The position numbers and the translations under genes were made by a program. Shown here in pieces: positions 1 to 64,000 of a stretch of 64,000 nucleotides of DNA. The stretch is taken from positions 3,654,763-3,718,762 of the forward strand of contig OZ244172.1 of the NCBI GenBank assembly GCA_965216545.1, written 5' to 3'. Under the pieces are notes generated by a model, which had not been told where the DNA came from, did not search any database, and saw only the letters and a list, made by a program, of their open reading frames with translations. The stretch's first letter is position 1; each line of letters starts with the position of its first letter. Source of the DNA: Bryobacterales bacterium. Its GTDB lineage: Bacteria > Acidobacteriota > Terriglobia > Bryobacterales > UBA6623.

Positions 1-216
1 AAGCCTCGGGCGCCGCGCCCGGGGAGATACGAATGGGTCCCACCCCTCCTCGGCCCTGGCAAGGGCCTGGCTGCAACCGAGTCGCGCCTCGGCAGGCGCA
101 TTGGGGAGCTCAGCGCCGTCCCGGGTCCACGGATTCACGCGTAGGCCGTTCCCTACCGCGCGGCCTTGGGAGGTCTCTCGTGCTAGACGAACCCTGGAGA
201 CAGGACGCTCGGCCCG

Positions 217-1329
217 CTACGGCTTCTTCTTTACGTAGCTCGGATCCTGCACCGGCCCGCTCTTTGCCGGCTTGCGCACGTAGTTCGGATCGATCACCAC
301 ATCGGAGGCGTCCGCTTCGTCCTCGCCCGTCTGCGGGATCCTGCGAACGTTGAAGACGTCTGTTCCCAGTGGCAGATCGCTGAGCAACTCGTTGACCCGT
401 CCGTTGAGGGAGCCCAAGAACGCAATGAGATCCTTCCGCTCGGCGTCGTCGAGGTCGATCGGCTCGATCTCGGCCTCGAGCCCGGCGGGAGCGGAGCCGC
501 CTCGCTCGTAGTGGTCGAGCACGGCATCGATCGTCAGCAGGTCGCCGTGGTGCATGAAGGAATAGCGCCGCAGCACGTCGCGCAGGCTTTGCGTCTTGTA
601 TTTCGTACCCGGCGGGTTGTCGCCTTGGTTCTCCCTCACGCCCGTATAGTGCTTTTGATGATCGGTCAGCATCGGTCCGTGATGGCAGCCGATGCAGCCG
701 GCTTTGCCTTCAAACAGCGCCATGCCGCGCTTGGCCGCCTCGCTCAGCGCCGTCTCGTCGCCTTGCAAGTAACGGTCGAGGTCGCTGTCATAGGAGACCA
801 GCGTGCGCTCGTAGGACGAGATAGCCTTTGCGATCAGATCGAACGTGATCGTTTCCCCGGGAAACGCCGCCTCGAACATGCGCCGGTAGCGCGCGCGCGC
901 AGCGACGCGACGCGCTCCCTCGGCTGGATCGAGGCCCATCTCGAACGGGTTCTCGAGCGGCTTGGAGGCTTGGTCCTCGAGCGTTTTCTCGCGTCCGTCG
1001 AAGAACATCGACCGCTGCCAGCCGACGTTGAGCAGGGTGGGCGTCTTGCGCCGCAGCTCGGTCTCGTTGAGCCCCCAGCCGCGCGAGAAGCCGTCGGTGA
1101 AGTAGAGCTCCGGCTTGTGGCAGGTGGAGCAACTGCGCCGGAAGTTCCGCGAGAGCACGTCGTCGAAGAAGAGCTCCTTGCCGAGCGCGACTTTCTCCGC
1201 CGTGGGCGGGTTGTCTGGCGGAAACGGCGGCATGCCGCCGAGCGGCTCGAGCTTCGGTTCGCCCGCCATGAGCAAGGCCGCGCAGGCGGCGCCGGTCAAC
1301 AGGATCCGGGCAACGGCGAAAACTCCCAT
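217..1329 (-). CDS. di-haem cytochrome c peroxidase (CCP/MauG family)
   Basis: ORF 217..1395 carries two CxxCH haem motifs (CSTCH, CIGCH). An internal ATG at 1329 precedes a hydrophobic signal-like segment (MGVFAVARILLTGAACAALL). The start could instead be 1395. Confidence 0.85.
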   Translation of the reverse strand: MGVFAVARILLTGAACAALLMAGEPKLEPLGGMPPFPPDNPPTAEKVALGKELFFDDVLSRNFRRSCSTCHKPELYFTDGFSRGWGLNETELRRKTPTLLNVGWQRSMFFDGREKTLEDQASKPLENPFEMGLDPAEGARRVAARARYRRMFEAAFPGETITFDLIAKAISSYERTLVSYDSDLDRYLQGDETALSEAAKRGMALFEGKAGCIGCHHGPMLTDHQKHYTGVRENQGDNPPGTKYKTQSLRDVLRRYSFMHHGDLLTIDAVLDHYERGGSAPAGLEAEIEPIDLDDAERKDLIAFLGSLNGRVNELLSDLPLGTDVFNVRRIPQTGEDEADASDVVIDPNYVRKPAKSGPVQDPSYVKKKP

Positions 1330-1622
1330 GTTGGGCCTGAGTTTAGCACTGGTCGCGCTCGGCCGGCCATGCCCAGATCCGTTCGGTAAGGGCATAGCGC
1401 GGGCGGAGAAATGCCGAACAAGGCCTGGAGTTGGCGCGCGGGGTCGCGTGAGCGGTCGCGGGACAGCGTAGGCGGGGCGCTGGCGGGAGTCGTGCCGCGA
1501 TCAGACGCAGCTCAACCGTGGCCGCGGCGGCGGCGAGGCCCAGCCAGGCTCCCCAGTCCTTACCCACGGATAAGAGGCGGAGCGGTTGCATCGCGGGCGT
1601 CCGCGTGGCATGCTGATATGGC

Positions 1623-1637
1623 GAACAAAAAGCGAAT
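1623..1637 (+). promoter_or_regulatory. candidate SOS (LexA-type) operator upstream of imuA
   Basis: GAAC-N7-GAAT direct repeat (gaacaaaaagcgaat) ends 7 nt before the imuA ATG. It is one mismatch from the GAAC-N7-GAAC/GTTC-N7-GTTC box reported for Alphaproteobacteria and Acidobacterium capsulatum. Based on motif and position only. Confidence 0.3.
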
Positions 1638-1643
1638 ATCGAG

Positions 1644-2333
1644 ATGGCCGCCTCCGCCAAGCTTCAACAGCTCGAGACTTTGCTCCGCCAGCGCGGGCTT
1701 GGGCGTGCTTTGCCGACGGCGGACAAGCCTGTGTACAAGCCGCTGCCGACCGGCAGAGCGGAGGTCGACCGCCGTCTGGGCGGCGGGTTGCCGCGCGGGG
1801 CGATCAGCGAAGTTGTTGGCCCGGAGTCGTCGGGGCGGACGTCATTGTTGTTCTCGGCGCTAGCCCGGGCGACGCAAGCGGGTGAGGTGGCGGCTTACAT
1901 TGACGCGACCGATTGTTTGGATCCGCGCTCGGCGGAGCAGGCTGGCATCGTGCTGGAGCGGTTGCTGTGGGTGCGCTGCGACTCGCGGGAGAGGCCGCGC
2001 TACGAGCGCCTGCGCGAGCAGCCGGCGGATCAGGCTTGGCAGGCGGTGAACCTAGTCGCGGCGGCGGGCGGCTTCGGGCTGATCGTAGCAGACTTGGGCG
2101 GGCTCTCCCGCCGCAAGCTCGGCGAATGGCAGCGCCGGCCGTGGGTGCGGCTCAGGCAAGCGATCGAGCATACCGCGACCGCGCTGACGGTGCTGGCGGA
2201 GCGGCACGTGGCGCAGGGCGCGGCCACGTTCGGCCTAGGAGGGACAAGGGACGGTTTGGGGACAAGGGACAGGGGTTTGGGGACAAGGGACCGGGGACAA
2301 GGGATAAGAGGACGGTTGTTGGAGGTGGCCTGA
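1644..2333 (+). CDS. imuA: ImuA, RecA-like protein of the imuA-imuB-dnaE2 mutagenesis cassette
   Basis: Degenerate RecA Walker-A-like motif GPESSGRTSLL and synteny with imuB and dnaE2. The C-terminal ~30 aa (GTRDGLGTRDRGLGTRDRGQG...) are encoded by the heptamer array, so the native C-terminus may have been altered. Confidence 0.8.
   Translation: MAASAKLQQLETLLRQRGLGRALPTADKPVYKPLPTGRAEVDRRLGGGLPRGAISEVVGPESSGRTSLLFSALARATQAGEVAAYIDATDCLDPRSAEQAGIVLERLLWVRCDSRERPRYERLREQPADQAWQAVNLVAAAGGFGLIVADLGGLSRRKLGEWQRRPWVRLRQAIEHTATALTVLAERHVAQGAATFGLGGTRDGLGTRDRGLGTRDRGQGIRGRLLEVA
2241..2307 (+). repeat. G-rich heptanucleotide tandem array L1 (GGGACAA family)
   Basis: Seven phased units at 2259-2307: GGGACAA GGGACAG GGGTTTG GGGACAA GGGACCG GGGACAA GGGATAA. 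Two further units lie at 2241-2254 and a stray GACAAGGGA at 2342-2350. The array sits in the imuA 3' end. Confidence 0.9.
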
Positions 2334-2749
2334 TGCTTAGAGACAAGGGACGAGGAGCAGGAGCAGGGGAGAAGGTTCGGAGCTACCGGGATCTCAAGGT
2401 TTGGCAGAGGGCGATGGATTTGGTGGAGCAGAGCTATCGCTTGGCGGCAATGCTGCCCTCACACGAGCTGTATGGATTGGCAACCCAGATTCGCCGTGCT
2501 GCTGTTTCCGTTCCCGCCAACATTGCGGAGGGGAACGGACGCGAGCACGTTGGCGACTACCTGCATCACGTCTCCATCGCTCATGGCTCGCTCATGGAGT
2601 TGGAAACACATTTCCTCATTGCGATTCGTCTTACGTACCTCCAGCCTGATCAAATTGAGCCGGCTTTCGAATTGACTACCGAAGTCGGCCGCATGCTAGG
2701 TGGTCTTCGTAAGAGTCTGAAGACGAAACGAAGCTCCAGGGGGAGGTAG
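2333..2749 (+). CDS. four-helix-bundle protein, 23S rRNA intervening-sequence / Avd family (TIGR02436, PF05635-like), copy 1
   Basis: Family-typical sequence SYRDLKVWQRAMDLV...QIRRAAVSVPANIAEGNGR...GSLMELETH. The ATG overlaps the imuA stop (TGATG) and GGAGG lies at 2321-2325. It corresponds to the C-terminal 138 aa of track ORF 1913..2749. Confidence 0.85.
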   Translation: MLRDKGRGAGAGEKVRSYRDLKVWQRAMDLVEQSYRLAAMLPSHELYGLATQIRRAAVSVPANIAEGNGREHVGDYLHHVSIAHGSLMELETHFLIAIRLTYLQPDQIEPAFELTTEVGRMLGGLRKSLKTKRSSRGR

Positions 2750-2754
2750 CTTCC

Positions 2755-2783
2755 TTGTCCCTTGTCCCCGGTCCCTTGTCCCC
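2755..2783 (-). repeat. C-rich heptamer array R1, inverted copy of L1
   Basis: Four phased units TTGTCCC TTGTCCC CGGTCCC TTGTCCC. Positions 2758-2783 are the exact 26-nt reverse complement of 2279-2304. Confidence 0.9.
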
Positions 2784-4296
2784 AGAGGGACCCTTGCCGC
2801 TCTTTGCAGCTTTGTATGTCGCTGACTTCGCTGTTGCAGCGTTGATCCGCGGCGAAGCGTACAGCCCCGCTACCGGGGTGATCGAGGGCGAGCCGCCCAA
2901 TCAGTTCGTCTGTACGGCCGATGAGGCGGCCCGCGCCGGCGGCGTACAGATCGGCATGCCGCTGGCCGCGGCCACCGCACGTTTCGCCTATGTCACTCGG
3001 GGCGAGGATCTGCGCATCCTCGAGCGCGACCCGGCGGCCGAAGCCCGCGCGCAGCGTGACTTATTGCGAGCAGCCGAAAACGCCACCCCACGCTATGAGG
3101 ATTCCGCGCTGGGGCTGGCGACGCTCGACTTCAGCGGATTGCGTGAGCCGCATGTGGCGGCGCGCAAACTTTATACAGAGGCGGAGGCGCTGGGGTTCAC
3201 GCCTCAGCTTGGGGTTTCGCGCAACCGCTTCGTCGCATTATGCGCCGCGCGCACACAGCCAGGATTGACGCATGTCTACCCCGGAGAAGAGGCAGGCTTT
3301 CTCTCGGTCCAGGGGCTCGACGTGCTGCCAATGGAAGCAGCCGAGATCGAAACGCTCGCACGCTGGGGCGTCCGCACGGTCGGCGAGCTGGCGCGCTTCA
3401 GCGAGAACGACCTGACAGCGCGCTTCGGCGAACGCGGCGCGCGGTTGGCGCGACTGGCGCGTGGCGAAGAAGCGTCGGTGATTGAGGCCTACACCGCGCC
3501 GCTCGAGCTCGAGGAGCGCCAGGAGTTCGACTGGGAAGTCGGAGAGCTCGAGCCGTTGGCGTTTGCGCTCTCGGGGATGCTCGAGCGGCTGTGCTTGAAG
3601 CTGCAGGGTCACAACTTGGCGGCGGCGCGCGTGGAGACCAAGCTCGAGCTTGCGAGCGGGCGGTTGTTCGCTCGCAAGATCGATTTGCCGTATCCGCTGA
3701 CCGACCCGCGCACGCTGCTCAGACTGGTGCGGCTCGATCTCGATGCGCATCCCCCAGGCGACGCCATCGTGGCCGCCCGCGTCGCCGCCGCGCCCACCGA
3801 GCGGCGTCGCGTGCAGTTCTCGCTCTTCGCGCCTGCCGCGCCGAGCCCGGAGAAGCTGGCTGTGACGCTGGCGCGCCTCTCGGGCCTGGTGGGCGCCGAG
3901 CGCGTGGGCGCTCCGGTCGCGCCGGACACGCACAAGCCGGGAGCGGCGGCGTTGGCGCTGTTCGCACCATCGCAAAGGGACAAGGGACAAGGGACAAAGG
4001 GACAAGGGACAGGGGACAAGAGAGGCGGCTCGCGTGAAGAACGCATCTTCCGCGTCTTCCGTCCGCCCTGGCGCGCCAAGGTCGAGACCCAAGCGCACGA
4101 GCCGGCGCATCTGGAGTCGCTCGATGTCGCCGGCCCCATCGAATCCAGCTCCGGCCCCTGGCGTGTTTCCGGCGAGTGGTGGAGCCCGGAGGGCTGGCAA
4201 TACGAGGAATGGGATGTGCTGGTGCAGGGGCGTATGTATCGGGCTTGCTTTGATCGGTTGAGCCGGGAGTGGTTTGTCACGGGGGCGTACGATTAG
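2755..4296 (+). CDS. imuB: ImuB, Y-family-polymerase-like protein
   Basis: N-terminus LFAALYVADFAVAALIR, typical size, and position between imuA and dnaE2. The TTG start at 2755 lies inside the repeat (GGAGG at 2740-2744). An alternative TTG at 2794 would give MPLFAALYV. Confidence 0.8.
   Translation: MSLVPGPLSPEGPLPLFAALYVADFAVAALIRGEAYSPATGVIEGEPPNQFVCTADEAARAGGVQIGMPLAAATARFAYVTRGEDLRILERDPAAEARAQRDLLRAAENATPRYEDSALGLATLDFSGLREPHVAARKLYTEAEALGFTPQLGVSRNRFVALCAARTQPGLTHVYPGEEAGFLSVQGLDVLPMEAAEIETLARWGVRTVGELARFSENDLTARFGERGARLARLARGEEASVIEAYTAPLELEERQEFDWEVGELEPLAFALSGMLERLCLKLQGHNLAAARVETKLELASGRLFARKIDLPYPLTDPRTLLRLVRLDLDAHPPGDAIVAARVAAAPTERRRVQFSLFAPAAPSPEKLAVTLARLSGLVGAERVGAPVAPDTHKPGAAALALFAPSQRDKGQGTKGQGTGDKRGGSREERIFRVFRPPWRAKVETQAHEPAHLESLDVAGPIESSSGPWRVSGEWWSPEGWQYEEWDVLVQGRMYRACFDRLSREWFVTGAYD
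3977..4019 (+). repeat. GGGACAA heptamer array inside imuB (third copy of family 1)
   Basis: Six GGGACAA-type heptamers in tandem (five GGGACAA, one GGGACAG, with one extra A after the third unit), translated in frame as QRDKGQGTKGQGTGDKRG. Positions 3977-3992 are the exact complement of 2753-2768. Confidence 0.9.
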
Positions 4297-4298
4297 CG

Positions 4299-4347
4299 GG
4301 TGCTGGGGGCTAGGTGTTAGGTGCTAGGTGCTAGGTGCTAGGTGCTG
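4299..4347 (+). repeat. G-rich heptanucleotide tandem array L2 (GGTGCTA family)
   Basis: Seven phased units: GGTGCTG GGGGCTA GGTGTTA GGTGCTA GGTGCTA GGTGCTA GGTGCTG. The array starts 3 nt after the imuB stop. Confidence 0.9.
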
Positions 4348-4373
4348 GGCGTTGGCTGATACGGAGGATTGAA

Positions 4374-4724
4374 ATGATTCGGAGTTATCGCGATCTTCAT
4401 GTTTGGCAGCGGGGGATGGATCTTGTTCTTTGCTGCTACGGCTTAGCCAAGAAGCTTCCAAGCGATGAGCTTTACGGATTGACGAGTCAGATTCGCAGAG
4501 CCGCCGTTGCTATACCTGCCAACATCGCCGAGGGGCACGGCAGAGACCACATCGGCGACTACCTGCGCCATCTCTCGATCGCCTCTGGATCGCTCACAGA
4601 GCTGGAAACCCACATCCTGATCACCGAAAGACTCTCGGCTATCTCTCTGAAGCCGACACTTCGATCTTTCATACCCAAGCCACTGAGCTGGGCCGCATGC
4701 TCTCCACTCTGTCAAAGAAGTTGA
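4374..4724 (+). CDS. four-helix-bundle protein, IVS/Avd family, copy 2 (C-terminus disrupted by an apparent +2 frameshift)
   Basis: MIRSYRDLHVWQRGMDLV...QIRRAAVAIPANIAEGHGR...GSLTELETH, with GGAGGA at 4363-4368. After ...ITERL (4634) the family-like sequence GYLSEADTSIFHTQATELGRMLSTLSKKLKARR continues in another frame, 4637-4756. Confidence 0.8.
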   Translation: MIRSYRDLHVWQRGMDLVLCCYGLAKKLPSDELYGLTSQIRRAAVAIPANIAEGHGRDHIGDYLRHLSIASGSLTELETHILITERLSAISLKPTLRSFIPKPLSWAACSPLCQRS

Positions 4725-4746
4725 AGGCCCGAAGAACCTCTTCCCC

Positions 4747-4781
4747 CAGCACCTGACACCTAACACCCAGCACCTAGCACC
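4747..4781 (-). repeat. C-rich heptamer array R2, inverted copy of L2
   Basis: Five phased units CAGCACC TGACACC TAACACC CAGCACC TAGCACC. Positions 4766-4781 are the exact complement of 4334-4349. The array ends 6 nt before the dnaE2 ATG. Confidence 0.9.
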
Positions 4782-4787
4782 ATTTAA

Positions 4788-7700
4788 ATGACCGAAATCC
4801 ACGCAGCCTCCGGTTTCAGCTTCCTCGAAGGCGCCTCCGACCCCGAGGACCTCGTCGCCGAAGCCAAGCGCCTCGAATACGAAGCCGTCGCGCTTTGCGA
4901 TCGCGACTCCGTCTCCGGCGCGCCGCGCTTCTTCAAAGCCGCCAAGCAAGCGCGCATCAAAGCGTTGGTCGGCGCCGAAATCTCGCTCGACCAACCGGGC
5001 GTCAAAAAGGGCGTCCGCAACGCCGAGCTCGACCGCCGCCTCACCGTGCTGGTCGAGAACCGCCGCGGCTACCAGAACCTCTGTCGCCTGCTCACGCGCA
5101 TGAACCTGCGCGCCCCCAAGGGCGAAGGGCGCGTCACTTGGGACGACCTCGACGACTTCTCCTCCGGCCTCGTCGCCCTACTGCACGACCTGCGCGACGA
5201 GGACCCAGTACGCGGCATCTTCGGCTCGCGCAACGTCTACGTCGAGCTGCAACGCCACATGCGCCGCGAGCAGGAGCGCGACAACCAGGCGCGCATCGAG
5301 CTCGCTCGCCGCTACGGGCTGCCGCTGGTCGCCTCGAACGGCGTGCGCTACGCCACCGAGGCGCGCAAGCCGCTCTACGACGTCTTCACCTGCCTGCGCT
5401 ACAAGCGCAAGCTCGATACTGTCGGCCGCTTGCTCGACGCGAACGCCGAGCGCTACCTCAAGCCGCAACGGTCTCTCGAGTATCTCTTCCGCGATCTGCC
5501 CGAAGCGCTCGCCAATGCGAGTGAGCTTGGGCGCCGGCTCGACTTCACGCTCGGCAATCTCGGATACGAGTTCCCGAAGTATCCGTTGCCGCCCGGCGAG
5601 ACAAATACCTCGTTCCTGCGCAAGATCGCCCTGCGCGGCGCCGCCGAACGCTACCGCGATTCGCCACATCGCGAGAAGGCTCTGCGGCAGATCGACCACG
5701 AGCTCGCCGTCATCGAGCGACTCAACCTCGAAGGCTATTTCCTGATCGTGTGGGACATCGTCGAGTTCGCGCGCAAGAACGGCATTCTGTGCCAAGGCCG
5801 CGGCTCGGCGGCGAACTCGGCCGTATGCTACTCCTGCGGCATCACCGCCGTCGACCCGGTCGGCATGGAGCTGCTCTTCGAGAGGTTTCTCTCCGAGGAG
5901 CGCGGCGAGTGGCCCGACATCGACGTCGACTTGCCCTCGGGCGACCAGCGCGAGCAGGTGATCCAACACGTCTACCGCCGCTACGGCGAGCGTGGCGCCG
6001 GCATGACGGCCAACGTCATCACCTACCGCGGCAAGATGGCCGTGCGCGAGGCGGGCAAGGTGCTGGGCTTTCCGGAGGAGATGATTGCGCGCCTGTCGAA
6101 GTGTATCCACAGCTTCGAGTACACCGACGACAATGACAAGCTCGTCTCGCAGGCCGTCGCCGCCGGCTTCGACGCTTCGCACCCGCGCGTCGGCCACCTG
6201 TTGCGCACTTGCATGCAGATGCAGGGGCTGCCGCGGCACCTGGGCCAGCACTCGGGCGGAATGGTGATCTGCCAGGGCGATCTCGACGCCGTCGTGCCGC
6301 TCGAGAATGCGTCGATGCCCGGCCGCGTCGTCGTGCAGTGGGACAAGGAGGACTGCGCTGACCTCGGCGTCATCAAGGTCGACTTGCTCGGCCTCGGCAT
6401 GATGGCGGCGCTCGAGGAGAGCGTCGAGACCATCCGTTCGCGGGGCGGAGACTTCGACTTGGCGCGCATCCCGCCCGATGATCCCGCGACTTACCAGATG
6501 ATCCAGAAGGCGGACACGGTCGGCGTGTTCCAGATCGAGAGCCGCGCGCAAATGGCGACGCTGCCACGCATGCGGCCGGATCATTTCTACGATCTGGTCG
6601 TAGAGGTGGCCATCATCCGCCCCGGGCCGATCACGGGCAACATGGTGCACCCGTATCTGGCGCGGCGGCAGGGCAGGGAGCCGGTGACCTATCCGCACCC
6701 CTCGCTCGAGCCGGTGTTGAAGCGCACGCTCGGGGTGCCGCTGTTCCAGGAGCAGTTGTTGCGCGTGGCTATGGTGGCGGCGAACTTTACCGGCGGCGAG
6801 GCCGAAGAGCTGCGCCGGGCGATGGGCTTCAAGCGCTCGGTCGAGCGCATGGGCTCGATCGAGCGCAAGCTCCGTGAGGGCTTGGCCGAGAACGGCATCG
6901 AGGGCGAGGCGGCGGAGCAGATCGTACGCTCGATTACTTCGTTCGCACTGTATGGATTTCCGGAGTCGCACGCGGCGAGCTTCGCTTTGCTCGCCTACGC
7001 GAGCTCCTATTTGAAGTGCCACTACCCGGCGGAGTTTCTGACAGCGTTGCTCAACTGCCAGCCGATGGGCTTCTACTCGCCGGCCGTGCTCGTCAGAGAT
7101 GCGCAGCGGCACGGCGTGCGGGTGCGGCCGATCGACGTGGCGTTGTCAGGGGCTAGGTGTCAGGTGCTGGGCGCTGGGGAGATGCGGTTGGGGTTGCGGT
7201 TTGTCTCGGGGCTCAGGGCGGAGGCGGCGGAGCGCATTGTGGGGCTGCGGCCGTATCGCTCGATGGAAGACTTCGTGCGACGGACGCGCTTGGCGAAGAC
7301 GGAGCTGGACGTGCTGGCGGAGATTGGGGCGCTGAACTCGCTAGGAGAAGGCGTCCACCGGCGCGAGGCGTTGTGGCAGATCGAGAGGGCGTATCGCCCG
7401 GCGGGGCCGCTGTTCGAGTCCCAAGACGACCGGCTGCCCGAGCCGGGGCCGCTGGCCAAGATGATGCCGCTCGAGCGGCTCGACGCCGACTATCGCGGGG
7501 CGGGCCTGACGACGGGGCCGCACCCGATGCACTACCTGCGGCCGGCGCTAGCCGATCGCAACGTGCACAGCGCGCGCGACCTCGAGTCGATCGCCCACGG
7601 CCGCCGCGTGCGTGTGGCCGGCGCGGTCATCACGCGGCAGCGACCGGGCACGGCCAAGGGCTTCTGCTTCATCACGTTGGAGGATGAAACTGGAGTTTCG

Positions 7701-7877
7701 AATCTGATTCTCACCCCGGACGTGTTTCAGGAGCACCGGCTGGCCGTGCTGCAGGAGTCGTTCCTGATCGGCGAGGGGTCGCTACAGAAGGTCGACGGCA
7801 CGATCGCGGTGAAGACGGACTTCGTCGAGCCGATGGGGGCGATCGAGCTCGAGATGGAGTCGCATGATTTTCATTAG
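4788..7877 (+). CDS. dnaE2: error-prone DNA polymerase DnaE2 (Pol III alpha-like, ImuC)
   Basis: 1029 aa with an N-terminal PHP domain (HAASGFSFLEGAS) and Pol III alpha core motifs (GRGSAANSAVCY, PDIDVD, GMVI, FQIESR). Lies in synteny after imuA and imuB. Confidence 0.92.
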   Translation: MTEIHAASGFSFLEGASDPEDLVAEAKRLEYEAVALCDRDSVSGAPRFFKAAKQARIKALVGAEISLDQPGVKKGVRNAELDRRLTVLVENRRGYQNLCRLLTRMNLRAPKGEGRVTWDDLDDFSSGLVALLHDLRDEDPVRGIFGSRNVYVELQRHMRREQERDNQARIELARRYGLPLVASNGVRYATEARKPLYDVFTCLRYKRKLDTVGRLLDANAERYLKPQRSLEYLFRDLPEALANASELGRRLDFTLGNLGYEFPKYPLPPGETNTSFLRKIALRGAAERYRDSPHREKALRQIDHELAVIERLNLEGYFLIVWDIVEFARKNGILCQGRGSAANSAVCYSCGITAVDPVGMELLFERFLSEERGEWPDIDVDLPSGDQREQVIQHVYRRYGERGAGMTANVITYRGKMAVREAGKVLGFPEEMIARLSKCIHSFEYTDDNDKLVSQAVAAGFDASHPRVGHLLRTCMQMQGLPRHLGQHSGGMVICQGDLDAVVPLENASMPGRVVVQWDKEDCADLGVIKVDLLGLGMMAALEESVETIRSRGGDFDLARIPPDDPATYQMIQKADTVGVFQIESRAQMATLPRMRPDHFYDLVVEVAIIRPGPITGNMVHPYLARRQGREPVTYPHPSLEPVLKRTLGVPLFQEQLLRVAMVAANFTGGEAEELRRAMGFKRSVERMGSIERKLREGLAENGIEGEAAEQIVRSITSFALYGFPESHAASFALLAYASSYLKCHYPAEFLTALLNCQPMGFYSPAVLVRDAQRHGVRVRPIDVALSGARCQVLGAGEMRLGLRFVSGLRAEAAERIVGLRPYRSMEDFVRRTRLAKTELDVLAEIGALNSLGEGVHRREALWQIERAYRPAGPLFESQDDRLPEPGPLAKMMPLERLDADYRGAGLTTGPHPMHYLRPALADRNVHSARDLESIAHGRRVRVAGAVITRQRPGTAKGFCFITLEDETGVSNLILTPDVFQEHRLAVLQESFLIGEGSLQKVDGTIAVKTDFVEPMGAIELEMESHDFH
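7149..7176 (+). repeat. GGTGCTA-family heptamer array inside dnaE2 (third copy of family 2)
   Basis: Four phased units GGGGCTA GGTGTCA GGTGCTG GGCGCTG, translated as GARCQVLGAG. Positions 7154-7171 are the exact 18-nt complement of 4745-4762. Confidence 0.85.
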
Positions 7878-7890
7878 GCTCACGAAAAAG

Positions 7891-10119
7891 TCATGGTCCC
7901 TCGCCTCCCCGGCGCAAGGTGACTCCCTGGTCCTCGACTTCCACGCGGATTCTCTCGAACACGGCCGCCGCTTCTCCCGACTCCATCGACCCTGGGCTGT
8001 TCCACTCAACGACGCTCCCGCGGGCGTACAGCCTCAGCCTCTGGCTCAACGCCGCCGGCGATCGCAGGTCACACCCATCCAAGAGGATCGTCCAACCGCG
8101 ATCCATGGCCGTGCTCGTTTCGAGGGTCAATGGAACTGGACCGACACTTTGACGAGGCTCACACTCAGTACAGATCTTGCGCCATCTCACTTGGTCAGAT
8201 TCCGACCATAGTCGTCCGGGCGCACATCGCAGCGCTCGATGCAGAGCATTGCGCATGGAGCTGTCTGCCTCCCTCTCCAACCGAGTCCAGATCGACCCGC
8301 GCGTCGTATCGGATTCATGGCGGACCAAGGCTCGGGCGGCGTCCAAAGCCGCCTCCGGCGACGGATCGTCGAGCTGACGCAGCGCCAGAGCTTCCAACTG
8401 TGGGCTCCAGGCGACCCTCCCGATCGACGTCAGCAGCCGTCTCCAGCAACCGCGATTCTCCCGGCTACCCAGAGCCTTCTCGACCAGCGTCGCCCCTTCG
8501 GCCGGCCGCACCCGTACGAGATACGCCAGCAAGCTCTGCTCCAGGTTGCAAGGAGCCGGACTCACCGAGCGATAGATCGCCAGCGCCCTGTCCGACACCG
8601 CAGACGAAGCATAGCGCGCTAGAACCGCCGAGTCTCTGCTCGTAGCTCGTCTCTCCAATCTGGCCATTGTAGGCTCGTCGATCTCTGGATAGACGCCATC
8701 CGGCAACACCCTTGCCAGAAGTCGCAGGCTCGCCATTGAAAGCTCCTGCATCAGGTCCGCCAGAACGAGCGACCTGCCTTTGGCGGGATCGAGCTCCGCG
8801 ACGCGCTCCAGCATCGCGCTCCAAGCCAGCGTCTTGCGCAGCGCGGTCGGATCCAGAGAGGGCTTTGCCCGTAGCGCCGGCAAGACCTCGAGCAACGCCG
8901 GCAGGATGTCCGGTCCCCGCAGTCGCTCCCAGCGCCGGCCGTAAAGCCAACCCGTCTGTTCTTCGGTCGAAAGCGCCAGGAACTCCGCGGGCGTGGGCGC
9001 CGGGTCCTCCACCAGCGGACGCAGCGCTTTTGCTTCCTCGGGTAGATACCTCTCTATGATCCGAAAGTCCGCCTTGCGAGCCGCCGGGGTCTTGGTTGGC
9101 GCCAACCTCGCTAGCAAGCGTGCGAAATCCGTTGCGATTTCCTCACGACGCCCCTGGCGCATGCGGGCTTCGGCAATCGCAGCCTCGTCCACTTCCGCCG
9201 GCGCCCAGGGGAGGGTTGAAGGGAACTCTGAAGCGATCTCGTTTACTAGGAGCAAATGAAACAGGCTTCCAGGGAGGCTATAGCGCGGATCCTCGAGGTA
9301 ACGAAGCAGGCGAGCGCGCAGATAGCTACGCTGACCGGATGCTGCTAGCGCCAACGTGATCGCGCCGTCGTACTGGCCGCGCGCTATGCCGTGCGCGTCT
9401 AGCAAGGCGTCGACCGCCGTCGCCGTTCCGAGATACCGCAGTGCTTTCACAGCGCCTCGGACCTGCTCGTCGAGCTCCTGAGGCAGCGGCCGCGGCAGCG
9501 GCCACGGGTCATCGTAGGCTGCGGCTTTCGCCAGAGCAGCCGTCGCCGCGGCCATGACCACCGCGTCGGCTTGCTCGTCCCGCGGCAGAATCTCGAGATG
9601 GAGCATTCCGGATGCCGCCAGCCTTGGACCTGCTTGTCCCTCCGTCGGATCGACTAGACCGACGCGTTTCGAAACAACGAAGACCCGGTAGCGCCCCGGC
9701 CTGGCGAAACGAATCCACTCGTCGAGGTCCGCTTCAATCTCGACCGGCTCGATTCCCAATGTCGGGTAGCCTCGCAGTCCGCCCGCGGACCCTCCCGCTA
9801 CGCCGCTGCCGTAGTACCACTCCAACGGATCGGACGCCTCTGCCGATCTGTCCACGACGAATCGGTCGACGTGCAGCCGACCGCTGCGATCATAGCGGGC
9901 GCCGTTGACCCGGTAGGTCTCCGAGCGATCCGAGGCGAAGGCCAGGGTCACCGTGATCCGCTCGCCGATCCGGTAGGAAGTACGCGGCTCTGCAAAGCGG
10001 GCCTCAAATCGCAACCCAGGCAGGTTCGCGGACCGGAGAGCGGAATGCTCGTCGGAGAACGAGTCTGCGGCCGAGATGCTGCACACCGCAAGAAGCATCG
10101 CATAGAGCCGGGTGGTCAT
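7891..10119 (-). CDS. hypothetical secreted protein (742 aa), helical-repeat rich
   Basis: Long ORF with signal-like N-terminus MTTRLYAMLLAVCSISA and non-shadow amino-acid composition. I recognise no family. Confidence 0.6.
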   Translation of the reverse strand: MTTRLYAMLLAVCSISAADSFSDEHSALRSANLPGLRFEARFAEPRTSYRIGERITVTLAFASDRSETYRVNGARYDRSGRLHVDRFVVDRSAEASDPLEWYYGSGVAGGSAGGLRGYPTLGIEPVEIEADLDEWIRFARPGRYRVFVVSKRVGLVDPTEGQAGPRLAASGMLHLEILPRDEQADAVVMAAATAALAKAAAYDDPWPLPRPLPQELDEQVRGAVKALRYLGTATAVDALLDAHGIARGQYDGAITLALAASGQRSYLRARLLRYLEDPRYSLPGSLFHLLLVNEIASEFPSTLPWAPAEVDEAAIAEARMRQGRREEIATDFARLLARLAPTKTPAARKADFRIIERYLPEEAKALRPLVEDPAPTPAEFLALSTEEQTGWLYGRRWERLRGPDILPALLEVLPALRAKPSLDPTALRKTLAWSAMLERVAELDPAKGRSLVLADLMQELSMASLRLLARVLPDGVYPEIDEPTMARLERRATSRDSAVLARYASSAVSDRALAIYRSVSPAPCNLEQSLLAYLVRVRPAEGATLVEKALGSRENRGCWRRLLTSIGRVAWSPQLEALALRQLDDPSPEAALDAARALVRHESDTTRGSIWTRLEREADSSMRNALHRALRCAPGRLWSESDQVRWRKICTECEPRQSVGPVPLTLETSTAMDRGWTILLDGCDLRSPAALSQRLRLYARGSVVEWNSPGSMESGEAAAVFERIRVEVEDQGVTLRRGGEGP

Positions 10120-10219
10120 GAGGTCATAGACGCCGCCGGGACGCTGAAAGTGCCGGGCTGCCGCCTAACTTGATTTGTTGTACGCTGTGCAGGCGCTTTT
10201 TGCACGGCGCGATCTACCT

Positions 10220-11254
10220 ATGTTCAGCTCGAAACGCCTTCTCATGCTTACGGTCGTTCTAGCCGCCTCCGCCCTAGCCCAGCCCTACCCTAACCCGTAC
10301 CGCATGGTCGAAGGCTGGGCCAAGCTGCCCGACGGCCGGCCGATGGGCGCGGTCGGCGGCGTCCGCATCGACCCCGACGGCAAGCACCTTTGGGCGGTCA
10401 TCCGTTGCGAAACCACCGAGAACACCCGCTTTGGCAGCGAGTGTCTGAGCTCGAACCTCGACTCGGTCATGAAGTTTGAGCTGGCCACGGGCAAAGCGGT
10501 GGCCAGCTTCGGCGGCGGCATGTTCATCTGGCCGCACGGCATCGACGTAGACCGCGAAGGCAACGTCTGGGTGACCGATGCCGTACTCAAAGCGCGCGTC
10601 CCGCCAGGCAAGCGTGGCCATCAAGTCGTCAAGTTCAGCCCCACGGGCAAAGTGCTCATGCGTCTTGGCATGCCAGGCGAGCCTGGCGCCGGAGAGGATC
10701 ACTTCGAGTCTCCCGCCGACGTCGTCATCGCCCCAGACGGCCACATCTTCGTCGCGGACGGCCACAACGAAGACGGCAACAACCGCATCGTCAAGCTGAC
10801 GCCCGACGGCAAGTTCGTCAAGGCCTGGGGGCGAACCGGCTACGGGCCCGGCGAGTTCCGCACCCTGCACGCGTTGGCTTTCGACGAGCGCGGACGCCTC
10901 TTCGTCGCCGACCGCGGCAACAACCGCGTGCAAATCTTCGACCAGGAGGGCGAGCACCTCGCGACATGGACGCAGTTCGGGCGGCCGAGCGGCATCTACT
11001 TCGGCCCCGACGACACCATCTATGTGACGGATTCCGAGTCCGACGACGTCCAAAACCCGGGCTGGGAGATGGGCATCCGCATCGGCGATGCGAAGCTCGG
11101 CTGGGTGCGCTATTTCGTGCGCTTCCCGTGGGGCGATCCGCGCAGCACGGCCGGCAGCGGGGCGGAGTTCGTTGCGGTCGACGGCGAGGGGAATCTGTAT
11201 GCGGGCGAGCCGTTCCGGCGCGTGCTGCAGAAGTATGTGCGGGTGATGCCCTAG
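10220..11254 (+). CDS. NHL-repeat six-bladed beta-propeller protein (secreted)
   Basis: Signal peptide from the ATG at 10220 (MFSSKRLLMLTVVLAASALA). Repeated NHL-like motifs are present: GNVWVTD, IFVADGHN..NNRIVKL, LFVADRGNNRVQIFD, IYVTDSE. Confidence 0.8.
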   Translation: MFSSKRLLMLTVVLAASALAQPYPNPYRMVEGWAKLPDGRPMGAVGGVRIDPDGKHLWAVIRCETTENTRFGSECLSSNLDSVMKFELATGKAVASFGGGMFIWPHGIDVDREGNVWVTDAVLKARVPPGKRGHQVVKFSPTGKVLMRLGMPGEPGAGEDHFESPADVVIAPDGHIFVADGHNEDGNNRIVKLTPDGKFVKAWGRTGYGPGEFRTLHALAFDERGRLFVADRGNNRVQIFDQEGEHLATWTQFGRPSGIYFGPDDTIYVTDSESDDVQNPGWEMGIRIGDAKLGWVRYFVRFPWGDPRSTAGSGAEFVAVDGEGNLYAGEPFRRVLQKYVRVMP

Positions 11255-11925
11255 GCCGAGTGGTCGCGCGCTTCTTCGAGCAAGCGTTGAGCGCGGCTGG
11301 GGTTGTAGACACCGCAAGGGCAGAACCGCGCCAGCGTCGTGACGGCTTGCTCAGGCGATCGACGGCCCTCGCGCACCATGTCGAGCATTTTCCGCGCCAT
11401 GTTGAAGCTCACCATGCCGTGCCCGCACATGGTGGCGAGCTTCAATACTTGCGAGTTGGGCAAGTGATCGTGCGGGTCGTTGAAGCCGAGCGAGTACTCC
11501 ACGCTGTGTCGCTTGAGGCCGCAACTCTCCGCGCATTCCTTGGCGCCGTCCACCGAAGTCGACATGTTGACCGAGAGGCCGAGGTCGGCTTCGATGACGT
11601 CTTGCAGAGCCGCCGCGGCCTTCTCGCGCGTGTTGAAGACAGCCGCGCAGGTCCCCGGCTTGGCGACATCATTGATCACCGAGTCCCAATCCGGGCTGAT
11701 GTCCCGCTTCCAATGCGCGGTCGGGTTCAGGTGGCGCTCGGGCAGGAAGCTGCCGCGGTTGCCGTTGCCCATGTTCGAGGGCCCGTGCTTGGCGCAGATC
11801 CGCAGAAACTGCTTCTGTTTTTCGACCGCGCCTTGGTCGTTGCGGCCCGGCGAAGCGATGCAAAAAAGGATGAAGTCGTCGCGGAAGCTTTCCGAGTCAC
11901 CGTACCGGTGCAAGGTGTTCGTCAT
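11251..11925 (-). CDS. conserved hypothetical protein (Cys-containing, family not recognised)
   Basis: Protein-like composition from the internal ATG at 11925 (MTNTLHRYGDSESF...). Overlaps the upstream ferredoxin-like gene by 29 nt, which suggests translational coupling. Confidence 0.6.
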   Translation of the reverse strand: MTNTLHRYGDSESFRDDFILFCIASPGRNDQGAVEKQKQFLRICAKHGPSNMGNGNRGSFLPERHLNPTAHWKRDISPDWDSVINDVAKPGTCAAVFNTREKAAAALQDVIEADLGLSVNMSTSVDGAKECAESCGLKRHSVEYSLGFNDPHDHLPNSQVLKLATMCGHGMVSFNMARKMLDMVREGRRSPEQAVTTLARFCPCGVYNPSRAQRLLEEARDHSA

Positions 11926-12748
11926 GGACTTCGTCCTTCTTCTCTTCGTTCGTGGCGCGGCCCAGGCCCATGTTGGTCTTGGCGCGGTAGTAACGGAAGC
12001 CGAGCTCGTCGAGGATGGGCGCCAGCAGGCGATCTTCGCCTTCTGCATCGCAGCGGGTCGAGATGCCCACGGCGGTGACCGTGTCGATCTCGAGGTTGAC
12101 GCGGCGAACGGTCTCGAGCACGGAGGCGGCTTGGTCGATCGTGGTCTTGATCTCGACGATCGCGGAGAGGATCTTTTCGTTGAGGATGTCCTCGCGCAGG
12201 TCGCCCGTCGAGGGATCCGTCATGATGTGCGTGATCGGATTCTTTTTCTCGAAGGCGACGCCCATCTTGGCGAGCGCACGCGTCATGGTCTGAATCTGAT
12301 GGAACCGCACGCCAACACCTGGACGTCCGAATTCGATGGTGTAGCCGACCTCGCCGACCTTGACGCGTGGGTAGACGTCGTTGGTCTTCACCTCTTCGGT
12401 GCCGCGTCCCTTGATGCCGGTCGACTTGTGCTCGACGACGGGATCGGAGAAGACCTGGCGCACCAGCCGCGGCATCTCGAGCTCGTTCATCGAGAACGCG
12501 GTCGTGGGGCAGACGTCGGGCTCGGGCTCGAAGCGCAACCGCACGGCTTTGGCGATCTTGCGAATGGTGCGCACGATGGTGGGGTTGAGCTGCTCCTGGC
12601 TCATGCCGCGCAGGCACGTGCCGCACTCGACGCACTCCTCGTCGTTGATGCGGGCGCGGTTGATGGCGGGATCGATGTAGATCGCGCCCATGGGGCAAAC
12701 CGGAATGCAGTTCGCGCAGGCGACGCACTTGTTCGGATCGATACGCAT
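11897..12748 (-). CDS. 4Fe-4S dicluster domain protein with large C-terminal extension
   Basis: CVACANCIPVCP, then CVECGTC with a distal ..DVCP. Start taken at the ATG at 12748 (MRIDPNKC). Confidence 0.7.
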   Translation of the reverse strand: MRIDPNKCVACANCIPVCPMGAIYIDPAINRARINDEECVECGTCLRGMSQEQLNPTIVRTIRKIAKAVRLRFEPEPDVCPTTAFSMNELEMPRLVRQVFSDPVVEHKSTGIKGRGTEEVKTNDVYPRVKVGEVGYTIEFGRPGVGVRFHQIQTMTRALAKMGVAFEKKNPITHIMTDPSTGDLREDILNEKILSAIVEIKTTIDQAASVLETVRRVNLEIDTVTAVGISTRCDAEGEDRLLAPILDELGFRYYRAKTNMGLGRATNEEKKDEVHDEHLAPVR

Positions 12749-12864
12749 GAGCGGTCTGGGCCGAGTCGAGCCAAGTCTAACACAGCAAAGGGCGCGAAAC
12801 GTTATCGAGACGCCGCCTATTCTAGGCGCAAACATAGCGCGCTGAGAGACTTGCAGCTAGCTCG

Positions 12865-13908
12865 CTATTCCGCGCGGTATTGGCTGGTGAGCGCGACGAA
12901 CTGCTCGAGCTTGGCCAGCGCCGCGCCCGAATCGATGGCCCGCCGGGCCAGCGCCGCGCCCTCGCGAAATTCTGCGGCGCGCCCGGCGGCGACCAGCGCC
13001 GCGGCGGCGTTGACGACCACGATGTCCGGGCGCGGTCCGTGGGCGCCTTCGAAGATGCGGCGGATGATCAGAGCGTTCTCTTCCCGACCGCCGCCGGAGA
13101 GATCCCCGCCCGAGGCGACCTCGACGCCGAACTCCGCCGGAGAGAGCTCGCGCTCGGTCATCCCTCCGTCCCGGACCTCCGCCGCCCGGGTCGGACCCGT
13201 AGTGGTGATCTCGTCGAGCCCATCGGCGCCGTGGACGACGAATGCGCGACCAACGCCTAGCCGCCCGAGCGCTTCGGCGACGACCGGGACGAGCGCGCCA
13301 TCGTAAACACCCACGATCTGCGCGCCGGCGCCCGCCGGATTCGTCAGAGGCCCGAGCAGGTTGAACACCGTCCGCATCTCGAGCGCTCGCCGCACCGGCT
13401 GCACGTGCTTCATCGCCGGGTGGATGAGCGGCGCAAACAGGAACCCGACACCCGCCTCGTCGATGGCCTCGGCGGCCTGTTCGGGGGTGAGCTGAACGTT
13501 GGCGCCAAGCGCTTCGAGCACGTCGGCCGAGCCGCATTGACTCGAGATCGAGCGGTTGCCATGCTTGGCCACCGGCGCGCCGGCGCCGGCGACCACGAAC
13601 GCGCCGGCGGTCGAGATGTTGAAGGTTTGCGCGCCGTCGCCCCCCGTCCCGCAGGTGTCGACCATCTGCTCGGGCCGGACGGATTTGCAGACGATCGGCG
13701 CGGCGTGCGCGCGCATGGCGCGGGCGAAGCCGACGATCTCGTCGACGGTCTCGCCCTTCATGCGCAGCGCGGTCAGCAAACCCCCGACCACGCCCGGCTC
13801 GACCTCTCCGGCAAGGATCTCCTCGAGCGCCTCCGCGGCCTCGTTTTCCCTCAGATGCTCGCCTTCGACAGCCTTGTGGAGCGCCTGCTGAACGGCTCCT
13901 CTAATCAT
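12865..13908 (-). CDS. trpD: anthranilate phosphoribosyltransferase
   Basis: Motifs DTCGTGGDG and KHGNRSISSQCGSADVLEALG. Start taken at the ATG at 13908. Confidence 0.9.
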   Translation of the reverse strand: MIRGAVQQALHKAVEGEHLRENEAAEALEEILAGEVEPGVVGGLLTALRMKGETVDEIVGFARAMRAHAAPIVCKSVRPEQMVDTCGTGGDGAQTFNISTAGAFVVAGAGAPVAKHGNRSISSQCGSADVLEALGANVQLTPEQAAEAIDEAGVGFLFAPLIHPAMKHVQPVRRALEMRTVFNLLGPLTNPAGAGAQIVGVYDGALVPVVAEALGRLGVGRAFVVHGADGLDEITTTGPTRAAEVRDGGMTERELSPAEFGVEVASGGDLSGGGREENALIIRRIFEGAHGPRPDIVVVNAAAALVAAGRAAEFREGAALARRAIDSGAALAKLEQFVALTSQYRAE

Positions 13909-13987
13909 TGCGTTCTTTTCCAACGATACCGTATATTGGGCATTACGACCGCGCTCGGCCCCGGACGCGGCGCCACCCCGCAATTTC

Positions 13988-15145
13988 ATGAAAATTCACG
14001 AGTATCAGGCGAAGGAGATCCTGCGCCGTTACGGCGTTCCAACTCCGCGCGGCGAAGTCGCCTACACTGCCGACGAAGCCAAAGAAGTCGCGGACGGGCT
14101 GGGCGGCAAGGTGGTCGTCAAGGCTCAGATCCACGCCGGAGGACGCGGCAAGGGCGGCGGCGTGAAGCTTGCCGACGGCGCGGACGAAGCCCGCGAGACG
14201 GCATCGAAAATCCTGGGCATGAAACTGGTCACCCACCAGACCGGTCCCGAGGGTCGCATCGTCAAACGCGTGCTGGTCGAAGAGACGCTGCCGATCGCGC
14301 GCGAGATCTACCTGGGCGTCACGCTCGACCGCGCCACGGGCAAGCCGGTATTCATGGCGTCCTCGGAGGGCGGCATGGAGATCGAAGAGGTGGCGGCGAA
14401 CACGCCCGAGCTGATTCTCAAAGAGACGATCGAGCCGGGCCTAGGCCTGCGGGCCTATCAAGCGCGCCGAATGGCTTTCCGGATGGGGATCGAGGGCGAC
14501 GCCTTCAAGCCCGCCGTGAAGGCCATGCTCGCGTTGGCCAAGGCCTACCGCGAGGTCGACGCGAACCTGCTTGAGATCAACCCCTTCGTGCTGACCTCCG
14601 ACGGCCGCGCCGTCGCGCTCGACGCCAAGCTCGACGTGGACGACAACTCGCTGTATCGTCACGCCGATATCGTCAAGTTGCGCGATCTCGACGAAGAAGA
14701 GCCGCTCGAGACTGACGCCATCGACCACGGACTGAACTACATCAAGCTCGACGGCAACGTGGGCTGCATGGTCAACGGCGCCGGGCTCGCCATGGCGACA
14801 ATGGACATCATCCAGTACGCCGGCGGCATGCCCGCGAACTTCCTCGACGTGGGCGGCGGCGCCAACGCGGATCAGATCAAGAACGGATTCCGCATCATCC
14901 TCTCCGACCCGAACGTCAAGGCGATCCTGATCAACATCTTCGGCGGCATCCTGCGGGTCGACGTGCTGGCCGAAGGCGTCATCGCCGCTGCCAAAGAGCT
15001 CGATATCAAGGTTCCGATGGTGTTGCGCCTGGAAGGGACGAAGGTGAACGAAGGGCGCAAGCTGCTCGAAGAGTCCGGGTTGGACTTCACCGTTGCTCCG
15101 AACATGAAGGAAGCGGCGGAAAAGGTCGTCGCTGCGGCGCAGTAG
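13988..15145 (+). CDS. sucC: succinyl-CoA synthetase beta subunit
   Basis: MKIHEYQAKEILRRYGVP... ATP-grasp N-terminus, with full-length similarity recognisable by eye. Confidence 0.95.
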   Translation: MKIHEYQAKEILRRYGVPTPRGEVAYTADEAKEVADGLGGKVVVKAQIHAGGRGKGGGVKLADGADEARETASKILGMKLVTHQTGPEGRIVKRVLVEETLPIAREIYLGVTLDRATGKPVFMASSEGGMEIEEVAANTPELILKETIEPGLGLRAYQARRMAFRMGIEGDAFKPAVKAMLALAKAYREVDANLLEINPFVLTSDGRAVALDAKLDVDDNSLYRHADIVKLRDLDEEEPLETDAIDHGLNYIKLDGNVGCMVNGAGLAMATMDIIQYAGGMPANFLDVGGGANADQIKNGFRIILSDPNVKAILINIFGGILRVDVLAEGVIAAAKELDIKVPMVLRLEGTKVNEGRKLLEESGLDFTVAPNMKEAAEKVVAAAQ

Positions 15146-15157
15146 GGGAACGAGACG

Positions 15158-16021
15158 ATGAGCGTTCTGGTCAACCACGACACGCGAATCCTGGTGCAGG
15201 GCTTCGGCCGCGCCGGGCAGTTTCACGCCGAGCAGTGCATCGCCTACGGCTCCAAGGTCGTCGCCGGCGTCACGCCGGGCAAGGGCGGACAGGAGGCGCT
15301 GGGCGTGCCAATCTTCAGCACCGTTGCCGAGGCGGTCGAGCAGACCGGCGCGAACGCCACGATGATCTTCGTGCCGCCTCCTGGCGCCGCCGATGCGATT
15401 CTCGAGGCCATCGACGCCGAGTTGCCGCTTGCCGTCTGTATCACCGAGGGCATTCCGGCGCGCGACATGGTCGAGCTCTACCCCTACCTGCAAGCTTCGA
15501 AGACGCGGCTGGTGGGGCCGAACTGCCCTGGAGTGATCTCGCCCGGCGCGTGCAAGATGGGCATCATGCCCGGCCACATCCACAAGGAGGGCAAGGTCGG
15601 CGTGGTGTCGCGGTCGGGAACGCTGACCTACGAGGTCGTCGGCCAGCTCACGGGCATGGACATCGGGCAGTCGACCTGTATCGGCATCGGCGGCGACCCC
15701 ATCATCGGCACGACGTTCATCGACGCCGTGCAACTGTTCCAGGACGACCCCGAAACCGAGGCGATCATGATGATCGGCGAGATCGGCGGTACGGCCGAGG
15801 AGTCGGCGGCGGAGTTCATCAAGGCGAACGTGACTAAGCCCGTGGCGGCGTTCATCGCCGGCGCCACCGCGCCTCCGGGGCGCCGTATGGGCCACGCCGG
15901 CGCGATCATCTCCGGCGGCAAGGGTACGGCCGCGGACAAGAAAGCGGCACTCGAAGCCGCCGGCATCAAGGTCGCCGCGTCACCCGCCGAGATGGGCTCG
16001 ACGCTGGCAAGCTTGCTGTAG
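15158..16021 (+). CDS. sucD: succinyl-CoA synthetase alpha subunit
   Basis: Motifs SRSGTLTYE and GHAGAII (phosphohistidine loop). Directly follows sucC. Confidence 0.95.
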
Positions 16022-16092
16022 CTCACAGGCCCGCGCCCGTTCCCTCACGCTCGCGGCTCCACTAGAAATAGTCATAAGGAATACTCAACACG

Positions 16093-16515
16093 ATGGCCAC
16101 CGAACGTACGCTGACCATGATCAAGCCGGACGCCACCGCGGCCGGCAATACCGGAAACATCCTCGCTCTGCTCGAGAAAGAGGGCTTCAAGATCGTCGGA
16201 ATGAAGAAGGTGCGGCTGACTCGCGAGCTGGCCGAGGGCTTCTACGCCGTGCACAAGGAGCGCCCGTTCTTCGGCGACCTGGTGAAGTTCATGACCGAAG
16301 GACCGATCACCGCCGCCTGCCTTGAGCGTGAGGACGCGATCGCAAAGCTGCGCCAGGTGATGGGCGCCACCAACTCCAAAGAGGCCGAGCCGGGGACGGT
16401 CCGCAACCTCTACGGGACCGACATCGAGCGCAACGCGATCCACGGCTCGGACTCCCCCGAGAACGCCGCGATCGAGATTGCCTTTCACTTCAATCAGTCG
16501 GAATTGGCGGGCTAG
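16093..16515 (+). CDS. ndk: nucleoside diphosphate kinase
   Basis: [10 protein letters not shown] and NAIHGSDS active-site region; 140 aa. Confidence 0.95.
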
Positions 16516-18725
16516 TCCACCGCGATCGTGACGCCCGCCGGGCTGCGGGCCTGGCCCGCGGTGAATGACAACGGCGTCTGCGGCCCTCCCAGGACGCTCA
16601 CCGGCACGCGCGCGTTGATCTGCAACACGCCCGAGACCAGCCCCGGCGCCGGTCCCGCATAGAGAATTTCGGCGTCCGCGGCGCCGATACGTACGGTGAT
16701 CTCCGCGCGCGGGCTCGGTAGCGGGGCTGCGCTAACGGCGCCGTCGAGCGCGGACGGTTCGAGCGCGCCCTCGCCTGTTCCGAACAGCACGATCACCTCG
16801 CCGCGGCGAACCGGGTTGGCGGCGCTGTTCAGAGTTCCGTCCTGGTTGAGCGCCGCCGCCGGGCCGGCGCCCGAACCCGACACAGTGAACAACGCCGGCG
16901 CGGTGGCGCTGGTGAGCAAGGTGACGGCCGAGGACGAGGCGCCGTCGTTCTCGATGGTGAGCTGCGCGACCGGCAGCGCGCCAGCCGAGTAGGGAACAAC
17001 CGCGTTGATCTGACCAGCGCTGGCGAAGGTCAACGGCGCCGCCGCTCCGTTGAGGAGCAGCCGCACGCCGGCGAGATCCCTCGTCACCCGGCCGTCTTCC
17101 CCTACCGCGAGCGCGGCCGGCGTTTCCGGCCCGATCGCGCGCCCGAAGACTGAGATGACCTCGCCGGGGGCAATCGTCCCGCTGCGGAAGCTCGCCGCGT
17201 TGACCACGCCCGCGGCCGAGAACCGCGGCACGGGCTGAAAGTCGAGCTTGGCGATGAACGCGTCGCCGCCCTCGTTGCGAATCCGCACCAACTCGGGCTG
17301 CACCACGCCCGGGGTCGCGGGAAAGGTGCGCGAGCCCGTCTCGCCCGCAACGACGATCGTGCGGCGGTTGTCGCTCGCGATGGCGTAGCCGCGGTCGCCG
17401 TCCGCGCCGCCCAGCAGGCCGGCGTAGAGCAACTCGCCCTCGACGGGATCGATCTGAACCAAGAATCCCTCGTCGAGGCCGCGCTCGGCCGGGGCCAAGC
17501 CGTTGGGCGTCGCGGGGAAGTCGTCCGAGCCGGTCGTACCGACGGCGAAGATGTCACCGGAGGAATTGGTGAGTAGCGCGTTGATCTGGTCTTCGTCCCG
17601 CCCGCCCAGATAGGTCGCCCATTGCAGTGTCGAGAGGTCCGGGCTGAAGCTTGCGGCAAAGGCGTCTCCAAAAGCGACTCCGCCACCGAAGCTCTCCTGG
17701 ATCGCCGGACCGGCCAGCGGAAAGTCCGGCGCGAGCGTGTCGCCGCCGACGATGACCCGCCCGCCGTCCAGATGCAGCGCTCGCACCTGGTCGCACGGCA
17801 CGCCGCCAAAGGGCCGGACGCAGATTGCGCCGCCGAGCAAGGTCGCGGCCTCCAGAGTCGAGCCATCGGCTGAGAAACGCGCTACGAAGGCGTCGTCCGG
17901 GCCGTTGAGCTCGCTCTGGAAGGCCCCGGGCGTTGCCGGGAAGCCCGACGACGCCGTGTAGCCGGCGACCCAGGCCACACCGGCGTCGAGGGCGAGCGCG
18001 AATGCTTCCTCGCGCCCTCCGCCCGAGAGTAGGGTGGAATAGCTCAAGCCCGCGCCGTCGGGAGTCAGCTTCGCCACGAAGGCCGCCCGCTGCGCGCCCT
18101 CGGGCAACGCCTCTTGGTGGGCCCCGGCCGTTGCCGGAAAGTCCGCCGACGCGGTCGCGCCTGCCACGTAGACGGCGCCGGTCGTGTCCACCTGCAAAGC
18201 GTTGCCGTCTTCGAAGGCGATGCCGCCCAGGTAGGTCGAATATTCGAGCCGTGAGCCGTCCGGCGAGAGCTTGGCTACGAAGGCGTCGCGAGTGCCGCCG
18301 CCGAAGCTCGGTTGCACCGCGTCTGGCGTCGTGGGAAAGTCCTCCGAGAAAGCCAGCCCGGTGACGTATGCCGCGCCCTGGGCGTCGACCGCAATGGCCG
18401 AGCCGCGTTCACGCGCCGAGCCGCCAAAGACCGCGAAGTAGAGAACCTCGGAGAGCGTCGAGTCGAGCTTGAGTACGAAGATGTCCTCGCTGGTTCCGGT
18501 CGTCGAGGTGAACGAGCGCGGAGCGGCGACGAGGTCGCGGGTCTGCCCGACAATGTAGACGTTGCCTTCGCCGTCCTGGGCTACCCCGTTGGCTTGTTCG
18601 GCAAACTCGCCGCCGAAGAAGGTTGCGTGCTCGAGCCGCTGGGCCGGAAGACCCGCGGAGAGGAGAAGGAACCCGAGACCCGCCAGCCATGGCGGGGTCC
18701 CCGTTCGGCCAAGCGAATCAGCCAT
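16512..18725 (-). CDS. secreted SBBP beta-propeller repeat protein with Solibacter-type C-terminal domain (TIGR03437-like)
   Basis: Repeated DAFVAKL.PDGS.L.YSTYLGG units. The C-terminus reads VVNAASFRSGTIAPGEVISVFG...LLLNGAAAPLTFASAGQINAVVPY. Start taken at the ATG at 18725. Confidence 0.75.
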   Translation of the reverse strand: MADSLGRTGTPPWLAGLGFLLLSAGLPAQRLEHATFFGGEFAEQANGVAQDGEGNVYIVGQTRDLVAAPRSFTSTTGTSEDIFVLKLDSTLSEVLYFAVFGGSARERGSAIAVDAQGAAYVTGLAFSEDFPTTPDAVQPSFGGGTRDAFVAKLSPDGSRLEYSTYLGGIAFEDGNALQVDTTGAVYVAGATASADFPATAGAHQEALPEGAQRAAFVAKLTPDGAGLSYSTLLSGGGREEAFALALDAGVAWVAGYTASSGFPATPGAFQSELNGPDDAFVARFSADGSTLEAATLLGGAICVRPFGGVPCDQVRALHLDGGRVIVGGDTLAPDFPLAGPAIQESFGGGVAFGDAFAASFSPDLSTLQWATYLGGRDEDQINALLTNSSGDIFAVGTTGSDDFPATPNGLAPAERGLDEGFLVQIDPVEGELLYAGLLGGADGDRGYAIASDNRRTIVVAGETGSRTFPATPGVVQPELVRIRNEGGDAFIAKLDFQPVPRFSAAGVVNAASFRSGTIAPGEVISVFGRAIGPETPAALAVGEDGRVTRDLAGVRLLLNGAAAPLTFASAGQINAVVPYSAGALPVAQLTIENDGASSSAVTLLTSATAPALFTVSGSGAGPAAALNQDGTLNSAANPVRRGEVIVLFGTGEGALEPSALDGAVSAAPLPSPRAEITVRIGAADAEILYAGPAPGLVSGVLQINARVPVSVLGGPQTPLSFTAGQARSPAGVTIAVD

Positions 18726-20235
18726 CTTCCCCAGGGTAGTTGGGCGAATAGGTCTGCCGCTCGGGACGGGGAACCAGCCTGCCGCCTTTGACGAACACAT
18801 CGCCGCGGCCTTCGCGCTCGAACTGATCCAGCAGCCGCGAGCGCCAGACGCCCAGGCTTGCGGCATGGGCCGTGTCGCCGGAGAGGTTCCTCGTCTCGAG
18901 CGGGTCCCGGGTCAGATCGAAGAGTTGCTCTTCGCCGTCGAGCGCATGGTAGATGTACTTCTGCTTGCCGTCAGTCAGAGCGGACCAGTGATTGCGCTCG
19001 CTGTAGCAGACGTCGTGCTCGAGGTCGATCCACTCGCGCCAGTCCGCAGTCTTCCCGCGTACGACATCGAGCAGGGAGCGCCCATCAAGCTCGCGCTGCG
19101 GCTCGACGCCCGCCGCGTCGAGAAACGTCGGCAGGATGTCGCGCAGCTCGACCGGCTGATCGCAGACTTGCCCGCGCTCGCCCGAGGCCAGCCCGGCGGG
19201 CCAGCGAACGATCATCGGGATGCGCGCCGACGATTCATGGGCGTAGCACTTGCGCCACATGTGGTGGTCGCCCAACATGTCGCCGTGATCGGAGAAGAAC
19301 ACGATCAGCGTTTCGTCGTACCAGCCGCGGCGTTGGAGGGCTTCGACGATGCGGCCGATCTGCTCGTCAACGAATGCAACGTTGCCGTAGTAGCCCTGCC
19401 GCGAATGGCGGACCTGATCCGCGCCGAGGTCGCCGTGCCACAGATCGTCGCGGTCGGAAGAGTGTTTGCGGTTGCGGTCCGCCCAATCGCCGATAGCGGC
19501 CTCGGGGATGTCGGCGTGATCGTAGCGGCGCATGAAGCGCGCGGGCGGGTCGTAGGGCGAGTGCGGGCGTGCGAACGAGACCTTCAGGAAGAAGGGCTCT
19601 AAGCGATTGTAGGTCTCGAGGAATCGGACGGCGGCGTCGCCGGTCCAGGCGGTGGGGTGCAGCTCCTCGGGCAGCGCGTATTCCTTGGCTGGGTAGTCGT
19701 TGAAGCCCAGCCCGGTGGCGTCGGGGTCGAGGTTCGGCGCGAGAGAGTAGAACCACGAGCGGTAGTCGGACCGGAAGTCGGGCGACTGCGACCGGCCCGA
19801 CTCGTCGAGCAGCGTGAAGTGGTAGCCGTGAGGGTTGCGCTGGTTCGAGAAATGGTTCTTGCCGATGGCGTAGGCGTGGTAGCCGGCCTCGGCGAGCGCG
19901 CGAGGCTTCTCGTAGGGGTATTGTTCGGCGATGCGTCCGTAGCCGAGCATGCCGTGGTTCCAGGGCGAGAGACCAGTGAGCAGGGCGGCGCGGGCGGGCG
20001 TGCAAGAGGGCGTAGAGGTGTAGGCGTGGCGGAAACGCGCGCCTCCGGCTGCGAGGTGGTCGAGGTTTGGCGTCAGGATGGCGCGGTTCCCGTCGACGCC
20101 CAGGCAGTCGCCGCGATGCTGGTCGTCCATCAGGAACAGGATGTTGGGCCGGCTCGCGCGGCGGCGCTGGGGCAGCGCGGGGACCGGAGCGGCAGAGGCG
20201 GCGGCAAGGCGTAGGATGTCGCGACGGCTGGGCAT
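18718..20235 (-). CDS. arylsulfatase-family sulfatase, Tat-type signal
   Basis: MPSRRDILRLAAASA twin-arginine-like leader and formylglycine motif CTPARAALLTG. Confidence 0.9.
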   Translation of the reverse strand: MPSRRDILRLAAASAAPVPALPQRRRASRPNILFLMDDQHRGDCLGVDGNRAILTPNLDHLAAGGARFRHAYTSTPSCTPARAALLTGLSPWNHGMLGYGRIAEQYPYEKPRALAEAGYHAYAIGKNHFSNQRNPHGYHFTLLDESGRSQSPDFRSDYRSWFYSLAPNLDPDATGLGFNDYPAKEYALPEELHPTAWTGDAAVRFLETYNRLEPFFLKVSFARPHSPYDPPARFMRRYDHADIPEAAIGDWADRNRKHSSDRDDLWHGDLGADQVRHSRQGYYGNVAFVDEQIGRIVEALQRRGWYDETLIVFFSDHGDMLGDHHMWRKCYAHESSARIPMIVRWPAGLASGERGQVCDQPVELRDILPTFLDAAGVEPQRELDGRSLLDVVRGKTADWREWIDLEHDVCYSERNHWSALTDGKQKYIYHALDGEEQLFDLTRDPLETRNLSGDTAHAASLGVWRSRLLDQFEREGRGDVFVKGGRLVPRPERQTYSPNYPGEDG

Positions 20236-20279
20236 GCTCCTGACAGTCTAGGGGAAGCGAGTCACAGCGCTAGGGAACT

Positions 20280-20549
20280 TCAACGAAACTCAGGCGGCAC
20301 GTCGGCCAACTGCGCTTCACAATCCCAATCCGAGGGACGCTCGGAAGGGCGGAACCAAGCGCAGCCTTGCGCGATCCACTGTTCCCTGTAGCGCTTGGTC
20401 GAATCAACGCCACAGTCTTCGTAACCGAACTCGACACCGCAGCAAGGACAGATCTCGTAAAGAGGCGTCCGCCCGTCGGCGCCCCAAGGCGGTCCGTCGT
20501 ATCGCAGACCGCAGACGCGGCACACGAGTTGATCGTCCGTCACAGACAA
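20280..20549 (-). CDS. small Cys-rich (zinc-ribbon-like) hypothetical protein
   Basis: 89 aa with CRVC...CPCC pairs and non-shadow composition. Confidence 0.5.
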   Translation of the reverse strand: MSVTDDQLVCRVCGLRYDGPPWGADGRTPLYEICPCCGVEFGYEDCGVDSTKRYREQWIAQGCAWFRPSERPSDWDCEAQLADVPPEFR

Positions 20550-20595
20550 ACCGAGTGCTATCGTCGCAGAGACGATCTGATTCGCAGCATGGCGG

Positions 20596-22263
20596 TTAGG
20601 CCCAGTTGTGCCGCTCCAAGATCGTCGGCGGCTCCAGCGTCAAGCCGGCGGCTAACCGCAGCTCCTCCCGCCCGGCCGACCACGCTAGGAACGGTCCCAG
20701 CGCCCTGCCAACCAGCTTCGTCGACAGGCCGAGCTCACGCTCGATTTCGCGGCGAACCGCGTCGATGCGGTCTGCCACCGCTTGGTTCGTGTCCGCAAGC
20801 TTGCGGCTCATCGCCCACAGCATGCCGCTGTAGGCGTGCTTGAGTCGACGGGCCTCCCACTCAAACCGCCGCCGCACGCGTTCGTCGGCGTCATTGCGGT
20901 AGCGCTTCCAGCCTTCGAGCGTGGTCCGGCAGATACGGAACAGGCTCGGCCCATTGCGCTCGTAGTCGAGCCGGAAGGCCGAGTCGAGAAAGGTCTTCGA
21001 CTGCTCGCGCGTGATAGCCGCGTGGGCGAAGTTGAATTGGTGCTGACCGTGGATGTCGGCCAAGTTGGCATCGAGCAAACGGCCTTCGTCCTGGATGCGC
21101 CGGTAGAGCGGCGTACCGGGCACGGGCGTGTAGAGCATGAACTGGTGGAAGTCGGCGTCGTGCGCAACGGCTTCCTCGATCTCCTCACCGATGTTTTCCG
21201 GCGTGTGGTGATCGAGCCCGATGATCGTGGAGCCAAGCGTCTTGATGCCGTGGGAACGCAGCTCCTGGACGAGCGCGCGCGTGTCGGCGCCCTTGAGCTT
21301 GGCGTACTTGGCGCGGGCCGATTCGAGCCCCAGCCAGATCCACGAAATCCCGAGCTCCACTAGTTCGCGCATGGAGTAGCGCTTGATCGCGTTGGCGGAG
21401 GAGAAGACATAGAGCGCCCAGCTCTTGTTCTCTTGCTTCATACGCTCGAGGAGTCCGAGCGCGCGATTGCGGTCGAGCAGAAAGTTCTCGTCCATCATGA
21501 AGAACGCCGGGGTGTCGATGCGCTCCGCGGCGCCGCGCATGACCTCAAACAGCTCGTCGGCACTTTTGTAGAAGCTCGTCATGCGCCCCTTGCCGCCGAA
21601 GAAGGCGGACGTGGTGCAGAAGTCGCAGCCCATGGGGCAGCCGACGGAGGTAATGATGGTGGCGGCGGTGTCGCCTCCGTCCATGCCGGACACTCCGAGG
21701 GCGCGCAGGCCGAAGCCGGAGACGATGTCCGGGTGCCGGATAGGCTGCGTGTCGTCCTCGCCCAGGAAGCGTCGCATCCAGGTGACGCCCTCGCCGCGGA
21801 CGATGTTGTCGGCGTCGATACGTCTGGCGAGATCGGGAATGGCAGCAACGTGTCCGCCGACGACAATCCTTGAGCGTGGCGAGATTTCCCGGATCATGCG
21901 GCACATCTCTTCGACTTTGCCCACGTTGACGACGATCGAGCTGATGCCGACGACGTCGTAGTCGCCGGTGCGCAGCTCTTCGGCGAAACGCTCGCGAGAA
22001 GGGAAGTCGAGCACGGCGCAGGGCGCCTGGATGTTGGCCTGGATGAGCATGATGCCCCAGGAACGATGAAACATCCGAAGGGAGAACGCGCCCTGCTCGC
22101 GCGTAACTTGGTTGTGGTAGAGCTCCATCGGGTTGATGGCGCGGCTACCGAATTGGTCATCTTGGGCGTAGGGGCCGAAAACGGAGCTGAGCAGGATGCG
22201 GGCCCGCGAGCGCAGGGGATGACGAGGGTGGCGGGAAGGGAAGGGAGCGTCGGGGGGCTGCAT
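20596..22263 (-). CDS. B12-binding-domain radical SAM protein (class B)
   Basis: CxxxCxxC motif CPMGCDFC preceded by a Rossmann-like cobalamin-binding region (DVVGISSIV...VVGG). GGAGG lies upstream of the ATG. Confidence 0.85.
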   Translation of the reverse strand: MQPPDAPFPSRHPRHPLRSRARILLSSVFGPYAQDDQFGSRAINPMELYHNQVTREQGAFSLRMFHRSWGIMLIQANIQAPCAVLDFPSRERFAEELRTGDYDVVGISSIVVNVGKVEEMCRMIREISPRSRIVVGGHVAAIPDLARRIDADNIVRGEGVTWMRRFLGEDDTQPIRHPDIVSGFGLRALGVSGMDGGDTAATIITSVGCPMGCDFCTTSAFFGGKGRMTSFYKSADELFEVMRGAAERIDTPAFFMMDENFLLDRNRALGLLERMKQENKSWALYVFSSANAIKRYSMRELVELGISWIWLGLESARAKYAKLKGADTRALVQELRSHGIKTLGSTIIGLDHHTPENIGEEIEEAVAHDADFHQFMLYTPVPGTPLYRRIQDEGRLLDANLADIHGQHQFNFAHAAITREQSKTFLDSAFRLDYERNGPSLFRICRTTLEGWKRYRNDADERVRRRFEWEARRLKHAYSGMLWAMSRKLADTNQAVADRIDAVRREIERELGLSTKLVGRALGPFLAWSAGREELRLAAGLTLEPPTILERHNWA

Positions 22264-22397
22264 TTGCCTCCGACTGTGGCACGGGCGGGCGGGCGGCGGA
22301 GAAGATCGCGTGTAAGAGTTCGGTAATAGTCGGGCGTTGACCGCGCCGAGCCACCCGCATCAACGGCTGACTCTAGGGCGGATGAAAGGGTGCACGT

Positions 22398-23573
22398 TCA
22401 TGTAGCTCGCGTCGGCGCCATGCCCAACCGTCGTCCGATCTTATAGGCCGTCGAGGAGTACAGCTCGGCCAGCTCGGCCCGGGTCGCTTCCAGCTCGCGA
22501 TCGAGCGATTTGGCCCATTCCGAGCGCTCTACCACGCGCGCTTCGAGCTCGTCGATCTTCGCGATCGAGGCTTTGAGCTCCGCCAGCCGCTGCTCGGAGA
22601 CCGCCTCGAGCTTGTCATAGTTTGTCAGGGCATCCCGGTAGTCCCGTTCGACCTTTTTCGCCCACTCGGCGAGCTCGGCGTGCTCCTCGTCGAGCTGCCG
22701 CGCCCAGGCCGTCTTCTCCTCCACCTCGCGCTCCATCCGGTCGAGCGTCTCTTGCGCGCGTCTCTGCTCTGCGGCGTTGATCGCCGCCATCTTCTCGAGC
22801 TCTCGCTTGGTCTCCTCGAGCCAGGCGGTCTTCTTGGCCAGCTCGCCTTCGAGCAAGCCGATGTGCTCCTCGCGGTCGCGCAGCACGTTGCCCGAGGCTG
22901 GTACGAAGACGAACGCCGGGGAGCCGAACTGCGGCAGCGCCGAGCACACGGCCAGAAAGAAATGCGCCTCTTCGGGCCTTGGCGAGCCGCTCTCGACGCT
23001 GGTACGCAGCCCCTGCACGTTCTCCGGGGTAAACGCAATGGCGTTGGTGTGGTTCTCGAGAAAGATCGTCGTGTGCGGAAAGATCGCCTCGAGCTCGGCG
23101 CGAAACTCGGCGTAGTCGAACTCGTGGACGTGGTAGGGGTTCGGCTCCGCCCGCGTCTCGCCGTAGTAGAGCCGGTTGGGTGTTGAGACCAGCAGTTGGC
23201 CGTCTGCTTTGAGCGCGCGCCGGGCTTCGGCGAGCAGGCCGCGCCAGTCTTCGAGATGCTCGATCACCTCGAAGGCGACGACCACGTCGAGCGAGGCGTC
23301 CTGGAAGGGCAGCCGCGTGCAGCTTCCCTGCACGAAGCGGACTTCCGCGTAGTCTCGCGCGCCGGCCGAGACCGCCTCCGCCGCCAGGTCGACCGCATAG
23401 ACCCGGGCGGCTTTTCGAGCGAGAATTTCCGAGCCGTAGCCCACGCCGCAGCCCGCGTCGAGGACCGTCCGCCCGCCCGTCAGCGCCTCGGCGAAGCGGT
23501 AGCGAGCGATGTGCTCGTTGAGCAGATCCGGATCCGTTTGGCCCGGTATCACGCGTTCGCCGGTAAACTCCAT
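22398..23573 (-). CDS. class I SAM-dependent methyltransferase with C-terminal coiled coil
   Basis: SAM motif VLDAGCGVGYG. The C-terminal ~170 aa form a heptad-rich region with repeated TAWLEE / TAWARQL / SEWAKSL units. Confidence 0.8.
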   Translation of the reverse strand: MEFTGERVIPGQTDPDLLNEHIARYRFAEALTGGRTVLDAGCGVGYGSEILARKAARVYAVDLAAEAVSAGARDYAEVRFVQGSCTRLPFQDASLDVVVAFEVIEHLEDWRGLLAEARRALKADGQLLVSTPNRLYYGETRAEPNPYHVHEFDYAEFRAELEAIFPHTTIFLENHTNAIAFTPENVQGLRTSVESGSPRPEEAHFFLAVCSALPQFGSPAFVFVPASGNVLRDREEHIGLLEGELAKKTAWLEETKRELEKMAAINAAEQRRAQETLDRMEREVEEKTAWARQLDEEHAELAEWAKKVERDYRDALTNYDKLEAVSEQRLAELKASIAKIDELEARVVERSEWAKSLDRELEATRAELAELYSSTAYKIGRRLGMAPTRAT

Positions 23574-23576
23574 CGG

Positions 23577-25010
23577 TCAGGTCGCGATCTTGCGGGCGAT
23601 GATTGCGTAGTCCAGCCCGCCGAAGAATCGCTTGCGGAAGCCCTCGAGACCCTCGACCCCATCCAGTTTCGCAAGCTCGGGATAGACTTCGGGGGCCGGC
23701 CGCCGCTCATGCACCTCGATCCGCCCGAAACCAGCCTCGCGCAGGTGGAAGTCGAGCTGCGCCGACGGCACGGGTCGGCGGTGGGTCGGGTCGAGGTAGA
23801 AGTCGCCAGCGAAGATTGCCAGACAGGCCGGATTCGGCGTCTCGAGCGCGAATACGCCGTCCGGCCGCAGAGCCCGGTGCGCGCCCTCCATCAGCTCGGG
23901 AATGCGCCGCCACGGCAGGTGCTCGACGACGTGGGCGCACAGGATTGCTCCGCAGGATGCCTCGGGCTGGTCGGCGAGGAATGCGAACAGGTCGCCCTCG
24001 ACGGCATCGAGGCCCTTCTCGCGGCAGGCCGCCAGGGCGTCAGCGTCCAAGTCGACCCCCTGCGCGTCGATCCCGCGGCCAGCCAGCAACTCCAGCGCCT
24101 CGCCCCGTCCGCAGCCCAGATCGAGCACGCGCCCCGCGCCCTCGAACAAGGGCAGGTAGAACGCCAGGCTCTCCGCCACGTAGGCTTCGTCGCCGCGGAA
24201 GCGCTCTTCGAAGCGGGCGTAGTCGAACGCCGGCGTCTCCGGCGCTGCGCTGGGGGTTGTCGGCCTCCCTTGCTCCGGCGGGGCCGTCGTCGTCGTCGCT
24301 CTGCGCCGTAGCAGGCGCAGCTCGGCGTGCAATTGGCGTTCGTGCTCGTTTCTGAGCTTCTCGAGATCGGCCCAGAATCTTTCCTGCAGCTCGGCGACCG
24401 CCTTGTCGAGCGAGCGCAAGTAGTCGCGGTGAACGTCTTGGAGGCCGTCGCGATAGGACGTCTCTCTGTCCCGGCCCAGCGATTCGAGCTCACGGACGCG
24501 ATGCAGGAAGCGAATCTCGGCCTGCTCCAGGCGCGCTTCGAGGGCCGGCTTCCACTCGGCGATGTGGCTGAGCGAATCGGCTTGTGTTTGCGCCACCACA
24601 TCGAGCTGCGGTCCCATCGCGTCCAGGCGCGCGGCCGCGTCCGCGCGGAAGGCGGCGAATTCGCGCGCGATGCGCAGAACGTTGTAGTTCTGCTCGGTCA
24701 TCGCCTCGATGTTGCGATCCATGTAGGCGATGGCGGCTCGATTGAACTCGATCTGGTCGCGGACGAGCCAATTCAGGCCGCGCGCGACCATGCGCTTGGC
24801 GCCTTGGATCGCGCTGTTGACCAGCCCCTTGGGGCGCGGGTTGACGGTCCCGATGGCGGCGGTTTTGCCGTCGGCGCGGTCGCGTGCGTGTCCGAGCGGC
24901 TCGAGCGGCGGCAGCTCGAAATCGCTGATCTGCTCCACGGTCTTGCCGTGGCGCTCGCGGACGCGCTCGCGAATCTCGGCCACCGCCGCCGCCACTTCCT
25001 CGGGAGACAC
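23577..25010 (-). CDS. class I SAM-dependent methyltransferase with N-terminal coiled coil
   Basis: Long helical N-terminal half, then SAM motif VLDLGCGRGE in the C-terminal half. Its stop lies 3 nt upstream of the next methyltransferase start. Confidence 0.8.
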   Translation of the reverse strand: MSPEEVAAAVAEIRERVRERHGKTVEQISDFELPPLEPLGHARDRADGKTAAIGTVNPRPKGLVNSAIQGAKRMVARGLNWLVRDQIEFNRAAIAYMDRNIEAMTEQNYNVLRIAREFAAFRADAAARLDAMGPQLDVVAQTQADSLSHIAEWKPALEARLEQAEIRFLHRVRELESLGRDRETSYRDGLQDVHRDYLRSLDKAVAELQERFWADLEKLRNEHERQLHAELRLLRRRATTTTAPPEQGRPTTPSAAPETPAFDYARFEERFRGDEAYVAESLAFYLPLFEGAGRVLDLGCGRGEALELLAGRGIDAQGVDLDADALAACREKGLDAVEGDLFAFLADQPEASCGAILCAHVVEHLPWRRIPELMEGAHRALRPDGVFALETPNPACLAIFAGDFYLDPTHRRPVPSAQLDFHLREAGFGRIEVHERRPAPEVYPELAKLDGVEGLEGFRKRFFGGLDYAIIARKIAT

Positions 25011-25042
25011 TTCTACTAAGGTACAGGTCTTGGAGGCGGGGG

Positions 25043-25606
25043 ATGAGGAGCAAACCGATGCGGCTGCCCATCGTGGGCGTGATGGGTGGATCGATGGACG
25101 CAGCGGCGGGCAGGGCCGCTGAGCTCGGCCGGATGCTGGCCGGGCTCGGAGTGCATCTGCTGACCGGCGGAGGGGCGGGCGCGATGGCGGCCGTCAGCCG
25201 CGGCTTCGCGGACGTCGAGGATCGCCGTGGCGCGATCATCGGCGTTCTGCCCGCCGGCTGCGGCGCGGCCTACCCGAATCGCTGGGTCGAGATCCCAATC
25301 CGGACACACTTGCCGCTGAGCGGCGAGCGCGGCGAGGAGCCCATGTCGCGCAACCACATCAACGTGCTCAGCTCAGACGCCGTGGTGGCGCTGCCCGGCG
25401 GGTCCGGCACACTCAGCGAAGCCCGACTGGCGCTGCGCTACGGCAAGCCGCTGGTCGCCTACTTGGAGAATCGAAACGAGATTCCCGGGTTGCCGCGGGA
25501 AGTCGAGGCCCTCGCCGAGCTCGCCCAAGTGCGATCGTGGCTGGCCAACGCGCTCGGGATTCCTCGAAGCGCCGACGGCGTCAGTCCCGCTGCGCCAGAC
25601 CGATGA
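25043..25606 (+). CDS. TIGR00725 / LOG-like (SLOG Rossmann) family protein
   Basis: PIVGVMGGS...LLTGGGAGAMAAVSRGF...ALPGGSGTLSE pattern. Confidence 0.7.
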   Translation: MRSKPMRLPIVGVMGGSMDAAAGRAAELGRMLAGLGVHLLTGGGAGAMAAVSRGFADVEDRRGAIIGVLPAGCGAAYPNRWVEIPIRTHLPLSGERGEEPMSRNHINVLSSDAVVALPGGSGTLSEARLALRYGKPLVAYLENRNEIPGLPREVEALAELAQVRSWLANALGIPRSADGVSPAAPDR

Positions 25607-26078
25607 CCGCCACGGCGACGCCGGCGGTGATGGGGACCCAGATCTTCGGGCCGAAGCGACGCTTCTTCTTCGGCATCTCTGGAGCGACGTTGACGCGAGA
25701 GGCTTCCGCGGAGCCCGTCATCCCCTCGTGCCGCGCCTCGACGGCGATGGTGTAGGCGCCAGGGGTCTGGTTCGGGGTCAGCGCCGCCGCTTGCGCCCGG
25801 CCGTTCTCGTCGGTCCAGGCCTTGGAATCGTGCGCAGCGCCGAAAAACGTCGCGCTTGGGCCATCGACGGGGGAGCGGAAGGTCACCTCGGCGCGAGGAA
25901 CCGGGGCGCCGGCGTCATCGCGCACCTCGATGATCAACGCCGGCGCAACGCTCTGCTCGATCGAGCTTTGCGCCCCGTCGCCCTCGACGACCGCGATTTG
26001 GAGGCCTTGCTGGGCCGAGGCGGCGGCGATTGCGCATAGAGCGCCCAACAAGACCGGTAGACGGCGGTGAAAGCTCAT
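25581..26078 (-). CDS. hypothetical secreted Ig-like protein with C-terminal membrane anchor
   Basis: Signal peptide (LPVLLGALCAIAAASA), a beta-rich body, and C-terminal KKKRRFGPKIWVPITAGVAVAVIGL. Confidence 0.55.
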   Translation of the reverse strand: MSFHRRLPVLLGALCAIAAASAQQGLQIAVVEGDGAQSSIEQSVAPALIIEVRDDAGAPVPRAEVTFRSPVDGPSATFFGAAHDSKAWTDENGRAQAAALTPNQTPGAYTIAVEARHEGMTGSAEASRVNVAPEMPKKKRRFGPKIWVPITAGVAVAVIGLAQRD

Positions 26079-26274
26079 GGGTTCAGCAGTATCGGCGCGG
26101 GGCCGGGGCGGGCGGTTACAGCTTCGGCGCCCCGGGAGCGGCTTCGGGCGGGATAAGGCGAATTCCCCACCAGAATCCTACGAAAAGCGGAGGGTGTAAG
26201 GGGGTTGAGCTGTCGTTTCCTATTCGATGAGGGAGGCCGTCCCCCGGCCCTGGCCTGGGCTTCCCCGCAACACA

Positions 26275-28047
26275 ATGCTTATGCGCACTCCCCTGGTCCT
26301 GTTTCGGCGGCCCTGCCCGCTGCTGTTGACCCTCGTACTGTGCTTTGCAGCCGGCGCCCCGGCGCAGAGTCTTGGTCAGCCTCCGTTCGAGGCCTGCAAG
26401 CCGGGCGGCTTCACCGTCATCGGGTATCCGGACGAGTTCGCCCCTCGTGCGACTCCCCAGTTCGACGTCTTCGTCGACGAGCGCTTCCAGGGTCAGTTCG
26501 TCACCACGCAGCGCATTTGGCTCGAAGGAATCAACAACACCATCATCAAGTGGAATGGCATCCCGGGCTCGAAGTGGAAGTTCAACAACCTGGGCTTGAC
26601 GAGCTCGGACTGGAGCCCGAACGACAACAAGGTCCACATCGCCGCTTGCGGCGGCCTGTTCGCCTGTCCCGAGGGTACGCCGCCGGCGCCGCCGGCCGGC
26701 CCCGGGGGCGACGTGCTCGACTTCTTCGCCGCCTATCAGACCACGCTCGCCGTCACGCTGATCTGGGAGGACAACACTCCCGGCCGGCGCATTCGCAACT
26801 CCGACATTTTCTTCAACCCGGCCATCCCGTTCAACAGCGACCCCAACGACGGCCAAATCGACTTCGAGAGCGTGCTGCTGCACGAGCTCGGCCACGCGCT
26901 CGGTCTCGACCACAACGACAATTGCCACGTCGGACCGACCGTGATGGAATCGCTGATCGACCTCAGTGATCGTCGCCGCGACACCTCCAGTCCTGAAATC
27001 GAGGGCGTCAAGTTCCTCTACCCGACCGACGATTCGTCGGCAATCCGGCTCTTCGACCGCGACCGCGAAGCCTCGTTCGATGCGCTCCGCGGCGGCGACC
27101 TGCCGTTCGGAAAAGACCTGACCTTCTACGGGCACAGCTTCAATCGCTGGACGGCGGCCACCGACGCCGGTTGGCTCTCGGTCGAGCCGCCCGCCGGCCG
27201 CTTCGCCCCAGACGGCAACCTCGAAATCCTCGTCGACCAGAGCGGACTGGACGCCGGGACCTATGAAGGAACGATCACGATCTCCGACGAAGCCCATCCG
27301 GGCCCGCCGGTGACCGTCGCGGTCACGCTCAACGTCACCGAAGCCGGCCCCGGCGGCGAGCCGCCGCTGTTGACACGAGAGGGCGTAGTGAACGGCGCGA
27401 ACCTGCTCTCGGGCAGGATCGCCCCGGGCTCCTTCGTCACCCTCTTCGGCCAGAGCTTGGCAACCACGACCGAACAGGCCGACGGCTTTCCGCTGCCCAC
27501 CAAGCTCGGCGGCGCCGAGGTGATCTTTAACGGCGTGGCGGCGCCGTTGCTCTACGCCTCGCCCACGCAAATCAACTTCCAGGCGCCGGCGGAGACCTAC
27601 ACCGGGCGCGGCGGCGTGATCGTGCGCACCGGCTACGGCCAAACCTTGAGTCTGCCGCTCGACGTGCTCGTCACCGCTCCCGAGATGTTCATGACGGGCG
27701 AGCGCAGCGCCATCGCGCTCAACCAGGACGGATCGCTGAACGGTCCCGACAACCCAGCCTCAATCGGCTCGTTCGTCACGCTGTTCCTGACCGGCCAGGG
27801 ACCGACCCAGCCCCATGGGCCGAGCGGGTTGCCCGCTCCGACCGATCCGCTAGCCCGCGTGGTTTCGAGCCATACCGCTTTCGTAGCCGGCAGGGAAGCC
27901 GAGGTGCAGTACCTCGGGCTCGCGCCCGGCTTCGCCGGCCTCGCGCAGGCCAACATCGTGGTGCCTCCCGGCCTCACCGGCGAGCTTGCGGTGAAGATCC
28001 GCATCGACGGCCGGGACAGCAACACGGGATTTATTTGGGTGCAATAG
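26275..28047 (+). CDS. secreted metzincin-type zinc metalloprotease with TIGR03437-like C-terminal domain
   Basis: HELGHALGLDH zinc motif. The C-terminus reads VVNGANLLSGRIAPGSFVTLFG...VIFNGVAAPLLYASPTQINFQAP. Start at the ATG at 26275 or 26281. Confidence 0.8.
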   Translation: MLMRTPLVLFRRPCPLLLTLVLCFAAGAPAQSLGQPPFEACKPGGFTVIGYPDEFAPRATPQFDVFVDERFQGQFVTTQRIWLEGINNTIIKWNGIPGSKWKFNNLGLTSSDWSPNDNKVHIAACGGLFACPEGTPPAPPAGPGGDVLDFFAAYQTTLAVTLIWEDNTPGRRIRNSDIFFNPAIPFNSDPNDGQIDFESVLLHELGHALGLDHNDNCHVGPTVMESLIDLSDRRRDTSSPEIEGVKFLYPTDDSSAIRLFDRDREASFDALRGGDLPFGKDLTFYGHSFNRWTAATDAGWLSVEPPAGRFAPDGNLEILVDQSGLDAGTYEGTITISDEAHPGPPVTVAVTLNVTEAGPGGEPPLLTREGVVNGANLLSGRIAPGSFVTLFGQSLATTTEQADGFPLPTKLGGAEVIFNGVAAPLLYASPTQINFQAPAETYTGRGGVIVRTGYGQTLSLPLDVLVTAPEMFMTGERSAIALNQDGSLNGPDNPASIGSFVTLFLTGQGPTQPHGPSGLPAPTDPLARVVSSHTAFVAGREAEVQYLGLAPGFAGLAQANIVVPPGLTGELAVKIRIDGRDSNTGFIWVQ

Positions 28048-28061
28048 GCAGGACCACGGCG

Positions 28062-28667
28062 ATGACGCGCAACTTCTCGAAACTCGTTCTACTGGCGCTG
28101 CTCTGCGGCGCCCCGCTCGCGGCCTCTTCGGTGCGCGAGATCTCGTTCGACTCGCTGAGCCGCGCCGCCAAACGCGTAATCGGCGGCGAAGTCGTGCGGG
28201 TGATCTCCGAGTTTGGCGACAACGGCTTTATCTATACCGATGTGACCGTCCTGGTGCGCAACGCCGCGCCGCGCTCGCTCGAAGGCCGGCCCTATACCTT
28301 CCGTACGATTGGCGGCGAGGTGGACGGCCAACGGCTCTTGATCCAAGGCATGCCGCGCTTCGAGGTCGGCCAGCAGGTCGCACTGTTCTTGCATGACACG
28401 CCGGAGACGGCTCTGGGGCCGACGGTCGGCCTGTGGCAGGGCGTCTTCTTCGTCGAACGTGACGGCGAGACAGGCGAGCACTTCATGCTCGACTCCAGGC
28501 GCCGCCCCGTGCTCGGCCTAGAGGGCCAAGAGCTGGTCCGCGGCCGCCCAGGAGTCCAAACGCGCCAGAGCCCGGATCTGAGCATTGGCGATGCGCCCCA
28601 GAAGGCGATGGCCGTCGACGCTTTCTTCGAGCGCGTGCGCGCCTATCGCGGCGCGGAAGGTTTCTAA
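28062..28667 (+). CDS. hypothetical secreted protein
   Basis: Signal peptide MTRNFSKLVLLALLCGAPLAA. Family not recognised. Confidence 0.55.
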   Translation: MTRNFSKLVLLALLCGAPLAASSVREISFDSLSRAAKRVIGGEVVRVISEFGDNGFIYTDVTVLVRNAAPRSLEGRPYTFRTIGGEVDGQRLLIQGMPRFEVGQQVALFLHDTPETALGPTVGLWQGVFFVERDGETGEHFMLDSRRRPVLGLEGQELVRGRPGVQTRQSPDLSIGDAPQKAMAVDAFFERVRAYRGAEGF

Positions 28668-28712
28668 GACGAGCTACTCGGGCCGACACGGACCCGTGTG
28701 GAGCAGAGAGTT

Positions 28713-28743
28713 GGCCGCGCTGTGGGGGCGCGGCCGTTTTTTT
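28713..28743 (+). terminator. rho-independent terminator candidate
   Basis: Stem GGCCGCGC (28713-28720) pairs with GCGCGGCC (28728-28735), followed by a T7 run at 28737-28743. Confidence 0.6.
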
Positions 28744-29386
28744 ATTTCTCCGGCAACCGATGGATGCTGATCTCGCGGAACAGCACCGTCGAGCGCTCGT
28801 CGTGGTTCTGCAGCCCGATGTAGCCCGCGTCGGGGCGCGGCCCGCGCTGCGGCTCGTAGTAGCGGACGCGCTCGGGCACGGGCTGGTCGCCCTGGAAAGT
28901 GTTGACGACCTCGCCGTTCACGCTCACGGTGGTGGTCTGGCCTTCGAGCGCGATCTCGAGCGTATTCCAGCCGTCGGCGGACGGAGGAAACGTGTCGGCC
29001 TTCGAGAGCGAATAGATCGAGCCGGTGCGATGAAACTCATCCGCGTCGTCTTGGATCTGCACTTCGTATCCCTTGTGAACGGCATACCAAGGATCTTGCG
29101 GCTTCTCGGGCGCACGAATAAACACGCCCGCGTTCGATAGCGGGTTCTCGGGCTTGTAGACGACGCGCAGCACCGCATCGCCGATCGGCTTGCCGTCGTA
29201 GACGAGCAATCCCATCCCGCCGACGGTCTTCAGCGCGCCCTCCTCCACCACGAACTCGCCTGGCCCAACGTGCCGCCAGCCGGCGAGGTTCTCGCCGTTG
29301 AAGAGCTGCTCGCCCGGCTCGGGCGCGGGCGCGCAACCAAGTGCGGCGCCGAGGAGGGCGGCGAGGGCTAGGGAACGCTTCAGCAT
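28742..29386 (-). CDS. DUF1080 (3-keto-disaccharide hydrolase-like) lipoprotein/secreted protein
   Basis: LFNGENLAGWRHVGPGEFVVEEGALKT...GYIGLQNH pattern with a signal/lipobox-like LLGAALGC. Confidence 0.75.
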   Translation of the reverse strand: MLKRSLALAALLGAALGCAPAPEPGEQLFNGENLAGWRHVGPGEFVVEEGALKTVGGMGLLVYDGKPIGDAVLRVVYKPENPLSNAGVFIRAPEKPQDPWYAVHKGYEVQIQDDADEFHRTGSIYSLSKADTFPPSADGWNTLEIALEGQTTTVSVNGEVVNTFQGDQPVPERVRYYEPQRGPRPDAGYIGLQNHDERSTVLFREISIHRLPEK

Positions 29387-29433
29387 GGTCGACCGCCTCC
29401 AGAATAGCGAACGGCGTGTGCTCTAATGCGGGC

Positions 29434-30861
29434 GTGTCTTCGCCCCTGACCTCGTTTGGCGCCGTCGCGCTCGCCCGCAAGATCCGCTCCGGTCAGGTTT
29501 CGTCTCGCGAGGTCGTCCAAGCGCATCTCGAGCGCACGGCGCTGTGGAACCCTCGCTTGAACGCCATCGTGCACCTCGACGCGGAAGGGGCGCTCGAGCA
29601 GGCCGCCGCGGCGGACCAGGCGCAGGCGGCGGGACAGCCCCTCGGACGGCTCCACGGCGTACCGCTGACGATGAAGGCCTCGATCGACGTCCAAGGCCTG
29701 CGCTGCGAATGCGGCTCGCGATTCCGCGAGGGCTACGTTGCCGAGCGGGACGCCACGCTGGTCGCCCGTCTGCGCGCCGCGGGCGCGGTCTTCCTCGGTA
29801 CGACCAATACCCCGGACATGCTGATGGCCTACGAGACGGACAACTTCCTCTATGGCCGCAGCAACAATCCCTGGGACCTCGAGCGTACGCCGGGCGGCTC
29901 GAGCGGCGGCGAGGCGGCGGCGATCGCCTCGGGCTGCTCGCCGGCGGGCTTCGGCTCCGACGGCGGCGGCTCGGTGCGGGTCCCTTCGCATTTCTGCGGC
30001 ATCGCCGGGCTCAAGCCCACGCCCGGGGTGATCCCGCGCACCGGCCATTGGCCCTCTTGCGTGGGCCCGTCGACCTATTTGGGGCTGGTCGGGCCCATGG
30101 CGCGGGAAGCTGAAGATCTGCAATTGCTGCTCGAGATCACCGCCGGCCCAGAACGCCACGACCCCTCGTCCGCGCCCGTCTCCGTCACTGCGCCAGGGTT
30201 GGAGCAGCTCAAAGCGCGACGCATTGGCTGGTGCGTGAGCGACGGACGCACGCCGGTGAGCGAGGAGACCGCCGCGGCCGTCGAAACCGCCGCGAAGGCG
30301 CTGGAACGACAGGGATTTCGCCTGGAGCCCTTCTCGTTGGACGGCCTGGAGGACGCCATCCGCGTCTGGTGGACGCTGTTCGGAGTCGCCGGCGCCACAC
30401 TGACCAAACCGCTTGTCGAGGGCCGCGAGGAAGACGTGCATCCGCTCTCGCACGGCCTGTTCGCGAGCCAAGACGAGGCGCGTGAGATGACCTACGAGCG
30501 GTTCCTCGAGGCCTGGGTGGAGCGCGACCGCATCCGCTCCAAGCTGCTCGGCAGAATGGAAGGATTGACGGCCTTTCTCTGCCCGGTCGCATCGATTCCC
30601 GCCTTGCGCCACGGCGAGCGGGAATGGAGCGTCGCGGGAAAGACCGTGCGTTACCCCCAGATCTTCCGCTACAGCCAGATCTTCAATCTCACCGGCAACC
30701 CCGCCGCGGTCGCCCCGGTCGGGCTCTCCGCCGAAGGCCTTCCGATCGGCGTGCAGATCGTCGGCCACCCCTTCGAGGACGCCTTGGCGGCGGGGCTCGC
30801 AGGTCTACTTCAGCGGGAGCTTGGTCGTCCGTCGCTTCCCTCAGGCGAGCGAGCGCGGTGA
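29434..30861 (+). CDS. amidase (amidase-signature family)
   Basis: GGSSGGEAAAIASG signature with a Ser-cisSer-Lys context. Start uncertain: GTG at 29434 or 29416 avoids overlap with the convergent upstream gene, while the track ORF starts at 29341. Confidence 0.85.
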   Translation: MSSPLTSFGAVALARKIRSGQVSSREVVQAHLERTALWNPRLNAIVHLDAEGALEQAAAADQAQAAGQPLGRLHGVPLTMKASIDVQGLRCECGSRFREGYVAERDATLVARLRAAGAVFLGTTNTPDMLMAYETDNFLYGRSNNPWDLERTPGGSSGGEAAAIASGCSPAGFGSDGGGSVRVPSHFCGIAGLKPTPGVIPRTGHWPSCVGPSTYLGLVGPMAREAEDLQLLLEITAGPERHDPSSAPVSVTAPGLEQLKARRIGWCVSDGRTPVSEETAAAVETAAKALERQGFRLEPFSLDGLEDAIRVWWTLFGVAGATLTKPLVEGREEDVHPLSHGLFASQDEAREMTYERFLEAWVERDRIRSKLLGRMEGLTAFLCPVASIPALRHGEREWSVAGKTVRYPQIFRYSQIFNLTGNPAAVAPVGLSAEGLPIGVQIVGHPFEDALAAGLAGLLQRELGRPSLPSGERAR

Positions 30862-30968
30862 GAGGCTCTGAGCGCCTACGCAGACCGCTTCCTCAGACCT
30901 TTTTGTGTAGTCCGCGTCGGCTGCTAGGATAGATACGGCGAGAAGCGCCAACGCTCGTCGCCGCGCCC

Positions 30969-31232
30969 GTGATGATGACCGAGACGCAAGACGTCGAAGC
31001 CTTGGACCGGCTCGAGGGCCGTGTCCTGGAGATTGTGGAACAGTTGCGCGAGGCCAAACGCCGGCTCGCGGCGGCCGAACAGGAAACGGAGCGGCTGCGC
31101 GAGAGGTTGCGCGAGGCGGAGAGACGTGCACGGACGATCGACTCCAATCGAACCAAGACGCGCGCGGACCAGGACGAGATTCGGCGGCGCATCGAGGCTT
31201 TGATCGGCAAGATCGAGTCCATGGAACATTAA
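30969..31232 (+). CDS. short coiled-coil protein (ZapB-like), upstream of zapA
   Basis: 87 aa of almost pure heptad coiled coil, sitting next to zapA. Confidence 0.5.
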   Translation: MMMTETQDVEALDRLEGRVLEIVEQLREAKRRLAAAEQETERLRERLREAERRARTIDSNRTKTRADQDEIRRRIEALIGKIESMEH

Positions 31233-31271
31233 CCTCCAACCGCGCTCGAGCGGGTCGAGAAGGAAAGGCGC

Positions 31272-31595
31272 ATGCGGTCACACCAGGGCACACAGGTTCA
31301 CATTTTTGGGCAGGTCTACACATTGCGCACCCGCGACGACGCAGAGCGCGTTCGTCGAGTGGCGGCGCGGGTCGATCAGAAGATGAACGAGGTCGCCGAC
31401 CGCGGCTCCGGCGCCGATAGCTATCGCGTGGCCGTTCTGGCGGCGCTCGAGTTGGCCGACGAGCTTGTCCGCGTCGAGGAGGATTCGGAGAACCTTCGCG
31501 CGCGGGTGGCCGAGAGGAGCCGGCGCATCGAATCGATCCTCGATGAAGCGGCCGAGCCGGCGGCGCTCGAAGCGCTGCGTCCGGCAGCGGACTAA
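31272..31595 (+). CDS. zapA: cell division protein ZapA
   Basis: VHIFGQVYTLRT...YRVAVLAALELADEL pattern; about 107 aa. Confidence 0.75.
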   Translation: MRSHQGTQVHIFGQVYTLRTRDDAERVRRVAARVDQKMNEVADRGSGADSYRVAVLAALELADELVRVEEDSENLRARVAERSRRIESILDEAAEPAALEALRPAAD

Positions 31596-31682
31596 GAGGA
31601 AAGGAAAGACGCCTTCTGGCACGGACTGCCAAGGCTTTGGTGCATTCGAGCCTCGTGCAGGTGAAGGCAGCTTTACTCCCTC

Positions 31683-33485
31683 ATGACCCCTGACGCCTGG
31701 CTCTGCACGGCCACACTGCTGGTCCTGCTCTGCGTGCTCGGGGCCGGCGTTGCACCGCTCGAGATTGCGATGCTGGCGGCCCTGGCCGCTCAAACGCTCT
31801 TCGGGATCCTTCCTCTCACCGACGCTCTGGCCGGGTTCGCTCACCCGGCTCTGATGATGATCGCAGCGCTGTTCGTCGTCGCGGCGGGCCTCACCGAGAC
31901 CGGTGCTACGCAGGCGATCGCGCAACGTCTTCTGGGGCGCCCCACGAGCGTGGCCGCGGCCCAGCTTCGCCTGATGGGGCCGGTCGCCGCGCTCTCGGCA
32001 TTTCTCAACAATACTCCGATCGTCGCGATGTACTTGCCCATCGTCAGCGACTGGGCGCGCAAGATTCGCGTCAGCCCGTCGAAGCTGTACCTGCCGCTCA
32101 GCTTCGCCGCCATCCTGGGCGGACGTCTCACGCTCATCGGCAGCTCTTCGAACCTGGTGGTGATGGGCCAGTACCGGCGCTTGTGGGAGAGCTCGCCGGG
32201 TGTCGCGCCTTTGAGCGGAGCGATGGAGCTGTGGGGCCCGGCGACGCTCGGCCTGCCCGCGCTCGTGCTTGGGGGCGCTTACCTGCTAGCGACCTCGAAA
32301 TGGCTGTTGCCCGAGCGCAAGCCCGCACAGGTCTCTACGCTAGACGCGCGCCGGTACACGGTGCAGATGGAGGTTCGCCCCGATTCGCCCGTGGCGGGTC
32401 GCAGCATCGAGCAGGCCGGATTGCGCCACCTGCCGGGCCTGTACCTCTCCGAGATCGAGCGCGACGGGCAATCCTTGCCCGCTCCGCCGCCCACGGCCGT
32501 GTTGCAAGCCGGCGACGTGCTCTCTTTCGCCGGGATCCTCGAATCCGTCGTGGATTTGCGCAAGGTCCGCGGCTTGGTTCCCGCCACCAATCAGGTCGAC
32601 AAGCTCGCCGCGCGCGAGGGCGATCGCTCGCTCGTCGAAGCCGTCGTCTCGCACAACTCCCCATTGGCGGGCCGCACGGTTCGCGAAAGCCGTTTTCGCA
32701 CGGCCTACAACGCGGCCATCATCGCGGTCCATCGCAACGGCGAGCAGATTCACGCCAAGGTGGGCGACATCCGTCTGCGCGCCGGCGACACGCTGTTGCT
32801 CGATACCCACCGCGGGTTCGTAGACGGCTATCGCAACAGCGATCACTTCTACCTCGTGTCTGCAGTCGAGGGCGCGACGCATCCGCGGCATGAGAAAGCT
32901 GGTCGCGCAATCGCGATCTTCGTCGCTGTGGTGGCGCTGTTGGCGTTCTCGGGTCAACCGCCGGCGCTGGTCGCGTTGTTGGGTGCGATCGCGATGGTCG
33001 GGAGCGGCTGCGTCACCGCGGGCGTGGCGCGTGCGAGCGTGAACCTGCAAGTTCTGGTCGTGATCGCGAGCGCGCTGGGCCTAGGCGCGGCGCTGGAGAG
33101 ATCCGGTGCGGCCGAGGCGTTCGCGGGGACGATCCTCGGGGCCGCCGCGAGCTTTGGCTTGGGTTCGAGCGCCATGCTGTTCGTGGTGGCGGTTCTAACG
33201 GCGGCGTTGGCGCAGGTGCTGACCAACAACGGCGCCGCGGCGTTGATGTTTCCCATCGCGATCGCGGCGGCCCACGATCTGGGCGTTCGCGAGACTCCGT
33301 TCGTCTTCGTCTTGCTGATGGCTTGCGGCCTCACCTTCCTCACCCCTATCGGCTACCCGACGAACTTGATGGTCTACGGCCCGGGCGGCTATCGCTTTCT
33401 CGACTTCACCCGAATCGGCGCGCCGCTGGCGCTGTTGCTGGCAGCCATGGCGGCCCTGCTCGCGCCGCTGGTCTTTCCTTTCTAG
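31683..33485 (+). CDS. SLC13/DASS-type anion permease with two central TrkA-C (RCK_C) domains
   Basis: Polytopic membrane halves flank two soluble repeats (VRPDSPVAGRSIEQ..., VVSHNSPLAGRTVRE...). Confidence 0.75.
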   Translation: MTPDAWLCTATLLVLLCVLGAGVAPLEIAMLAALAAQTLFGILPLTDALAGFAHPALMMIAALFVVAAGLTETGATQAIAQRLLGRPTSVAAAQLRLMGPVAALSAFLNNTPIVAMYLPIVSDWARKIRVSPSKLYLPLSFAAILGGRLTLIGSSSNLVVMGQYRRLWESSPGVAPLSGAMELWGPATLGLPALVLGGAYLLATSKWLLPERKPAQVSTLDARRYTVQMEVRPDSPVAGRSIEQAGLRHLPGLYLSEIERDGQSLPAPPPTAVLQAGDVLSFAGILESVVDLRKVRGLVPATNQVDKLAAREGDRSLVEAVVSHNSPLAGRTVRESRFRTAYNAAIIAVHRNGEQIHAKVGDIRLRAGDTLLLDTHRGFVDGYRNSDHFYLVSAVEGATHPRHEKAGRAIAIFVAVVALLAFSGQPPALVALLGAIAMVGSGCVTAGVARASVNLQVLVVIASALGLGAALERSGAAEAFAGTILGAAASFGLGSSAMLFVVAVLTAALAQVLTNNGAAALMFPIAIAAAHDLGVRETPFVFVLLMACGLTFLTPIGYPTNLMVYGPGGYRFLDFTRIGAPLALLLAAMAALLAPLVFPF

Positions 33486-33518
33486 CGAGAGATGCCCTTT
33501 CCCCGGCGCGCTGCTAGC

Positions 33519-33980
33519 ATGGAGGCCTTGTCCACCGGCCGTCTTCAGCTTCGAATCCAGAAGTTGCACCCCGATGCGCGGCTGCCCGCCTATGCCCACG
33601 GCGCCGACGAAGACTCCGGGCTGGACCTCTACGCCGTCGAAAGCCTGACGCTGCCGGCGGGGAAATGGGCCGCTGCGCCCACCGGTCTGGCCGTCGAGAT
33701 CCCCCCCGGATACGAAGGACAGGTGCGTCCGCGTAGCGGGCTGGCCGCCCGCCACGGCATTGCCCTGCTCAACGCGCCCGGCACCATCGATCCCGGCTAC
33801 CGGGGCGAGCTCCGAATCCTGCTCATCAATCATTCCGAGCAGGATTTTCGGATCGAGGCAGGCGACCGGATCGCGCAGCTCGTCATCGCCGCCTACGCTC
33901 GGGTGGAATGTCGTTGGGCCGAGAGCGAGTTGGCCGCTTCAGCGAGAGCCGGCGGCGGATTCGGCTCGACCGGCCGTTGA
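33519..33980 (+). CDS. dut: dUTP diphosphatase
   Basis: Motifs SGLDLYA, RPRSGLA, GTIDPGYRGEL, GDRIAQLVI, GGFGSTG. Start at the ATG at 33519 or 33492. Confidence 0.92.
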   Translation: MEALSTGRLQLRIQKLHPDARLPAYAHGADEDSGLDLYAVESLTLPAGKWAAAPTGLAVEIPPGYEGQVRPRSGLAARHGIALLNAPGTIDPGYRGELRILLINHSEQDFRIEAGDRIAQLVIAAYARVECRWAESELAASARAGGGFGSTGR

Positions 33981-35834
33981 GCTTCCCGCGACCGGCCGGC
34001 TCAGCCGTCGACCCTCGGCACGCAGCCAGGTGGCGGCGCTCCACAGGCGTCCCCAGCAGCTCAGCAGCTCGCCCAGGCGCGCCGTTACGCTCTGCGTCAG
34101 CGCCAGCGTGGGATCGGCGAGGTCGCGCGGCAGCAGGTACGCGTCGTCGGTCACCGCCTCGTGCATCGTGCGGATGTAGCGTCGTTGCAGGCTCGCGAAG
34201 AACTCCGGGACGCCGCTCGTGTCCGCGCGCCTGAGCTGCGCTAAACGCGAGGCCTCGCGCGCCACGATGCGCGCCTGCAGCTCCTCGCGAAACTTCTCGC
34301 GCGGACCTCGCCCGAGCCGCGCGAGTCGTTGCCCGATCTGGGCAAGGGCGCCGGCCGGATCGACAGTCGCACCGCCCCCGGCCGAGTCGTGCATCAACAC
34401 CGTCAACACATCGGCGAAGCGGATGCTGCGGATGTCTGCAAACCACGCCTCGATCGACTGTGTGCGTTGGGCCGCCGGGTCGTGCAGCACGGCCCAGTTC
34501 AGGTATCCGCGGCAGGACTCGGGGAAGCAATGCTGTAGGAAGCGTCCCATGATGCCGTCCGAGTTGCGTTGCACCGGCGGAAACGGCGGGAAGAGCTCGC
34601 TGGCATCGACGCCCAGGTTGCCCGCCATCGTCAGAAAGCCCTCGGAGAGCGTCGTGCGCTGCGGTGCCCGTAGCATCTGCCGGCTCTCCACCGCCGCCCG
34701 GTAGAACTGCTCGGAAGCGAGCAGCCGTTGCCGCGAGCGGCGCTCGACTCCGATATAGGTGGTCGAGGCGACCCCGGAGTCTCCCACCACGCCCGCCATC
34801 GTCGTGCGCACACGCGCCCCATGGCGTCGCAAGCGCCCTTCGAAGGCTGGGGCGGCGCCGTCTAGATCGGCGTCGCCGCCGGCAACTTGCGCCACCGGGC
34901 GGCCGAGCAGCGACTCGTGGAGTGCGAACAGATCGACGTCGTCGCGCAACTCGACCTGCTCGTGCAGCGCTTCGCGATTCTCATAGAACCAAAACTGCGT
35001 CGGGTCGTTGCGCGAGACGATGTCGAGCTCGTGCTCGGCTTCGGGGGCCTGGGTCATCCGGCACATCCCGTCGTCGTCGGCTAGCACGTAGCGGCTGGCC
35101 GCGCCGTCGAGCAGCAGCGCGTTGCGCGCCGACCCGGTCGTGATCGGGCAGCGCTCGTCGCCCAGCAGCGCGAACCGCGCCACTGCCGGGTCGACTCCAG
35201 CTTCCCTGGCGAGGACCTCCGCGTAGGCCTCGCGCTCGGTCACGCCGCAGATGCGCATTCGCAGGCCGCAGCTCTGTTGCAACTCCTCGAGCAGATCCTC
35301 CGTTACCGATTCATCGGCCTGGTTGCGCGAATCGTCGATGACGACGACCTCGGGCGAGCGCTCGAAGCGGCGGAAGTTGGCCGCATAGCTCTCGATCGCG
35401 CGGCGCAGCTCCGCGGGGCGCCGGCGCGTGGTAAAGCCGAGTGCGGCGATGGGTTCGGTCTGCTCGGCGGGTCGCTCATCGGGGAAGCTCGAGCGGTCCG
35501 TCAATAGCCCGTTGCGTGCGAGCTCCTCGAGAGTCGCCCGTGACGAAGCGACCAACTTCTCCGCCGGCTCCGGCACGGCCTTGGCGGTGGCGTCGAGCAC
35601 GCGAGCAAGCCATTTGGGGCTGTGCTGTCCGGCCGCTTGGAGGCGACGCTGCTCGAGATGGGCCGCCCACGACCTGGCGTGCTCGTCGAGCGAGCGGTAG
35701 TCCACGCACGAGGCCAGCAGTCGAGCGTCGCTCTCGCGGATGGTCCGCGGCGGCCCGCCGAACGGCCGCACCAGACATTGATCCTCGCCGACGGCATAGA
35801 TCTCGACATCGGCGATGCGGAAACGCTCGCTCAT
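33939..35834 (-). CDS. hypothetical protein (631 aa), possible GT-A-like central domain
   Basis: Protein-like composition. The segment TTRRRPAELRRAIESY...PEVVVIDDS resembles a glycosyltransferase-2 N-terminal motif. This is a weak assignment. Confidence 0.5.
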   Translation of the reverse strand: MSERFRIADVEIYAVGEDQCLVRPFGGPPRTIRESDARLLASCVDYRSLDEHARSWAAHLEQRRLQAAGQHSPKWLARVLDATAKAVPEPAEKLVASSRATLEELARNGLLTDRSSFPDERPAEQTEPIAALGFTTRRRPAELRRAIESYAANFRRFERSPEVVVIDDSRNQADESVTEDLLEELQQSCGLRMRICGVTEREAYAEVLAREAGVDPAVARFALLGDERCPITTGSARNALLLDGAASRYVLADDDGMCRMTQAPEAEHELDIVSRNDPTQFWFYENREALHEQVELRDDVDLFALHESLLGRPVAQVAGGDADLDGAAPAFEGRLRRHGARVRTTMAGVVGDSGVASTTYIGVERRSRQRLLASEQFYRAAVESRQMLRAPQRTTLSEGFLTMAGNLGVDASELFPPFPPVQRNSDGIMGRFLQHCFPESCRGYLNWAVLHDPAAQRTQSIEAWFADIRSIRFADVLTVLMHDSAGGGATVDPAGALAQIGQRLARLGRGPREKFREELQARIVAREASRLAQLRRADTSGVPEFFASLQRRYIRTMHEAVTDDAYLLPRDLADPTLALTQSVTARLGELLSCWGRLWSAATWLRAEGRRLSRPVAGSSTAGRAESAAGSR

Positions 35835-35879
35835 GGGCTCGACTAATCTACCAGAGTACGGCTGTTAGAATCGTACGCG

Positions 35880-36965
35880 GTGAAGCCACTGTTCTCGCTC
35901 GTCCGAGCCGTCGCGCTGTTGGCCTTGATTGCGCTGTCGCCTTCCGCCACGGCGCAGAACCGGCTGGATCGCGCCTTGCAACGAGCCGTCGAGGACGGCG
36001 TCATCATCGGCGCGCAAGCCTACGTCGGCCAAGGCGACGAAGCGCTCCTCGACGAGGTCTACGGCCGTGTGCGTCCGGACCGGGAGGCGAAGGTCGACGC
36101 GGAGACGCTGTTCTGCATTGGCTCGGTCTCGAAGCCGCTGGTCTCGGCCATGGCCCTCGGTCTGGCGCACGAGGGCAAGCTCGACCTCGTCGCGCCGATC
36201 AGCCGTTACCTTGCGGCGTTCGAGCATTTATCCCCAGCGCCCACGGCGGCGCAACTGCTCGCTCACCGCGGCGGGATCTACACCCAGCGCCGCAAGCTCA
36301 CCCAGAGCCAGCTCCGCTGGATTCGCGATTTCCGTTTGAGCCTTGCCGAAGCTGTCGAGGGCATTGCCGGCGAGGAACTGATCGCCAAACCCGGCGAGCT
36401 CTACGCCTATAGCGGCGCCGGCTATTGCGTGCTGGGGCGAGCGCTCGAGGCGGCTGGCCAAGCGGACCTCGACGCCCTGCTGCAGGCACGCTTGGGCGAG
36501 CCGCTGGGCTGGCGGCGCACTTCCTATTTCCCCTCGCCCAGAGATCGCAACGTGGCCGCCGGAGCCGACGCCGCGGGGCAAGCTCACCCCGCGACGCCGC
36601 ATTTGCTAGGCACAGAGCTCCGCTTCGCCCTGGCGGGCGGCAGCGTCTACTCCACTGCGCGTGAGCTGGCTCGGTTCGCCCGCTCGATGGCCCAGGGCGG
36701 CGCCGGGTTGCTTGCGCCCGAGGCGTTCGCGCAAGTCGTCCGCCGGCCTTTTCGGGGTCAGCCCTACGGCTACGGCTGGTCGCTTGTCTTGGTCGAGGGT
36801 TCCGACAGCGCTGTTGGGCTTCGCCACAACGGCGCGCTCGCGGCAAGCCGGGCTTCGCTGGTGATCAACCTCGAGAGCGGACGCTATGACGTCGTGCTGT
36901 ATTCGGTTGCCGGCCCGGCGGAGGAGGCCGAGAAGCACGTGCGCGGAGCGATGGGATCTCCGTAG
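35880..36965 (+). CDS. serine hydrolase / beta-lactamase-family protein
   Basis: Signal peptide plus SxxK motif (GSVSKPL). Confidence 0.8.
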   Translation: MKPLFSLVRAVALLALIALSPSATAQNRLDRALQRAVEDGVIIGAQAYVGQGDEALLDEVYGRVRPDREAKVDAETLFCIGSVSKPLVSAMALGLAHEGKLDLVAPISRYLAAFEHLSPAPTAAQLLAHRGGIYTQRRKLTQSQLRWIRDFRLSLAEAVEGIAGEELIAKPGELYAYSGAGYCVLGRALEAAGQADLDALLQARLGEPLGWRRTSYFPSPRDRNVAAGADAAGQAHPATPHLLGTELRFALAGGSVYSTARELARFARSMAQGGAGLLAPEAFAQVVRRPFRGQPYGYGWSLVLVEGSDSAVGLRHNGALAASRASLVINLESGRYDVVLYSVAGPAEEAEKHVRGAMGSP

Positions 36966-36969
36966 GCCG

Positions 36970-37740
36970 TCATCCTTCCTTCTCGGCCCGCGGTCCCAGC
37001 TCGGTTCGCCCGCAGTCCACCAGAATCGTCGAGCCGGTGATCGCCGTGGCGTCGACCGCCAGGAACAGGGCCGTCTTGGCGACCTCTTCCGGCGTCGCGA
37101 TCCGCTCGAGCGGCGAGGACGCCTTGGCCTTGACGAACACATCGGGCTTCCAGCCGGCGAAGCGCGTCTCGACCAGACCCGGCGCCAGGGCGTTGACTCG
37201 GATCTCCGGCGCCAAGGCCCGCGCGAGCGCCTTGGTCATGTTGACCATCCCGGCCTTGGCCGCCGAGTAGACGATGGAACTGCCGGCGGCGTGCCAAGCC
37301 GAGGCGGAAGCGTTGTTGACCATGGCGCCGCCGCCGCCCTTGCGCATCAGCGGTACGCACTGGCGCACGCAGTAGAACGCCCCGCGAAGGTTGGTGTCGA
37401 GGGTGCGATCCCAAATTTCATCGGTGAGTGCGTCGAGGTTGTCGTGCGGCGTTACCTGGCTCCAGCCGGCGTTGTTGACCAGCACGTCGAGCCGGCCCCA
37501 GCGTTGTTCGACCTGCGCGACCATCCCGCGCACCTGATCCTCGTCTACTACCGACGCCTGAACTGCCTCCGCTTCGCCGCCGGCTGAGCGGATGCCCTCG
37601 ACGACCTCCGCCGCTTGCTCGGCGGAGACGCGGTAGTTCACGGCCACGCGGGCGCCCTCGGCTGCGAACAGCTCCGCGATGGCGCGACCCATGCCGGTCC
37701 CGGCGCCGGTCACCAGTGCAACTTTCCCCTGTAGTTTCAT
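36970..37740 (-). CDS. SDR-family oxidoreductase (FabG-like)
   Basis: TGAGTGMGRAIA cofactor motif and YSAAK catalytic motif. Confidence 0.9.
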   Translation of the reverse strand: MKLQGKVALVTGAGTGMGRAIAELFAAEGARVAVNYRVSAEQAAEVVEGIRSAGGEAEAVQASVVDEDQVRGMVAQVEQRWGRLDVLVNNAGWSQVTPHDNLDALTDEIWDRTLDTNLRGAFYCVRQCVPLMRKGGGGAMVNNASASAWHAAGSSIVYSAAKAGMVNMTKALARALAPEIRVNALAPGLVETRFAGWKPDVFVKAKASSPLERIATPEEVAKTALFLAVDATAITGSTILVDCGRTELGPRAEKEG

Positions 37741-37871
37741 CGCTTGGATCGCTCCATTGTAGTGGACCCGGCCGCGGTCGCTCGCCGCCTTGACTTTGCC
37801 GAAAGTGGTGTGCGATCTTGCAACATCGTCGCCGAATCTGGCGATTCAACGGCCGCAGATCGCCCGGGCGC

Positions 37872-38321
37872 ATGTCGGAGAGCAGAAGCATCGAGCTCCG
37901 GCTCGAAAGCAAGATCGACAGCGTCGACGCCGCGGAGCTGATCGTGCAGGGTTTGGCGCGCGACGCAGGTTACGAGCCCGAGGAGATCGATCATCTCGGG
38001 ATGGCAGTCCGGGAATCGATGGTCAATGCGGTTACGCACGGCAATGGGTACAGCAAGGACAAGTTCGTGCACTTTGGCGTGCTCTTGGAGGGGCGGCGAC
38101 TGACGATTTCCATCCGTGACGAAGGCGAAGGCTTCGACCCGCAGGGCGTGCCCGATCCGACGGCGCCGGAGAATCTTCTCAAAACATCCGGGCGGGGGCT
38201 GCTGCTGATGGACGCTCTCGTGGACGAATTTCATGTGGGGCCCGTCGAGCCGTGCGGAACCCTCGTGAAGCTGGTCAAAAGCGGTCCCGGGCGCGAGAGC
38301 GAAAGTAAGGAGGACATCTAG
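37872..38321 (+). CDS. anti-sigma regulatory factor, RsbW/SpoIIAB-type Ser kinase
   Basis: HATPase-like motifs NAVTHGN, IRDEGEGFDP, GRGLLLMDALVDE. Start at the ATG at 37872. Confidence 0.8.
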   Translation: MSESRSIELRLESKIDSVDAAELIVQGLARDAGYEPEEIDHLGMAVRESMVNAVTHGNGYSKDKFVHFGVLLEGRRLTISIRDEGEGFDPQGVPDPTAPENLLKTSGRGLLLMDALVDEFHVGPVEPCGTLVKLVKSGPGRESESKEDI

Positions 38322-38669
38322 ATGAGTTTGACAGTTGGAGTGCGTGAAGTAGACGGCGTGACGATCGTCGATCTCGGCGGGCGCATCACGCTCGGCGATA
38401 CCTCGTCCGGCAAGCTGCGCGAGACGGTGCGGGATATTCTGGGCCGCGGCTCCAAGAAGATCCTGCTCAACCTCGGCGAGGTGAGCTATATCGACAGCTC
38501 GGGGCTCGGCGAGCTGGTCTCGAGCTACACCACCGCTTCGAACCAAGGCAGCACGGTCAAGTTGCTCAACCTGCAGAAGAAGGTGCAAGACCTGCTGCAG
38601 ATCACCAAGCTGTACACGGTATTTGACACCTTCGAGAGCGAAGCGGATGCGGTCTTGAGCTTCTCCTAA
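38322..38669 (+). CDS. STAS-domain anti-sigma-factor antagonist
   Basis: LLNLGEVSYIDSSGLGELV with the conserved phospho-Ser context. Directly follows the kinase. Confidence 0.85.
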   Translation: MSLTVGVREVDGVTIVDLGGRITLGDTSSGKLRETVRDILGRGSKKILLNLGEVSYIDSSGLGELVSSYTTASNQGSTVKLLNLQKKVQDLLQITKLYTVFDTFESEADAVLSFS

Positions 38670-38696
38670 GAAGCGACCTGACGCCAAGCCTTCCCA

Positions 38697-38717
38697 GGGC
38701 GGCCCATCGGGCCGCCC
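38697..38717. terminator. GC hairpin between convergent genes (weak terminator candidate)
   Basis: GGGCGGCCC (38697-38705) pairs with GGGCCGCCC (38709-38717) around a 3-nt loop. Only a broken T-tract follows. Confidence 0.3.
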
Positions 38718-38742
38718 TTCCGCTGTTTGGCGCAACGGACGC

Positions 38743-39348
38743 TCAAAACAGGAAGGAGAACGTCGCCGAGGTCTCGATGTTGTGGAGCCTTCCGTCGAGA
38801 TCTCGGAAGAACGGCTTGCCGGTGACGTGGTCCCGTACGTCGAAACGCAGTCCGTAGCGGTCCGAGAGCAGAAACTTGATTCCCGCGCCGTAGTTGTAGC
38901 CGAACTTCGTGTCGCCCTGGCCCGATAGCGCCGACGCTCCCGGCGGCACGAAGCTCGAAAACCCGCCGCCGCCGGTCACGAACGGCCGCACGCGCGAATC
39001 GCGCGGCGTGGCGTGTGCGACGAGATTGTAGTAATAGTTGTGGATCGACGAGCTGCTTTGCTGCGTCCCGAGCGTGGCGCCGGTGTCCGCCACGGTGGCG
39101 ATTCGGAAGCCCGCTCGCTGCCAGCTGTAGGCCAGCTCATGGGCGAAGTAGCTCCTCAGATCGAACGACATGCGGAAGCCGATGCGGACGCCGCCGTCGA
39201 GCTCGAATCTTTCGCTGCCGCCGCCGAACTGCCCAAAGCTCGCGAGCTCGCCGTCGCGGAACCGTCCGTAGCCCCCGGTGATCCCCATTTCGGCGTATTG
39301 CGCCGGCAGAGCCGCGGCGATCACGAGCAAGAGCAGGGCGGGGCGCAT
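38743..39348 (-). CDS. outer-membrane beta-barrel protein (OmpA-like barrel/porin family)
   Basis: Signal peptide, alternating aromatic beta-strand pattern, and a C-terminal ...ATFSFLF. Confidence 0.75.
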   Translation of the reverse strand: MRPALLLLVIAAALPAQYAEMGITGGYGRFRDGELASFGQFGGGSERFELDGGVRIGFRMSFDLRSYFAHELAYSWQRAGFRIATVADTGATLGTQQSSSSIHNYYYNLVAHATPRDSRVRPFVTGGGGFSSFVPPGASALSGQGDTKFGYNYGAGIKFLLSDRYGLRFDVRDHVTGKPFFRDLDGRLHNIETSATFSFLF

Positions 39349-39390
39349 GCCTTGGATGACGCCGCGATCCCGAGCCCGGTTTCCAGCTCT

Positions 39391-39765
39391 TCAGAAGTAA
39401 CGTACGAATTCGATCGTATGGCCGTCGGGATCCGAGCAAAACACTTGCGAAAAGCCGAGGTGATCGTTGCCGCCCCGAGCGTACTCAATGCCCTCTTGCT
39501 CGAGCTTGGCTTTGACCTGGTCCAAGTCCTCGACTTCGAGCGCCATGTGATCGGAGCGGCTGATACGGTCGGCGACCTCCCGCCCGGCGTCGGCCTGCTC
39601 GATCAGGTGCAGTTGCCGGTCCCCGATCGCATACCAAGCACCGCGAAAGTCGAATGCCGGCCGGTCGAGCTCCTCGAAGCCGATGACGCCGCCGAAGAAC
39701 CGTTTCGAGGCGTCGATATCTTTCACCGCGAAGGAGACGTGATGCAGCCGTACGACATCGATCAT
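39391..39765 (-). CDS. VOC/glyoxalase-family protein
   Basis: LHHVSFAVKDIDAS..FY...HMALEVEDLD...DPDGHTIEF. It corresponds to the last 124 aa of the track ORF. Confidence 0.85.
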   Translation of the reverse strand: MIDVVRLHHVSFAVKDIDASKRFFGGVIGFEELDRPAFDFRGAWYAIGDRQLHLIEQADAGREVADRISRSDHMALEVEDLDQVKAKLEQEGIEYARGGNDHLGFSQVFCSDPDGHTIEFVRYF

Positions 39766-41138
39766 GGGCTCTCCAGCATAGCGCTCTCGCGCTTCCAAGC
39801 GGCGGGCCCAAGCAGCGCCGCGGTGAGGACCAGCCCGATGACCAATCCGGTGAACGTCGAAAAGAACAGAATCGCCACGGCCGCAAGCATCGCCACTCCA
39901 CGCTCGGTTCGCTCGCGCAACATACCTAGCGCCACGTAGCCGCAAGCGAACCCTGTGAGGATGAGCGTGAGCGAAAACGCAATGTCGAGCGCCGGTCGCA
40001 GCAACTCCAGCGCCGGCCCGAAAAAGTAGAGCAACGGTAGGCCGAAGAAGTAGTAGCTCGCGACCCCGTCGAGGATGCTGCGCATGGCCTTTGGGCCGCG
40101 GCGCCAGCGCTCGGCCACCACCACCGTCGCCCCCGTCCACAGCGGGCCTTGTAGCGGAAAGAACGGTCCGCCCACGAGCGCGATGCCGGCGTTGCGCAGC
40201 CCGATGGAGAGATGCGTGCGGCGCGGGTCAAGCGGCAGCGGATCGTCGGGACGGTCGCGGCCGGCCTCTTCGAGCACGGCGGTTCCGGTGATGATGTCGC
40301 CGAACCCGATGATGTAGGCGGCAAGCGCCAGCGGAGCTGCCTGGATCAGCAGTTCGGCCGACGGCGCGCCGCGGCCCAGCACGCTGAAGTCCCGCGCCAA
40401 GCCTCCAAAGTCGGGCAGGAACAAAAGCGGCCCGGCGTACTGGAAGAAGCCCGAATAGTCAATCTCTCCCAGCCACGGACCGACTACCATCGCCAGAAAG
40501 AAGCCCGGCGCAATCCCCAGAGCGGCCAGGTTCGCCAGCCAAGGCCGCGTCTTCTTCCACTCCTCGACGGGTTTGGAGAAAACCAGCAGCAACGTGACGC
40601 CGGTCGCCAGCGCAATCGAGATGGTGTAGGCGTCGATGCGAGACGGACGCCCGCCCGAGCGCGGAACGAGCTCGCCGTAGAGAGCGCTGAGGCCGGCGCC
40701 CAGAATGACGCCCGCCTTGACGACCCGCGGAATCATCCGCAAGAAGAGCCGGCCCAGGCCGGTCGCGCCGAAGACGAGGAAAACGGCCGCCGTCGTCAGC
40801 ACCACGGCATTGACGAAATCGATGCGCATGGCCGGCTCTTCCAACGCGACTGCTTCGCGCAACACCAGCGGCAGGGCCGGCGTGAGCCAGCCCGGGCAGA
40901 ATGGTTCGCCAAAGAGCAGAAACGAGGAGCAGATGATCAGGCTCTGCAACACCACCAACGCCACCGCCGTCTCGAACGCCATGCCGAAGTGCTCGGCGTA
41001 GAGCGGCACGATGGCCAGCCCGGTGGCGCTCGCCACCAACAACCCTTGCACGAGCTCCGGCGTCTCCGGCTTGAGGTGCAACAGAGGGACGCGCGCGGTG
41101 AACGGTCCCCATCTCCACCCTGCTGGGCGCGTCGACAT
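39762..41138 (-). CDS. polytopic membrane permease, family unresolved
   Basis: At least 10 hydrophobic segments. Start taken at the ATG at 41138 to avoid the divergent lacI-type gene. Confidence 0.6.
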   Translation of the reverse strand: MSTRPAGWRWGPFTARVPLLHLKPETPELVQGLLVASATGLAIVPLYAEHFGMAFETAVALVVLQSLIICSSFLLFGEPFCPGWLTPALPLVLREAVALEEPAMRIDFVNAVVLTTAAVFLVFGATGLGRLFLRMIPRVVKAGVILGAGLSALYGELVPRSGGRPSRIDAYTISIALATGVTLLLVFSKPVEEWKKTRPWLANLAALGIAPGFFLAMVVGPWLGEIDYSGFFQYAGPLLFLPDFGGLARDFSVLGRGAPSAELLIQAAPLALAAYIIGFGDIITGTAVLEEAGRDRPDDPLPLDPRRTHLSIGLRNAGIALVGGPFFPLQGPLWTGATVVVAERWRRGPKAMRSILDGVASYYFFGLPLLYFFGPALELLRPALDIAFSLTLILTGFACGYVALGMLRERTERGVAMLAAVAILFFSTFTGLVIGLVLTAALLGPAAWKRESAMLESP

Positions 41139-41223
41139 CGGGCCGATTGTACTGGATCGCGCAGCGGGCTTTGCTTGTAATCGCAGCGCGTCTGAGCCTA
41201 CACTTGCCCGCAGGCGTGGGCGC

Positions 41224-42216
41224 ATGACACTCGAACAAGTAGCCAAGCGAGCCGGTGTTTCGACGGCGACCGTTTCGCGCGTCATGAACAATCCCGCGCT
41301 CGTCAAACAAGCCACGCGGGAGCGCGTCCTCGCCGCCGCTAAAGAGCTCAAGTATCGTCCTAACCGCTACGCCCAGAGCCTCGCCGGCGGTCGCAGCCGT
41401 ACCATCGGCGTCATCGTCTCCAACATCGAGAATCCGTTCTTTCTCGACATCCTACACAGCCTGGAAGAGATCGCCACCGAGCGCGGCTACGAAGTCGTCT
41501 ACGAGAATACCGACTACCGCCCCGCGCGTCTGGCGGCGGCGGTGGACCTGATGTTGGCGCGCCCACTGGCCGGCTTGGCCGTCATTGGCTCCGAGCGCGA
41601 TCAGCATGCGGTCGAGCGCCTCGTCGGGTGGGGGCGGCCCGTGATCGTCTCCGATTTGTGCCCGCCTGGCGGCAACATTTCGCAGATCCACATCCGTTAC
41701 GAGAAGGCCATGCAGCGAACGGTCGAGTACCTCTATTCGCTGGGCCATCGCCGCATGGCCTTCGTGGGCCACCACGGTATGCTCGACCCGCTGCGCGAGC
41801 GCGAGAACGCGTTCGAAGCGACCGTCAAGCGCTACGACGACGTCCAATGGCGCGTGGCGATCTCCTCGGACAGCCTGCGCGGCGGACGCCAAGCCGTGAA
41901 TGAGGTCCTGGAATCCGGTTTTCAGCCGACAGCCGTTCTCTGTGTGAACGACTTCATGGCAGTCGGCGCGCTTCGCGAGCTCCACGACGCGAAGCTCGCG
42001 ACTCCGCGCGACGTCTCGGTCACCGGGTTCGACAACATCGAGCTGTCCGAGTACCTCAACCCCGCCCTCACCACCGTCAACATCCCGCGTAAGCAGATTG
42101 GCAGGATCATCTTCGACGCACTGGCGTCAACCAGCGATCCGGTCGCGCGAGACGCCGAGGTGCTCATCGAGCCCGAGCTCGTCGTGCGGGAATCGACCGC
42201 TCCGGCCAGAAGCTAG
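41224..42216 (+). CDS. LacI-family transcriptional regulator
   Basis: N-terminal HTH MTLEQVAKRAGVSTATVSRVMNN plus a periplasmic-binding-fold body. Confidence 0.9.
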   Translation: MTLEQVAKRAGVSTATVSRVMNNPALVKQATRERVLAAAKELKYRPNRYAQSLAGGRSRTIGVIVSNIENPFFLDILHSLEEIATERGYEVVYENTDYRPARLAAAVDLMLARPLAGLAVIGSERDQHAVERLVGWGRPVIVSDLCPPGGNISQIHIRYEKAMQRTVEYLYSLGHRRMAFVGHHGMLDPLRERENAFEATVKRYDDVQWRVAISSDSLRGGRQAVNEVLESGFQPTAVLCVNDFMAVGALRELHDAKLATPRDVSVTGFDNIELSEYLNPALTTVNIPRKQIGRIIFDALASTSDPVARDAEVLIEPELVVRESTAPARS

Positions 42217-42239
42217 CTGCGGCGCCAGAGCAAGAGGGT

Positions 42240-43940
42240 TCATCGGCCCGCCGCGGCAAGCAGTTGCTTGGCGTTCTCGAGCGCCGCCGGCGTCACTTTC
42301 GCCCCGGACAACATGCGGGCGAGCTCCTCCACCCGGTCCGGCCCGTTCAGCTCGGTCAGCGAAGCGAAGGTCTGCCCGTTCTTCTCTTGCTTTGCCACCG
42401 AGTAGTGCGCGTCGGCGAAGCCGGCGATTTGCGGCAGGTGGGTCACGCACAGCACCTGACTGCCGGCTGCTAGCCCCTGCAGGCGTTGTCCGATCGCTTC
42501 GGCCACGCGCCCGCCCACGCCCGTGTCGATCTCGTCGAAGACGAGCGTGCGCGGAGCCCGGCTGCGCGCGGTCGTCTTGCCGGCGGCGGCGAGCAGGCGG
42601 CTCTTCAGCGCCAGCGCGACCCGCGAGAGCTCGCCGCCGGAAGCCACCTGCGCCAGCGGCCGAAGCGGCTGCCCCGGGTTGGCCGAGAAATCGAAGCGCA
42701 CGCGATCGAACCCGTCCGCGGTCCAATGCTCCTGCTCGGGGCCGCCTTCGATGGCGATCGCGAGCTTGGCCTTCTCCATTGCGAGCGCCACCAACTCCCC
42801 CTCGACGCCCTTTTGCAGCTTCTTGGCGGCCTGTTTGCGTTTCTTCGACAGCGCTTGGGCCGCCTCGCGGTAGCGCGCCGCGGCCTCGGCGCGCCGCTTC
42901 TCGACCTTCGCTGCGCTCTCCTCCGCGTTGTCCAGCTCGGCGACCTTGCGGGCCACTTCTTCGCCGTAGGCCAGCACGTCGGCCAGCGTCTTGCCGTACT
43001 TGCGTTTGAGCTTCTCGATCGACGCCATCCGCCCCTCGATCGCGTCGAGGCGGTTCGGGTCGGCGTCGAGCCCGTCGAGGTAGCGCTGCAGCTCGAAGCC
43101 GGCGTCCTCGACCGTGGCTCGCGCCGCCTCGAGCTGAGCCGGCCAGGGCGCCAGCTCGGGCTCGAACTGCGTCAGCTCTTCCATGGCGCGTAAGGCCGCC
43201 TTGAGCTGCGCCGCGACCGAGGAGGCGTCCCCCGCGAGCGCCCCGGCGGCTCTGGCCGCCGACTCCTGCACCTGTGCGACGTTGCGCAGCTTGTGGCGCT
43301 GCTGCTCGAGCTCGACGTCTTCGCCGGGCTTCAGCTCCGCCGCGCGAATCTCTTCGTCCTGGAAGCGGTAGAGGTCGAGCAGCCGCAGCCGTTCCTGCTC
43401 GTTGCCGCGCAGTTCGGCGAGCTCGCGCTCACAGGCTCGCCATTCGCGGTAGTGCTTTCCCGTCCGCTCGAGCAGAGCCTCGGTCTTGGCGAAGACGTCC
43501 AGCATGCGCATCTGATGCCGCGCGACGAACAGATTCTGCTGCTCATGCTGGCCGTGGATGTCGCCCAGGTGCTCGGCGAGCTCGCGCAGCAGCGCGATGG
43601 TCGCCGGCCGCCCGTTCACGTAGGCGCGGCTCTTGCCTCCGGCGAGCACGTGGCGCTCCAAGATCAGCTCGTCCTGCTCTGGCTCCACGCCGGCGGCTTC
43701 CAGCGCGGTCTGCAACTCGGTCGAGGCCGGCGCCTCGAACACCCCGGAGACGCGCGCTCTCTGCGCCCCGGCGCGTACCGCGTCCGCCCCGGCTCTCGCG
43801 CCGAACAGCAGCGACAGCGCGTCCACCACGATCGACTTGCCGCTGCCGGTCTCGCCCGTCAGCAAATTCAAGCCTGCGTGGAAGCCGACCCTCAGCTTCG
43901 CCACCACGGCGTAGTTCTCGATGTCGAGCTCGTGTAGCAT
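42240..43940 (-). CDS. recN: DNA repair protein RecN
   Basis: MLHELDIENYAVV...LTGETGSGKSI Walker A, long coiled coil, C-terminal ASGGELSR signature and LVFDEID Walker B. Confidence 0.93.
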   Translation of the reverse strand: MLHELDIENYAVVAKLRVGFHAGLNLLTGETGSGKSIVVDALSLLFGARAGADAVRAGAQRARVSGVFEAPASTELQTALEAAGVEPEQDELILERHVLAGGKSRAYVNGRPATIALLRELAEHLGDIHGQHEQQNLFVARHQMRMLDVFAKTEALLERTGKHYREWRACERELAELRGNEQERLRLLDLYRFQDEEIRAAELKPGEDVELEQQRHKLRNVAQVQESAARAAGALAGDASSVAAQLKAALRAMEELTQFEPELAPWPAQLEAARATVEDAGFELQRYLDGLDADPNRLDAIEGRMASIEKLKRKYGKTLADVLAYGEEVARKVAELDNAEESAAKVEKRRAEAAARYREAAQALSKKRKQAAKKLQKGVEGELVALAMEKAKLAIAIEGGPEQEHWTADGFDRVRFDFSANPGQPLRPLAQVASGGELSRVALALKSRLLAAAGKTTARSRAPRTLVFDEIDTGVGGRVAEAIGQRLQGLAAGSQVLCVTHLPQIAGFADAHYSVAKQEKNGQTFASLTELNGPDRVEELARMLSGAKVTPAALENAKQLLAAAGR

Positions 43941-44047
43941 CGCTCAGGGGCCGGGGGGAAGACCGGCCGTGCAAAACATTCTTCGAAACCCTCGTGCGCG
44001 GTCGACGCGTCTCACTCTGACAACGAAGACACTATCTATTGTGCTAG

Positions 44048-44065
44048 ATTCGTGGGTATTGTTCG
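44048..44065 (-). promoter_or_regulatory. candidate operator upstream of recN sharing half-sites with the imuA site
   Basis: On the recN sense strand: CGAACAA-TACCCA-CGAAT, about 110 nt upstream of the ATG. The imuA site reads CGAACAA-AAAG-CGAAT. The half-sites match but the spacing differs by 2 nt. Confidence 0.2.
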
Positions 44066-44153
44066 AGCGCGAAAAGCGCACAGGGTGGGGCGTTGCGACG
44101 TCCGCCGTCGCGAGGATCGAGGCGTCGGCGCTTGAATGCTTGAGTAGGTCAAC

Positions 44154-44951
44154 TTGAACGTAGCGACCCTGTTTGCCTTGCTTCTTCAAGCCGCTCCCGC
44201 CCCCGAAGAGGCCCCAACCGAAGAAATGATCGACGAGGCGCTCTCGTCGAGCGTGGTCGAAACCGGCCTGCTCGACATGGTGCTCGATGCCAGTCTGCTC
44301 TCGCAGGTTGTGCTCGTCGTGTTGCTCGGCTTCTCAGTGCTCTCTTGGGCGATCGCGTTCTCCAAGAGCGGGCTGCTCAAGAAGGCGCGGCGCCAGGACG
44401 TGCTGTTCCTCAAGGCCTTTCGCCGGGTGGGCAAACTGGCCGAGATGAATGCGGCCGCCGAGCGCTACCGTCCCGCGCCGCTGGTCTCGATGTTCGAGTA
44501 CGGCTACGAGGAGCTCGCCCGGCAAGTCAACAAGTACGGTCGCATTCGCTCGGGCGACGCCATCGAGCGCGTCATGCGTTTGGCGGCGAACGAGGAAACC
44601 TCGCGGCTGAGCAAGCACATGGGCTGGCTGGCGACCACCGCTTCCGCGACCCCGTTTATCGGGCTCTTCGGGACGGTTTGGGGCGTGCTCGAGTCCTTCC
44701 GCGGGCTCGGCGCCGCCGGCGGGGCCACGCTGCGAGCCGTCGCGCCGGGCATCGCCGAGGCGCTGATCGCGACGGCGTTCGGTCTGTTCGCGGCCATTCC
44801 GGCCCTGATTTTCTACAACCACTTCTCGCAGCAGATCCGCGAGATCCGCTCCCGCATGGAAGACTTCGGCCTGGAGTTCTACAACTTGGCCGAACGCGAC
44901 TACGGCGAAGACGATGGCGTTTACGAACAAACACGATCTGTCCGCCAATGA
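44154..44951 (+). CDS. tolQ: MotA/TolQ/ExbB proton-channel protein
   Basis: ATTASATPFIGLFGTVWGV motif; first gene of the tol-pal cluster. Start uncertain (TTG at 44154). Confidence 0.85.
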   Translation: MNVATLFALLLQAAPAPEEAPTEEMIDEALSSSVVETGLLDMVLDASLLSQVVLVVLLGFSVLSWAIAFSKSGLLKKARRQDVLFLKAFRRVGKLAEMNAAAERYRPAPLVSMFEYGYEELARQVNKYGRIRSGDAIERVMRLAANEETSRLSKHMGWLATTASATPFIGLFGTVWGVLESFRGLGAAGGATLRAVAPGIAEALIATAFGLFAAIPALIFYNHFSQQIREIRSRMEDFGLEFYNLAERDYGEDDGVYEQTRSVRQ

Positions 44952-45342
44952 CGACCCGCTGGCCGAGATCAACGTCACGCCGTTCGTCGACGTCGTGCTC
45001 GTGCTGCTGATCATCTTCATGATTACCGCCGCGGTGGTCGAGCTCGGTCTGCGCGTCGACGTGCCGCCCACGACCGCCCGCGTCGCGCAGCAGCAGGATC
45101 CCAAGGTCCAACGGCTCGAGCTGGGCGACGACGGCCGCATGGTCCTCGACGGCAAGTCGGTCAGCTTGTATGACATCGTTCCCGCCGCCAAGCAGGCCAA
45201 CCCGGAAAAGCCCGCGCTCTACATTCGCATTCACAAGAGCGCCCGCTGGGAAGACGTGGCGCAGGTGATGGCCGAGTGCCGCGCCGGCGGCGTGGAGATC
45301 AACCTCATCCCGCGCCCGCTCACCAGGAATCCGCGAGGATGA
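44914..45342 (+). CDS. tolR: ExbD/TolR family protein, copy 1
   Basis: [22 protein letters not shown]. Confidence 0.85.
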
Positions 45343-45353
45343 GAAGCGACTAG

Positions 45354-45800
45354 ATGGCGTTTTCGATCAATGGAGGGTCCGACCGCAACGAGCCGATGTC
45401 GGCGATCAACGTCACGCCGTTCGTCGACGTCGTGCTGGTGCTGCTGATCATCTTCATGATCACCGCCGGCGTGTTCGATTTCGGCCTCGAGATCGACGTA
45501 CCGCAGACGCGCGAGATCGCCGCCTCGCAGCTCGAGTACCCCTTCGTCAACATCACCGGCACGGGCGAGATGTACTTCAATACCGAACCCGTCTCGTTCG
45601 ACGATCTCACCGATCGCATCCTCGAAGAGCAGCCGGTGCTGCTCGAGGGCCAGGACCCCGGCGTCTACATCCGCGCGCACCGCACCACGCCTTGGGAGGT
45701 GATCGCTCCCATCGTCGATCGCTGTGGCCGCGCCAAGATCGCGGTCAACATGGTGACGAAACCGCTCGAGAAGAACCCGAATCCAACTCCTGAGGAATGA
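45354..45800 (+). CDS. ExbD/TolR family protein, copy 2
   Basis: [22 protein letters not shown]; paralog of the preceding gene. Confidence 0.85.
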
Positions 45801-46591
45801 GAATCCATCTCGAGCCGGAAGAAGCGAAGGAGCGCCTGGGACGTCCCGTGGCGGTCTCGCTGTCGTGCCACACGGCTCTGTTCGTGATCATCATGGCCTG
45901 GGCGCTGCTGGAGCCGGCGCCGCTGATGCTGGGCGACCCGGAGGGGAAGGCCGGCAGCTCCGTGTCGGTGAACGTGGTGCAGGGGATCGCGATTCCCGCC
46001 CCGACCTCGCGTCCCAACCCGGTCGCAAACGACGTGCGGCACGAAGTTCCCGCGCCGCCCGAGCCGGTCAAGCAGGTCGAGCCCGAACCGGCGCCCGAGC
46101 CCGAGGCGATCCCCATCGAAGAGCCGAAGAAGACGCCCAAGAAGGAGCCGCCTAAGGAAGCGGCCAAGCCCAAGCAGAGCGAACCCGAGAAGCCCGACAA
46201 CCAAGTCACCTCCACAACCGGCGCGCAGGCGTCGAGCCCGCTGTTCAACCAACAGCAAACCGCCGGCGCCGGCGTCGGCATGGAGCGGGGGAACCCGTTC
46301 GGAATTGGCTTCGCGTGGTACGCCGAGCTGTTGCAGAAGCGGCTGTCGGAGGAATGGACGAAAACCCTGGGACAAGTCTCTGGTACGGCGGCTCGCCCCG
46401 TCGTGATCCGCTTCCAGATCGTGCGCAATGGGAGCATAGAAGACATCCGCGTTGTCGAGTCGAGCGGAAATCGCTCGTTCGACTACTCGGCCCATCGCGC
46501 CGTGCAGTTCATCAACCCATTTCGCGCCCTTCCACCAGCATTGCGTCGCAACGCCATCGCAATCGAGATGACGTTCAGGAAGAACCAATGA
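45797..46591 (+). CDS. TolA/TonB-like energy transducer (TonB C-terminal domain)
   Basis: N-terminal TM segment, a Pro/Glu/Lys-rich linker, and a C-terminal TonB_C-like [26 protein letters not shown]. Confidence 0.75.
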
Positions 46592-47952
46592 AGCTCCGAG
46601 ATATCTTACTCTTCTTCTCCGTGTCCGTCGGTTTGGCCGTGGCACAGCGCCCCGACTACATAGGCGTAGTCGATCCGTTGGGTCAAGCCGCCCCGCGCAT
46701 CGCCGTCCCCGACCTGCCCGGCATCGTCGGCACGGAGAATCTCCGCGCCTTCAATACCACGCTCTGGAACGACCTCGAAGCCTCCGGCCAGCTCGACATT
46801 GTCGCCAAGAGCTTCTACCCGCGCACCGCGCCCACCAAGCCTGAGGACGTCAAGTTTGGCCCCGAAGGCCTGCCGACCGACCCGAGCGCGCGCGGGCTGT
46901 GGCTGATGGGTTGGTCCGAGCCGCCGGTCACCACGCGCAATCTCGTCTTCGGCGAGCTTGAGACCGTCAACGAGCGTCTCGCGCTCAATGGCTATCTCTA
47001 CGACGTCACCGCCCCCAACGGCGCGGCCGCGTTCATGCTCGGCAAGCGCTACTACGCCGAGCTAAGCGAAGAAGGCGCGCGACAGATCGCCCACGACTTC
47101 TCGCGCGACATCCTCGAAGCGCTCGCCCTCGGTCCCGGCCTCGCTGGCACCCGCATCTACTTCGTCTCCGACCGCACCGGGACGTCCGAGATCTGGTCGA
47201 TGGACTACGACGGCCAGAACCTCAAACAGCACACCGGCTACGACGTGATCACCATCACGCCGGCCGTTTCCGCCGACGGTACGCGGCTCGCGATCACCAC
47301 CTATGCCGAGGGGTTGCCCAAGATCTACATCCACTCTCTCGAGACCGGCCGCAAGCTGACCTTCTACAACCAGGACGCCTCCCTCAACACCACCCCCGAC
47401 TTCGCCCCCGACGGCAGGTCGATCGTCTACGCCAGCTCCATCACCGGCCGGTCGCAGATCTACGGCGCCGATCTTGACGGCCGGAATCTGCGCAGGATAT
47501 CGTATTCACGTTCGATCGATGTAGACCCGGTCGTAAACCCTAAGACCGGCGCCCAGATCGCTTTCGTGTCCGATCGCCCCGGCACTCCACAGGTTTACCT
47601 GATGGACATGGACGGGGCGAACGTGCGAAGACTGTCACTTGGAGGCGGAGACGCCGTGCAGCCGGCCTGGCATCCCGAGGGCGAGAACGTCGCCTTCTCG
47701 TGGACGCGGGGTTTCGAGCCGGGCAACTACAACGTATTTATCATCAACGTCGCCACCCAAGAGCTCGTCCAATTGACCCACGGTGCGGGCCGCAACGAGA
47801 ACCCCGTTTTCTCTCCCAGCGGCACCCACCTCGCGTTCACTTCGGACCGCTCCGGGGGCACGCAGATTTGGACGATGCGAGCGGACGGAACGCAGCTCAA
47901 GAGGTTGACGACCCGAGGACGCAACCGGATGCCCGTGTGGGCCGCGCGCTGA
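46588..47952 (+). CDS. tolB: Tol-Pal system beta-propeller protein TolB
   Basis: The ATG overlaps the upstream stop (ATGA). Signal peptide present, with repeated P.(F/W)SPDG-type blades (PAVSADGTRLA, PDFAPDGRSIVY, PVFSPSGTHLAF). Confidence 0.85.
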   Translation: MKLRDILLFFSVSVGLAVAQRPDYIGVVDPLGQAAPRIAVPDLPGIVGTENLRAFNTTLWNDLEASGQLDIVAKSFYPRTAPTKPEDVKFGPEGLPTDPSARGLWLMGWSEPPVTTRNLVFGELETVNERLALNGYLYDVTAPNGAAAFMLGKRYYAELSEEGARQIAHDFSRDILEALALGPGLAGTRIYFVSDRTGTSEIWSMDYDGQNLKQHTGYDVITITPAVSADGTRLAITTYAEGLPKIYIHSLETGRKLTFYNQDASLNTTPDFAPDGRSIVYASSITGRSQIYGADLDGRNLRRISYSRSIDVDPVVNPKTGAQIAFVSDRPGTPQVYLMDMDGANVRRLSLGGGDAVQPAWHPEGENVAFSWTRGFEPGNYNVFIINVATQELVQLTHGAGRNENPVFSPSGTHLAFTSDRSGGTQIWTMRADGTQLKRLTTRGRNRMPVWAAR

Positions 47953-48064
47953 CGCGGCAAACCGCCAAAAAAAAGAGCATTCGGGCGGTAAAATGGTTGC
48001 GGCGAAGCTGTCTGCATTCGTATCGTAGTGATTCGCAGAAGATTGAGGAGGCCCTAGAGATCTC

Positions 48065-48835
48065 ATGGAACCCAAGCGTCACCTAGCGCTGATCACCCTC
48101 AGCCTCAGCCTCGTGCTCCTGGCCGCGGGCTGCAAGAAGAAAGAACCGCCGCCGCCCCCCCCGCCGCCGCCGCCCCCGCCGGCTGCGAAGCCCGCGCCGC
48201 CGCGGCCGACCATCACGCTCTCCGCCGAGCCCAGCTCGATCGAGCGCGGCAAGTCCGCCACCCTCAAGTGGACTTCGGCCAACGCCGACTCGGCCTCGCT
48301 GAACCAGGGCATCGGCACGGTGCCGACCAGCGGCCAACGCGAAGTCTTCCCGACCCAGACCACCGAGTACCGCATCGAGGTCAAGGGCGAAGGCGGAACG
48401 GCCTCGGCCACCGCGACGGTCACCGTCCGGACGCCGCCGCCGCCGCCCCCGCCGGCGCCGCCAAAGACGACTCTGAGCCAAGAGGTGTCCAGACGCGTTC
48501 GCGACGCCTATTTCGACTACGACAAGTCGAGCATCCGTCCCGACGCCGAGGACGCCCTACGCTCGAACGCTTCGGCGCTGAAGGACATCTTCAACCAGTT
48601 CCCCAGCGGCCGGGTGATGATCGAGGGTCACTGCGACGAGCGCGGGACCAACGAGTACAACCTGGCGCTGGGCGATCGTCGCTCCACCGCCGCCCGGGAC
48701 TTCCTGGTCAACCTGGGCGTGCCGGCCAGCAAGCTCTCCACGGTTAGCTACGGCGAAGAACGCCCGCAATGCACCGAGGAGAACGAGAGCTGCTGGCAGC
48801 GCAACCGTCGCGCGCATTTCGCTGCGGCTAACTAG
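48065..48835 (+). CDS. pal: peptidoglycan-associated lipoprotein Pal (OmpA-C domain) with poly-Pro linkers and an extra Ig-like module
   Basis: Lipobox LLAAGC and OmpA-like C-terminus (IEGHCDERGTNEYNLALGDRR). Confidence 0.85.
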   Translation: MEPKRHLALITLSLSLVLLAAGCKKKEPPPPPPPPPPPPAAKPAPPRPTITLSAEPSSIERGKSATLKWTSANADSASLNQGIGTVPTSGQREVFPTQTTEYRIEVKGEGGTASATATVTVRTPPPPPPPAPPKTTLSQEVSRRVRDAYFDYDKSSIRPDAEDALRSNASALKDIFNQFPSGRVMIEGHCDERGTNEYNLALGDRRSTAARDFLVNLGVPASKLSTVSYGEERPQCTEENESCWQRNRRAHFAAAN

Positions 48836-49028
48836 CCAAGCTCGGCATTCGGCGCCTTCTCGCGCGGGCCGGTCGCACTACGCGGCCGGCCCGCGTTCGC
48901 GCGCCCGGAAGGTTTGTTAAGCTAGCTAGAGCCTTGGAGATAGCTCCGATCGCGCAACCGGAGCGGTGCGCGAGCCGTCCATAAAGGTTGCCGTCCATAA
49001 CGGTTACGGAGCGGAGGTTCCCGTCGTG

Positions 49029-49922
49029 ATGCAGAATCGCTGGATACGCTGGTCTTTCCTGTCAGTCTTGGGGGCGACGTTCTGGCTCGCTTCGCCCCGC
49101 GCCGCGGCGCAAAGCACAAAGGACATGATCCTCGAGACGCAGCGCCAAATCGCGGTCTTGCAGGAAGCGCTCCGCCAGCAGGATCGCGAGGAAGCCCAGC
49201 GTTACGCCGCTCTCGAAGCGCTGCTCAAGCAGAACATGGAGTCGACCACGCGGCTCAACCAGGCCATCGCCGTGATCGAGCGCGCGGTGAACAAGCAGAG
49301 CGACGCCATCCTGCCGCCCGTCACCCGCACCGCCGCCAAGGCCGATGCGCTCTCCAACGAGTTTGGCGGCCTGCGCGACGCCGTGGAAGAGACCAACGCC
49401 ATGCTGGCGAAGCTGATGACCGAGGTGGAGGACATCAAGACTCAGCTGACCACCCTGCCGCCGCCTTCGATGGGCGTTCCCGGCTCGGAAGGAGAAGGCG
49501 GCGCCGGCTTTGGCGAGAGCTTTCTAACGAACGCGATCAACGACTTCAACCGCGGCAGCTACGACTTGGCTCAGGCGCAGTTCGAAGACTTTCTCGAGTA
49601 CTCCCCCGCCAGCCCGCGCGCCGCCGAGGCGCAGTACTACCTCGGGCAGATCGCCTACAACAAAGGCGACTACGAGCGCGCCATCCAAGACTTGGACGTC
49701 GTCATCGAGCGCTACTCGGCGAGCTTCTTCAGCGCCGAGGCGCAGTATAAGAAGGCTGTCGCCCTCGAGCGGCTAGGCCGCACCATGGAAGCCCAGCGCG
49801 AGCTCGATTCGCTGATCGCGCGCTACCCCAACGCATCGGTCGCCGAGAACGCCCGCGGCATGCTCGAGCAGTTGCAGGCGCCCGGCGCCGCCGCGGGCAA
49901 GCCGTCCCCGCTGCGGCCCTGA
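49029..49922 (+). CDS. cpoB: tol-pal system protein CpoB/YbgF (coiled coil + TPR)
   Basis: Signal peptide, N-terminal coiled coil and C-terminal TPRs (AQYYLGQIAYNKGDYERA). Lies after pal. Confidence 0.75.
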   Translation: MQNRWIRWSFLSVLGATFWLASPRAAAQSTKDMILETQRQIAVLQEALRQQDREEAQRYAALEALLKQNMESTTRLNQAIAVIERAVNKQSDAILPPVTRTAAKADALSNEFGGLRDAVEETNAMLAKLMTEVEDIKTQLTTLPPPSMGVPGSEGEGGAGFGESFLTNAINDFNRGSYDLAQAQFEDFLEYSPASPRAAEAQYYLGQIAYNKGDYERAIQDLDVVIERYSASFFSAEAQYKKAVALERLGRTMEAQRELDSLIARYPNASVAENARGMLEQLQAPGAAAGKPSPLRP

Positions 49923-49930
49923 CCCGCTGC

Positions 49931-51634
49931 TCAATACCCCGCAGCCAGCCCTTCCGAGCGCGCGTCCGCCGCTCCGGTCAACCCATCCTCGGATACTCCG
50001 ATCGCCATGGCCCGCCCCATCGGCGTCACCAGCCCGACCGCGTGCCCGCGCTGCTCGAGCAGCCGCACCGTGTCCGGCGAGAAACCCTCGTCGTCCAGGC
50101 GTAACTCGTCCGGCATCCACTGGTGGTGGAAGCGCGGCGCGTCGATCGCCTGCTGTACATCCATTTCGAAGTCGACTACGTTGAGGATGGTTTGCAGCAC
50201 GGTGGAGATGATGGTCGGCCCGCCTGGGGAGCCGGTGACGAGCCTGGTCTTGCCGTCGCGGCTCACGATCGTCGGGGTCATGGCGGAGAGCGGCCGCTTG
50301 CCCGGCTCGATGGCGTTGCGCGCGCTCTGCAGTAGCCCGAACATGTTCGGCTCGCCGGGCTTGGCGGTGAAGTCGTCCATCTCGTTGTTGAGCAGCACGC
50401 CCGTGCCCTTGGCCGTGACGCCCGAGCCGAACGCGCCGTTGAGCGTGTAGGTCACCGCCACGGCGTTGCCATCTTCGTCGACCACCGAGTAGTGCGTCGT
50501 TTGCGTCGCCTCCGGCCGCGTCGCCAGCCCCGGCGCCACATCGCCCGACGGTGTTGCTCTGCCCAGGTCGATCGTGGCCGCGCGCCGGCGTGCATAGTCG
50601 CGCGAAAGCAGCTCGTCCAACGGTACTTCCGCGAAGTCCGCGTCGCCGAAGTACTCCGCTCGATCAGCGAAATACCGTCGCATGCATTCGGCGACGTAGT
50701 GGATCGCCGCCGCCGACCCGAACCCCGCTGCGTAGTAGCTCGAGTCTTCGAGCATATGCAGCATCTGAATCACGCCGGCGCCGCCCGAGCTCGGCGGAGG
50801 CGCCGAGAGCACGTCGTAGCCGCGGTAAGCGCTGCGCAGCGGCTCGCGTTCCTCGGCCTCGTAGGAAGCCAAGTCGTCCATCGTGATCAGCCCGCCGTTT
50901 CGCCGCATGTCGTCCGCAATCCGACGGGCTGTTTCGCCGCTGTAGAATTCGCCCGGTCCTTTGCGCTCCATGCGTCTGAGCGTCGCCGCCAGATCGGGTT
51001 GCCGGAACAGCTCGCCAAAGGCGAAGAAGCGTCCGCCGCGCTGGAAGATCCGGCGCGACTCGGCAAACTGCGCCATGCGCTCGCTGCCGCGCAGCGCGCG
51101 CGCCGCCCTCCACATCAGCGGGAAGCCGTCCGCGGCGAGCCTGCGCGCCGGCTTTACCAAGTCCCGCCAGCGCTTCGTGCCGTACTTCGCTAGCGCCAAC
51201 TCGAAACCGCGCGCCGTACCCGGCACGCCAACCGCCCGGTAGCCCACGACGCTCTCGTTCGTCGTCTTACCCCCCGGGCCGACATACATATCCCGCGTCG
51301 CGGACGTCGGCGCTTTCTCGCGGAAGTCCACGAACGTCGCGCGGCCATCGGCGAAGCGGATCAGCATGAAGCCGCCGCCGCCCAGGTTCCCGGCCGCCGG
51401 ATGCGTTACCGCCAGCGCCAACCCCACTGCGACGGCGGCGTCGACGGCATTGCCGCCCTCGCGCAACACGTCCACGCCAATCCGGGTCGCATGCGGCTCG
51501 GCCGAAACCACCATTGCGCGGCGCGTATGCACCGGCTCTCGCGTCGCCCCCGCACAAAGCAGCGCCGCAACGAAGACAACCGCGCCAGAGAGGATGCGCC
51601 CGCATGGGCGCGCGCCGCCGCCTTCCGTCGTCAC
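49931..51634 (-). CDS. ggt: gamma-glutamyltransferase
   Basis: Autoprocessing site ...QTTHYSVVDEDGNAVA and SGGAG motifs. A GTG start at 51634 overlaps the aroA stop (GTGA). The track ORF extends to 51709. Confidence 0.9.
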   Translation of the reverse strand: MTTEGGGARPCGRILSGAVVFVAALLCAGATREPVHTRRAMVVSAEPHATRIGVDVLREGGNAVDAAVAVGLALAVTHPAAGNLGGGGFMLIRFADGRATFVDFREKAPTSATRDMYVGPGGKTTNESVVGYRAVGVPGTARGFELALAKYGTKRWRDLVKPARRLAADGFPLMWRAARALRGSERMAQFAESRRIFQRGGRFFAFGELFRQPDLAATLRRMERKGPGEFYSGETARRIADDMRRNGGLITMDDLASYEAEEREPLRSAYRGYDVLSAPPPSSGGAGVIQMLHMLEDSSYYAAGFGSAAAIHYVAECMRRYFADRAEYFGDADFAEVPLDELLSRDYARRRAATIDLGRATPSGDVAPGLATRPEATQTTHYSVVDEDGNAVAVTYTLNGAFGSGVTAKGTGVLLNNEMDDFTAKPGEPNMFGLLQSARNAIEPGKRPLSAMTPTIVSRDGKTRLVTGSPGGPTIISTVLQTILNVVDFEMDVQQAIDAPRFHHQWMPDELRLDDEGFSPDTVRLLEQRGHAVGLVTPMGRAMAIGVSEDGLTGAADARSEGLAAGY

Positions 51635-52914
51635 CGCGCCACCGCCGCCAATGCGTCGTAGAACTCCGGGAACGATACCGAAGCCGCCTCCGCGTTGCGG
51701 ATCGTGCAAGGCCCGTCCGCCGCCAGGGCTGCGACCGAGAACGCCATCGCGATGCGATGATCCCCGAACGAGTCGAGCTCGGCCGCTCTCAGCTTTACGC
51801 CGCCGGCGACGTGCATGCCGTTTTCGAATTCCTCGACACGCGCGCCCATGCTGCGCAGGTTCTCCGCGGTCGTCGCGATGCGATCCGTCTCCTTGACGCG
51901 TAGCTCCCTGGCGTCACGAATCGTCAACCCGTCGCGGCTCGCCGCGCCCAGCACGGCCAGCACCGGAATCTCGTCGATGACTCCGGCGACGGCGGCGCCC
52001 TCGATCACCCCGCCAGCCAGCGGCGCTGCGCCGCGCACCCTCAACGTCCCGGTCGGCTCTCCGCCATCGTCGGGGTCCGGCTCCACCTCAATCGCCGCGC
52101 CCATGCCCCGCAACACCTCCAGCAGCTCGGCGCGTGTCGGATTCAACCCCACGCCTTCGATGCACAGCTCCGATCCGTCTCGCAGCAGCGCCGCCGCGAG
52201 AAAGAACGCCGCCGAGGAGATGTCGGAAGGGATGCGCACGTCACGCGCCGCCAGGCGGGGCCGGCCGCGCAGCGTCACGTTCAGCCCATCGACGGTCAGG
52301 TCAGCGCCCAGCGCTCGCAGGGCAATCTCGGAGTGGTCGCGCGTGCGCACTTTCTCCCTCACCGTCGTCACGCCCTCGGCGTAGAGGCCGCCGAAGAGCA
52401 CCGCGGTCTTGACCTGTGCGCTCGCCACCGGCGGCGCGTAGTCGATTCCGCGGAGCTTCGTGCCTTGGATACGAAGCGGCGCCAACCCGCCCTCGCGAGC
52501 CTCGATGCGCGCCCCCATCTGCTCGAGCGGCGTAATGACGCGTCGCATCGGCCGCCGTGCAATCGACTCGTCGCCGGCAATCTCGCTCGTGAACGCCTGA
52601 CCGGCGAGAATGCCGGAGAGCATGCGGATGGTCGAACCCGAGTTGCCGCAGTCGAGCCGGCGCTCGGGAGCGCGCAGGCCGTCCAGCCCGACGCCCCGGA
52701 TCCGTACGCGGTCACCTTCGCGATCGACCTCCACGCCCAGCGCGCGCATGCAGGCCAGCGTCGAGGCGCAGTCGGCGCCGGAGGAGTAGTTCGTAATCTC
52801 GCTTACGCCCTCGGCGATCGAGGCCAGCATCCCGTAGCGGTGCGAGACGGACTTGTCGCCAGGCAGTCGGATCGCGCCCCGCACGCCCGCCGTGGGAGAG
52901 ATGGTCCTGTCCAT
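51631..52914 (-). CDS. aroA: 3-phosphoshikimate 1-carboxyvinyltransferase (EPSP synthase)
   Basis: LPGDKSVSHR, NSGSTIRML and ETDRI motifs. Confidence 0.93.
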   Translation of the reverse strand: MDRTISPTAGVRGAIRLPGDKSVSHRYGMLASIAEGVSEITNYSSGADCASTLACMRALGVEVDREGDRVRIRGVGLDGLRAPERRLDCGNSGSTIRMLSGILAGQAFTSEIAGDESIARRPMRRVITPLEQMGARIEAREGGLAPLRIQGTKLRGIDYAPPVASAQVKTAVLFGGLYAEGVTTVREKVRTRDHSEIALRALGADLTVDGLNVTLRGRPRLAARDVRIPSDISSAAFFLAAALLRDGSELCIEGVGLNPTRAELLEVLRGMGAAIEVEPDPDDGGEPTGTLRVRGAAPLAGGVIEGAAVAGVIDEIPVLAVLGAASRDGLTIRDARELRVKETDRIATTAENLRSMGARVEEFENGMHVAGGVKLRAAELDSFGDHRIAMAFSVAALAADGPCTIRNAEAASVSFPEFYDALAAVAR

Positions 52915-52926
52915 GAATCTCCCATT

Positions 52927-53577
52927 CTACGAAGCGCCCGATCTCACCAGCTCGAGGAAAGCTTCCGCGATCGTCTCCGGGTCCGCCTTCTTGCTCAGCC
53001 CGTGCACGCCGCTCGTCACCTCGAGCAGAGACTGGCGAGCCGGGATGAGCTCGAGCGCGGCCTGCATCTCCTCGAGCGAGCCAAATGCGTCCCGCGAGCC
53101 ATGGACGAACAGGCACGGCGTCTCGAGCGCGGGGAAGTGCTCGGTCCGCAGGCGCTCCGGCTTGCCCGGCGGATGTAGCGGGTAGGAGAGCAACAGCAGC
53201 CCTTCCGCAACGCCCGGATGCTCGCTCGCCAGCATCGTCGACTGACGCCCGCCGTAGGAAGAGCCTCCCAGGTAGAGCCTGTGCGCCCGCGCCCGCAACG
53301 ACTCGACGGCGGCTCTCAAGCCGTCCCGGTCGCGCGCCGCGCCGGACGGCGACGGCGGCCCCTTCGGGCGCTTCTGCCGGTACGGCATGTCGCAACGCAA
53401 CGCGAGCACGCCGCGCGCCGCGAAAGCGTCGGCGAGCGCAACCAGCAGCGGAGCGTCGCGGTTCGACCCCGCGCCATGCGTCAGCACGATCGCTGCACCG
53501 CAAGGCTCCTCCGGCTCGTGGAGAACCCCGCTCACCGCCGGCGTCTCGCTTCCTGCTGTCGTCCACTGGCGAGTCAT
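52927..53577 (-). CDS. alpha/beta hydrolase (dienelactone-hydrolase-like)
   Basis: LTHGAGSNRD..., nucleophile elbow GGSSYGG, and a C-terminal VHGSRD...H pattern. Confidence 0.7.
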   Translation of the reverse strand: MTRQWTTAGSETPAVSGVLHEPEEPCGAAIVLTHGAGSNRDAPLLVALADAFAARGVLALRCDMPYRQKRPKGPPSPSGAARDRDGLRAAVESLRARAHRLYLGGSSYGGRQSTMLASEHPGVAEGLLLLSYPLHPPGKPERLRTEHFPALETPCLFVHGSRDAFGSLEEMQAALELIPARQSLLEVTSGVHGLSKKADPETIAEAFLELVRSGAS

Positions 53578-53670
53578 GCGGCCAAGCTTAGCAATCCGCA
53601 TGGAACATCGAAGAGCTCTGTCGGGTCGGAGGGTCGTTTTGCGCAAAGGCTCGGCAGGAGGGGTAAATCG

Positions 53671-54258
53671 ATGACAAGCTCCCTCGAATCTGAACCAGTC
53701 GCCGCCGGGGCGATCTGCTGTGAGGCGGCCGACAATCTACGCGAGCTCCGCCGGCTTCGCGGCGAGATCGAGTCCCTGGCGGAGAGCCTCGACGAAGAGG
53801 CGTTCCTGCGCAAGCAAGCCCCGCAGAAGTGGAGCGTGGGAGAGTGCATTGCGCACTTGAACGCGACTGCCCGGCCCTATCTCGACAAGCTGCCCGCGGC
53901 CATCGAGGCAGCCCGCAGCGACGGCCTGACCGGCGAGGGTCCCATCAAGCGCGGCCTGCCGGGCCGGTTGTTTCTGTGGCTGATCGAACCGCCTTCGCGC
54001 CTCAGGTTCAAAGCGCCGCAACCTTTCCAGCCGCAGCCCAACCAGAGCAAGGACGAGATCATGAGAGAGTTCCGTCAGATCCGCGACGAGCTCGCCCAAG
54101 TCATCGAGTCCGGCGGAGACCTGGATTGGTCGCGGGCGAAGATGGGACTGCCCACGCTCCCCGGCTTCAAGCTGCGCCAGGGAGAGATCTTTGCGGTACT
54201 GCTGGCGCACGAGCGGCGCCATCTGTTGCAGGCAAACAAGGCGGCCGCGGCGGGCTAA
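53671..54258 (+). CDS. DinB-family (DinB_2) four-helix metalloprotein
   Basis: KWSVGECIAHL...LLAHERRHL histidine pattern. Confidence 0.7.
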   Translation: MTSSLESEPVAAGAICCEAADNLRELRRLRGEIESLAESLDEEAFLRKQAPQKWSVGECIAHLNATARPYLDKLPAAIEAARSDGLTGEGPIKRGLPGRLFLWLIEPPSRLRFKAPQPFQPQPNQSKDEIMREFRQIRDELAQVIESGGDLDWSRAKMGLPTLPGFKLRQGEIFAVLLAHERRHLLQANKAAAAG

Positions 54259-55457
54259 CGCGATCCAACCGGGGCATTGCTGTCCGGCCTCAACCGCAGC
54301 GCCGCTCCCGTGACCGCATCTTCCCACCCATCGCCGCCCGGCTGGAGCCGGCCGATCAGCCGCACCACGCCATCCGCGTCGACGATCCACAACTGCGCCG
54401 CCGTGTAGAGCGGATTTCTTGCGCGGACCGTCTCGAGCGGCGCCGCGACCAGCCGCACGACCCGGACCTCCGCGCTGCCCTCCAGGCGCTCGACCGCACG
54501 TTCGATCCCGGCCGAGTCGCCGTCCCAAACCGCGACGACCGCCGGCCGCCCGTCCAGCTCGAAGCCCGGCAGGCGCTGCGCCGTCGGCAGCCAGTGCGGC
54601 CCCGCGCTGTGCGCCGGAGGCAGCGGCGTCCCCTCTCCCGCCGCCACGCCGAGCTCGGCGGCTTCGGCGATCAGCGGCCCGTGCTCCAGCGGCTCTTGGC
54701 CGCCCGGCTGAACCGGCCGCGCCCGCAACGCCCAGCGGTAGAGCCCGCGTGCCGACTCGGAGTCTCCCTCCAGCCGCGCCAGCCGCGCCCGCCAAGCGAA
54801 CAAACTCATCCGTCTGCGCGCGCGTTCCGCCGCGGCAACGCGGTCGGCTGGATCGAGGACCGCAACGACGCTGTGTGCGGTCAGCTCAATGACCTGGTTT
54901 GCCAGCGTGGCGGCGTCCCCCTGCTGCCAGGCCAGCTCAGCCAGCACGCGGTGGATGCGCCAGCGCACCGTCTTCAGCTCTTCCCGCCGGTAGGCCGCGA
55001 CTAGCGGATGCTCGCCGGCCGGCAACGCCGCCAACGCCGTCTGCTCTGCCATTTCCAGCCATTGCGCGACATCGACGCTGCGCACCCCCGCTTGCACCGC
55101 CGCTTCCGCCATGAGGAACCGCGTGTCGACGGGGAACCGCAGCTCCGGCCGCGTTCCCAACGTCCTTTCCGCGCCGGCCAGCGCTGCCCGAGTCCGTTGC
55201 CGATCGGCCTCCGTCCGCGTGAGCGCTCGTAACCTCTCCCGCCAGGCGAGCTCCTCATCGGGCCAGCGGCGTACCCACTCCGCCGTCGCTTGCTCTCGAG
55301 CTTGCTCGAGAGCCGCCAGCGCTTCCGGGTTCTCAGGCCGGCGCAGTCGCCGCCAACTTCGCATTTCGGCGTCGAGCTCGGCCAGCGGGCTTTGGGCCTG
55401 CAGTACCGCCGCCAAAAGAAAAACGACCGGCCAGGCCGGTCGTTGCGCGATTTGCAT
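54255..55457 (-). CDS. hypothetical secreted protein (400 aa)
   Basis: Signal peptide (WPVVFLLAAVLQAQS) and AGGAG 7 nt upstream of the ATG. Family not recognised. Confidence 0.6.
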   Translation of the reverse strand: MQIAQRPAWPVVFLLAAVLQAQSPLAELDAEMRSWRRLRRPENPEALAALEQAREQATAEWVRRWPDEELAWRERLRALTRTEADRQRTRAALAGAERTLGTRPELRFPVDTRFLMAEAAVQAGVRSVDVAQWLEMAEQTALAALPAGEHPLVAAYRREELKTVRWRIHRVLAELAWQQGDAATLANQVIELTAHSVVAVLDPADRVAAAERARRRMSLFAWRARLARLEGDSESARGLYRWALRARPVQPGGQEPLEHGPLIAEAAELGVAAGEGTPLPPAHSAGPHWLPTAQRLPGFELDGRPAVVAVWDGDSAGIERAVERLEGSAEVRVVRLVAAPLETVRARNPLYTAAQLWIVDADGVVRLIGRLQPGGDGWEDAVTGAALRLRPDSNAPVGSR

Positions 55458-55757
55458 GGAGATGCTCCTGACCCCATTCTCGCACGCGCCGCCAATCAGC
55501 TTCGCGCGCGGGCAACGGGGTCAGGGCCAAGCCTGCCGGCGACGTTGGTCGTCCCGGTAGGGACCCGCACAAGCGGGTTGGGGACTCGCGACGCAGCCGG
55601 TCGAGCGGGAGTGCGCTCGACGGTGGAGATGCTCGCGCCGAACCGACGTAAGCGCCCGCTTCCGCCCTTCGGCCCCGTCCGCGTCAGAAGAAGCGCCGAA
55701 GGGCTCGCGGTTCGCGCGAGGGCTCCGATCCGCCAGGGAAGGGAAACCCAAGCTCCG

Positions 55758-55830
55758 AAAAAACTCCCGCCGGCCGCCGTCCGCCCAACCGAGCCTTGCG
55801 AGCTCGTCGTCGGACGCCGGCCAGCGAGAG
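55758..55830 (-). terminator. long GC hairpin followed by U6 (intrinsic terminator candidate) inside a 557-bp gap
   Basis: On the minus strand, CUCUCGCUGGCC (55830-55819) pairs with GGCCGGCGGGAG (55775-55764): 12 bp including 2 G-U pairs. Inner helices CGUCCG/CGGACG and CGAGC/GCUCG are present. UUUUUU follows immediately (55763-55758). Confidence 0.5.
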
Positions 55831-56014
55831 AGTTGTCGGAATAAGGTGTGATGACTCACTCGAACGGGAGCCCTGGATGCACGTCGCCAGCCACCGCCGG
55901 GGCGCCCGTGAAAGTGGCGTCAAATCAGCGTGTTGGACAATTCTTACGCATGCCGCCGCCGTGTCGGCTGGGCGGCTGGCCGTGTCAGGGCGACCCGTCG
56001 CGGCCGCCGGCGGG

Positions 56015-56572
56015 CTAGCGTTGTGAGCGCACCGGCACGGTCTCGCCCAGGCTCAAGTCGTCCAGATCCGCCCAAGTCTCGTCCGCGCGTTGCTGTACGA
56101 ACGTCAGCGTATCGACCCAGTGCTCGGCCGCGCCCCCGAACGATCGCCAGCGCTCCTCGGCCAGCTCGAGAATCTCACCGGCACGCGCCGGGTCATCCTC
56201 GGTGCACAAGGTAATGTGCGGCGTGTAAGGGAACCGGTCCTCGCCCTCGAACGGCCCCGTGCTCAACAGATCGTGCAGCGTCCGCAGCTCCGCCACACCC
56301 TGTTCGATCTCGAGCTTCAGCACGTTCGTCGAGGCAAACAGGTTGACTCTGCGGATGCGCAGCAAGAACGGATGGAAGATCGAGACGATCTGGCGGCACT
56401 TTTCGATGGCGCGGCCTGCTGAGACCGTAAGCGAGCGCGGCGGCAAGACCGTGACGTGCGCCTTATGCGGGCAGCCCGGCGTCAGCTCACATCGCAAGCC
56501 GTCTACGAAGCGCGCAAGGGGGCCGTGCGCATAAGAGACAACCGCAAACTGGTTTAGCATATCCGTCGGCAT
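56015..56572 (-). CDS. 2H phosphoesterase superfamily protein (LigT / 2'-5' RNA ligase-like)
   Basis: Two H-x-T-x motifs (HVTV, HITL) at the expected spacing. Confidence 0.75.
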   Translation of the reverse strand: MPTDMLNQFAVVSYAHGPLARFVDGLRCELTPGCPHKAHVTVLPPRSLTVSAGRAIEKCRQIVSIFHPFLLRIRRVNLFASTNVLKLEIEQGVAELRTLHDLLSTGPFEGEDRFPYTPHITLCTEDDPARAGEILELAEERWRSFGGAAEHWVDTLTFVQQRADETWADLDDLSLGETVPVRSQR

Positions 56573-56647
56573 GGCCGCTCTCCCTGTCTTCTCGGACAGG
56601 CGGTCCCCAACGACGAAGGCGAGCGCGACTCGCGCCCGCCATCCCTC

Positions 56648-56974
56648 TCATGATAGCGCTTGCAGAGCCTCTTCGGACGCCTCCGCTTTGTCCACGTCAA
56701 TCCAGGCTGCCGGTTCGAAGCCCCAGTAGCGGCAGATGAGCAGCCGATCGTCCTCGCCTAGCAGCACGTCGCCCACCCCGAATGCGCGTCGCTCGCCCCT
56801 CTCCGGAGCGTCTCCCTGCAGTCGCAACCAGGCGTCATAGGCGCTCACGGCGTCAATCGAGCCGTCTTCCTCGTAGTGCTTGATGCGGATGGGTTCCGGG
56901 CCGTTTCGGGGCGGCTTGTCCCGGAATTTGTCCAACTGCGCGTCGGTCAGCCAGAAAATCTGGAAGCGCGGCAT
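56648..56974 (-). CDS. small hypothetical protein
   Basis: 108 aa from the ATG at 56974 (MPRFQIFWLTDAQLDKF...) with protein-like composition. Confidence 0.5.
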   Translation of the reverse strand: MPRFQIFWLTDAQLDKFRDKPPRNGPEPIRIKHYEEDGSIDAVSAYDAWLRLQGDAPERGERRAFGVGDVLLGEDDRLLICRYWGFEPAAWIDVDKAEASEEALQALS

Positions 56975-57041
56975 CAGAGGTCCATTATGCACCAAACCGG
57001 CCGTACGGGAACAGAGTACCGTCGTTCTGTTGCGGCCTAAG

Positions 57042-58580
57042 TCAAGAGGCCGAGGAGCGCGCCGGCTGGCGGCCGACACCTGGGTAGGTGGGCCGCTCCA
57101 GGCTCTGCATGATCGAGACCGCGCCCGTGTACCCGAAGCCGGCGACGAACAGGCTCACGAACGGCGCCGAGGGCCAGGCGGCGATCTCCAGCAGCTCGAA
57201 CAGGCCCAGCGCCATCGCGCCCGCAGCCGCTAGGTTCGCCCACGGGACCCAGCCGAGCCGCGCGCCATACAGCGCCCTCGCCAATCGCGCCCGCTCCGAG
57301 CATTCACTCAGCTTCGCGGTCCGCTCGAATGGAGTCTGCATGGCGGCTAGAGCTTCCACCACCGCGCGCGAGTTGCTCCAGATCAGCCCGATCCCGCAAG
57401 CCAAGGTCGCCGGGAACAGCACTACATCTCGCAGAGCCAGGCCGCCGCGCAACGCCGCGCGCGGGATCAAATAGTAAGCCGCAAGCGAGCCGAACGTTGC
57501 GAGGAAGATCGGCGCATCCAAAGCCAGCATCCACGGCGCCATCTGTTGGGAGCGCACCACCGCCGCCGGCACGATCGCCACCGCCAGCAACGCCATCAGC
57601 GGATAGCTCGCGTTGGCCCCGAAGTGCAGCAGCGCTTCCGCTTTGACGCGCCACGGCAGCCGCGCTCGCAGGATGCGCGGCAACAGAGAGAGCCCAGTCT
57701 GCACCAGCCCTTTCGCCCACCGCGCTTGTTGCGTCTGGAACGACGCCATGTCGGCCGGCAACTCCGACTCCACCGCCACCTCGGGCAGGTAGACGAACCG
57801 CCAGCCCGCGAGCTGAGCGCGATAGCTCAGATCGGTGTCCTCGGTGAGCGTGTCGTGAGGCCACCCTCCGACGTCCTCGATCGCCTCCCGTCGCAATACC
57901 CCGGCAGTGCCATTGAAGTTGAAGAACAGGCCGGAGCGGCTGCGCGCCACCTGTTCGATCACGAAGTGGGCGTCGAGCAGCATGCCCTGGATGCGCGTCA
58001 GCAGCGACTGCTCGCGGTTGCGATACTCCCAGCGCGCTTGCACGCAGCCCACGCGAGGGTCGGCAAAGTGCGGAACCGTGCGGCGCAGGAAGTCCGGGGC
58101 GGGGGAGAAGTCGGCGTCGAACAGCGCCACCATCTCGCCGTTCGCGCATTGCAGCCCGGCCTGCAATGCACCCGCTTTGTACCCGGTACGGCGCGTGCGG
58201 TGCAGATACTGGATAGGATGTCCGGCCGCGGCCAGCCGCAACACCGCGTGGCGCGCCACGCGCGCCGTCTCGTCGGTCGAATCATCGAGCACTTGGATCT
58301 CGAGCTTCTCGCGGGGGTAGTCCAGCCGGCAGACCGCCTCGAGCAGGCCCTCAACCACGAAACGCTCGTTGTACACGGGCAACTGCACGGTCACGCGCGG
58401 CCAGTCCTCGGGCGTTGGAGGCTCGGGCGAGGGCCGGTCGCGCAGCCGCCGGAAGAGCCGGATCAGATGCATCCGGTGCGCTCCGTGCACGCTCAGGGCC
58501 GCCATCACTAGAAAATAGAGGCTGACCGCCGCCCAGTCGGCCGGCGCCGCGAGCAAGGATGCAGGATCGAGTGGAAACAT
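57042..58580 (-). CDS. membrane-bound family-2 glycosyltransferase (processive, CesA/CelA-like)
   Basis: QVLDDSTDET, DADF and QQARWAKG (QxxRW) motifs with flanking TM segments. Confidence 0.85.
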   Translation of the reverse strand: MFPLDPASLLAAPADWAAVSLYFLVMAALSVHGAHRMHLIRLFRRLRDRPSPEPPTPEDWPRVTVQLPVYNERFVVEGLLEAVCRLDYPREKLEIQVLDDSTDETARVARHAVLRLAAAGHPIQYLHRTRRTGYKAGALQAGLQCANGEMVALFDADFSPAPDFLRRTVPHFADPRVGCVQARWEYRNREQSLLTRIQGMLLDAHFVIEQVARSRSGLFFNFNGTAGVLRREAIEDVGGWPHDTLTEDTDLSYRAQLAGWRFVYLPEVAVESELPADMASFQTQQARWAKGLVQTGLSLLPRILRARLPWRVKAEALLHFGANASYPLMALLAVAIVPAAVVRSQQMAPWMLALDAPIFLATFGSLAAYYLIPRAALRGGLALRDVVLFPATLACGIGLIWSNSRAVVEALAAMQTPFERTAKLSECSERARLARALYGARLGWVPWANLAAAGAMALGLFELLEIAAWPSAPFVSLFVAGFGYTGAVSIMQSLERPTYPGVGRQPARSSAS

Positions 58581-58610
58581 TGGGGTCGCTAGGCTCCCCG
58601 GCCGCCGCGC

Positions 58611-59960
58611 ATGAGTGAAGGCAATCGATTTCGCCTCATCGTCCTGCTCGGACTGCTCATGCTGGGCGGCTTCGTCGCGCTCGCCAGCCTCGGATCATTC
58701 TCCCAGAGCATCGGCGAGCTGGTCTTTGGCTTTCTAGCTCTGTCTCTATTGTACCTTGGGGCCTGTTGGGCGGCCCTGGCCGGGCCGTGGCGTTACGAAG
58801 GTCAACGGCTGCGCATGGCGACGATCGTCGGCCTGGCCGTGCTGTTTCGCCTCTCCGTCGTCTCACTCTCTCCGGGGCTCTCCGAGGACCTTTACCGCTA
58901 CCGTTGGCAGGGCAAGCTGCAGAGCGCCGGCGGAAACCCCTACACGGAGGTCCCGGCCGATCCCAAATGGTCCGGGCTCCAAGATTCGACCTGGGAGCGC
59001 GTCAATCGCAAGGATCTGCCCTCGGTCTACGGCCCGGTTTACGAGCTCCTCCACGCCGGGTGGTATCGCGCGGCGGTGGCTTGGACCCCCGATGAACACG
59101 CCCAGGCCTGGAGCTTCAAGCTCCCCTTTGCCGTCCTCGAGCTCGGCGTTGGAGCGGCGCTGCTGTGGCTGCTGACCCTGTGGCGCATGGCGCCCGAGCG
59201 CGCTCTGCTCTACCTGTGGTCGCCGCTGATGGTGCTGGAGCTCTGGGCGCAAGGCCACAACGATTCGCTAACGGTCCTCTTGGTCCTGCTGGCGCTATGC
59301 CTGGCGAAGAAGCAGCGCTGGGGCTGGGCCTTCGCGGCGCTCGGCGCGGCGACGATGGCCAAGTTCTGGCCTGCCGCGCTGTTCCCGTTCTGCCTCTTGC
59401 AGCGCGTCGAGGGCCGCTGGCATTTCCGCTGGCGGGCGGCCCTGGCAGCCGTGCCGGTCATGGTCATTCTGAGCCTGCCCTACTGGGGCTCGCTCGCCAA
59501 CGTCACCGAGGTGCTCGAGGGCTTCGTGGGCGGCTGGCGCAACAACGACAGCCTGTTCGGCTGGATCTACGCCTGGGCCGAGGAAGACTTCGACCGGGCG
59601 ACCTTGCTCGTCGGCCGCTTCATCGTCGTTGCGCTGGCCGGCCTTTGGGCGCTCCAGCTCTCCTTGCCGCGGGCGGCGTTGTGGACGCCTGTCGTTCTGC
59701 TGTTTCTCTCCGCCAACTGTTTCCCGTGGTATTTGAGCTGGTTCTTGCCGTTGCTAGCCTTGTTTCCTAACGCCGCGCTGCTGTTGTGGACCTCGACGGT
59801 CATCCTCGCCTACCACGTGGTTGCGCCCTATGCCTTGCTCGGCGAGTGGCGTTACGACCCGTTTCTGCTCGAGCTCGAGTACTGGCCGGTCTTCGGTTTG
59901 CTGATCGGCTCCGCGGTGGTGCGTCTGCTCTGGCGGAAGTCTCGCCGCGGACGCGCGTAG
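58611..59960 (+). CDS. polytopic GT-C-like membrane protein (DUF2029 / GT87-like mannosyltransferase fold)
   Basis: SEDLYRYRWQGKL..GGNPY loop motif after the first TM segments, then about 10 further TM segments. Confidence 0.6.
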   Translation: MSEGNRFRLIVLLGLLMLGGFVALASLGSFSQSIGELVFGFLALSLLYLGACWAALAGPWRYEGQRLRMATIVGLAVLFRLSVVSLSPGLSEDLYRYRWQGKLQSAGGNPYTEVPADPKWSGLQDSTWERVNRKDLPSVYGPVYELLHAGWYRAAVAWTPDEHAQAWSFKLPFAVLELGVGAALLWLLTLWRMAPERALLYLWSPLMVLELWAQGHNDSLTVLLVLLALCLAKKQRWGWAFAALGAATMAKFWPAALFPFCLLQRVEGRWHFRWRAALAAVPVMVILSLPYWGSLANVTEVLEGFVGGWRNNDSLFGWIYAWAEEDFDRATLLVGRFIVVALAGLWALQLSLPRAALWTPVVLLFLSANCFPWYLSWFLPLLALFPNAALLLWTSTVILAYHVVAPYALLGEWRYDPFLLELEYWPVFGLLIGSAVVRLLWRKSRRGRA

Positions 59961-61595
59961 TTACCGGCCCTGCAAGCTCCGAAGCGCCTCGGCCGCTTGC
60001 GGATCCCCATAGGGCCAGCTCGCAAGATACAGCTCGAGCGCCGCCCGCGCCCGCGCCGCGTCGCCGGCTTGCAGGTAGAGATAGCCCAGCGTCCGGGCGC
60101 ATCGGGACAGCTCCCGGTCGTGCTCGACCGACAGTCGGCAAGACGCCTCCAAGTGCTCGGTCACGCCCGACTTCGCGAGCTCGCGCCCCTCCAGCGCACC
60201 GCTGCCCTGTCGCACGAACACCACCGCCTGCGCGTCCTGGTGCGCCAGCCGCCAATCGTGATTTCCCGGATCGCCTAGCCTCAGGATCAACGGATACACG
60301 ACCCCCGAGACGTACTCGAAGCCGTTCATCACCACGATGTCGACGGCGTACTGCCCCAGCAGCCTGTCCGAGGCGCCCGGGTCGCCCTCGGCGCCGTAGA
60401 GAATCGTGCGGTAGTCCCCGTACACCGACTCGTTGAGCGCGCGACCGTCGATGAACACCTTGCGCTCGGGGCCGACGGCCCACATCAGGTAGCCGCCGTA
60501 CTCGTAGGTGTTAAACAGCTTCCGCTCCGGCGAGGCTTCCGCCAGCAGGTGTGCGGCGGCCTTGGGAAACTTCCATTCCGCCGCCCGCAGGTGGAACAAC
60601 TTGGCTTGTGCGGACCGCCACGCCAACAGTGCGACCACCAGCGCCAGCAAGCCCCCCACGGCGTTACGCGAGTCGAGCCGCCCGACGCCCGGCGTGTAGG
60701 CCGCCAAGAAGATCGGCGCGAAGAATGCGACGAACGGCAGATTGCGGAACGCCAGCAGTGAAGCCGCGCCGAATGCGACGAACAGCAGCGCATCGGCGAG
60801 CCGCACCCGTCGCCACTGCCACAACATCACCGCCGCGGTCGCATAGAGCAGCAGTTGAAACACGTACGGCGGGCCCCACAACGGGGGCCGCGACCACTCG
60901 ATCAGCGTCGTCGTCAAGTAGCTCTGGCGGTAGCCCGCGAGCACCGAGAAGATCCCGTACCCGCTCGGGTTGAGCCCGGAGAGCAGCAACGCCGCGCCCG
61001 CCGCGATCCACAGCGGCTTGCGGCGCTCTGCAATAGCGTAGGCCCCCAGCACCACGAAGCCCATGAAGAAACCGCCGTGCGCATTCGCCCACAGCAGTTG
61101 CAGCAGCGGCAGCGCATACAGGAGCCTGTCCTCGCCGCTCTCGAGAATCAGCACGTAGACCGCCGCCATCGCAAAGGTGACCAGCGCCGGACGGTCCGCC
61201 GCGAACAGTAGTAGAAACGGCACGCCCGCCAGCGCCGCCAACACGCCCGCCGCCAGCGACTCCGAACGCCGCCAGGCCAACCAGCCCGCCGTTCCGCAGA
61301 AGAACGTCAACAGCAGCGTCTTGAGCAGCACAACCCCCGGAAATCCCGCGCCGACCCACACCGCGTACCACGCCAGCTGCGCCAGCCACTCGTGCGTCAG
61401 GTTGAAGCGCCGCACCCGCGCCTCGCCCGGGTAGGCTTCCTCGCCCAGACCCGCCGTGTACGAGAACGGGTCGGGAACCGGCAACGCACGCTCCTGCGCC
61501 AGGTAGCGCCCCGTGGCCAAGTTCCACCAGAAGTCGGTATCGGCGATCGGGGTAGCGAACGAGCCGAGCAGGAACAGCAACGTAGCCGCGATCAA
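59961..61595 (-). CDS. polytopic membrane protein with C-terminal TPR-like soluble domain
   Basis: About 11 TM segments, then a soluble tail ending in TPR-like YLYLQAGDAARARAALELYL. Confidence 0.6.
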   Translation of the reverse strand: MIAATLLFLLGSFATPIADTDFWWNLATGRYLAQERALPVPDPFSYTAGLGEEAYPGEARVRRFNLTHEWLAQLAWYAVWVGAGFPGVVLLKTLLLTFFCGTAGWLAWRRSESLAAGVLAALAGVPFLLLFAADRPALVTFAMAAVYVLILESGEDRLLYALPLLQLLWANAHGGFFMGFVVLGAYAIAERRKPLWIAAGAALLLSGLNPSGYGIFSVLAGYRQSYLTTTLIEWSRPPLWGPPYVFQLLLYATAAVMLWQWRRVRLADALLFVAFGAASLLAFRNLPFVAFFAPIFLAAYTPGVGRLDSRNAVGGLLALVVALLAWRSAQAKLFHLRAAEWKFPKAAAHLLAEASPERKLFNTYEYGGYLMWAVGPERKVFIDGRALNESVYGDYRTILYGAEGDPGASDRLLGQYAVDIVVMNGFEYVSGVVYPLILRLGDPGNHDWRLAHQDAQAVVFVRQGSGALEGRELAKSGVTEHLEASCRLSVEHDRELSRCARTLGYLYLQAGDAARARAALELYLASWPYGDPQAAEALRSLQGR

Positions 61596-61713
61596 GGCCT
61601 TTGCCGCAGGCCCCAGGGCAGGCGTCGCCGGCGGCGTTTTCGCTGCTGACGCGGTCTTCGACAGAACGATCAGGCTAGCATGGGGCGTCGCCGGCCTCCC
61701 CGCAATTTCTCCG

Positions 61714-62724
61714 TCAAACGACAGCCGTCTCGAGCAGCCTCAGCGTCCCCGCGTCTGCGTCCAACTCCGCCTCGCAGCCAATCGGGATGACCGCCTGATC
61801 CTCGATGTGCCCGATCATCAAGCCCCGCAACGCCGGCTTGCCCAGCGGCTCGAAGCGGTCGCGGAGAATCCGCTCGATCGAGCGGCTGCTGCCGCGTTCC
61901 GGTTGCGACTCGGTAAACTTGCCGATCGCAAAGCCCGCGGCTCCCTCGAGCGCTCCCGCCAACCACAGATGCGTCAGCATGCGGTCGATGCGGTAGGGCG
62001 ACTCGTCGGTGTCTTCGAAGAACAAGATGCCGCCGTCGAAGCTCGGCGCGTAGGGCGTCCCGAGCATCCCCGACAGCAACGTCAGGTTCCCGCCGATGAG
62101 CCGCCCGCGCGCTTTGCCGCCCACGATTGGCGTCAGGCGGTTTTCGCGCTCTACCCGGCCCGGCCGGGCTTCGAATCGCGGCGGCGAGGCGAGCCTCAGC
62201 GGAGCTCGCGGCTCCTGCAGCACGCTGCGGAACGCCTCGACCGAATACTCGCTCCAGCTCTGCCTAGCGATCGGCCCGTGAAACCCGACCAGCCCGGTGT
62301 TCGCGTAGATGCCGTTGAGCAGCGCCGTCACGTCGCTGTAGCCGATCAGCGCCTTGGGGTTGCGCGCGATCGTCCGGTAGTCGAGGTAGGGCAGAATGCG
62401 CTGCGCCCCGTATCCCCCGCGCAGCGCGATCAGCCCGTCCACCGAGTCGTCGGCGAACAGTGCGTTCACGCCGGCCGCCCTGTCCCGGTCTTCGCCAGCC
62501 AAATAGGCGCTCCGGTCGAACAGGTTCGCGGCGTGTTGGACGCGGAAGCCCAGCGACTCCACCGTTTCTGCCGCGAACCGCACGTCTTCGTCTTCCCACG
62601 CTCCGCTCGAGGGCGCGCAGATTCCGATCGTGTCGCCGGGCCGCAGCCGCTTCGGCTTGACGAGCCCGCGCGCCTTCGCCAACGGCGCGACCGCCAGGCT
62701 TGCCAGTAGACTGCGCCGTGTCAT
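61714..62724 (-). CDS. LD-carboxypeptidase (peptidase S66, LdcA/MccF-like)
   Basis: GDTIGICAPSS, LIGYSDVTAL and a C-terminal GH.E pattern. Signal-like MTRRSLLASLAVAPLA. Confidence 0.8.
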   Translation of the reverse strand: MTRRSLLASLAVAPLAKARGLVKPKRLRPGDTIGICAPSSGAWEDEDVRFAAETVESLGFRVQHAANLFDRSAYLAGEDRDRAAGVNALFADDSVDGLIALRGGYGAQRILPYLDYRTIARNPKALIGYSDVTALLNGIYANTGLVGFHGPIARQSWSEYSVEAFRSVLQEPRAPLRLASPPRFEARPGRVERENRLTPIVGGKARGRLIGGNLTLLSGMLGTPYAPSFDGGILFFEDTDESPYRIDRMLTHLWLAGALEGAAGFAIGKFTESQPERGSSRSIERILRDRFEPLGKPALRGLMIGHIEDQAVIPIGCEAELDADAGTLRLLETAVV

Positions 62725-62734
62725 CCCCCGCATC

Positions 62735-63943
62735 CTACAGCACGCCGTACGCCCGCCCCATCCAGTAGGGCAGCAGGAAGTCCACCCCCGCCGTTTCGAT
62801 GAACCCGTCTCCGCCGCCAAAGAGCAAGAACGGGCTGCGCTGCCACAGGAAGTCGGTGTTGACCCGCCGCTCCACCGGAATCGCCTCGCAAGCCCGGTCC
62901 TCGCCGCAAGCTTGCACCTCGCCACGCAGGTCGACGAAGAAGTCTCGCCGCGGCCGGCGCGTCCACGCTGTGAGCAGTTCTGTCACCCGCAGGTCGCGCC
63001 GCGCATCGGGTCCCTGGAGCGCCCGGTCGATCACGTCGAAGTGGGCGTTGCCGTGGTCGTCCACCGTGCGCCGAAAAAGCCGGTAGGCATCCAAGTAGCG
63101 TTCGCGGTGCGTCGCCGAGAGCTCGCCGCGAATCAAGCAGAACATCCCGATCGCCACCAAGTTCAGCTTGAAGTACGACTCGTGCGGCTCCGCCACCTCG
63201 AACGCCACCGGCGCCATCACGCCCAACGAGCCCAGGAAGCGCTCATTCCGGTAGGGCGAGCTGAAGCGCTCGTCGTTGACCTGCCTGCCCACTTGCAGCA
63301 GCGCAAGCCGCTGATCAACCCGCTGCCAGAACACCGTGCTCGCTTCGCCGTCGGGCATCCGCACCGCCCAACCCCTGTCGAGCAAGAGCTCGAGCGCCCG
63401 CGTCGCGATCGTGCGGATCTCCGCCCGAACCTCCGCATCCGCAATCCATTCGTAGGCGACGCTCAGCCCAAAGAACACCCCCATGTATTGGTCCCGCGAG
63501 GTGTTGCCGAACCACACCGCGGGCTTGCCTTCCAACGTCGACTCGTAGATCCCGTGGTGCGCCTCTTCGGCCGCCACCGCATTGAGCCACGGCGAGTCCG
63601 CTGGCATCCAAAGCCGCGCCAGCAGGTTCGTACCCGTCACCTCGATCAGCCGGCGCAACCCGCGAATCGCTCCGCGCGCCTGCGCAAGCGCCGCCGGATC
63701 GCCGGTCGCAACGAAACGGTAGGTCTGCGCCGCCAAGTAGTGCCCGGTCCAGATGGCCGAGTCGCCTCCGCGCGTATATGCGCGGATCTGGCGGCTCCAG
63801 GGTGCGACGAAGATGGGATCGAGAATCGTGCCGTGCGGCAGGTGCCGAGCCTCGATGTCGCGCTGCACCTGAGCGGCGATGCGCTCGAACGAGAGGCGCG
63901 TCCGATCGATACGGGCGCGCAAAGGCGGGGAAAACGTGCTCAT
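62735..63943 (-). CDS. hypothetical protein (402 aa), possibly alpha/alpha-toroid fold
   Basis: Protein-like composition, co-directional with the carboxypeptidase and 10 nt upstream of it. Family not recognised. Confidence 0.5.
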   Translation of the reverse strand: MSTFSPPLRARIDRTRLSFERIAAQVQRDIEARHLPHGTILDPIFVAPWSRQIRAYTRGGDSAIWTGHYLAAQTYRFVATGDPAALAQARGAIRGLRRLIEVTGTNLLARLWMPADSPWLNAVAAEEAHHGIYESTLEGKPAVWFGNTSRDQYMGVFFGLSVAYEWIADAEVRAEIRTIATRALELLLDRGWAVRMPDGEASTVFWQRVDQRLALLQVGRQVNDERFSSPYRNERFLGSLGVMAPVAFEVAEPHESYFKLNLVAIGMFCLIRGELSATHRERYLDAYRLFRRTVDDHGNAHFDVIDRALQGPDARRDLRVTELLTAWTRRPRRDFFVDLRGEVQACGEDRACEAIPVERRVNTDFLWQRSPFLLFGGGDGFIETAGVDFLLPYWMGRAYGVL

Positions 63944-64000
63944 TCGCGCTGGCCTCGGGCGGGCGCCCTCTCATTCTCGGGCGCCCGCCCCGCCTGCGCA

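What the first reader, a model, noticed from the sequence alone, without database searches (positions are those of the whole stretch)
4299..4781. Cassette 2: the same architecture built from an unrelated heptamer (GGTGCTA)
The left arm has seven phased units at 4299-4347 and the right arm five phased complementary units at 4747-4781. Positions 4334-4349 and 4766-4781 are exact complements, and the rest pairs with a few mismatches. The cassette fills the imuB-dnaE2 gap almost exactly, from 3 nt after the imuB stop to 6 nt before the dnaE2 ATG. Both cassettes show a seven-unit left array, a shorter inverted right array and an enclosed 4HB ORF, yet their repeat sequences differ. This argues that the hairpin architecture is what is maintained, not a particular sequence. 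Heptanucleotide tandem arrays are otherwise known as STRR elements of heterocystous cyanobacteria. I know of no description of them as inverted arms around 4HB genes.
Basis: partly seen in the sequence, partly recalled or inferred. Interest (0 to 1): 0.75.

Follow-up and report, generated by a model that had tools for sequence, protein, structure and literature searches.

The report
Hairpin-armed four-helix-bundle gene cassette
The gap between two DNA-repair genes holds a small selfish-looking cassette, a four-helix-bundle protein gene (here frameshifted) between two complementary arrays of 7-base repeats. It is the same kind of element as the "intervening sequences" known from ribosomal RNA genes, and nearly every relative of the protein we checked has this layout.

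Summary
Window 4299-4354 carries 7-8 GGTGCTA-type units. Window 4743-4781 carries 5 complementary units. They pair over 37 nt at 86% and fill the imuB-dnaE2 spacer.

The enclosed ORF is a PF05635/TIGR02436 four-helix-bundle (4HB, "23S rRNA intervening-sequence protein", Avd-like) gene. It carries a +2 frameshift at 4635-4636, and a syntenic relative has it intact.

The architecture is general. Of 68 metagenomic homologues with enough flank, 50 have period-7 arrays on both sides and 15 on one side. There are 37 different heptamers. The two arms of one element always match each other, and the unit drifts together with the protein.

One homologue sits in a 23S rRNA gene at about helix 45. The published Coxiella IVS has heptamer repeats and an RNase III-cut stem. 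Xanthomonas XCC0516 (PDB 2GSC) abuts a GGGAATC array.

So this is an IVS-type element sitting in an mRNA operon. ORF-less hairpin copies with the same units also exist. The proposed mechanism is inferred, not shown: an RNA stem that loops out or is processed, and a protein that binds its own arrays. I rate it a new variant of a known kind, of fairly high interest.

The parts
1644..2333 (+). imuA (RecA-like). Its 3' end reads through the cassette-1 left array, and its stop TGA (2331-2333) overlaps the cassette's ATG as TGATG.
   Evidence: Pfam RecA and NCBIfam ImuA hits. Junction comparison with L002-L005 shows about 45 C-terminal residues replaced by array-encoded sequence.
2241..2313 (+). Cassette 1 left arm: GGGACAA-type heptamer array. 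Further units lie at 2339-2352, after the ATG.
   Evidence: TRF and the repeat finder.
2333..2749 (+). Cassette 1 4HB ORF (138 aa), intact. SD GGAGGTG at 2321-2327.
   Evidence: PF05635 E=1.7e-35, TIGR02436, NF008911. PDB 2GSC E=9.5e-23.
2753..2783 (+). Cassette 1 right arm: TTGTCCC-type array, complementary to the left arm (31 nt, 97%).
   Evidence: RNA fold z=-3.9.
2803..4296 (+). imuB. The likely start is TTG 2803, though the open frame extends back to TTG 2755 inside the right arm.
   Evidence: Pfam IMS. N-terminal alignment with orthologues.
3973..4020 (+). Solo GGGACAA array (6.4 units). It is in frame, lies in the variable linker of ImuB, and has the same unit and orientation as the cassette-1 left arm.
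   Evidence: TRF, ImuB alignment, presence in L087, own-arm k-mer test.
4299..4354 (+). Cassette 2 left arm: 7 GGTGCTA-type units plus one degenerate unit. It starts 2 nt after the imuB stop.
4363..4367 (+). Shine-Dalgarno-like GGAGG, 6 nt upstream of the cassette-2 ATG.
   Evidence: Read from the sequence.
4374..4756 (+). Cassette 2 4HB gene, frameshifted. Frame 0 covers 4374-4634, there are 2 extra nt (TC) at 4635-4636, and frame +2 covers 4637-4753 with stop TGA 4754-4756 inside the right arm. As it stands the ORF ends at 4724.
   Evidence: Three-frame translation. Repaired protein PF05635 E=1.8e-35. It is 94% identical to the intact P0121 in the syntenic L087, and the alignment shows the 2-nt insertion.
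4743..4781 (+). Cassette 2 right arm: 5 complementary units (…CACC). It ends 6 nt before the dnaE2 ATG.
4788..7877 (+). dnaE2 (error-prone DNA polymerase III alpha).
   Evidence: Pfam PHP, DNA_pol3_alpha, finger and HHH_6.
7149..7178 (+). Solo array of cassette-2-type units inside dnaE2 (GGGGCTA GGTGTCA GGTGCTG GGCGCTG GG). Positions 7154-7171 match the reverse complement of the cassette-2 right arm exactly over 18 nt.
   Evidence: Conserved as coding sequence in L087.

Best explanation
Cassette 2 is a decaying copy of an ORF-bearing 'intervening-sequence-type' element, and cassette 1 is an intact copy. Such an element is compact and has no room for a promoter. It consists of a G-rich tandem heptamer array, a Shine-Dalgarno site, a gene of about 120 aa for a basic pentameric Avd-like four-helix-bundle protein (PF05635/TIGR02436), and the complementary C-rich array. 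This is the same element class as the ORF-containing IVS of 23S rRNA helix 45 (Leptospira, Coxiella). Here it sits at the junctions of an mRNA operon, imuA|imuB|dnaE2.

Shown:
- The insertion is lineage-specific and fills the intercistronic spacer.
- The architecture is shared by most homologues across at least four phyla, with freely varying units.
- The arms co-vary with each other and with the protein.
- The protein is under strong purifying selection in most copies.
- ORF-less hairpins and solo arrays with the same unit occur nearby.

Inferred:
- The element is transcribed by read-through of the host operon.
- In the transcript the arms pair into a 30-37-bp stem. This loops the element out, brings the upstream stop and the downstream start together, and is a substrate for RNase III, as demonstrated for the Coxiella rRNA IVS. 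The insertion is therefore tolerated between cistrons, and the 4HB message is expressed or released.
- The protein binds its own repeat arrays. Arms cluster at 4-5 units and the solved homologues are pentamers. In this way it contributes to maintenance or spread of the arrays.
- Arrays change by unit slippage and are homogenised between arms.

The frameshift means that copy 2 now persists as a hairpin only.
For: Family identity:
- HMM and PDB hits.

Insertion:
- Empty imuB-dnaE2 junctions of 3-23 nt in L003, L004 and L006.
- ATGA-overlapping imuA/imuB junctions in L002-L005.
- Both cassettes are present at the same sites in L087, and cassette 1 in L001.

Generality:
- 50 of 68 loci have arrays on both sides.
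- 63 stems, median 33 nt.
- 37 distinct units.
- Arms agree within a locus at mean distance 0.83, against 2.89 between loci.
- The unit co-diverges with the protein.

Link to rRNA IVS:
- L062 is a homologue inside 23S rRNA. The rRNA resumes at Rfam LSU model position ~1227, and the arms are GGGGCGA/TCGCCCC.
- The Coxiella IVS has GACAGAT heptamers, an inverted-repeat stem and RNase III cleavage (PMC4990558).

Other evidence:
- Sense orientation within co-directional gene pairs: 27 versus 7, p=0.0008, from heuristic gene calls. Called genes agree in L087-L089.
- RNA folds form the terminal stem, z=-5.3 and -3.9.
- Purifying selection, dN/dS 0.03-0.21.
- Median pI 9.3.
- Arm length mode about 4.3 units. 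Xanthomonas arrays are mostly 4 units. 2GSC and 2RLD each have 5 chains.
- Copy number differs between relatives: 12 versus 7 units.
Against: - No expression or cleavage data exist for this organism.
- Stem mismatches show no G.U over A.C bias (81 versus 90), so there is no positive sign that pairing is selected at the RNA level.
- In cassette 1 the imuA ORF runs through the left arm. RNase III cleavage there would give a non-stop imuA message.
- Protein-array binding is untested. The 4-5 unit/pentamer match is only numerical.
- No two near-identical elements were found at different sites. All close cores sit at orthologous sites, so active transposition is not shown.
- One relative (L094) uses 8-nt units, so period 7 is not absolute.
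Confidence: 0.6

Rival explanations
1. This is a DNA-level mobile element analogous to RAYT/REPIN or an autonomous/MITE pair. The arms act as hairpins in single-stranded DNA or as recombination substrates. The 4HB protein is the specificity factor that propagates ORF-less hairpins carrying the same unit. RNA pairing is incidental.
For: - No wobble bias in the stems.
- The same host site is occupied in opposite orientations: L010 versus L081, L032 versus L052, L008 versus L013.
- The core is replaced between hosts whose flanks are 99% identical: L014 versus L045, core 76% identical, dS ~2.2.
- ORF-less hairpins share the unit family of the neighbouring cassette, and the two in L089 share a conserved loop motif. 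L071 and L016 show the same.
- Satellite arrays lie near cassettes: 6 of 63 loci versus 1.2% for the control.
- Xanthomonas has about 70 ORF-less GGGAATC hairpins plus XCC0516 with the same unit.
Against: - The protein has no nuclease, transposase or recombinase signature. It matches only PF05635/Avd.
- No target-site duplication is visible at the two junctions that have empty-site comparisons.
- No near-identical copies at non-orthologous sites were seen in the sample.
- Inversion and replacement can be explained by ordinary homologous recombination.

This rival is not exclusive of the best explanation.
Confidence: 0.3
2. This is a host-domesticated regulatory module of the SOS mutagenesis operon. 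The hairpins and 4HB proteins tune the stoichiometry or timing of ImuA, ImuB and DnaE2.
For: - Two cassettes plus two solo arrays are concentrated in one 6-kb operon and found nowhere else in 64 kb.
- The arrangement is conserved in L087 and partly in L001.
- The imuA stop and probably the imuB start are supplied by cassette sequence.
- L030 has an element next to recA.
Against: - The same element type sits in unrelated contexts: an ABC-transporter operon, a phage-tail cluster, cas6-cas4, beside an integrase gene, and 23S rRNA.
- Orthologous operons L002-L006 lack it.
- The cassette-2 ORF is frameshifted in the window.
Confidence: 0.08
3. The arrays are incidental simple-sequence repeats, arising by polymerase slippage or as G-quadruplex-prone microsatellites. 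They have no functional tie to the enclosed gene, and the apparent pairing is chance.
For: - Array copy number varies between relatives.
- GGG-containing units can form G4 in vitro (PMC4692102).
Against: - Complementary arrays flank the ORF in 50 of 68 independent loci.
- Arm scores of 15-36, up to 107, far exceed the shuffle maxima of 9-13.
- Arms co-vary.
- The polarity is uniform, with a G-rich 5' arm in 55 of 58 loci.
- Many units have only GG and so are poor G4 formers.
Confidence: 0.02

Closest known systems
ORF-containing intervening sequences (IVS) of 23S rRNA helix 45 (Leptospira: Ralph & McClelland 1993, cited from memory and via PMC4990558; Coxiella burnetii: Warrier et al. 2016, PMC4990558)
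   Same: - The ORF family is the same (S23p = PF05635).
- Terminal inverted repeats form a stem around the ORF.
- Coxiella has tandem heptamers (GACAGAT) upstream of the ORF, with strain-variable copy number.
- The ORF is prone to decay.
- L062 shows a 54%-identical homologue with heptamer arms inside a 23S rRNA gene.
   Different: - This element lies between protein-coding cistrons, not in rRNA.
- RNase III excision has not been demonstrated here.
- The literature did not generalise the heptamer-array arms or report non-rRNA copies as the same element.
G-rich heptamer repeats of Xanthomonas (GGGAATC) and Nostoc (GGGGA(C/T)T), Rehm et al. 2015 (PMC4692102); cyanobacterial STRR sequences
   Same: - Period 7, mostly 4 units.
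- Located within 50 bp after stop codons on the coding strand, or just before starts on the other strand.
- About 70 convergent inverted pairs between operon genes.
- One array abuts XCC0516, the 4HB protein of PDB 2GSC.
- Cyanobacterial 4HB genes carry such arms.
   Different: - Those papers treat the repeats as G-quadruplex or fingerprinting sequences and do not connect them to the 4HB gene family.
- Most Xanthomonas copies are ORF-less.
- The window's units (GGTGCTA, GGGACAA) and its host (Bryobacterales) are different.
REP/REPIN elements and their RAYT transposases
   Same: - A single protein gene is flanked by inverted copies of the repeat.
- ORF-less hairpin copies are dispersed between genes of operons.
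- Repeat sequences are lineage-specific.
   Different: - RAYTs are HUH Y1 transposases, whereas the 4HB protein has no catalytic signature.
- REPs are single palindromes, not tandem heptamer arrays.
- Mobilisation by the 4HB protein is unproven.
Avd, the accessory protein of diversity-generating retroelements
   Same: - Homologous pentameric basic four-helix bundle.
- PHROG 'Avd protein of DGR' E=9e-15.
- NCBIfam DivGenRetAVD scores 40 bits for cassette 1.
   Different: - The score is below the equivalog cut-off of 80 bits.
- There is no reverse transcriptase and no TR/VR pair within 15 kb, or in the syntenic L087.

Membership tests
PF05635 / TIGR02436 four-helix-bundle protein (23S rRNA IVS protein, 'S23p') | The protein matches the family HMM above the curated cut-off. 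| tested here: met
   The repaired cassette-2 protein scores PF05635 121.8 bits (cut-off 33.8), TIGR02436 118 bits (cut-off 24) and NF008911 151.7 bits (cut-off 137). Cassette 1 gives similar scores.
PF05635 / TIGR02436 four-helix-bundle protein | An intact reading frame encodes all four helices. | tested here: not met
   Cassette 2 has a +2 frameshift at 4635-4636, and the last helix is out of frame. Cassette 1 is intact.
ORF-bearing 23S rRNA intervening sequence (IVS) | An S23p-family ORF enclosed by terminal inverted repeats that can form a long stem. | tested here: met
   The arms are 37 nt and 86% complementary. The minimum-free-energy RNA fold uses them as a terminal stem, z=-5.3.
ORF-bearing 23S rRNA intervening sequence (IVS) | Inserted in a 23S rRNA gene (helix 9, 25 or 45). 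| tested here: not met
   It lies between imuB and dnaE2. A homologue, L062, is in 23S rRNA.
ORF-bearing 23S rRNA intervening sequence (IVS) | Excised from the transcript by RNase III without religation. | not testable with these tools
   This needs transcript-end mapping with and without RNase III.
ORF-bearing 23S rRNA intervening sequence (IVS) | Tandem heptameric repeats at the 5' side of the ORF (as described for Coxiella). | tested here: met
   Seven units at 4299-4347. The Coxiella description is in PMC4990558.
STRR (short tandemly repeated repetitive sequences of heterocystous cyanobacteria) | Tandem heptanucleotide arrays, intergenic, in heterocystous cyanobacteria, with the canonical STRR units. 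| tested here: not met
   The period of 7 and the intergenic location are met. The host is a Bryobacterales acidobacterium and the units differ. Cyanobacterial 4HB genes do carry heptamer arms.
REP/RAYT (REPIN) system | The flanked gene encodes an HUH Y1 (IS200/IS605-like) transposase. | tested here: not met
   Only PF05635/Avd matches were found.
Diversity-generating retroelement | Avd together with a reverse transcriptase and a template/variable repeat pair. | tested here: not met
   No RT was found among 10 of the larger ORFs scanned between positions 220 and 22263 of the window, or among called genes within ±6 kb in the syntenic L087. The Avd equivalog score is below the cut-off.
Anti-phage defence system component | A match to a PADLOC model. 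| tested here: not met
   Zero families matched.

The most novel reading that the evidence does not exclude
PF05635 four-helix-bundle genes with their inverted heptamer arrays are the autonomous members of one very widespread, unrecognised class of bacterial elements. Its non-autonomous members are the ORF-less heptamer hairpins and solo arrays that fill operon junctions. This class would unite the ORF-bearing 23S rRNA IVSs, the Xanthomonas GGGAATC 'G4' repeats and at least part of the cyanobacterial STRR sequences. The Avd-like pentamer would recognise its cognate array at about one unit per subunit, giving arms of 4-5 units. It would drive array propagation or homogenisation, including seeding of arrays into neighbouring coding sequence as seen in imuB and dnaE2.
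Probability: 0.3. Interest if true: 0.85.

Novelty: new variant of a known kind. Interest (0 to 1): 0.68.

Why it matters
The 4HB/'S23p' family has thousands of members (3,162 and 6,635 hits below the E-value limits set). It has two crystal structures and no known function outside DGRs. rRNA IVSs have been unexplained since 1990. Heptamer microsatellites (STRR, GGGAATC) are used as fingerprinting or G4 objects without a known origin.

One architecture appears to tie these three together: G-rich array, 4HB gene, complementary array, plus ORF-less derivatives. This makes their function directly testable with existing reagents such as XCC0516, Coxiella RNase III and Xanthomonas genetics.

It also explains some annotation artefacts. 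Host genes appear to read into arrays, and 4HB genes appear 'associated' with CRISPR-cas or other operons (PMC10910872).

For this locus, the SOS mutagenesis operon has been invaded twice, and the ends of ImuA and ImuB have been remodelled by the element.

Tried and rejected
1. RNA-level selection test. G.U-type versus A.C-type mismatches in 63 stems were 81 versus 90, so there is no bias. This does not support RNA pairing and does not exclude it.
2. The idea that units are enriched for stop codons, so as to terminate upstream genes in any frame. 18 of 60 units contain one, which equals chance. Rejected.
3. 'Long left arm, short right arm' as a rule. Rejected.
4. Target-site duplications at the two junctions with empty-site comparisons. 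None seen.
5. The extra 235-nt and 484-nt stretches in L006 imuB as possible cassettes. They are only longer linkers.
6. DGR hypothesis. No RT found.
7. Defence-system hypothesis. No PADLOC hit.
8. Phage origin. A viral-contig scan gave only one 26%-identical relative without arrays.
9. Literature. Ten full-text searches found no paper describing 4HB genes flanked by inverted heptamer arrays in general. Ralph & McClelland 1993 could not be opened.
10. Strict period 7. L094 (Gemmatirosa) has 8-nt units with the same copy number of about 4.

Full report
**Observation**

The window begins with a + strand operon:
- imuA, 1644-2333
- a 4HB gene, 2333-2749
- imuB, about 2803-4296
- a second 4HB gene, 4374-4756
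- dnaE2, 4788-7877

The finding concerns the second 4HB gene and its surroundings. Tandem Repeats Finder reports a period-7 array at 4299-4346 (6.9 copies, 87% matches, GGTGCTA). It reports a second at 4750-4781 (4.6 copies). The arms 4313-4349 and 4745-4781 are 37 nt and 86% complementary. Positions 4334-4349 and 4766-4781 are exact complements. The left array starts 2 nt after the imuB stop. The right array ends 6 nt before the dnaE2 ATG.

In the whole window the only strong inverted repeats within 800 nt are the two cassettes. The phased GG-N5 pattern occurs 17 times against 0.57 expected.

**The enclosed gene**

Both ORFs are PF05635/TIGR02436/NF008911 four-helix-bundle proteins, the "23S rRNA intervening sequence protein" or S23p family. 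They are 63% identical to each other. They are related to X. campestris XCC0516 (PDB 2GSC, E=9.5e-23; five chains in the entry) and more weakly to DGR Avd.

Frame 0 runs to 4634, two extra nucleotides follow, and the rest of the protein is in frame +2, ending at a TGA inside the right arm. A syntenic relative, L087, has the same gene intact. Its protein P0121 is 124 aa and 94% identical to the repaired protein. The alignment shows the 2-nt insertion in the window.

**It is an insertion**

ImuB-based retrieval gave six orthologous loci from Bryobacterales and other Acidobacteriota.
- L003, L004 and L006 have imuB-dnaE2 spacers of only 3-23 nt.
- L002-L005 have imuA and imuB overlapping as ATGA, with no cassette.
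- L001 (81% ImuB identity) has cassette 1 at the same place with the same unit.
- L087 has both cassettes.

In cassette-bearing lineages ImuA has lost about 45 C-terminal residues. It reads through the array to a stop supplied by the cassette (TGATG). ImuB probably starts at a TTG just after the right arm. No target-site duplication is visible. Array length differs between relatives, with 12 versus 7 left units.

**Generality**

A metagenome scan with the cassette-1 protein returned 80 loci at 47-67% identity.
- Of 68 loci with at least 150 nt on both sides, 50 have period-7/14/21 arrays on both sides, 15 on one side and 3 none.
- 63 loci give an upstream/downstream complementary stem, median 33 nt with loops of 360-630 nt. 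Scores are far above shuffles.
- 37 different heptamers are used.
- Within a locus the left unit and the reverse complement of the right unit differ by 0.83 positions on average. Between loci the figure is 2.89.
- The unit co-diverges with the protein. It is the same unit above about 70% identity and unrelated at 50-60%.
- The 5' arm is the G-rich one in 55 of 58 loci.
- Arm length clusters at 4-5 units, with no left/right asymmetry.

Examples outside Acidobacteriota:
- Gemmatimonadota: L089.
- Gemmatimonadota: L094, which uses 8-nt units.
- Cyanobacteria: L088 in a phage-tail-like cluster.
- Cyanobacteria: L092 between cas6 and cas4, and L093 after an integrase gene.

The 4HB ORFs are under strong purifying selection, with dN/dS 0.03-0.21. 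They are basic, with median pI 9.3.

**Link to known elements**

L062 is a homologue lying inside a 23S rRNA gene. The Rfam LSU alignment resumes at model position ~1227, which is approximately the helix-45 site. Its arms are GGGGCGA/GAGGCGA…TCGCCCC.

The Coxiella burnetii IVS paper describes a 428-nt element in helix 45. It has an S23p ORF, a stem of inverted repeats cut by RNase III, and three tandem GACAGAT heptamers upstream of the ORF whose number varies among strains (PMC4990558).

In X. campestris, Rehm et al. catalogued 186 GGGAATC arrays. Most have 4 units. About 70 form convergent pairs 21-67 nt apart between operon genes such as groES-groEL and atpA-atpG, starting a few nt after stop codons. 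Their table shows a 4-unit array 6 nt after bccP (the table's name for XCC0517) that overlaps the annotated start of XCC0516, the 2GSC protein. The authors did not link the arrays to that protein (PMC4692102).

The window's cassettes are therefore IVS-type elements located in an mRNA operon. The heptamer hairpins of Xanthomonas look like their ORF-less relatives.

**ORF-less and solo copies**

L089 has three junctions of one macB-type operon filled with the same unit family. Two are ORF-less hairpins whose loops share AGCTGCGG. One is the 4HB cassette. L071, L016, L044 and L030 show similar satellites.

In the window each cassette has a solo array of its own unit inside the next gene:
- GGGACAA x6.4 in the ImuB linker, 3973-4020.
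- A GGTGCTA-type stretch in dnaE2, 7149-7178. It has an 18-nt exact match to the reverse complement of the right arm.

Both solo arrays are conserved in L087. Own-arm 13-mers occur in the element's own flanks in 6 of 63 loci, against 1.2% for foreign arms. I cannot explain these solo arrays.

**Dynamics**

Closely related cores always lie at orthologous sites, so active transposition is not demonstrated. However:
- The same site can hold the element in opposite orientation: L010 versus L081, L032 versus L052, L008 versus L013.
- L014 and L045 have 99%-identical flanks but a core only 76% identical, with dS about 2.2. This indicates core replacement.

**Orientation and position**

With heuristic gene calls, elements between co-directional genes are in the sense orientation 27 times and antisense 7 times, p=0.0008. 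Called genes in L087-L089 agree. The upstream stop codon usually lies 0-15 nt before the first unit or inside it. The right arm often ends a few nt before the next start.

**Mechanism**

Shown:
- The element's anatomy and its insertion.
- Its generality and the covariation of its arms.
- Selection on the protein.
- Kinship with rRNA IVSs.

Inferred:
- The element is transcribed by read-through.
- The arms pair in the RNA (folds). This loops out the element and offers an RNase III substrate, as in Coxiella.
- The pentameric basic protein binds its cognate arrays.
- Slippage plus inter-arm homogenisation changes the unit.

Against an RNA-only view:
- There is no G.U bias in stem mismatches.
- imuA reads through the cassette-1 left arm.

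A DNA-level, REP/RAYT-like mode of spread remains a serious and non-exclusive rival.

**Novelty**

The element class (an ORF-bearing IVS) and heptamer arrays as such are known. The general rule appears in none of the full-text searches I could run. That rule is that PF05635 genes are bracketed by complementary tandem heptamer arrays of free sequence, sit at mRNA operon junctions, and have ORF-less derivatives. I therefore rate the finding as a new variant of a known kind. The caveat is that subscription literature and database curators' notes could not be checked.

Noticed in passing
window 4635-4636: There is a 2-nt insertion (TC within CTCTC) relative to the syntenic relative L087. It frameshifts the cassette-2 4HB gene. 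This is either a lineage-specific pseudogene or a sequencing error.
   Followed up: yes
window 3973-4020 and 7149-7178: Solo heptamer arrays lie inside the imuB and dnaE2 coding sequences. Each shares the unit of the cassette just upstream and is complementary to that cassette's right arm. Both are conserved in L087. Their origin and role are unexplained.
   Followed up: partly
window 2229-2333 (and L001, L087): ImuA in cassette-bearing lineages lacks about 45 C-terminal residues that are present in L002-L005. It ends instead in array-encoded sequence, with a stop codon supplied by the cassette (TGATG overlap with the 4HB start).
   Followed up: yes
window ~1624-1638: GAACAAAAAGCGAAT (GAAC-N7-GAAT) lies just upstream of the imuA ATG. 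It resembles the GTTC-N7-GTTC-type LexA box that I recall for Acidobacterium and Alphaproteobacteria. L006 has GGCGAACAAAA repeated at the equivalent place.
   Followed up: no
L062 1-530: A 4HB homologue with heptamer arms lies inside a 23S rRNA gene at about the helix-45 position. It is a classical IVS recovered by protein similarity to the window's cassette.
   Followed up: yes
L089 1520-1632, 2369-2933, 4496-4582: Three junctions of one ABC-transporter operon carry hairpins of the same heptamer family. Only the middle one contains the 4HB gene. The two ORF-less loops share AGCTGCGG.
   Followed up: partly
L014 vs L045 (also L010/L081, L032/L052, L008/L013): At the same host site, with 99%-identical flanks, the element core is only 76% identical. 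In other pairs the element sits in opposite orientation at the same site. This indicates replacement and in-place inversion.
   Followed up: partly
L092 (Anabaena sp. 90 plasmid pANA02, NC_019429.1 43689-45227): A 4HB cassette lies between cas6 and cas4, with a left array of about 270 nt (GGTGACA/GGGAACA). This may explain why a large CRISPR survey listed '23S rRNA IVP' among the proteins in its CRISPR-association figure (PMC10910872).
   Followed up: no
L094 (Gemmatirosa kalamazoonensis plasmid, NZ_CP007129.1): This is the same architecture built from 8-nt units (GAGGGCAG / CTCCTGCC), again about 4 copies per arm. An ORF-less hairpin lies just upstream.
   Followed up: no
L030 3193-3380: Nested ORF-less heptamer hairpins lie directly after the recA stop codon. 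A 4HB cassette lies directly upstream of recA.
   Followed up: no
L088 3980-4437: In a Symploca (cyanobacterium) phage-tail-like cluster, successive gene junctions are filled with perfect heptamer arrays of several different units (AGGTATT, GAATGTA, AATTCTA, TTATTAC). These resemble STRR sequences.
   Followed up: no

Follow-up and report, generated by a model that had tools for sequence, protein, structure and literature searches.

An in-frame heptamer array in dnaE2 shares its repeat family with the arms of a 4HB cassette in an Acidobacteriota mutasome operon

Introduction

How does a short run of codons inside dnaE2 come to be the exact reverse complement of a repeat that lies just upstream of the same gene? 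The question is raised by an imuA-imuB-dnaE2 SOS mutasome operon from an Acidobacteriota genome, contained in the 64-kb stretch of DNA analysed here (the window), in which each of the two gene junctions holds a PF05635 (23S_rRNA_IVP) four-helix-bundle (4HB) ORF between inverted heptamer arrays. The original prediction, made from the letters of the window, judged the match very unlikely to have arisen by chance and proposed either a deliberate pairing or protein-binding arrangement or a shared mechanism such as recombination between arrays.

Results

Organization of the mutasome operon

The features of the operon are listed in Table 1. The ATG of the first 4HB ORF overlaps the imuA stop codon (ATGA) and has a GGAGG motif upstream. 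The second 4HB ORF has a GGAGG motif 8 nt upstream, and compared with the close relative L083, a 2-nt insertion near 4631 shifts the frame of its C-terminal part. The left arm of cassette 2 begins 2 nt past the imuB stop codon. A C-rich arm stands just ahead of both the imuB and the dnaE2 start, and neither start has a visible Shine-Dalgarno motif. The dnaE2 product matches the Pfam domains PHP, DNA_pol3_alpha, finger, HHH_6 and OB, and its cluster name is 'error-prone DNA polymerase'. The neighbours of the operon are a cytochrome c peroxidase, ORFs without a Pfam match and an NHL-repeat protein.

Table 1. Genes, 4HB ORFs and heptamer arrays of the operon (positions in the window)
Feature	Position	Strand	Basis
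imuA, RecA-like, first gene of the mutasome operon	1644..2333	+	Pfam
G-rich family-1 array, left arm of cassette 1, in frame in the imuA 3' end (GLGGTRDGLGTRDRGLGTRDRGQGIRG)	2239..2313	+	
4HB ORF number 1, PF05635, 138 aa	2333..2749	+	E = 1.7e-35
C-rich right arm of cassette 1, built of CCTTGTC units, immediately before the imuB start	2753..2790	+	
imuB, catalytically inactive Y-family polymerase homolog; probable TTG start at 2794	2794..4296	+	
Solo family-1 array of ~6 GGGACAA units, read in frame within the ImuB variable linker (QRDKGQGTKGQGTGDKRG)	3975..4020	+	
G-rich left arm of cassette 2, GGTGCTA family, ~8 units	4299..4355	+	Repeat finding
4HB ORF number 2, PF05635	4374..4724	+	E = 7.8e-30
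C-rich right arm of cassette 2, built of CACCTAG/CACCTGA units, stopping 6 nt short of the dnaE2 ATG	4745..4781	+	
dnaE2, error-prone Pol III alpha homolog, 1029 aa	4788..7877	+	Pfam domains and cluster name
Solo G-rich heptamer array in dnaE2	7149..7178	+	Direct reading, repeat finding, pattern search

Repeat finding revealed inverted cassette arms of 37-50 nt with 78-97% complementarity (I1-I5), and the arms of cassette 2 also pair with each other in the minimum-free-energy fold (4299-4355 with 4745-4790, z = -4.3). The only long direct repeat found was the pair of 4HB ORFs (D1). Family 1 forms a triad, with a GGGACAA array, a 4HB ORF, a CCTTGTC array and a second GGGACAA array inside imuB; as predicted, this layout occurs twice with different sequences, and it was seen again in L083. 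The arrays elsewhere in the operon have 4-8 units. No further period-7 array of at least three units was detected in the 64-kb window, the nearest case being a 2.7-copy CCGCCGG run at 55767-55785. A search of positions 1-12000 against Rfam at permissive E-values gave no match.

The dnaE2 array and the cassette arms are one repeat family

The array in dnaE2 consists of the units GGGGCTA, GGTGTCA, GGTGCTG and GGCGCTG followed by GG, all four differing from each other, and is read in the dnaE2 frame without a stop codon. Both the phased units and their predicted product, G-A-R-C-Q-V-L-G-A-G, were recovered in that frame, within the motif S-G-A-R-C-Q-V-L-G-A-G-E-M-R. Direct reading and a pattern search also bore out the predicted match: positions 7154-7171 (TAGGTGTCAGGTGCTGGG) are the reverse complement of 4745-4762, exact over 18 nt. 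With up to three mismatches allowed, the 18-mer had six sites in 64 kb, compared with 0.01 expected from shuffles; besides the dnaE2 copy itself, the left arm has four of them and the right arm one. The array aligned to the left arm at 87% (repeat-finding family D3) and showed 91% complementarity to the right arm across 23 nt (family I16). With three units taken out, direct reading gave 27/29 nt equal between the dnaE2 segment and the left arm. By sequence comparison, 7149-7178 is thus assigned to the same repeat family as the inverted arms around the 4HB ORF upstream of dnaE2, a multi-copy family in an operon that holds three family-2 and three family-1 arrays.

Since the dnaE2 string belongs to the repeat family of the cassette arms, an 18-nt exact match is not exceptional. 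The claim that the match is very unlikely by chance is correct against shuffled sequence, but within one family 18 nt is unremarkable; the longest exact match between the two arms of cassette 2 is itself only 16 nt. In this genome the unit GGTGTCA/TGACACC is confined to the dnaE2 copy and the right arm, the left arm having GGTGTTA. Either GGTGCTA or GGTGTTA as unit 2 of the dnaE2 array would create an in-frame TAG.

Age and descent of the dnaE2 copy

We compared the segment with its counterparts in close relatives, all of them metagenome-assembled sequences. L083 (DnaE2 identity 92.7%) shares the layout imuA-4HB-imuB-4HB-dnaE2 and carries TCAGGGGCTGGGTGCCAGGTGCTGGGGGATCGG at the codons matching the array. 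L174 and L175 (DnaE2 identity at least 90%) have no 4HB cassette and no arms adjoining dnaE2; they carry array-like strings of 42 nt at the same place, with 30/42 and 35/42 nt equal to the window, respectively, and a period-7 self-identity of 0.54-0.64. The segment has the same length, 42 nt, in each of the four close relatives and evolves at the gene-average rate (88% versus 86% nucleotide identity gene-wide). The dnaE2 copies of the window and L083 (37/42 nt) are closer to each other than either is to its own arms. Judged by ImuA and ImuB identities, L174 falls within a clade that has the cassette 1-bearing L081 as its outgroup; this indicates that L174 lost the cassette and kept in-gene relics, namely a single GGGACAA unit at the tail of imuA and, within ImuB, an 'RDKG' remnant.

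On these alignments, the dnaE2 string is best read as an old, orthologous and vertically inherited copy. The original prediction had named an ancestral coding string in cassette-free genomes as the finding that would count against it. Similar strings do occur in cassette-free orthologs, that of L175 being the closest, but they are not identical, and the 18-mer was present in none of the 175 fetched loci.

An old copy may nevertheless have been rewritten recently. According to this possibility, short-tract conversion between the right arm and the dnaE2 copy, which lie 2.4 kb apart in inverted orientation, created the 18-nt identity, and exchange is ongoing. The confinement of GGTGTCA/TGACACC to these two places is consistent with such an event, as are the three 18-mer differences from L175 (AAG to AGG, ATA to CTG), all of which run toward the arm sequence. 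In addition, the dnaE2 strings of the two cassette-bearing genomes match the arm units GGTGCTA/GGTGCTG at 22-25/28 nt, compared with 18-22/28 nt in the cassette-free relatives, a difference that could reflect ongoing conversion or selection for pairing; arrays also share a family more often within a locus than between loci (24% versus 7.6%). However, the TAG-avoiding CAG Gln codon is common to all four relatives, which implies that TGT/TGC-CAG is ancestral in dnaE2. GGTGTCA is also the most frequent arm unit among unrelated cassettes and could therefore be a unit that the right arm has just kept, and the window and L083 copies resemble each other more than their own arms. We consider recent conversion rather unlikely. 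It is a variant of the explanation preferred below and differs from it in timing.

Pairing between the C-rich arm and the dnaE2 copy

A second possibility is that, in the polycistronic mRNA or in single-stranded DNA, the C-rich arm ahead of dnaE2 switches partner, pairing either with the upstream G-rich arm around the 4HB ORF or with the dnaE2 copy, and thereby controls how the mutasome genes are translated or processed by RNase III. The predicted duplex between the C-rich arm and the dnaE2 copy has an energy of -52 to -55 kcal/mol compared with a background median of -15, and the dnaE2 copy is the second-best partner of the arm in the whole 64 kb. The same rank is found in L083, where the duplex reaches -55 to -59 kcal/mol. 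The family-1 triad provides a parallel, with -65 kcal/mol between its arm and the imuB copy. Complementarity of this strength makes a long-range RNA or single-stranded DNA interaction possible, and the C-rich arms stand immediately before the two starts that have no visible Shine-Dalgarno motif.

In contrast, the local hairpin is favoured over the arm-copy pairing both by its stability (-66 and -79 kcal/mol) and by a sixfold shorter distance. The longest exact complement between arm and copy varies from 18 nt here to 10 nt in L083, and duplex energies across genomes are as good as or better than those within genomes, which argues against co-evolution of the arm and the dnaE2 copy. L174 and L175 keep the string without a partner arm, and the conservation of the segment is no higher than the gene average. 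G:U and A:C mismatches were equally frequent in 63 cassette stems (73 versus 74), so the stems show no hint that a sense-strand RNA helix is under selection. The deliberate alternative pairing of the original prediction therefore found no support in the cassette-free relatives, in co-evolution or in evolutionary rate, and we regard a partner switch as improbable. The complementarity of the dnaE2 copy to the C-rich arm is most likely a by-product of family membership.

4HB cassettes and arrays in other operons

Among unrelated metagenomic 4HB genes, 54/76 are bracketed by inverted period-7 arrays, and the G-rich arm is the 5' arm in 61/63 cassettes. Arms with GGTGTCA units occur at a histidine kinase - 4HB - response regulator locus (L084) and at a polA-4HB-ruvAB locus (L092), and extra arrays of one family recur near cassettes, as in the nest at L107. 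To judge from these layouts, the usual packaging of PF05635 4HB genes outside rRNA resembles that of 23S intervening sequences, with a co-directional position in operon junctions.

We also counted period-7 arrays in imuA-imuB-dnaE2 of 80 Acidobacteriota loci against their flanks. This analysis revealed 128 arrays inside the operon and 12 in the flanks, a ~19-fold enrichment per kb (p = 6e-43), with 66 arrays falling within dnaE2 ORFs, all in frame. Of the solo arrays, 43/98 share a family with another array of their own locus. At the imuB-dnaE2 junction, Terriglobia have ORF-less hairpins where the window has a 4HB ORF. Searches with tblastn found no 4HB ORF in the 80 DnaE2 ortholog loci and no mutasome gene in the 80 metagenomic 4HB loci. 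A comparison of operon array units with 4HB arm units was uninformative, the 112 arm units saturating heptamer space so that shuffled units scored equally well.

'Tolerated relics' alone do not account for a ~19-fold enrichment that includes two operon junctions. One extended reading is that array hairpins, with or without a 4HB ORF, form one selfish class nesting in the mutasome operon, and that their stems, including 4745-4781/7149-7178, act as a brake on the polymerase, with the dnaE2 copy as a working part. The brake would be post-transcriptional, for example via RNase III, and the operon would be an ancient preferred nest in which hairpins spread locally. Taken jointly, these propositions seem to us a long shot.

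It is somewhat more doubtful still that the arrays are recognized by the 4HB (Avd-like) protein or by cassette-moving machinery, the in-gene arrays then being attachment sites or footprints. The association of arrays with 4HB genes and its polarity fit this idea, as do the array nests around cassettes and the ORF-less hairpins of Terriglobia. PF05635 is related to bAvd of diversity-generating retroelements, a protein that binds nucleic acids; the 4HB ORFs of the window have weak bAvd-like Pfam matches, and one relative is annotated as bAvd family. On the other hand, no recombinase or reverse transcriptase adjoins the operon, no target-site duplication or empty-versus-filled polymorphism was found, the second 4HB ORF is frameshifted here, and among the 80 loci, a 4HB gene within 7 kb is missing from most array-rich operons.

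The array site within DnaE2

Alignment of DnaE2 orthologs, proposed as a check of the original prediction, placed the array in the position of the usual S-x-W-x-C-T-L-E stretch. At 42 nt, the segment is as long as in insert-free orthologs such as L004, and it retains S..C.V. In alignment, the site corresponds to 'SGFDFKVVGE-EI' of Taq Pol III alpha (2hpi); it lies inside the Pfam HHH_6 match (aa 776-860). From this alignment, the array codons are predicted to specify strand 1 and the turn of a small β-hairpin; the hairpin is placed at the N-terminal margin of the DnaE2 HhH region and may be a surface element that tolerates repeats. At least 7 extra residues are present at this site in 43/80 sequences (79 ortholog loci and the window), and many of the inserts consist of heptamer arrays or of array-core-inverse-array hairpins, each of them keeping the frame. 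By this measure it is the main, most insertion-prone point of DnaE2 in Acidobacteriota. Even the heavily invaded DnaE2 of L027 (1225 aa versus ~1030 usual) has an intact ORF, as do all 80 orthologs.

The alternative that the dnaE2 string simply represents native S-x-x-x-C-x-V codons, with a coincidental resemblance to the arms, has already been largely refuted and is in our view highly improbable. The native motif of all 80 orthologs does resemble (TCAGGTG)n in the same register (9.8/24 matches versus a null of 5.9), and similar strings occur in cassette-free relatives. However, the window scores 18/24, where scores of at least 16 have a null probability of ~1e-4, and the near-identity to the left arm and the shuffled counts given above are not those of a coincidence. 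More distant orthologs (L001, L005, L002 and L004) have unrelated nucleotides at the array codons, and L001 carries a family-1 array at the site. The native string of L003 (16/24) was rejected as an array; given the elevated site-specific baseline, its score is not significant.

Finally, a phase-variable contingency locus, in which gain or loss of 7-nt units frameshifts dnaE2 and toggles the mutasome, was rejected as scarcely credible: the period is not a multiple of 3, non-coding arm unit number varies between relatives (8 here versus 12 in L083) and heptamers of the Coxiella intervening sequence differ between strains (PMC4990558), but non-identical units are a poor substrate for slippage, the segment has a constant length in the four close relatives, and the 80 orthologs have intact ORFs.

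Discussion

Taken together, these data favour an explanation that we hold to be probable: the dnaE2 array is a vertically inherited relic of locally spread, intervening-sequence-type repeats, tolerated in a β-hairpin. The 28-30 nt at 7149-7178 would be an old copy of the GGTGYYR-unit family that forms the arms flanking the 4HB ORF before dnaE2. This copy appears to have overprinted native codons without lengthening the gene, with the frame and the conserved residues Ser, Cys and Val preserved. This was probably possible because AGGTGY of the array falls on the Arg/Lys-Cys codons of the native sequence, which, from the sequence patterns, may have served as a microhomology anchor. Only unit variants that avoid the in-frame TAG (GGTGTCA or GGTGCCA) would be allowed at unit 2, and this constraint would explain why the dnaE2 copy has a unit that perfectly matches the right arm.

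The cassettes themselves would be of intervening-sequence type, with a long inverted heptamer-array stem around a 4HB/S23p ORF as in Coxiella 23S rRNA. Placed in operon junctions in the orientation of the host genes, they are expected to fold within the polycistronic mRNA, and their stems are probably cut by RNase III. Arrays of one family may reach nearby permissive sites by slippage, template switching or short-tract conversion, and would persist as translated relics even once the cassette is gone. The shared-mechanism idea of the original prediction is plausible in this form, as a DNA-level link through recombination or conversion between the copy and the arms of its own family. For the dnaE2 copy itself, a dedicated function is unlikely.

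Taken by itself, the 18-nt match is of minor importance. A search for PF05635/S23p with heptamer arrays outside rRNA in the searchable literature yielded only papers on the Coxiella intervening sequence and on heptamer repeats in general, and no description of tandem repeats in imuB or dnaE2 was found there. In this sense, three observations appear to be new: the non-rRNA packaging of 4HB genes, the ~19-fold density of arrays in the mutasome operon, and their in-frame translation at a few fixed points of DnaE2 and ImuB in Acidobacteriota. If the enrichment is functional, it would represent a new control layer on error-prone polymerases. If it is not, the arrays would be a clear bacterial case, outside Rickettsia, of selfish repeats shaping protein sequence, and would provide a natural map of insertion-tolerant sites in DnaE2 and ImuB.

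Several known systems resemble parts of this arrangement. The weak bAvd-like matches of the 4HB ORFs recall bAvd (PF22296) of diversity-generating retroelements; we rejected such an element here, with no reverse transcriptase in the immediate neighbours and no template/variable repeat pair. Heptameric simple sequence repeats have been described as GGGNATC in Xanthomonas and Nostoc (PMC4692102) and as TAACTGA in Beggiatoaceae and Cyanobacteria (PMC4679880). The likeness to the present arrays lies in tandem 7-nt units, about four per array, with a G-rich strand and transcription. The published repeats, however, are mostly intergenic and under-represented in coding regions, whereas the arrays in imuA, imuB and dnaE2 (2239-2313, 3975-4020 and 7149-7178) are coding, and arrays also form inverted pairs around an ORF; family 2 here is also without the G3 tracts needed for a canonical G-quadruplex. 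The cyanobacterial STRR belong with these heptameric repeats.

Rickettsia palindromic elements, reportedly described by Ogata et al. in 2000, are said to be selfish repeats located in frame within protein-coding genes. The arrays share with them short repeated or palindromic DNA in frame in ORFs, at what may be permissive surface sites, that is translated into added or replaced peptide, is vertically inherited and leaves the host ORF intact and free of stop codons. The sequences are unrelated, however, and the Rickettsia elements are scattered over many genes, whereas the arrays here have 7-nt units, are linked to 4HB genes and are concentrated in one operon.

A further close comparison is with the intervening sequences of 23S rRNA in Coxiella, Leptospira and Brucella (PMC4990558). 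The Coxiella element has a 28-bp terminal inverted-repeat stem with an S23p ORF in the loop, tandem heptamers of variable number, and RNase III cleavage within the stem (PMC4990558). The cassettes described here likewise hold a PF05635 ORF in the loop of an inverted-repeat stem, with 5' heptamers of varying copy number, co-orientation with the host and a decay-prone ORF. In contrast to an insertion in a 23S rRNA helix, they occupy the imuA-imuB and imuB-dnaE2 junctions and, elsewhere, histidine kinase - response regulator and polA-ruvA junctions. Their excision by RNase III is a prediction, and here both arms are full heptamer arrays, accompanied by in-frame solo arrays in the neighbouring genes.

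Results

Each of the two gene junctions in the imuA-imuB-dnaE2 operon was occupied by one small four-helix-bundle (4HB) ORF matching PF05635 ('23S rRNA-intervening sequence protein'), and both ORFs were bracketed by inverted heptamer arrays, forming cassette 1 (family-1 arms, imuA-imuB junction) and cassette 2 (family-2 arms, imuB-dnaE2 junction). The predicted fold of cassette 2 had the arms paired (z = -4.3). As originally predicted, the triad layout occurred twice, with each family comprising the bracketing arrays and an extra G-rich array in the next gene. No further period-7 array of at least 3 units was found in the 64 kb, where the only similar feature was a 2.7-copy CCGCCGG run. Compared with the intact ortholog (124 aa) in the close relative L083, 4HB number 2 carried a 2-nt insertion near 4631 that placed the last helix out of frame, reflecting either a decaying ORF or an assembly error.

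Coordinates of operon, cassette and array features in the window and in related loci
Locus	Feature	Position	Unit, match or size
Window	imuA-imuB-dnaE2 operon	1644-7877	Pfam RecA, IMS, PHP/DNA_pol3_alpha/finger/HHH_6/OB domains
Window	LexA-like box	1623-1637	GAAC-N7-GAAT
Window	Family-1 left array	2239-2313	GGGACAA units
Window	4HB number 1	2333-2749	PF05635
Window	Family-1 right array	2753-2790	CCTTGTC units
Window	Family-1 G-rich array inside imuB	3975-4020	GGGACAA
Window	Family-2 left array	4299-4355	GGTGCTA units
Window	4HB number 2	4374-4724	PF05635
Window	Family-2 right array (C-arm)	4745-4781	CACCTAG units
Window	Family-2 G-rich array inside dnaE2	7149-7178	
Window	2.7-copy run	55767-55785	CCGCCGG
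L021	In-gene hairpin	9386-9544	
L055	In-gene hairpin	9386-9544	
L068	In-gene hairpin	9506-9709	
L048	In-gene hairpin	9458-9598	
L027	Operon	3450-10669	ImuA 310 aa, ImuB 733 aa, DnaE2 1225 aa
L174	Junction ORF, minus strand	3560-3800	55 aa
L174	Junction ORF, plus strand	5364-5990	208 aa
L107	Array upstream of 4HB cassette	434-606	GGTGATA/GGTGTCA, ~170 nt, some 24 units

Several further features of the operon were observed. The family-1 G-rich arm within 2239-2335 is translated as part of the ImuA C-terminus (GLGGTRDGLGTRDRGLGTRDRGQGIRG) before the conserved LEVA-stop tail, and the imuA stop overlaps the start of 4HB number 1 (ATGA), with GGAGG upstream. The ortholog locus L001, which is without a 4HB ORF, retains GGAGGTGGCTTGATG followed by ATC TAG, possibly the remnant of a lost cassette. 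The family-1 arrays at the left of cassette 1 and inside imuB contain, on the sense strand, at least four G3 tracts with 4-nt loops, as in a canonical G-quadruplex motif; a comparably regular G3-tract pattern is absent from family 2. The LexA-like box, 7 nt before the imuA ATG, resembles the direct-repeat box GTTC-N7-GTTC reported for Acidobacterium capsulatum; if real, the entire operon, cassettes included, would be SOS-regulated.

The array within dnaE2 is real and non-random. Positions 7154-7171 were confirmed as the exact reverse complement of 4745-4762. Allowing as many as 3 mismatches, all matches to this 18-mer in the window fell in either arm of cassette 2 or in dnaE2 (0.01 matches expected from shuffles). 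The four heptamer units encode G-A-R-C-Q-V-L-G-A-G in the dnaE2 frame, as predicted.

We examined this site in 80 DnaE2 ortholog loci, nearly all titled Acidobacteriota (two records labelled otherwise), with Bryobacterales the closest; none of the 80 carried a 4HB ORF within 7 kb. The alignment placed the segment after RPIDV, where orthologs have a conserved stretch, S-[DE]-W-x-C-T-[LI]-E, in line with the original prediction. DnaE2 varies in length chiefly at the point directly following this stretch, where 43/80 aligned sequences (79 ortholog loci and the window) have at least 7 extra residues; additional length hot spots are found around aa 71, 855 and 877. DNA inserted at the main hot spot was in frame, stop-free and often made of heptamer arrays, either solo (lacking a local inverted partner: GGGACAA x4 in L001, CAGTGGC or CAGTTGC in L026 and L037, TCAGCTC in L062) or as array-core-inverse array hairpins (L021, L044, L055 and L068). 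The in-gene hairpins of several Terriglobia (L021, L055, L068 and L048) have a common conserved core (AGTAAAACC, GTCATTCCGACCTCCGAGCG and GGGGCGGAGGAATCTC in order) between heptamer arms, which may be a small repeat element nested inside them. DnaE2 of L034 and L072 has, about 30 aa beyond the hot spot, a ~50-aa insert with two CxxC pairs (CPKCRCDDP and CNVCSHEW) that looks like a zinc ribbon within the HhH region.

The window segment measures 42 nt, as does the corresponding stretch of orthologs lacking an insert (L004, for example: SNHRCRVETDDRIR), and has Ser, Cys and Val still in register; the array thus overprints the motif without extending it. The segment aligned with 'SGFDFKVVGE-EI' of Taq Pol III alpha (2hpi), inside the Pfam HHH_6 match, and on this alignment would form strand 1 and the turn of a β-hairpin. 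Across all orthologs the native motif resembled (TCAGGTG)n in this register (9.8/24 matches versus a null of 5.9). AGGTGY, common to array and native motif, supplies Arg/Lys-Cys codons and may have served as a microhomology anchor, which would account for the retained frame, length and Cys.

Close relatives bear on the age of the dnaE2 copy. L083 (92.7% DnaE2 identity) shares the five-gene layout and the two array families, each with its in-gene copy, and has TCAGGGGCTGGGTGCCAGGTGCTGGGGGATCGG at the corresponding codons. L174 and L175 (DnaE2 identity at least 90%) have neither 4HB ORF nor arms at the imuB-dnaE2 junction; despite this, both carry 42-nt array-like strings at the dnaE2 site, that of L175 (TCAGGGGATAAGTGTCAGGTGATAGGGGATCGG) being identical to the window at 35/42 nt. 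Period-7 self-identity of the segment was 0.54-0.64 in all four genomes. In L174, the imuA tail still contains one GGGACAA unit, and ImuB an 'RDKG' remnant. Since ImuA and ImuB identities nest L174 in a clade with the cassette-1-bearing outgroup L081/L082, cassette 1 was most likely lost there, with in-gene relics persisting. The L174 junctions hold other small ORFs, neither with a Pfam match, and these operon junctions apparently receive small genes of various kinds.

Taken together, the dnaE2 copy is probably a vertically inherited, translated relic of locally spread intervening-sequence-type heptamer arrays, and would have been kept because the encoded β-hairpin is acceptable. A short conversion tract between arm and dnaE2 copy is possible, and cassette-bearing genomes do match their own arms slightly better. 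The GGTGTCA unit of the dnaE2 copy (GGTGCCA in L083) is required there, because the commoner GGTGCTA and GGTGTTA would yield an in-frame TAG; its presence in the right arm needs no special explanation, since GGTGTCA is the commonest arm unit among unrelated cassettes.

The original prediction had offered deliberate alternative pairing of the C-arm with the dnaE2 copy as one option. This copy is the second-best partner of the C-arm in the entire window (RNA duplex energy -51.7 kcal/mol; background median -15), and the left arm is better (-65.9 kcal/mol), so the local hairpin is favoured. The longest exact complement falls from 18 nt in the window to 10 nt in L083, and the window's own arms match each other exactly over just 16 nt. 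Cross-genome energies matched or exceeded those within genomes (-51.3 versus -51.7 and -61.9 versus -54.7), the 42-nt segment diverges like the gene (88% versus 86% nucleotide identity), and the string is kept in L174 and L175, where the partner arm is missing. Long-range regulatory pairing thus finds no specific support and is improbable.

Discussion

The most interesting point is the concentration of arrays in the mutasome operon. Among the 80 ortholog loci, TRF identified 128 period-7 arrays in imuA-imuB-dnaE2 (444 kb) versus 12 in the flanks (788 kb), a ~19-fold enrichment per kb (binomial P = 6e-43). Arrays lay inside dnaE2 (66), imuB (17) and imuA (3) and at the imuB-dnaE2 (21) and imuA-imuB (15) junctions. 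Period-8 arrays, which may be octamer families of their own or imperfect heptamer arrays assigned another period, were likewise biased (47 inside, 4 outside); periods 9, 10 and 12 showed no operon bias in these loci. A family was common to another array of the same locus for 43/98 solo arrays, and sharing was 24% within versus 7.6% between loci, making the window's third copy a common pattern. The Bryobacterales locus L027 is the extreme case, with intact ORFs bearing very large in-frame, stop-free inserts of nested repeats; these comprise ACGGTTC arrays and the palindromes GGCACGGCATGCCGTGCC and GGGACCGGCAATCCTGCCGGTCC. Tolerant protein loops would not produce the enrichment seen at the junctions. 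Junction hairpins are delimited by the upstream stop and downstream start codons, which a folded stem would bring close, perhaps the reason insertions are tolerated.

Outside this operon, in 54 of the 76 metagenomic 4HB loci whose flanks were adequate, the ORF was bracketed by an inverted repeat scoring well above shuffled controls, with period-7 arms of many different unit sequences. On the sense strand, the G-rich arm came first (5') in 61/63 non-redundant cassettes, and the upstream neighbour ORF was co-oriented in 52/65 cases. GGTGTCA arms were present in two unrelated operons, histidine kinase-4HB-response regulator (L084) and polA-4HB-ruvAB (L092). Stem mismatches had no G:U excess (73 versus 74), giving no evidence of stems kept specifically as sense-strand RNA helices. 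Same-family arrays also cluster around 4HB cassettes in other settings. Locus L107, for example, outside any mutasome operon, is a dense nest of same-family arrays around a 4HB cassette that follows an AAA-ATPase-like gene, with a long array 1.9 kb upstream and two ORF-less array hairpins downstream.

In the Coxiella 23S rRNA intervening sequence, the S23p ORF occupies the loop of a 28-bp stem of terminal inverted repeats, and tandem heptamers occur in strain-variable copy number; RNase III cuts in the stem and the ORF is decaying (PMC4990558). The window cassettes have the same construction and are therefore intervening-sequence-type elements, but lie in an mRNA operon; RNase III may process them too, and the frameshift in 4HB number 2 is in line with the Coxiella ORF decay. 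As a type, the element can be seen as a novel form of kinds already described, namely S23p intervening sequences, selfish repeats carried in frame and simple sequence repeats of heptamer units.
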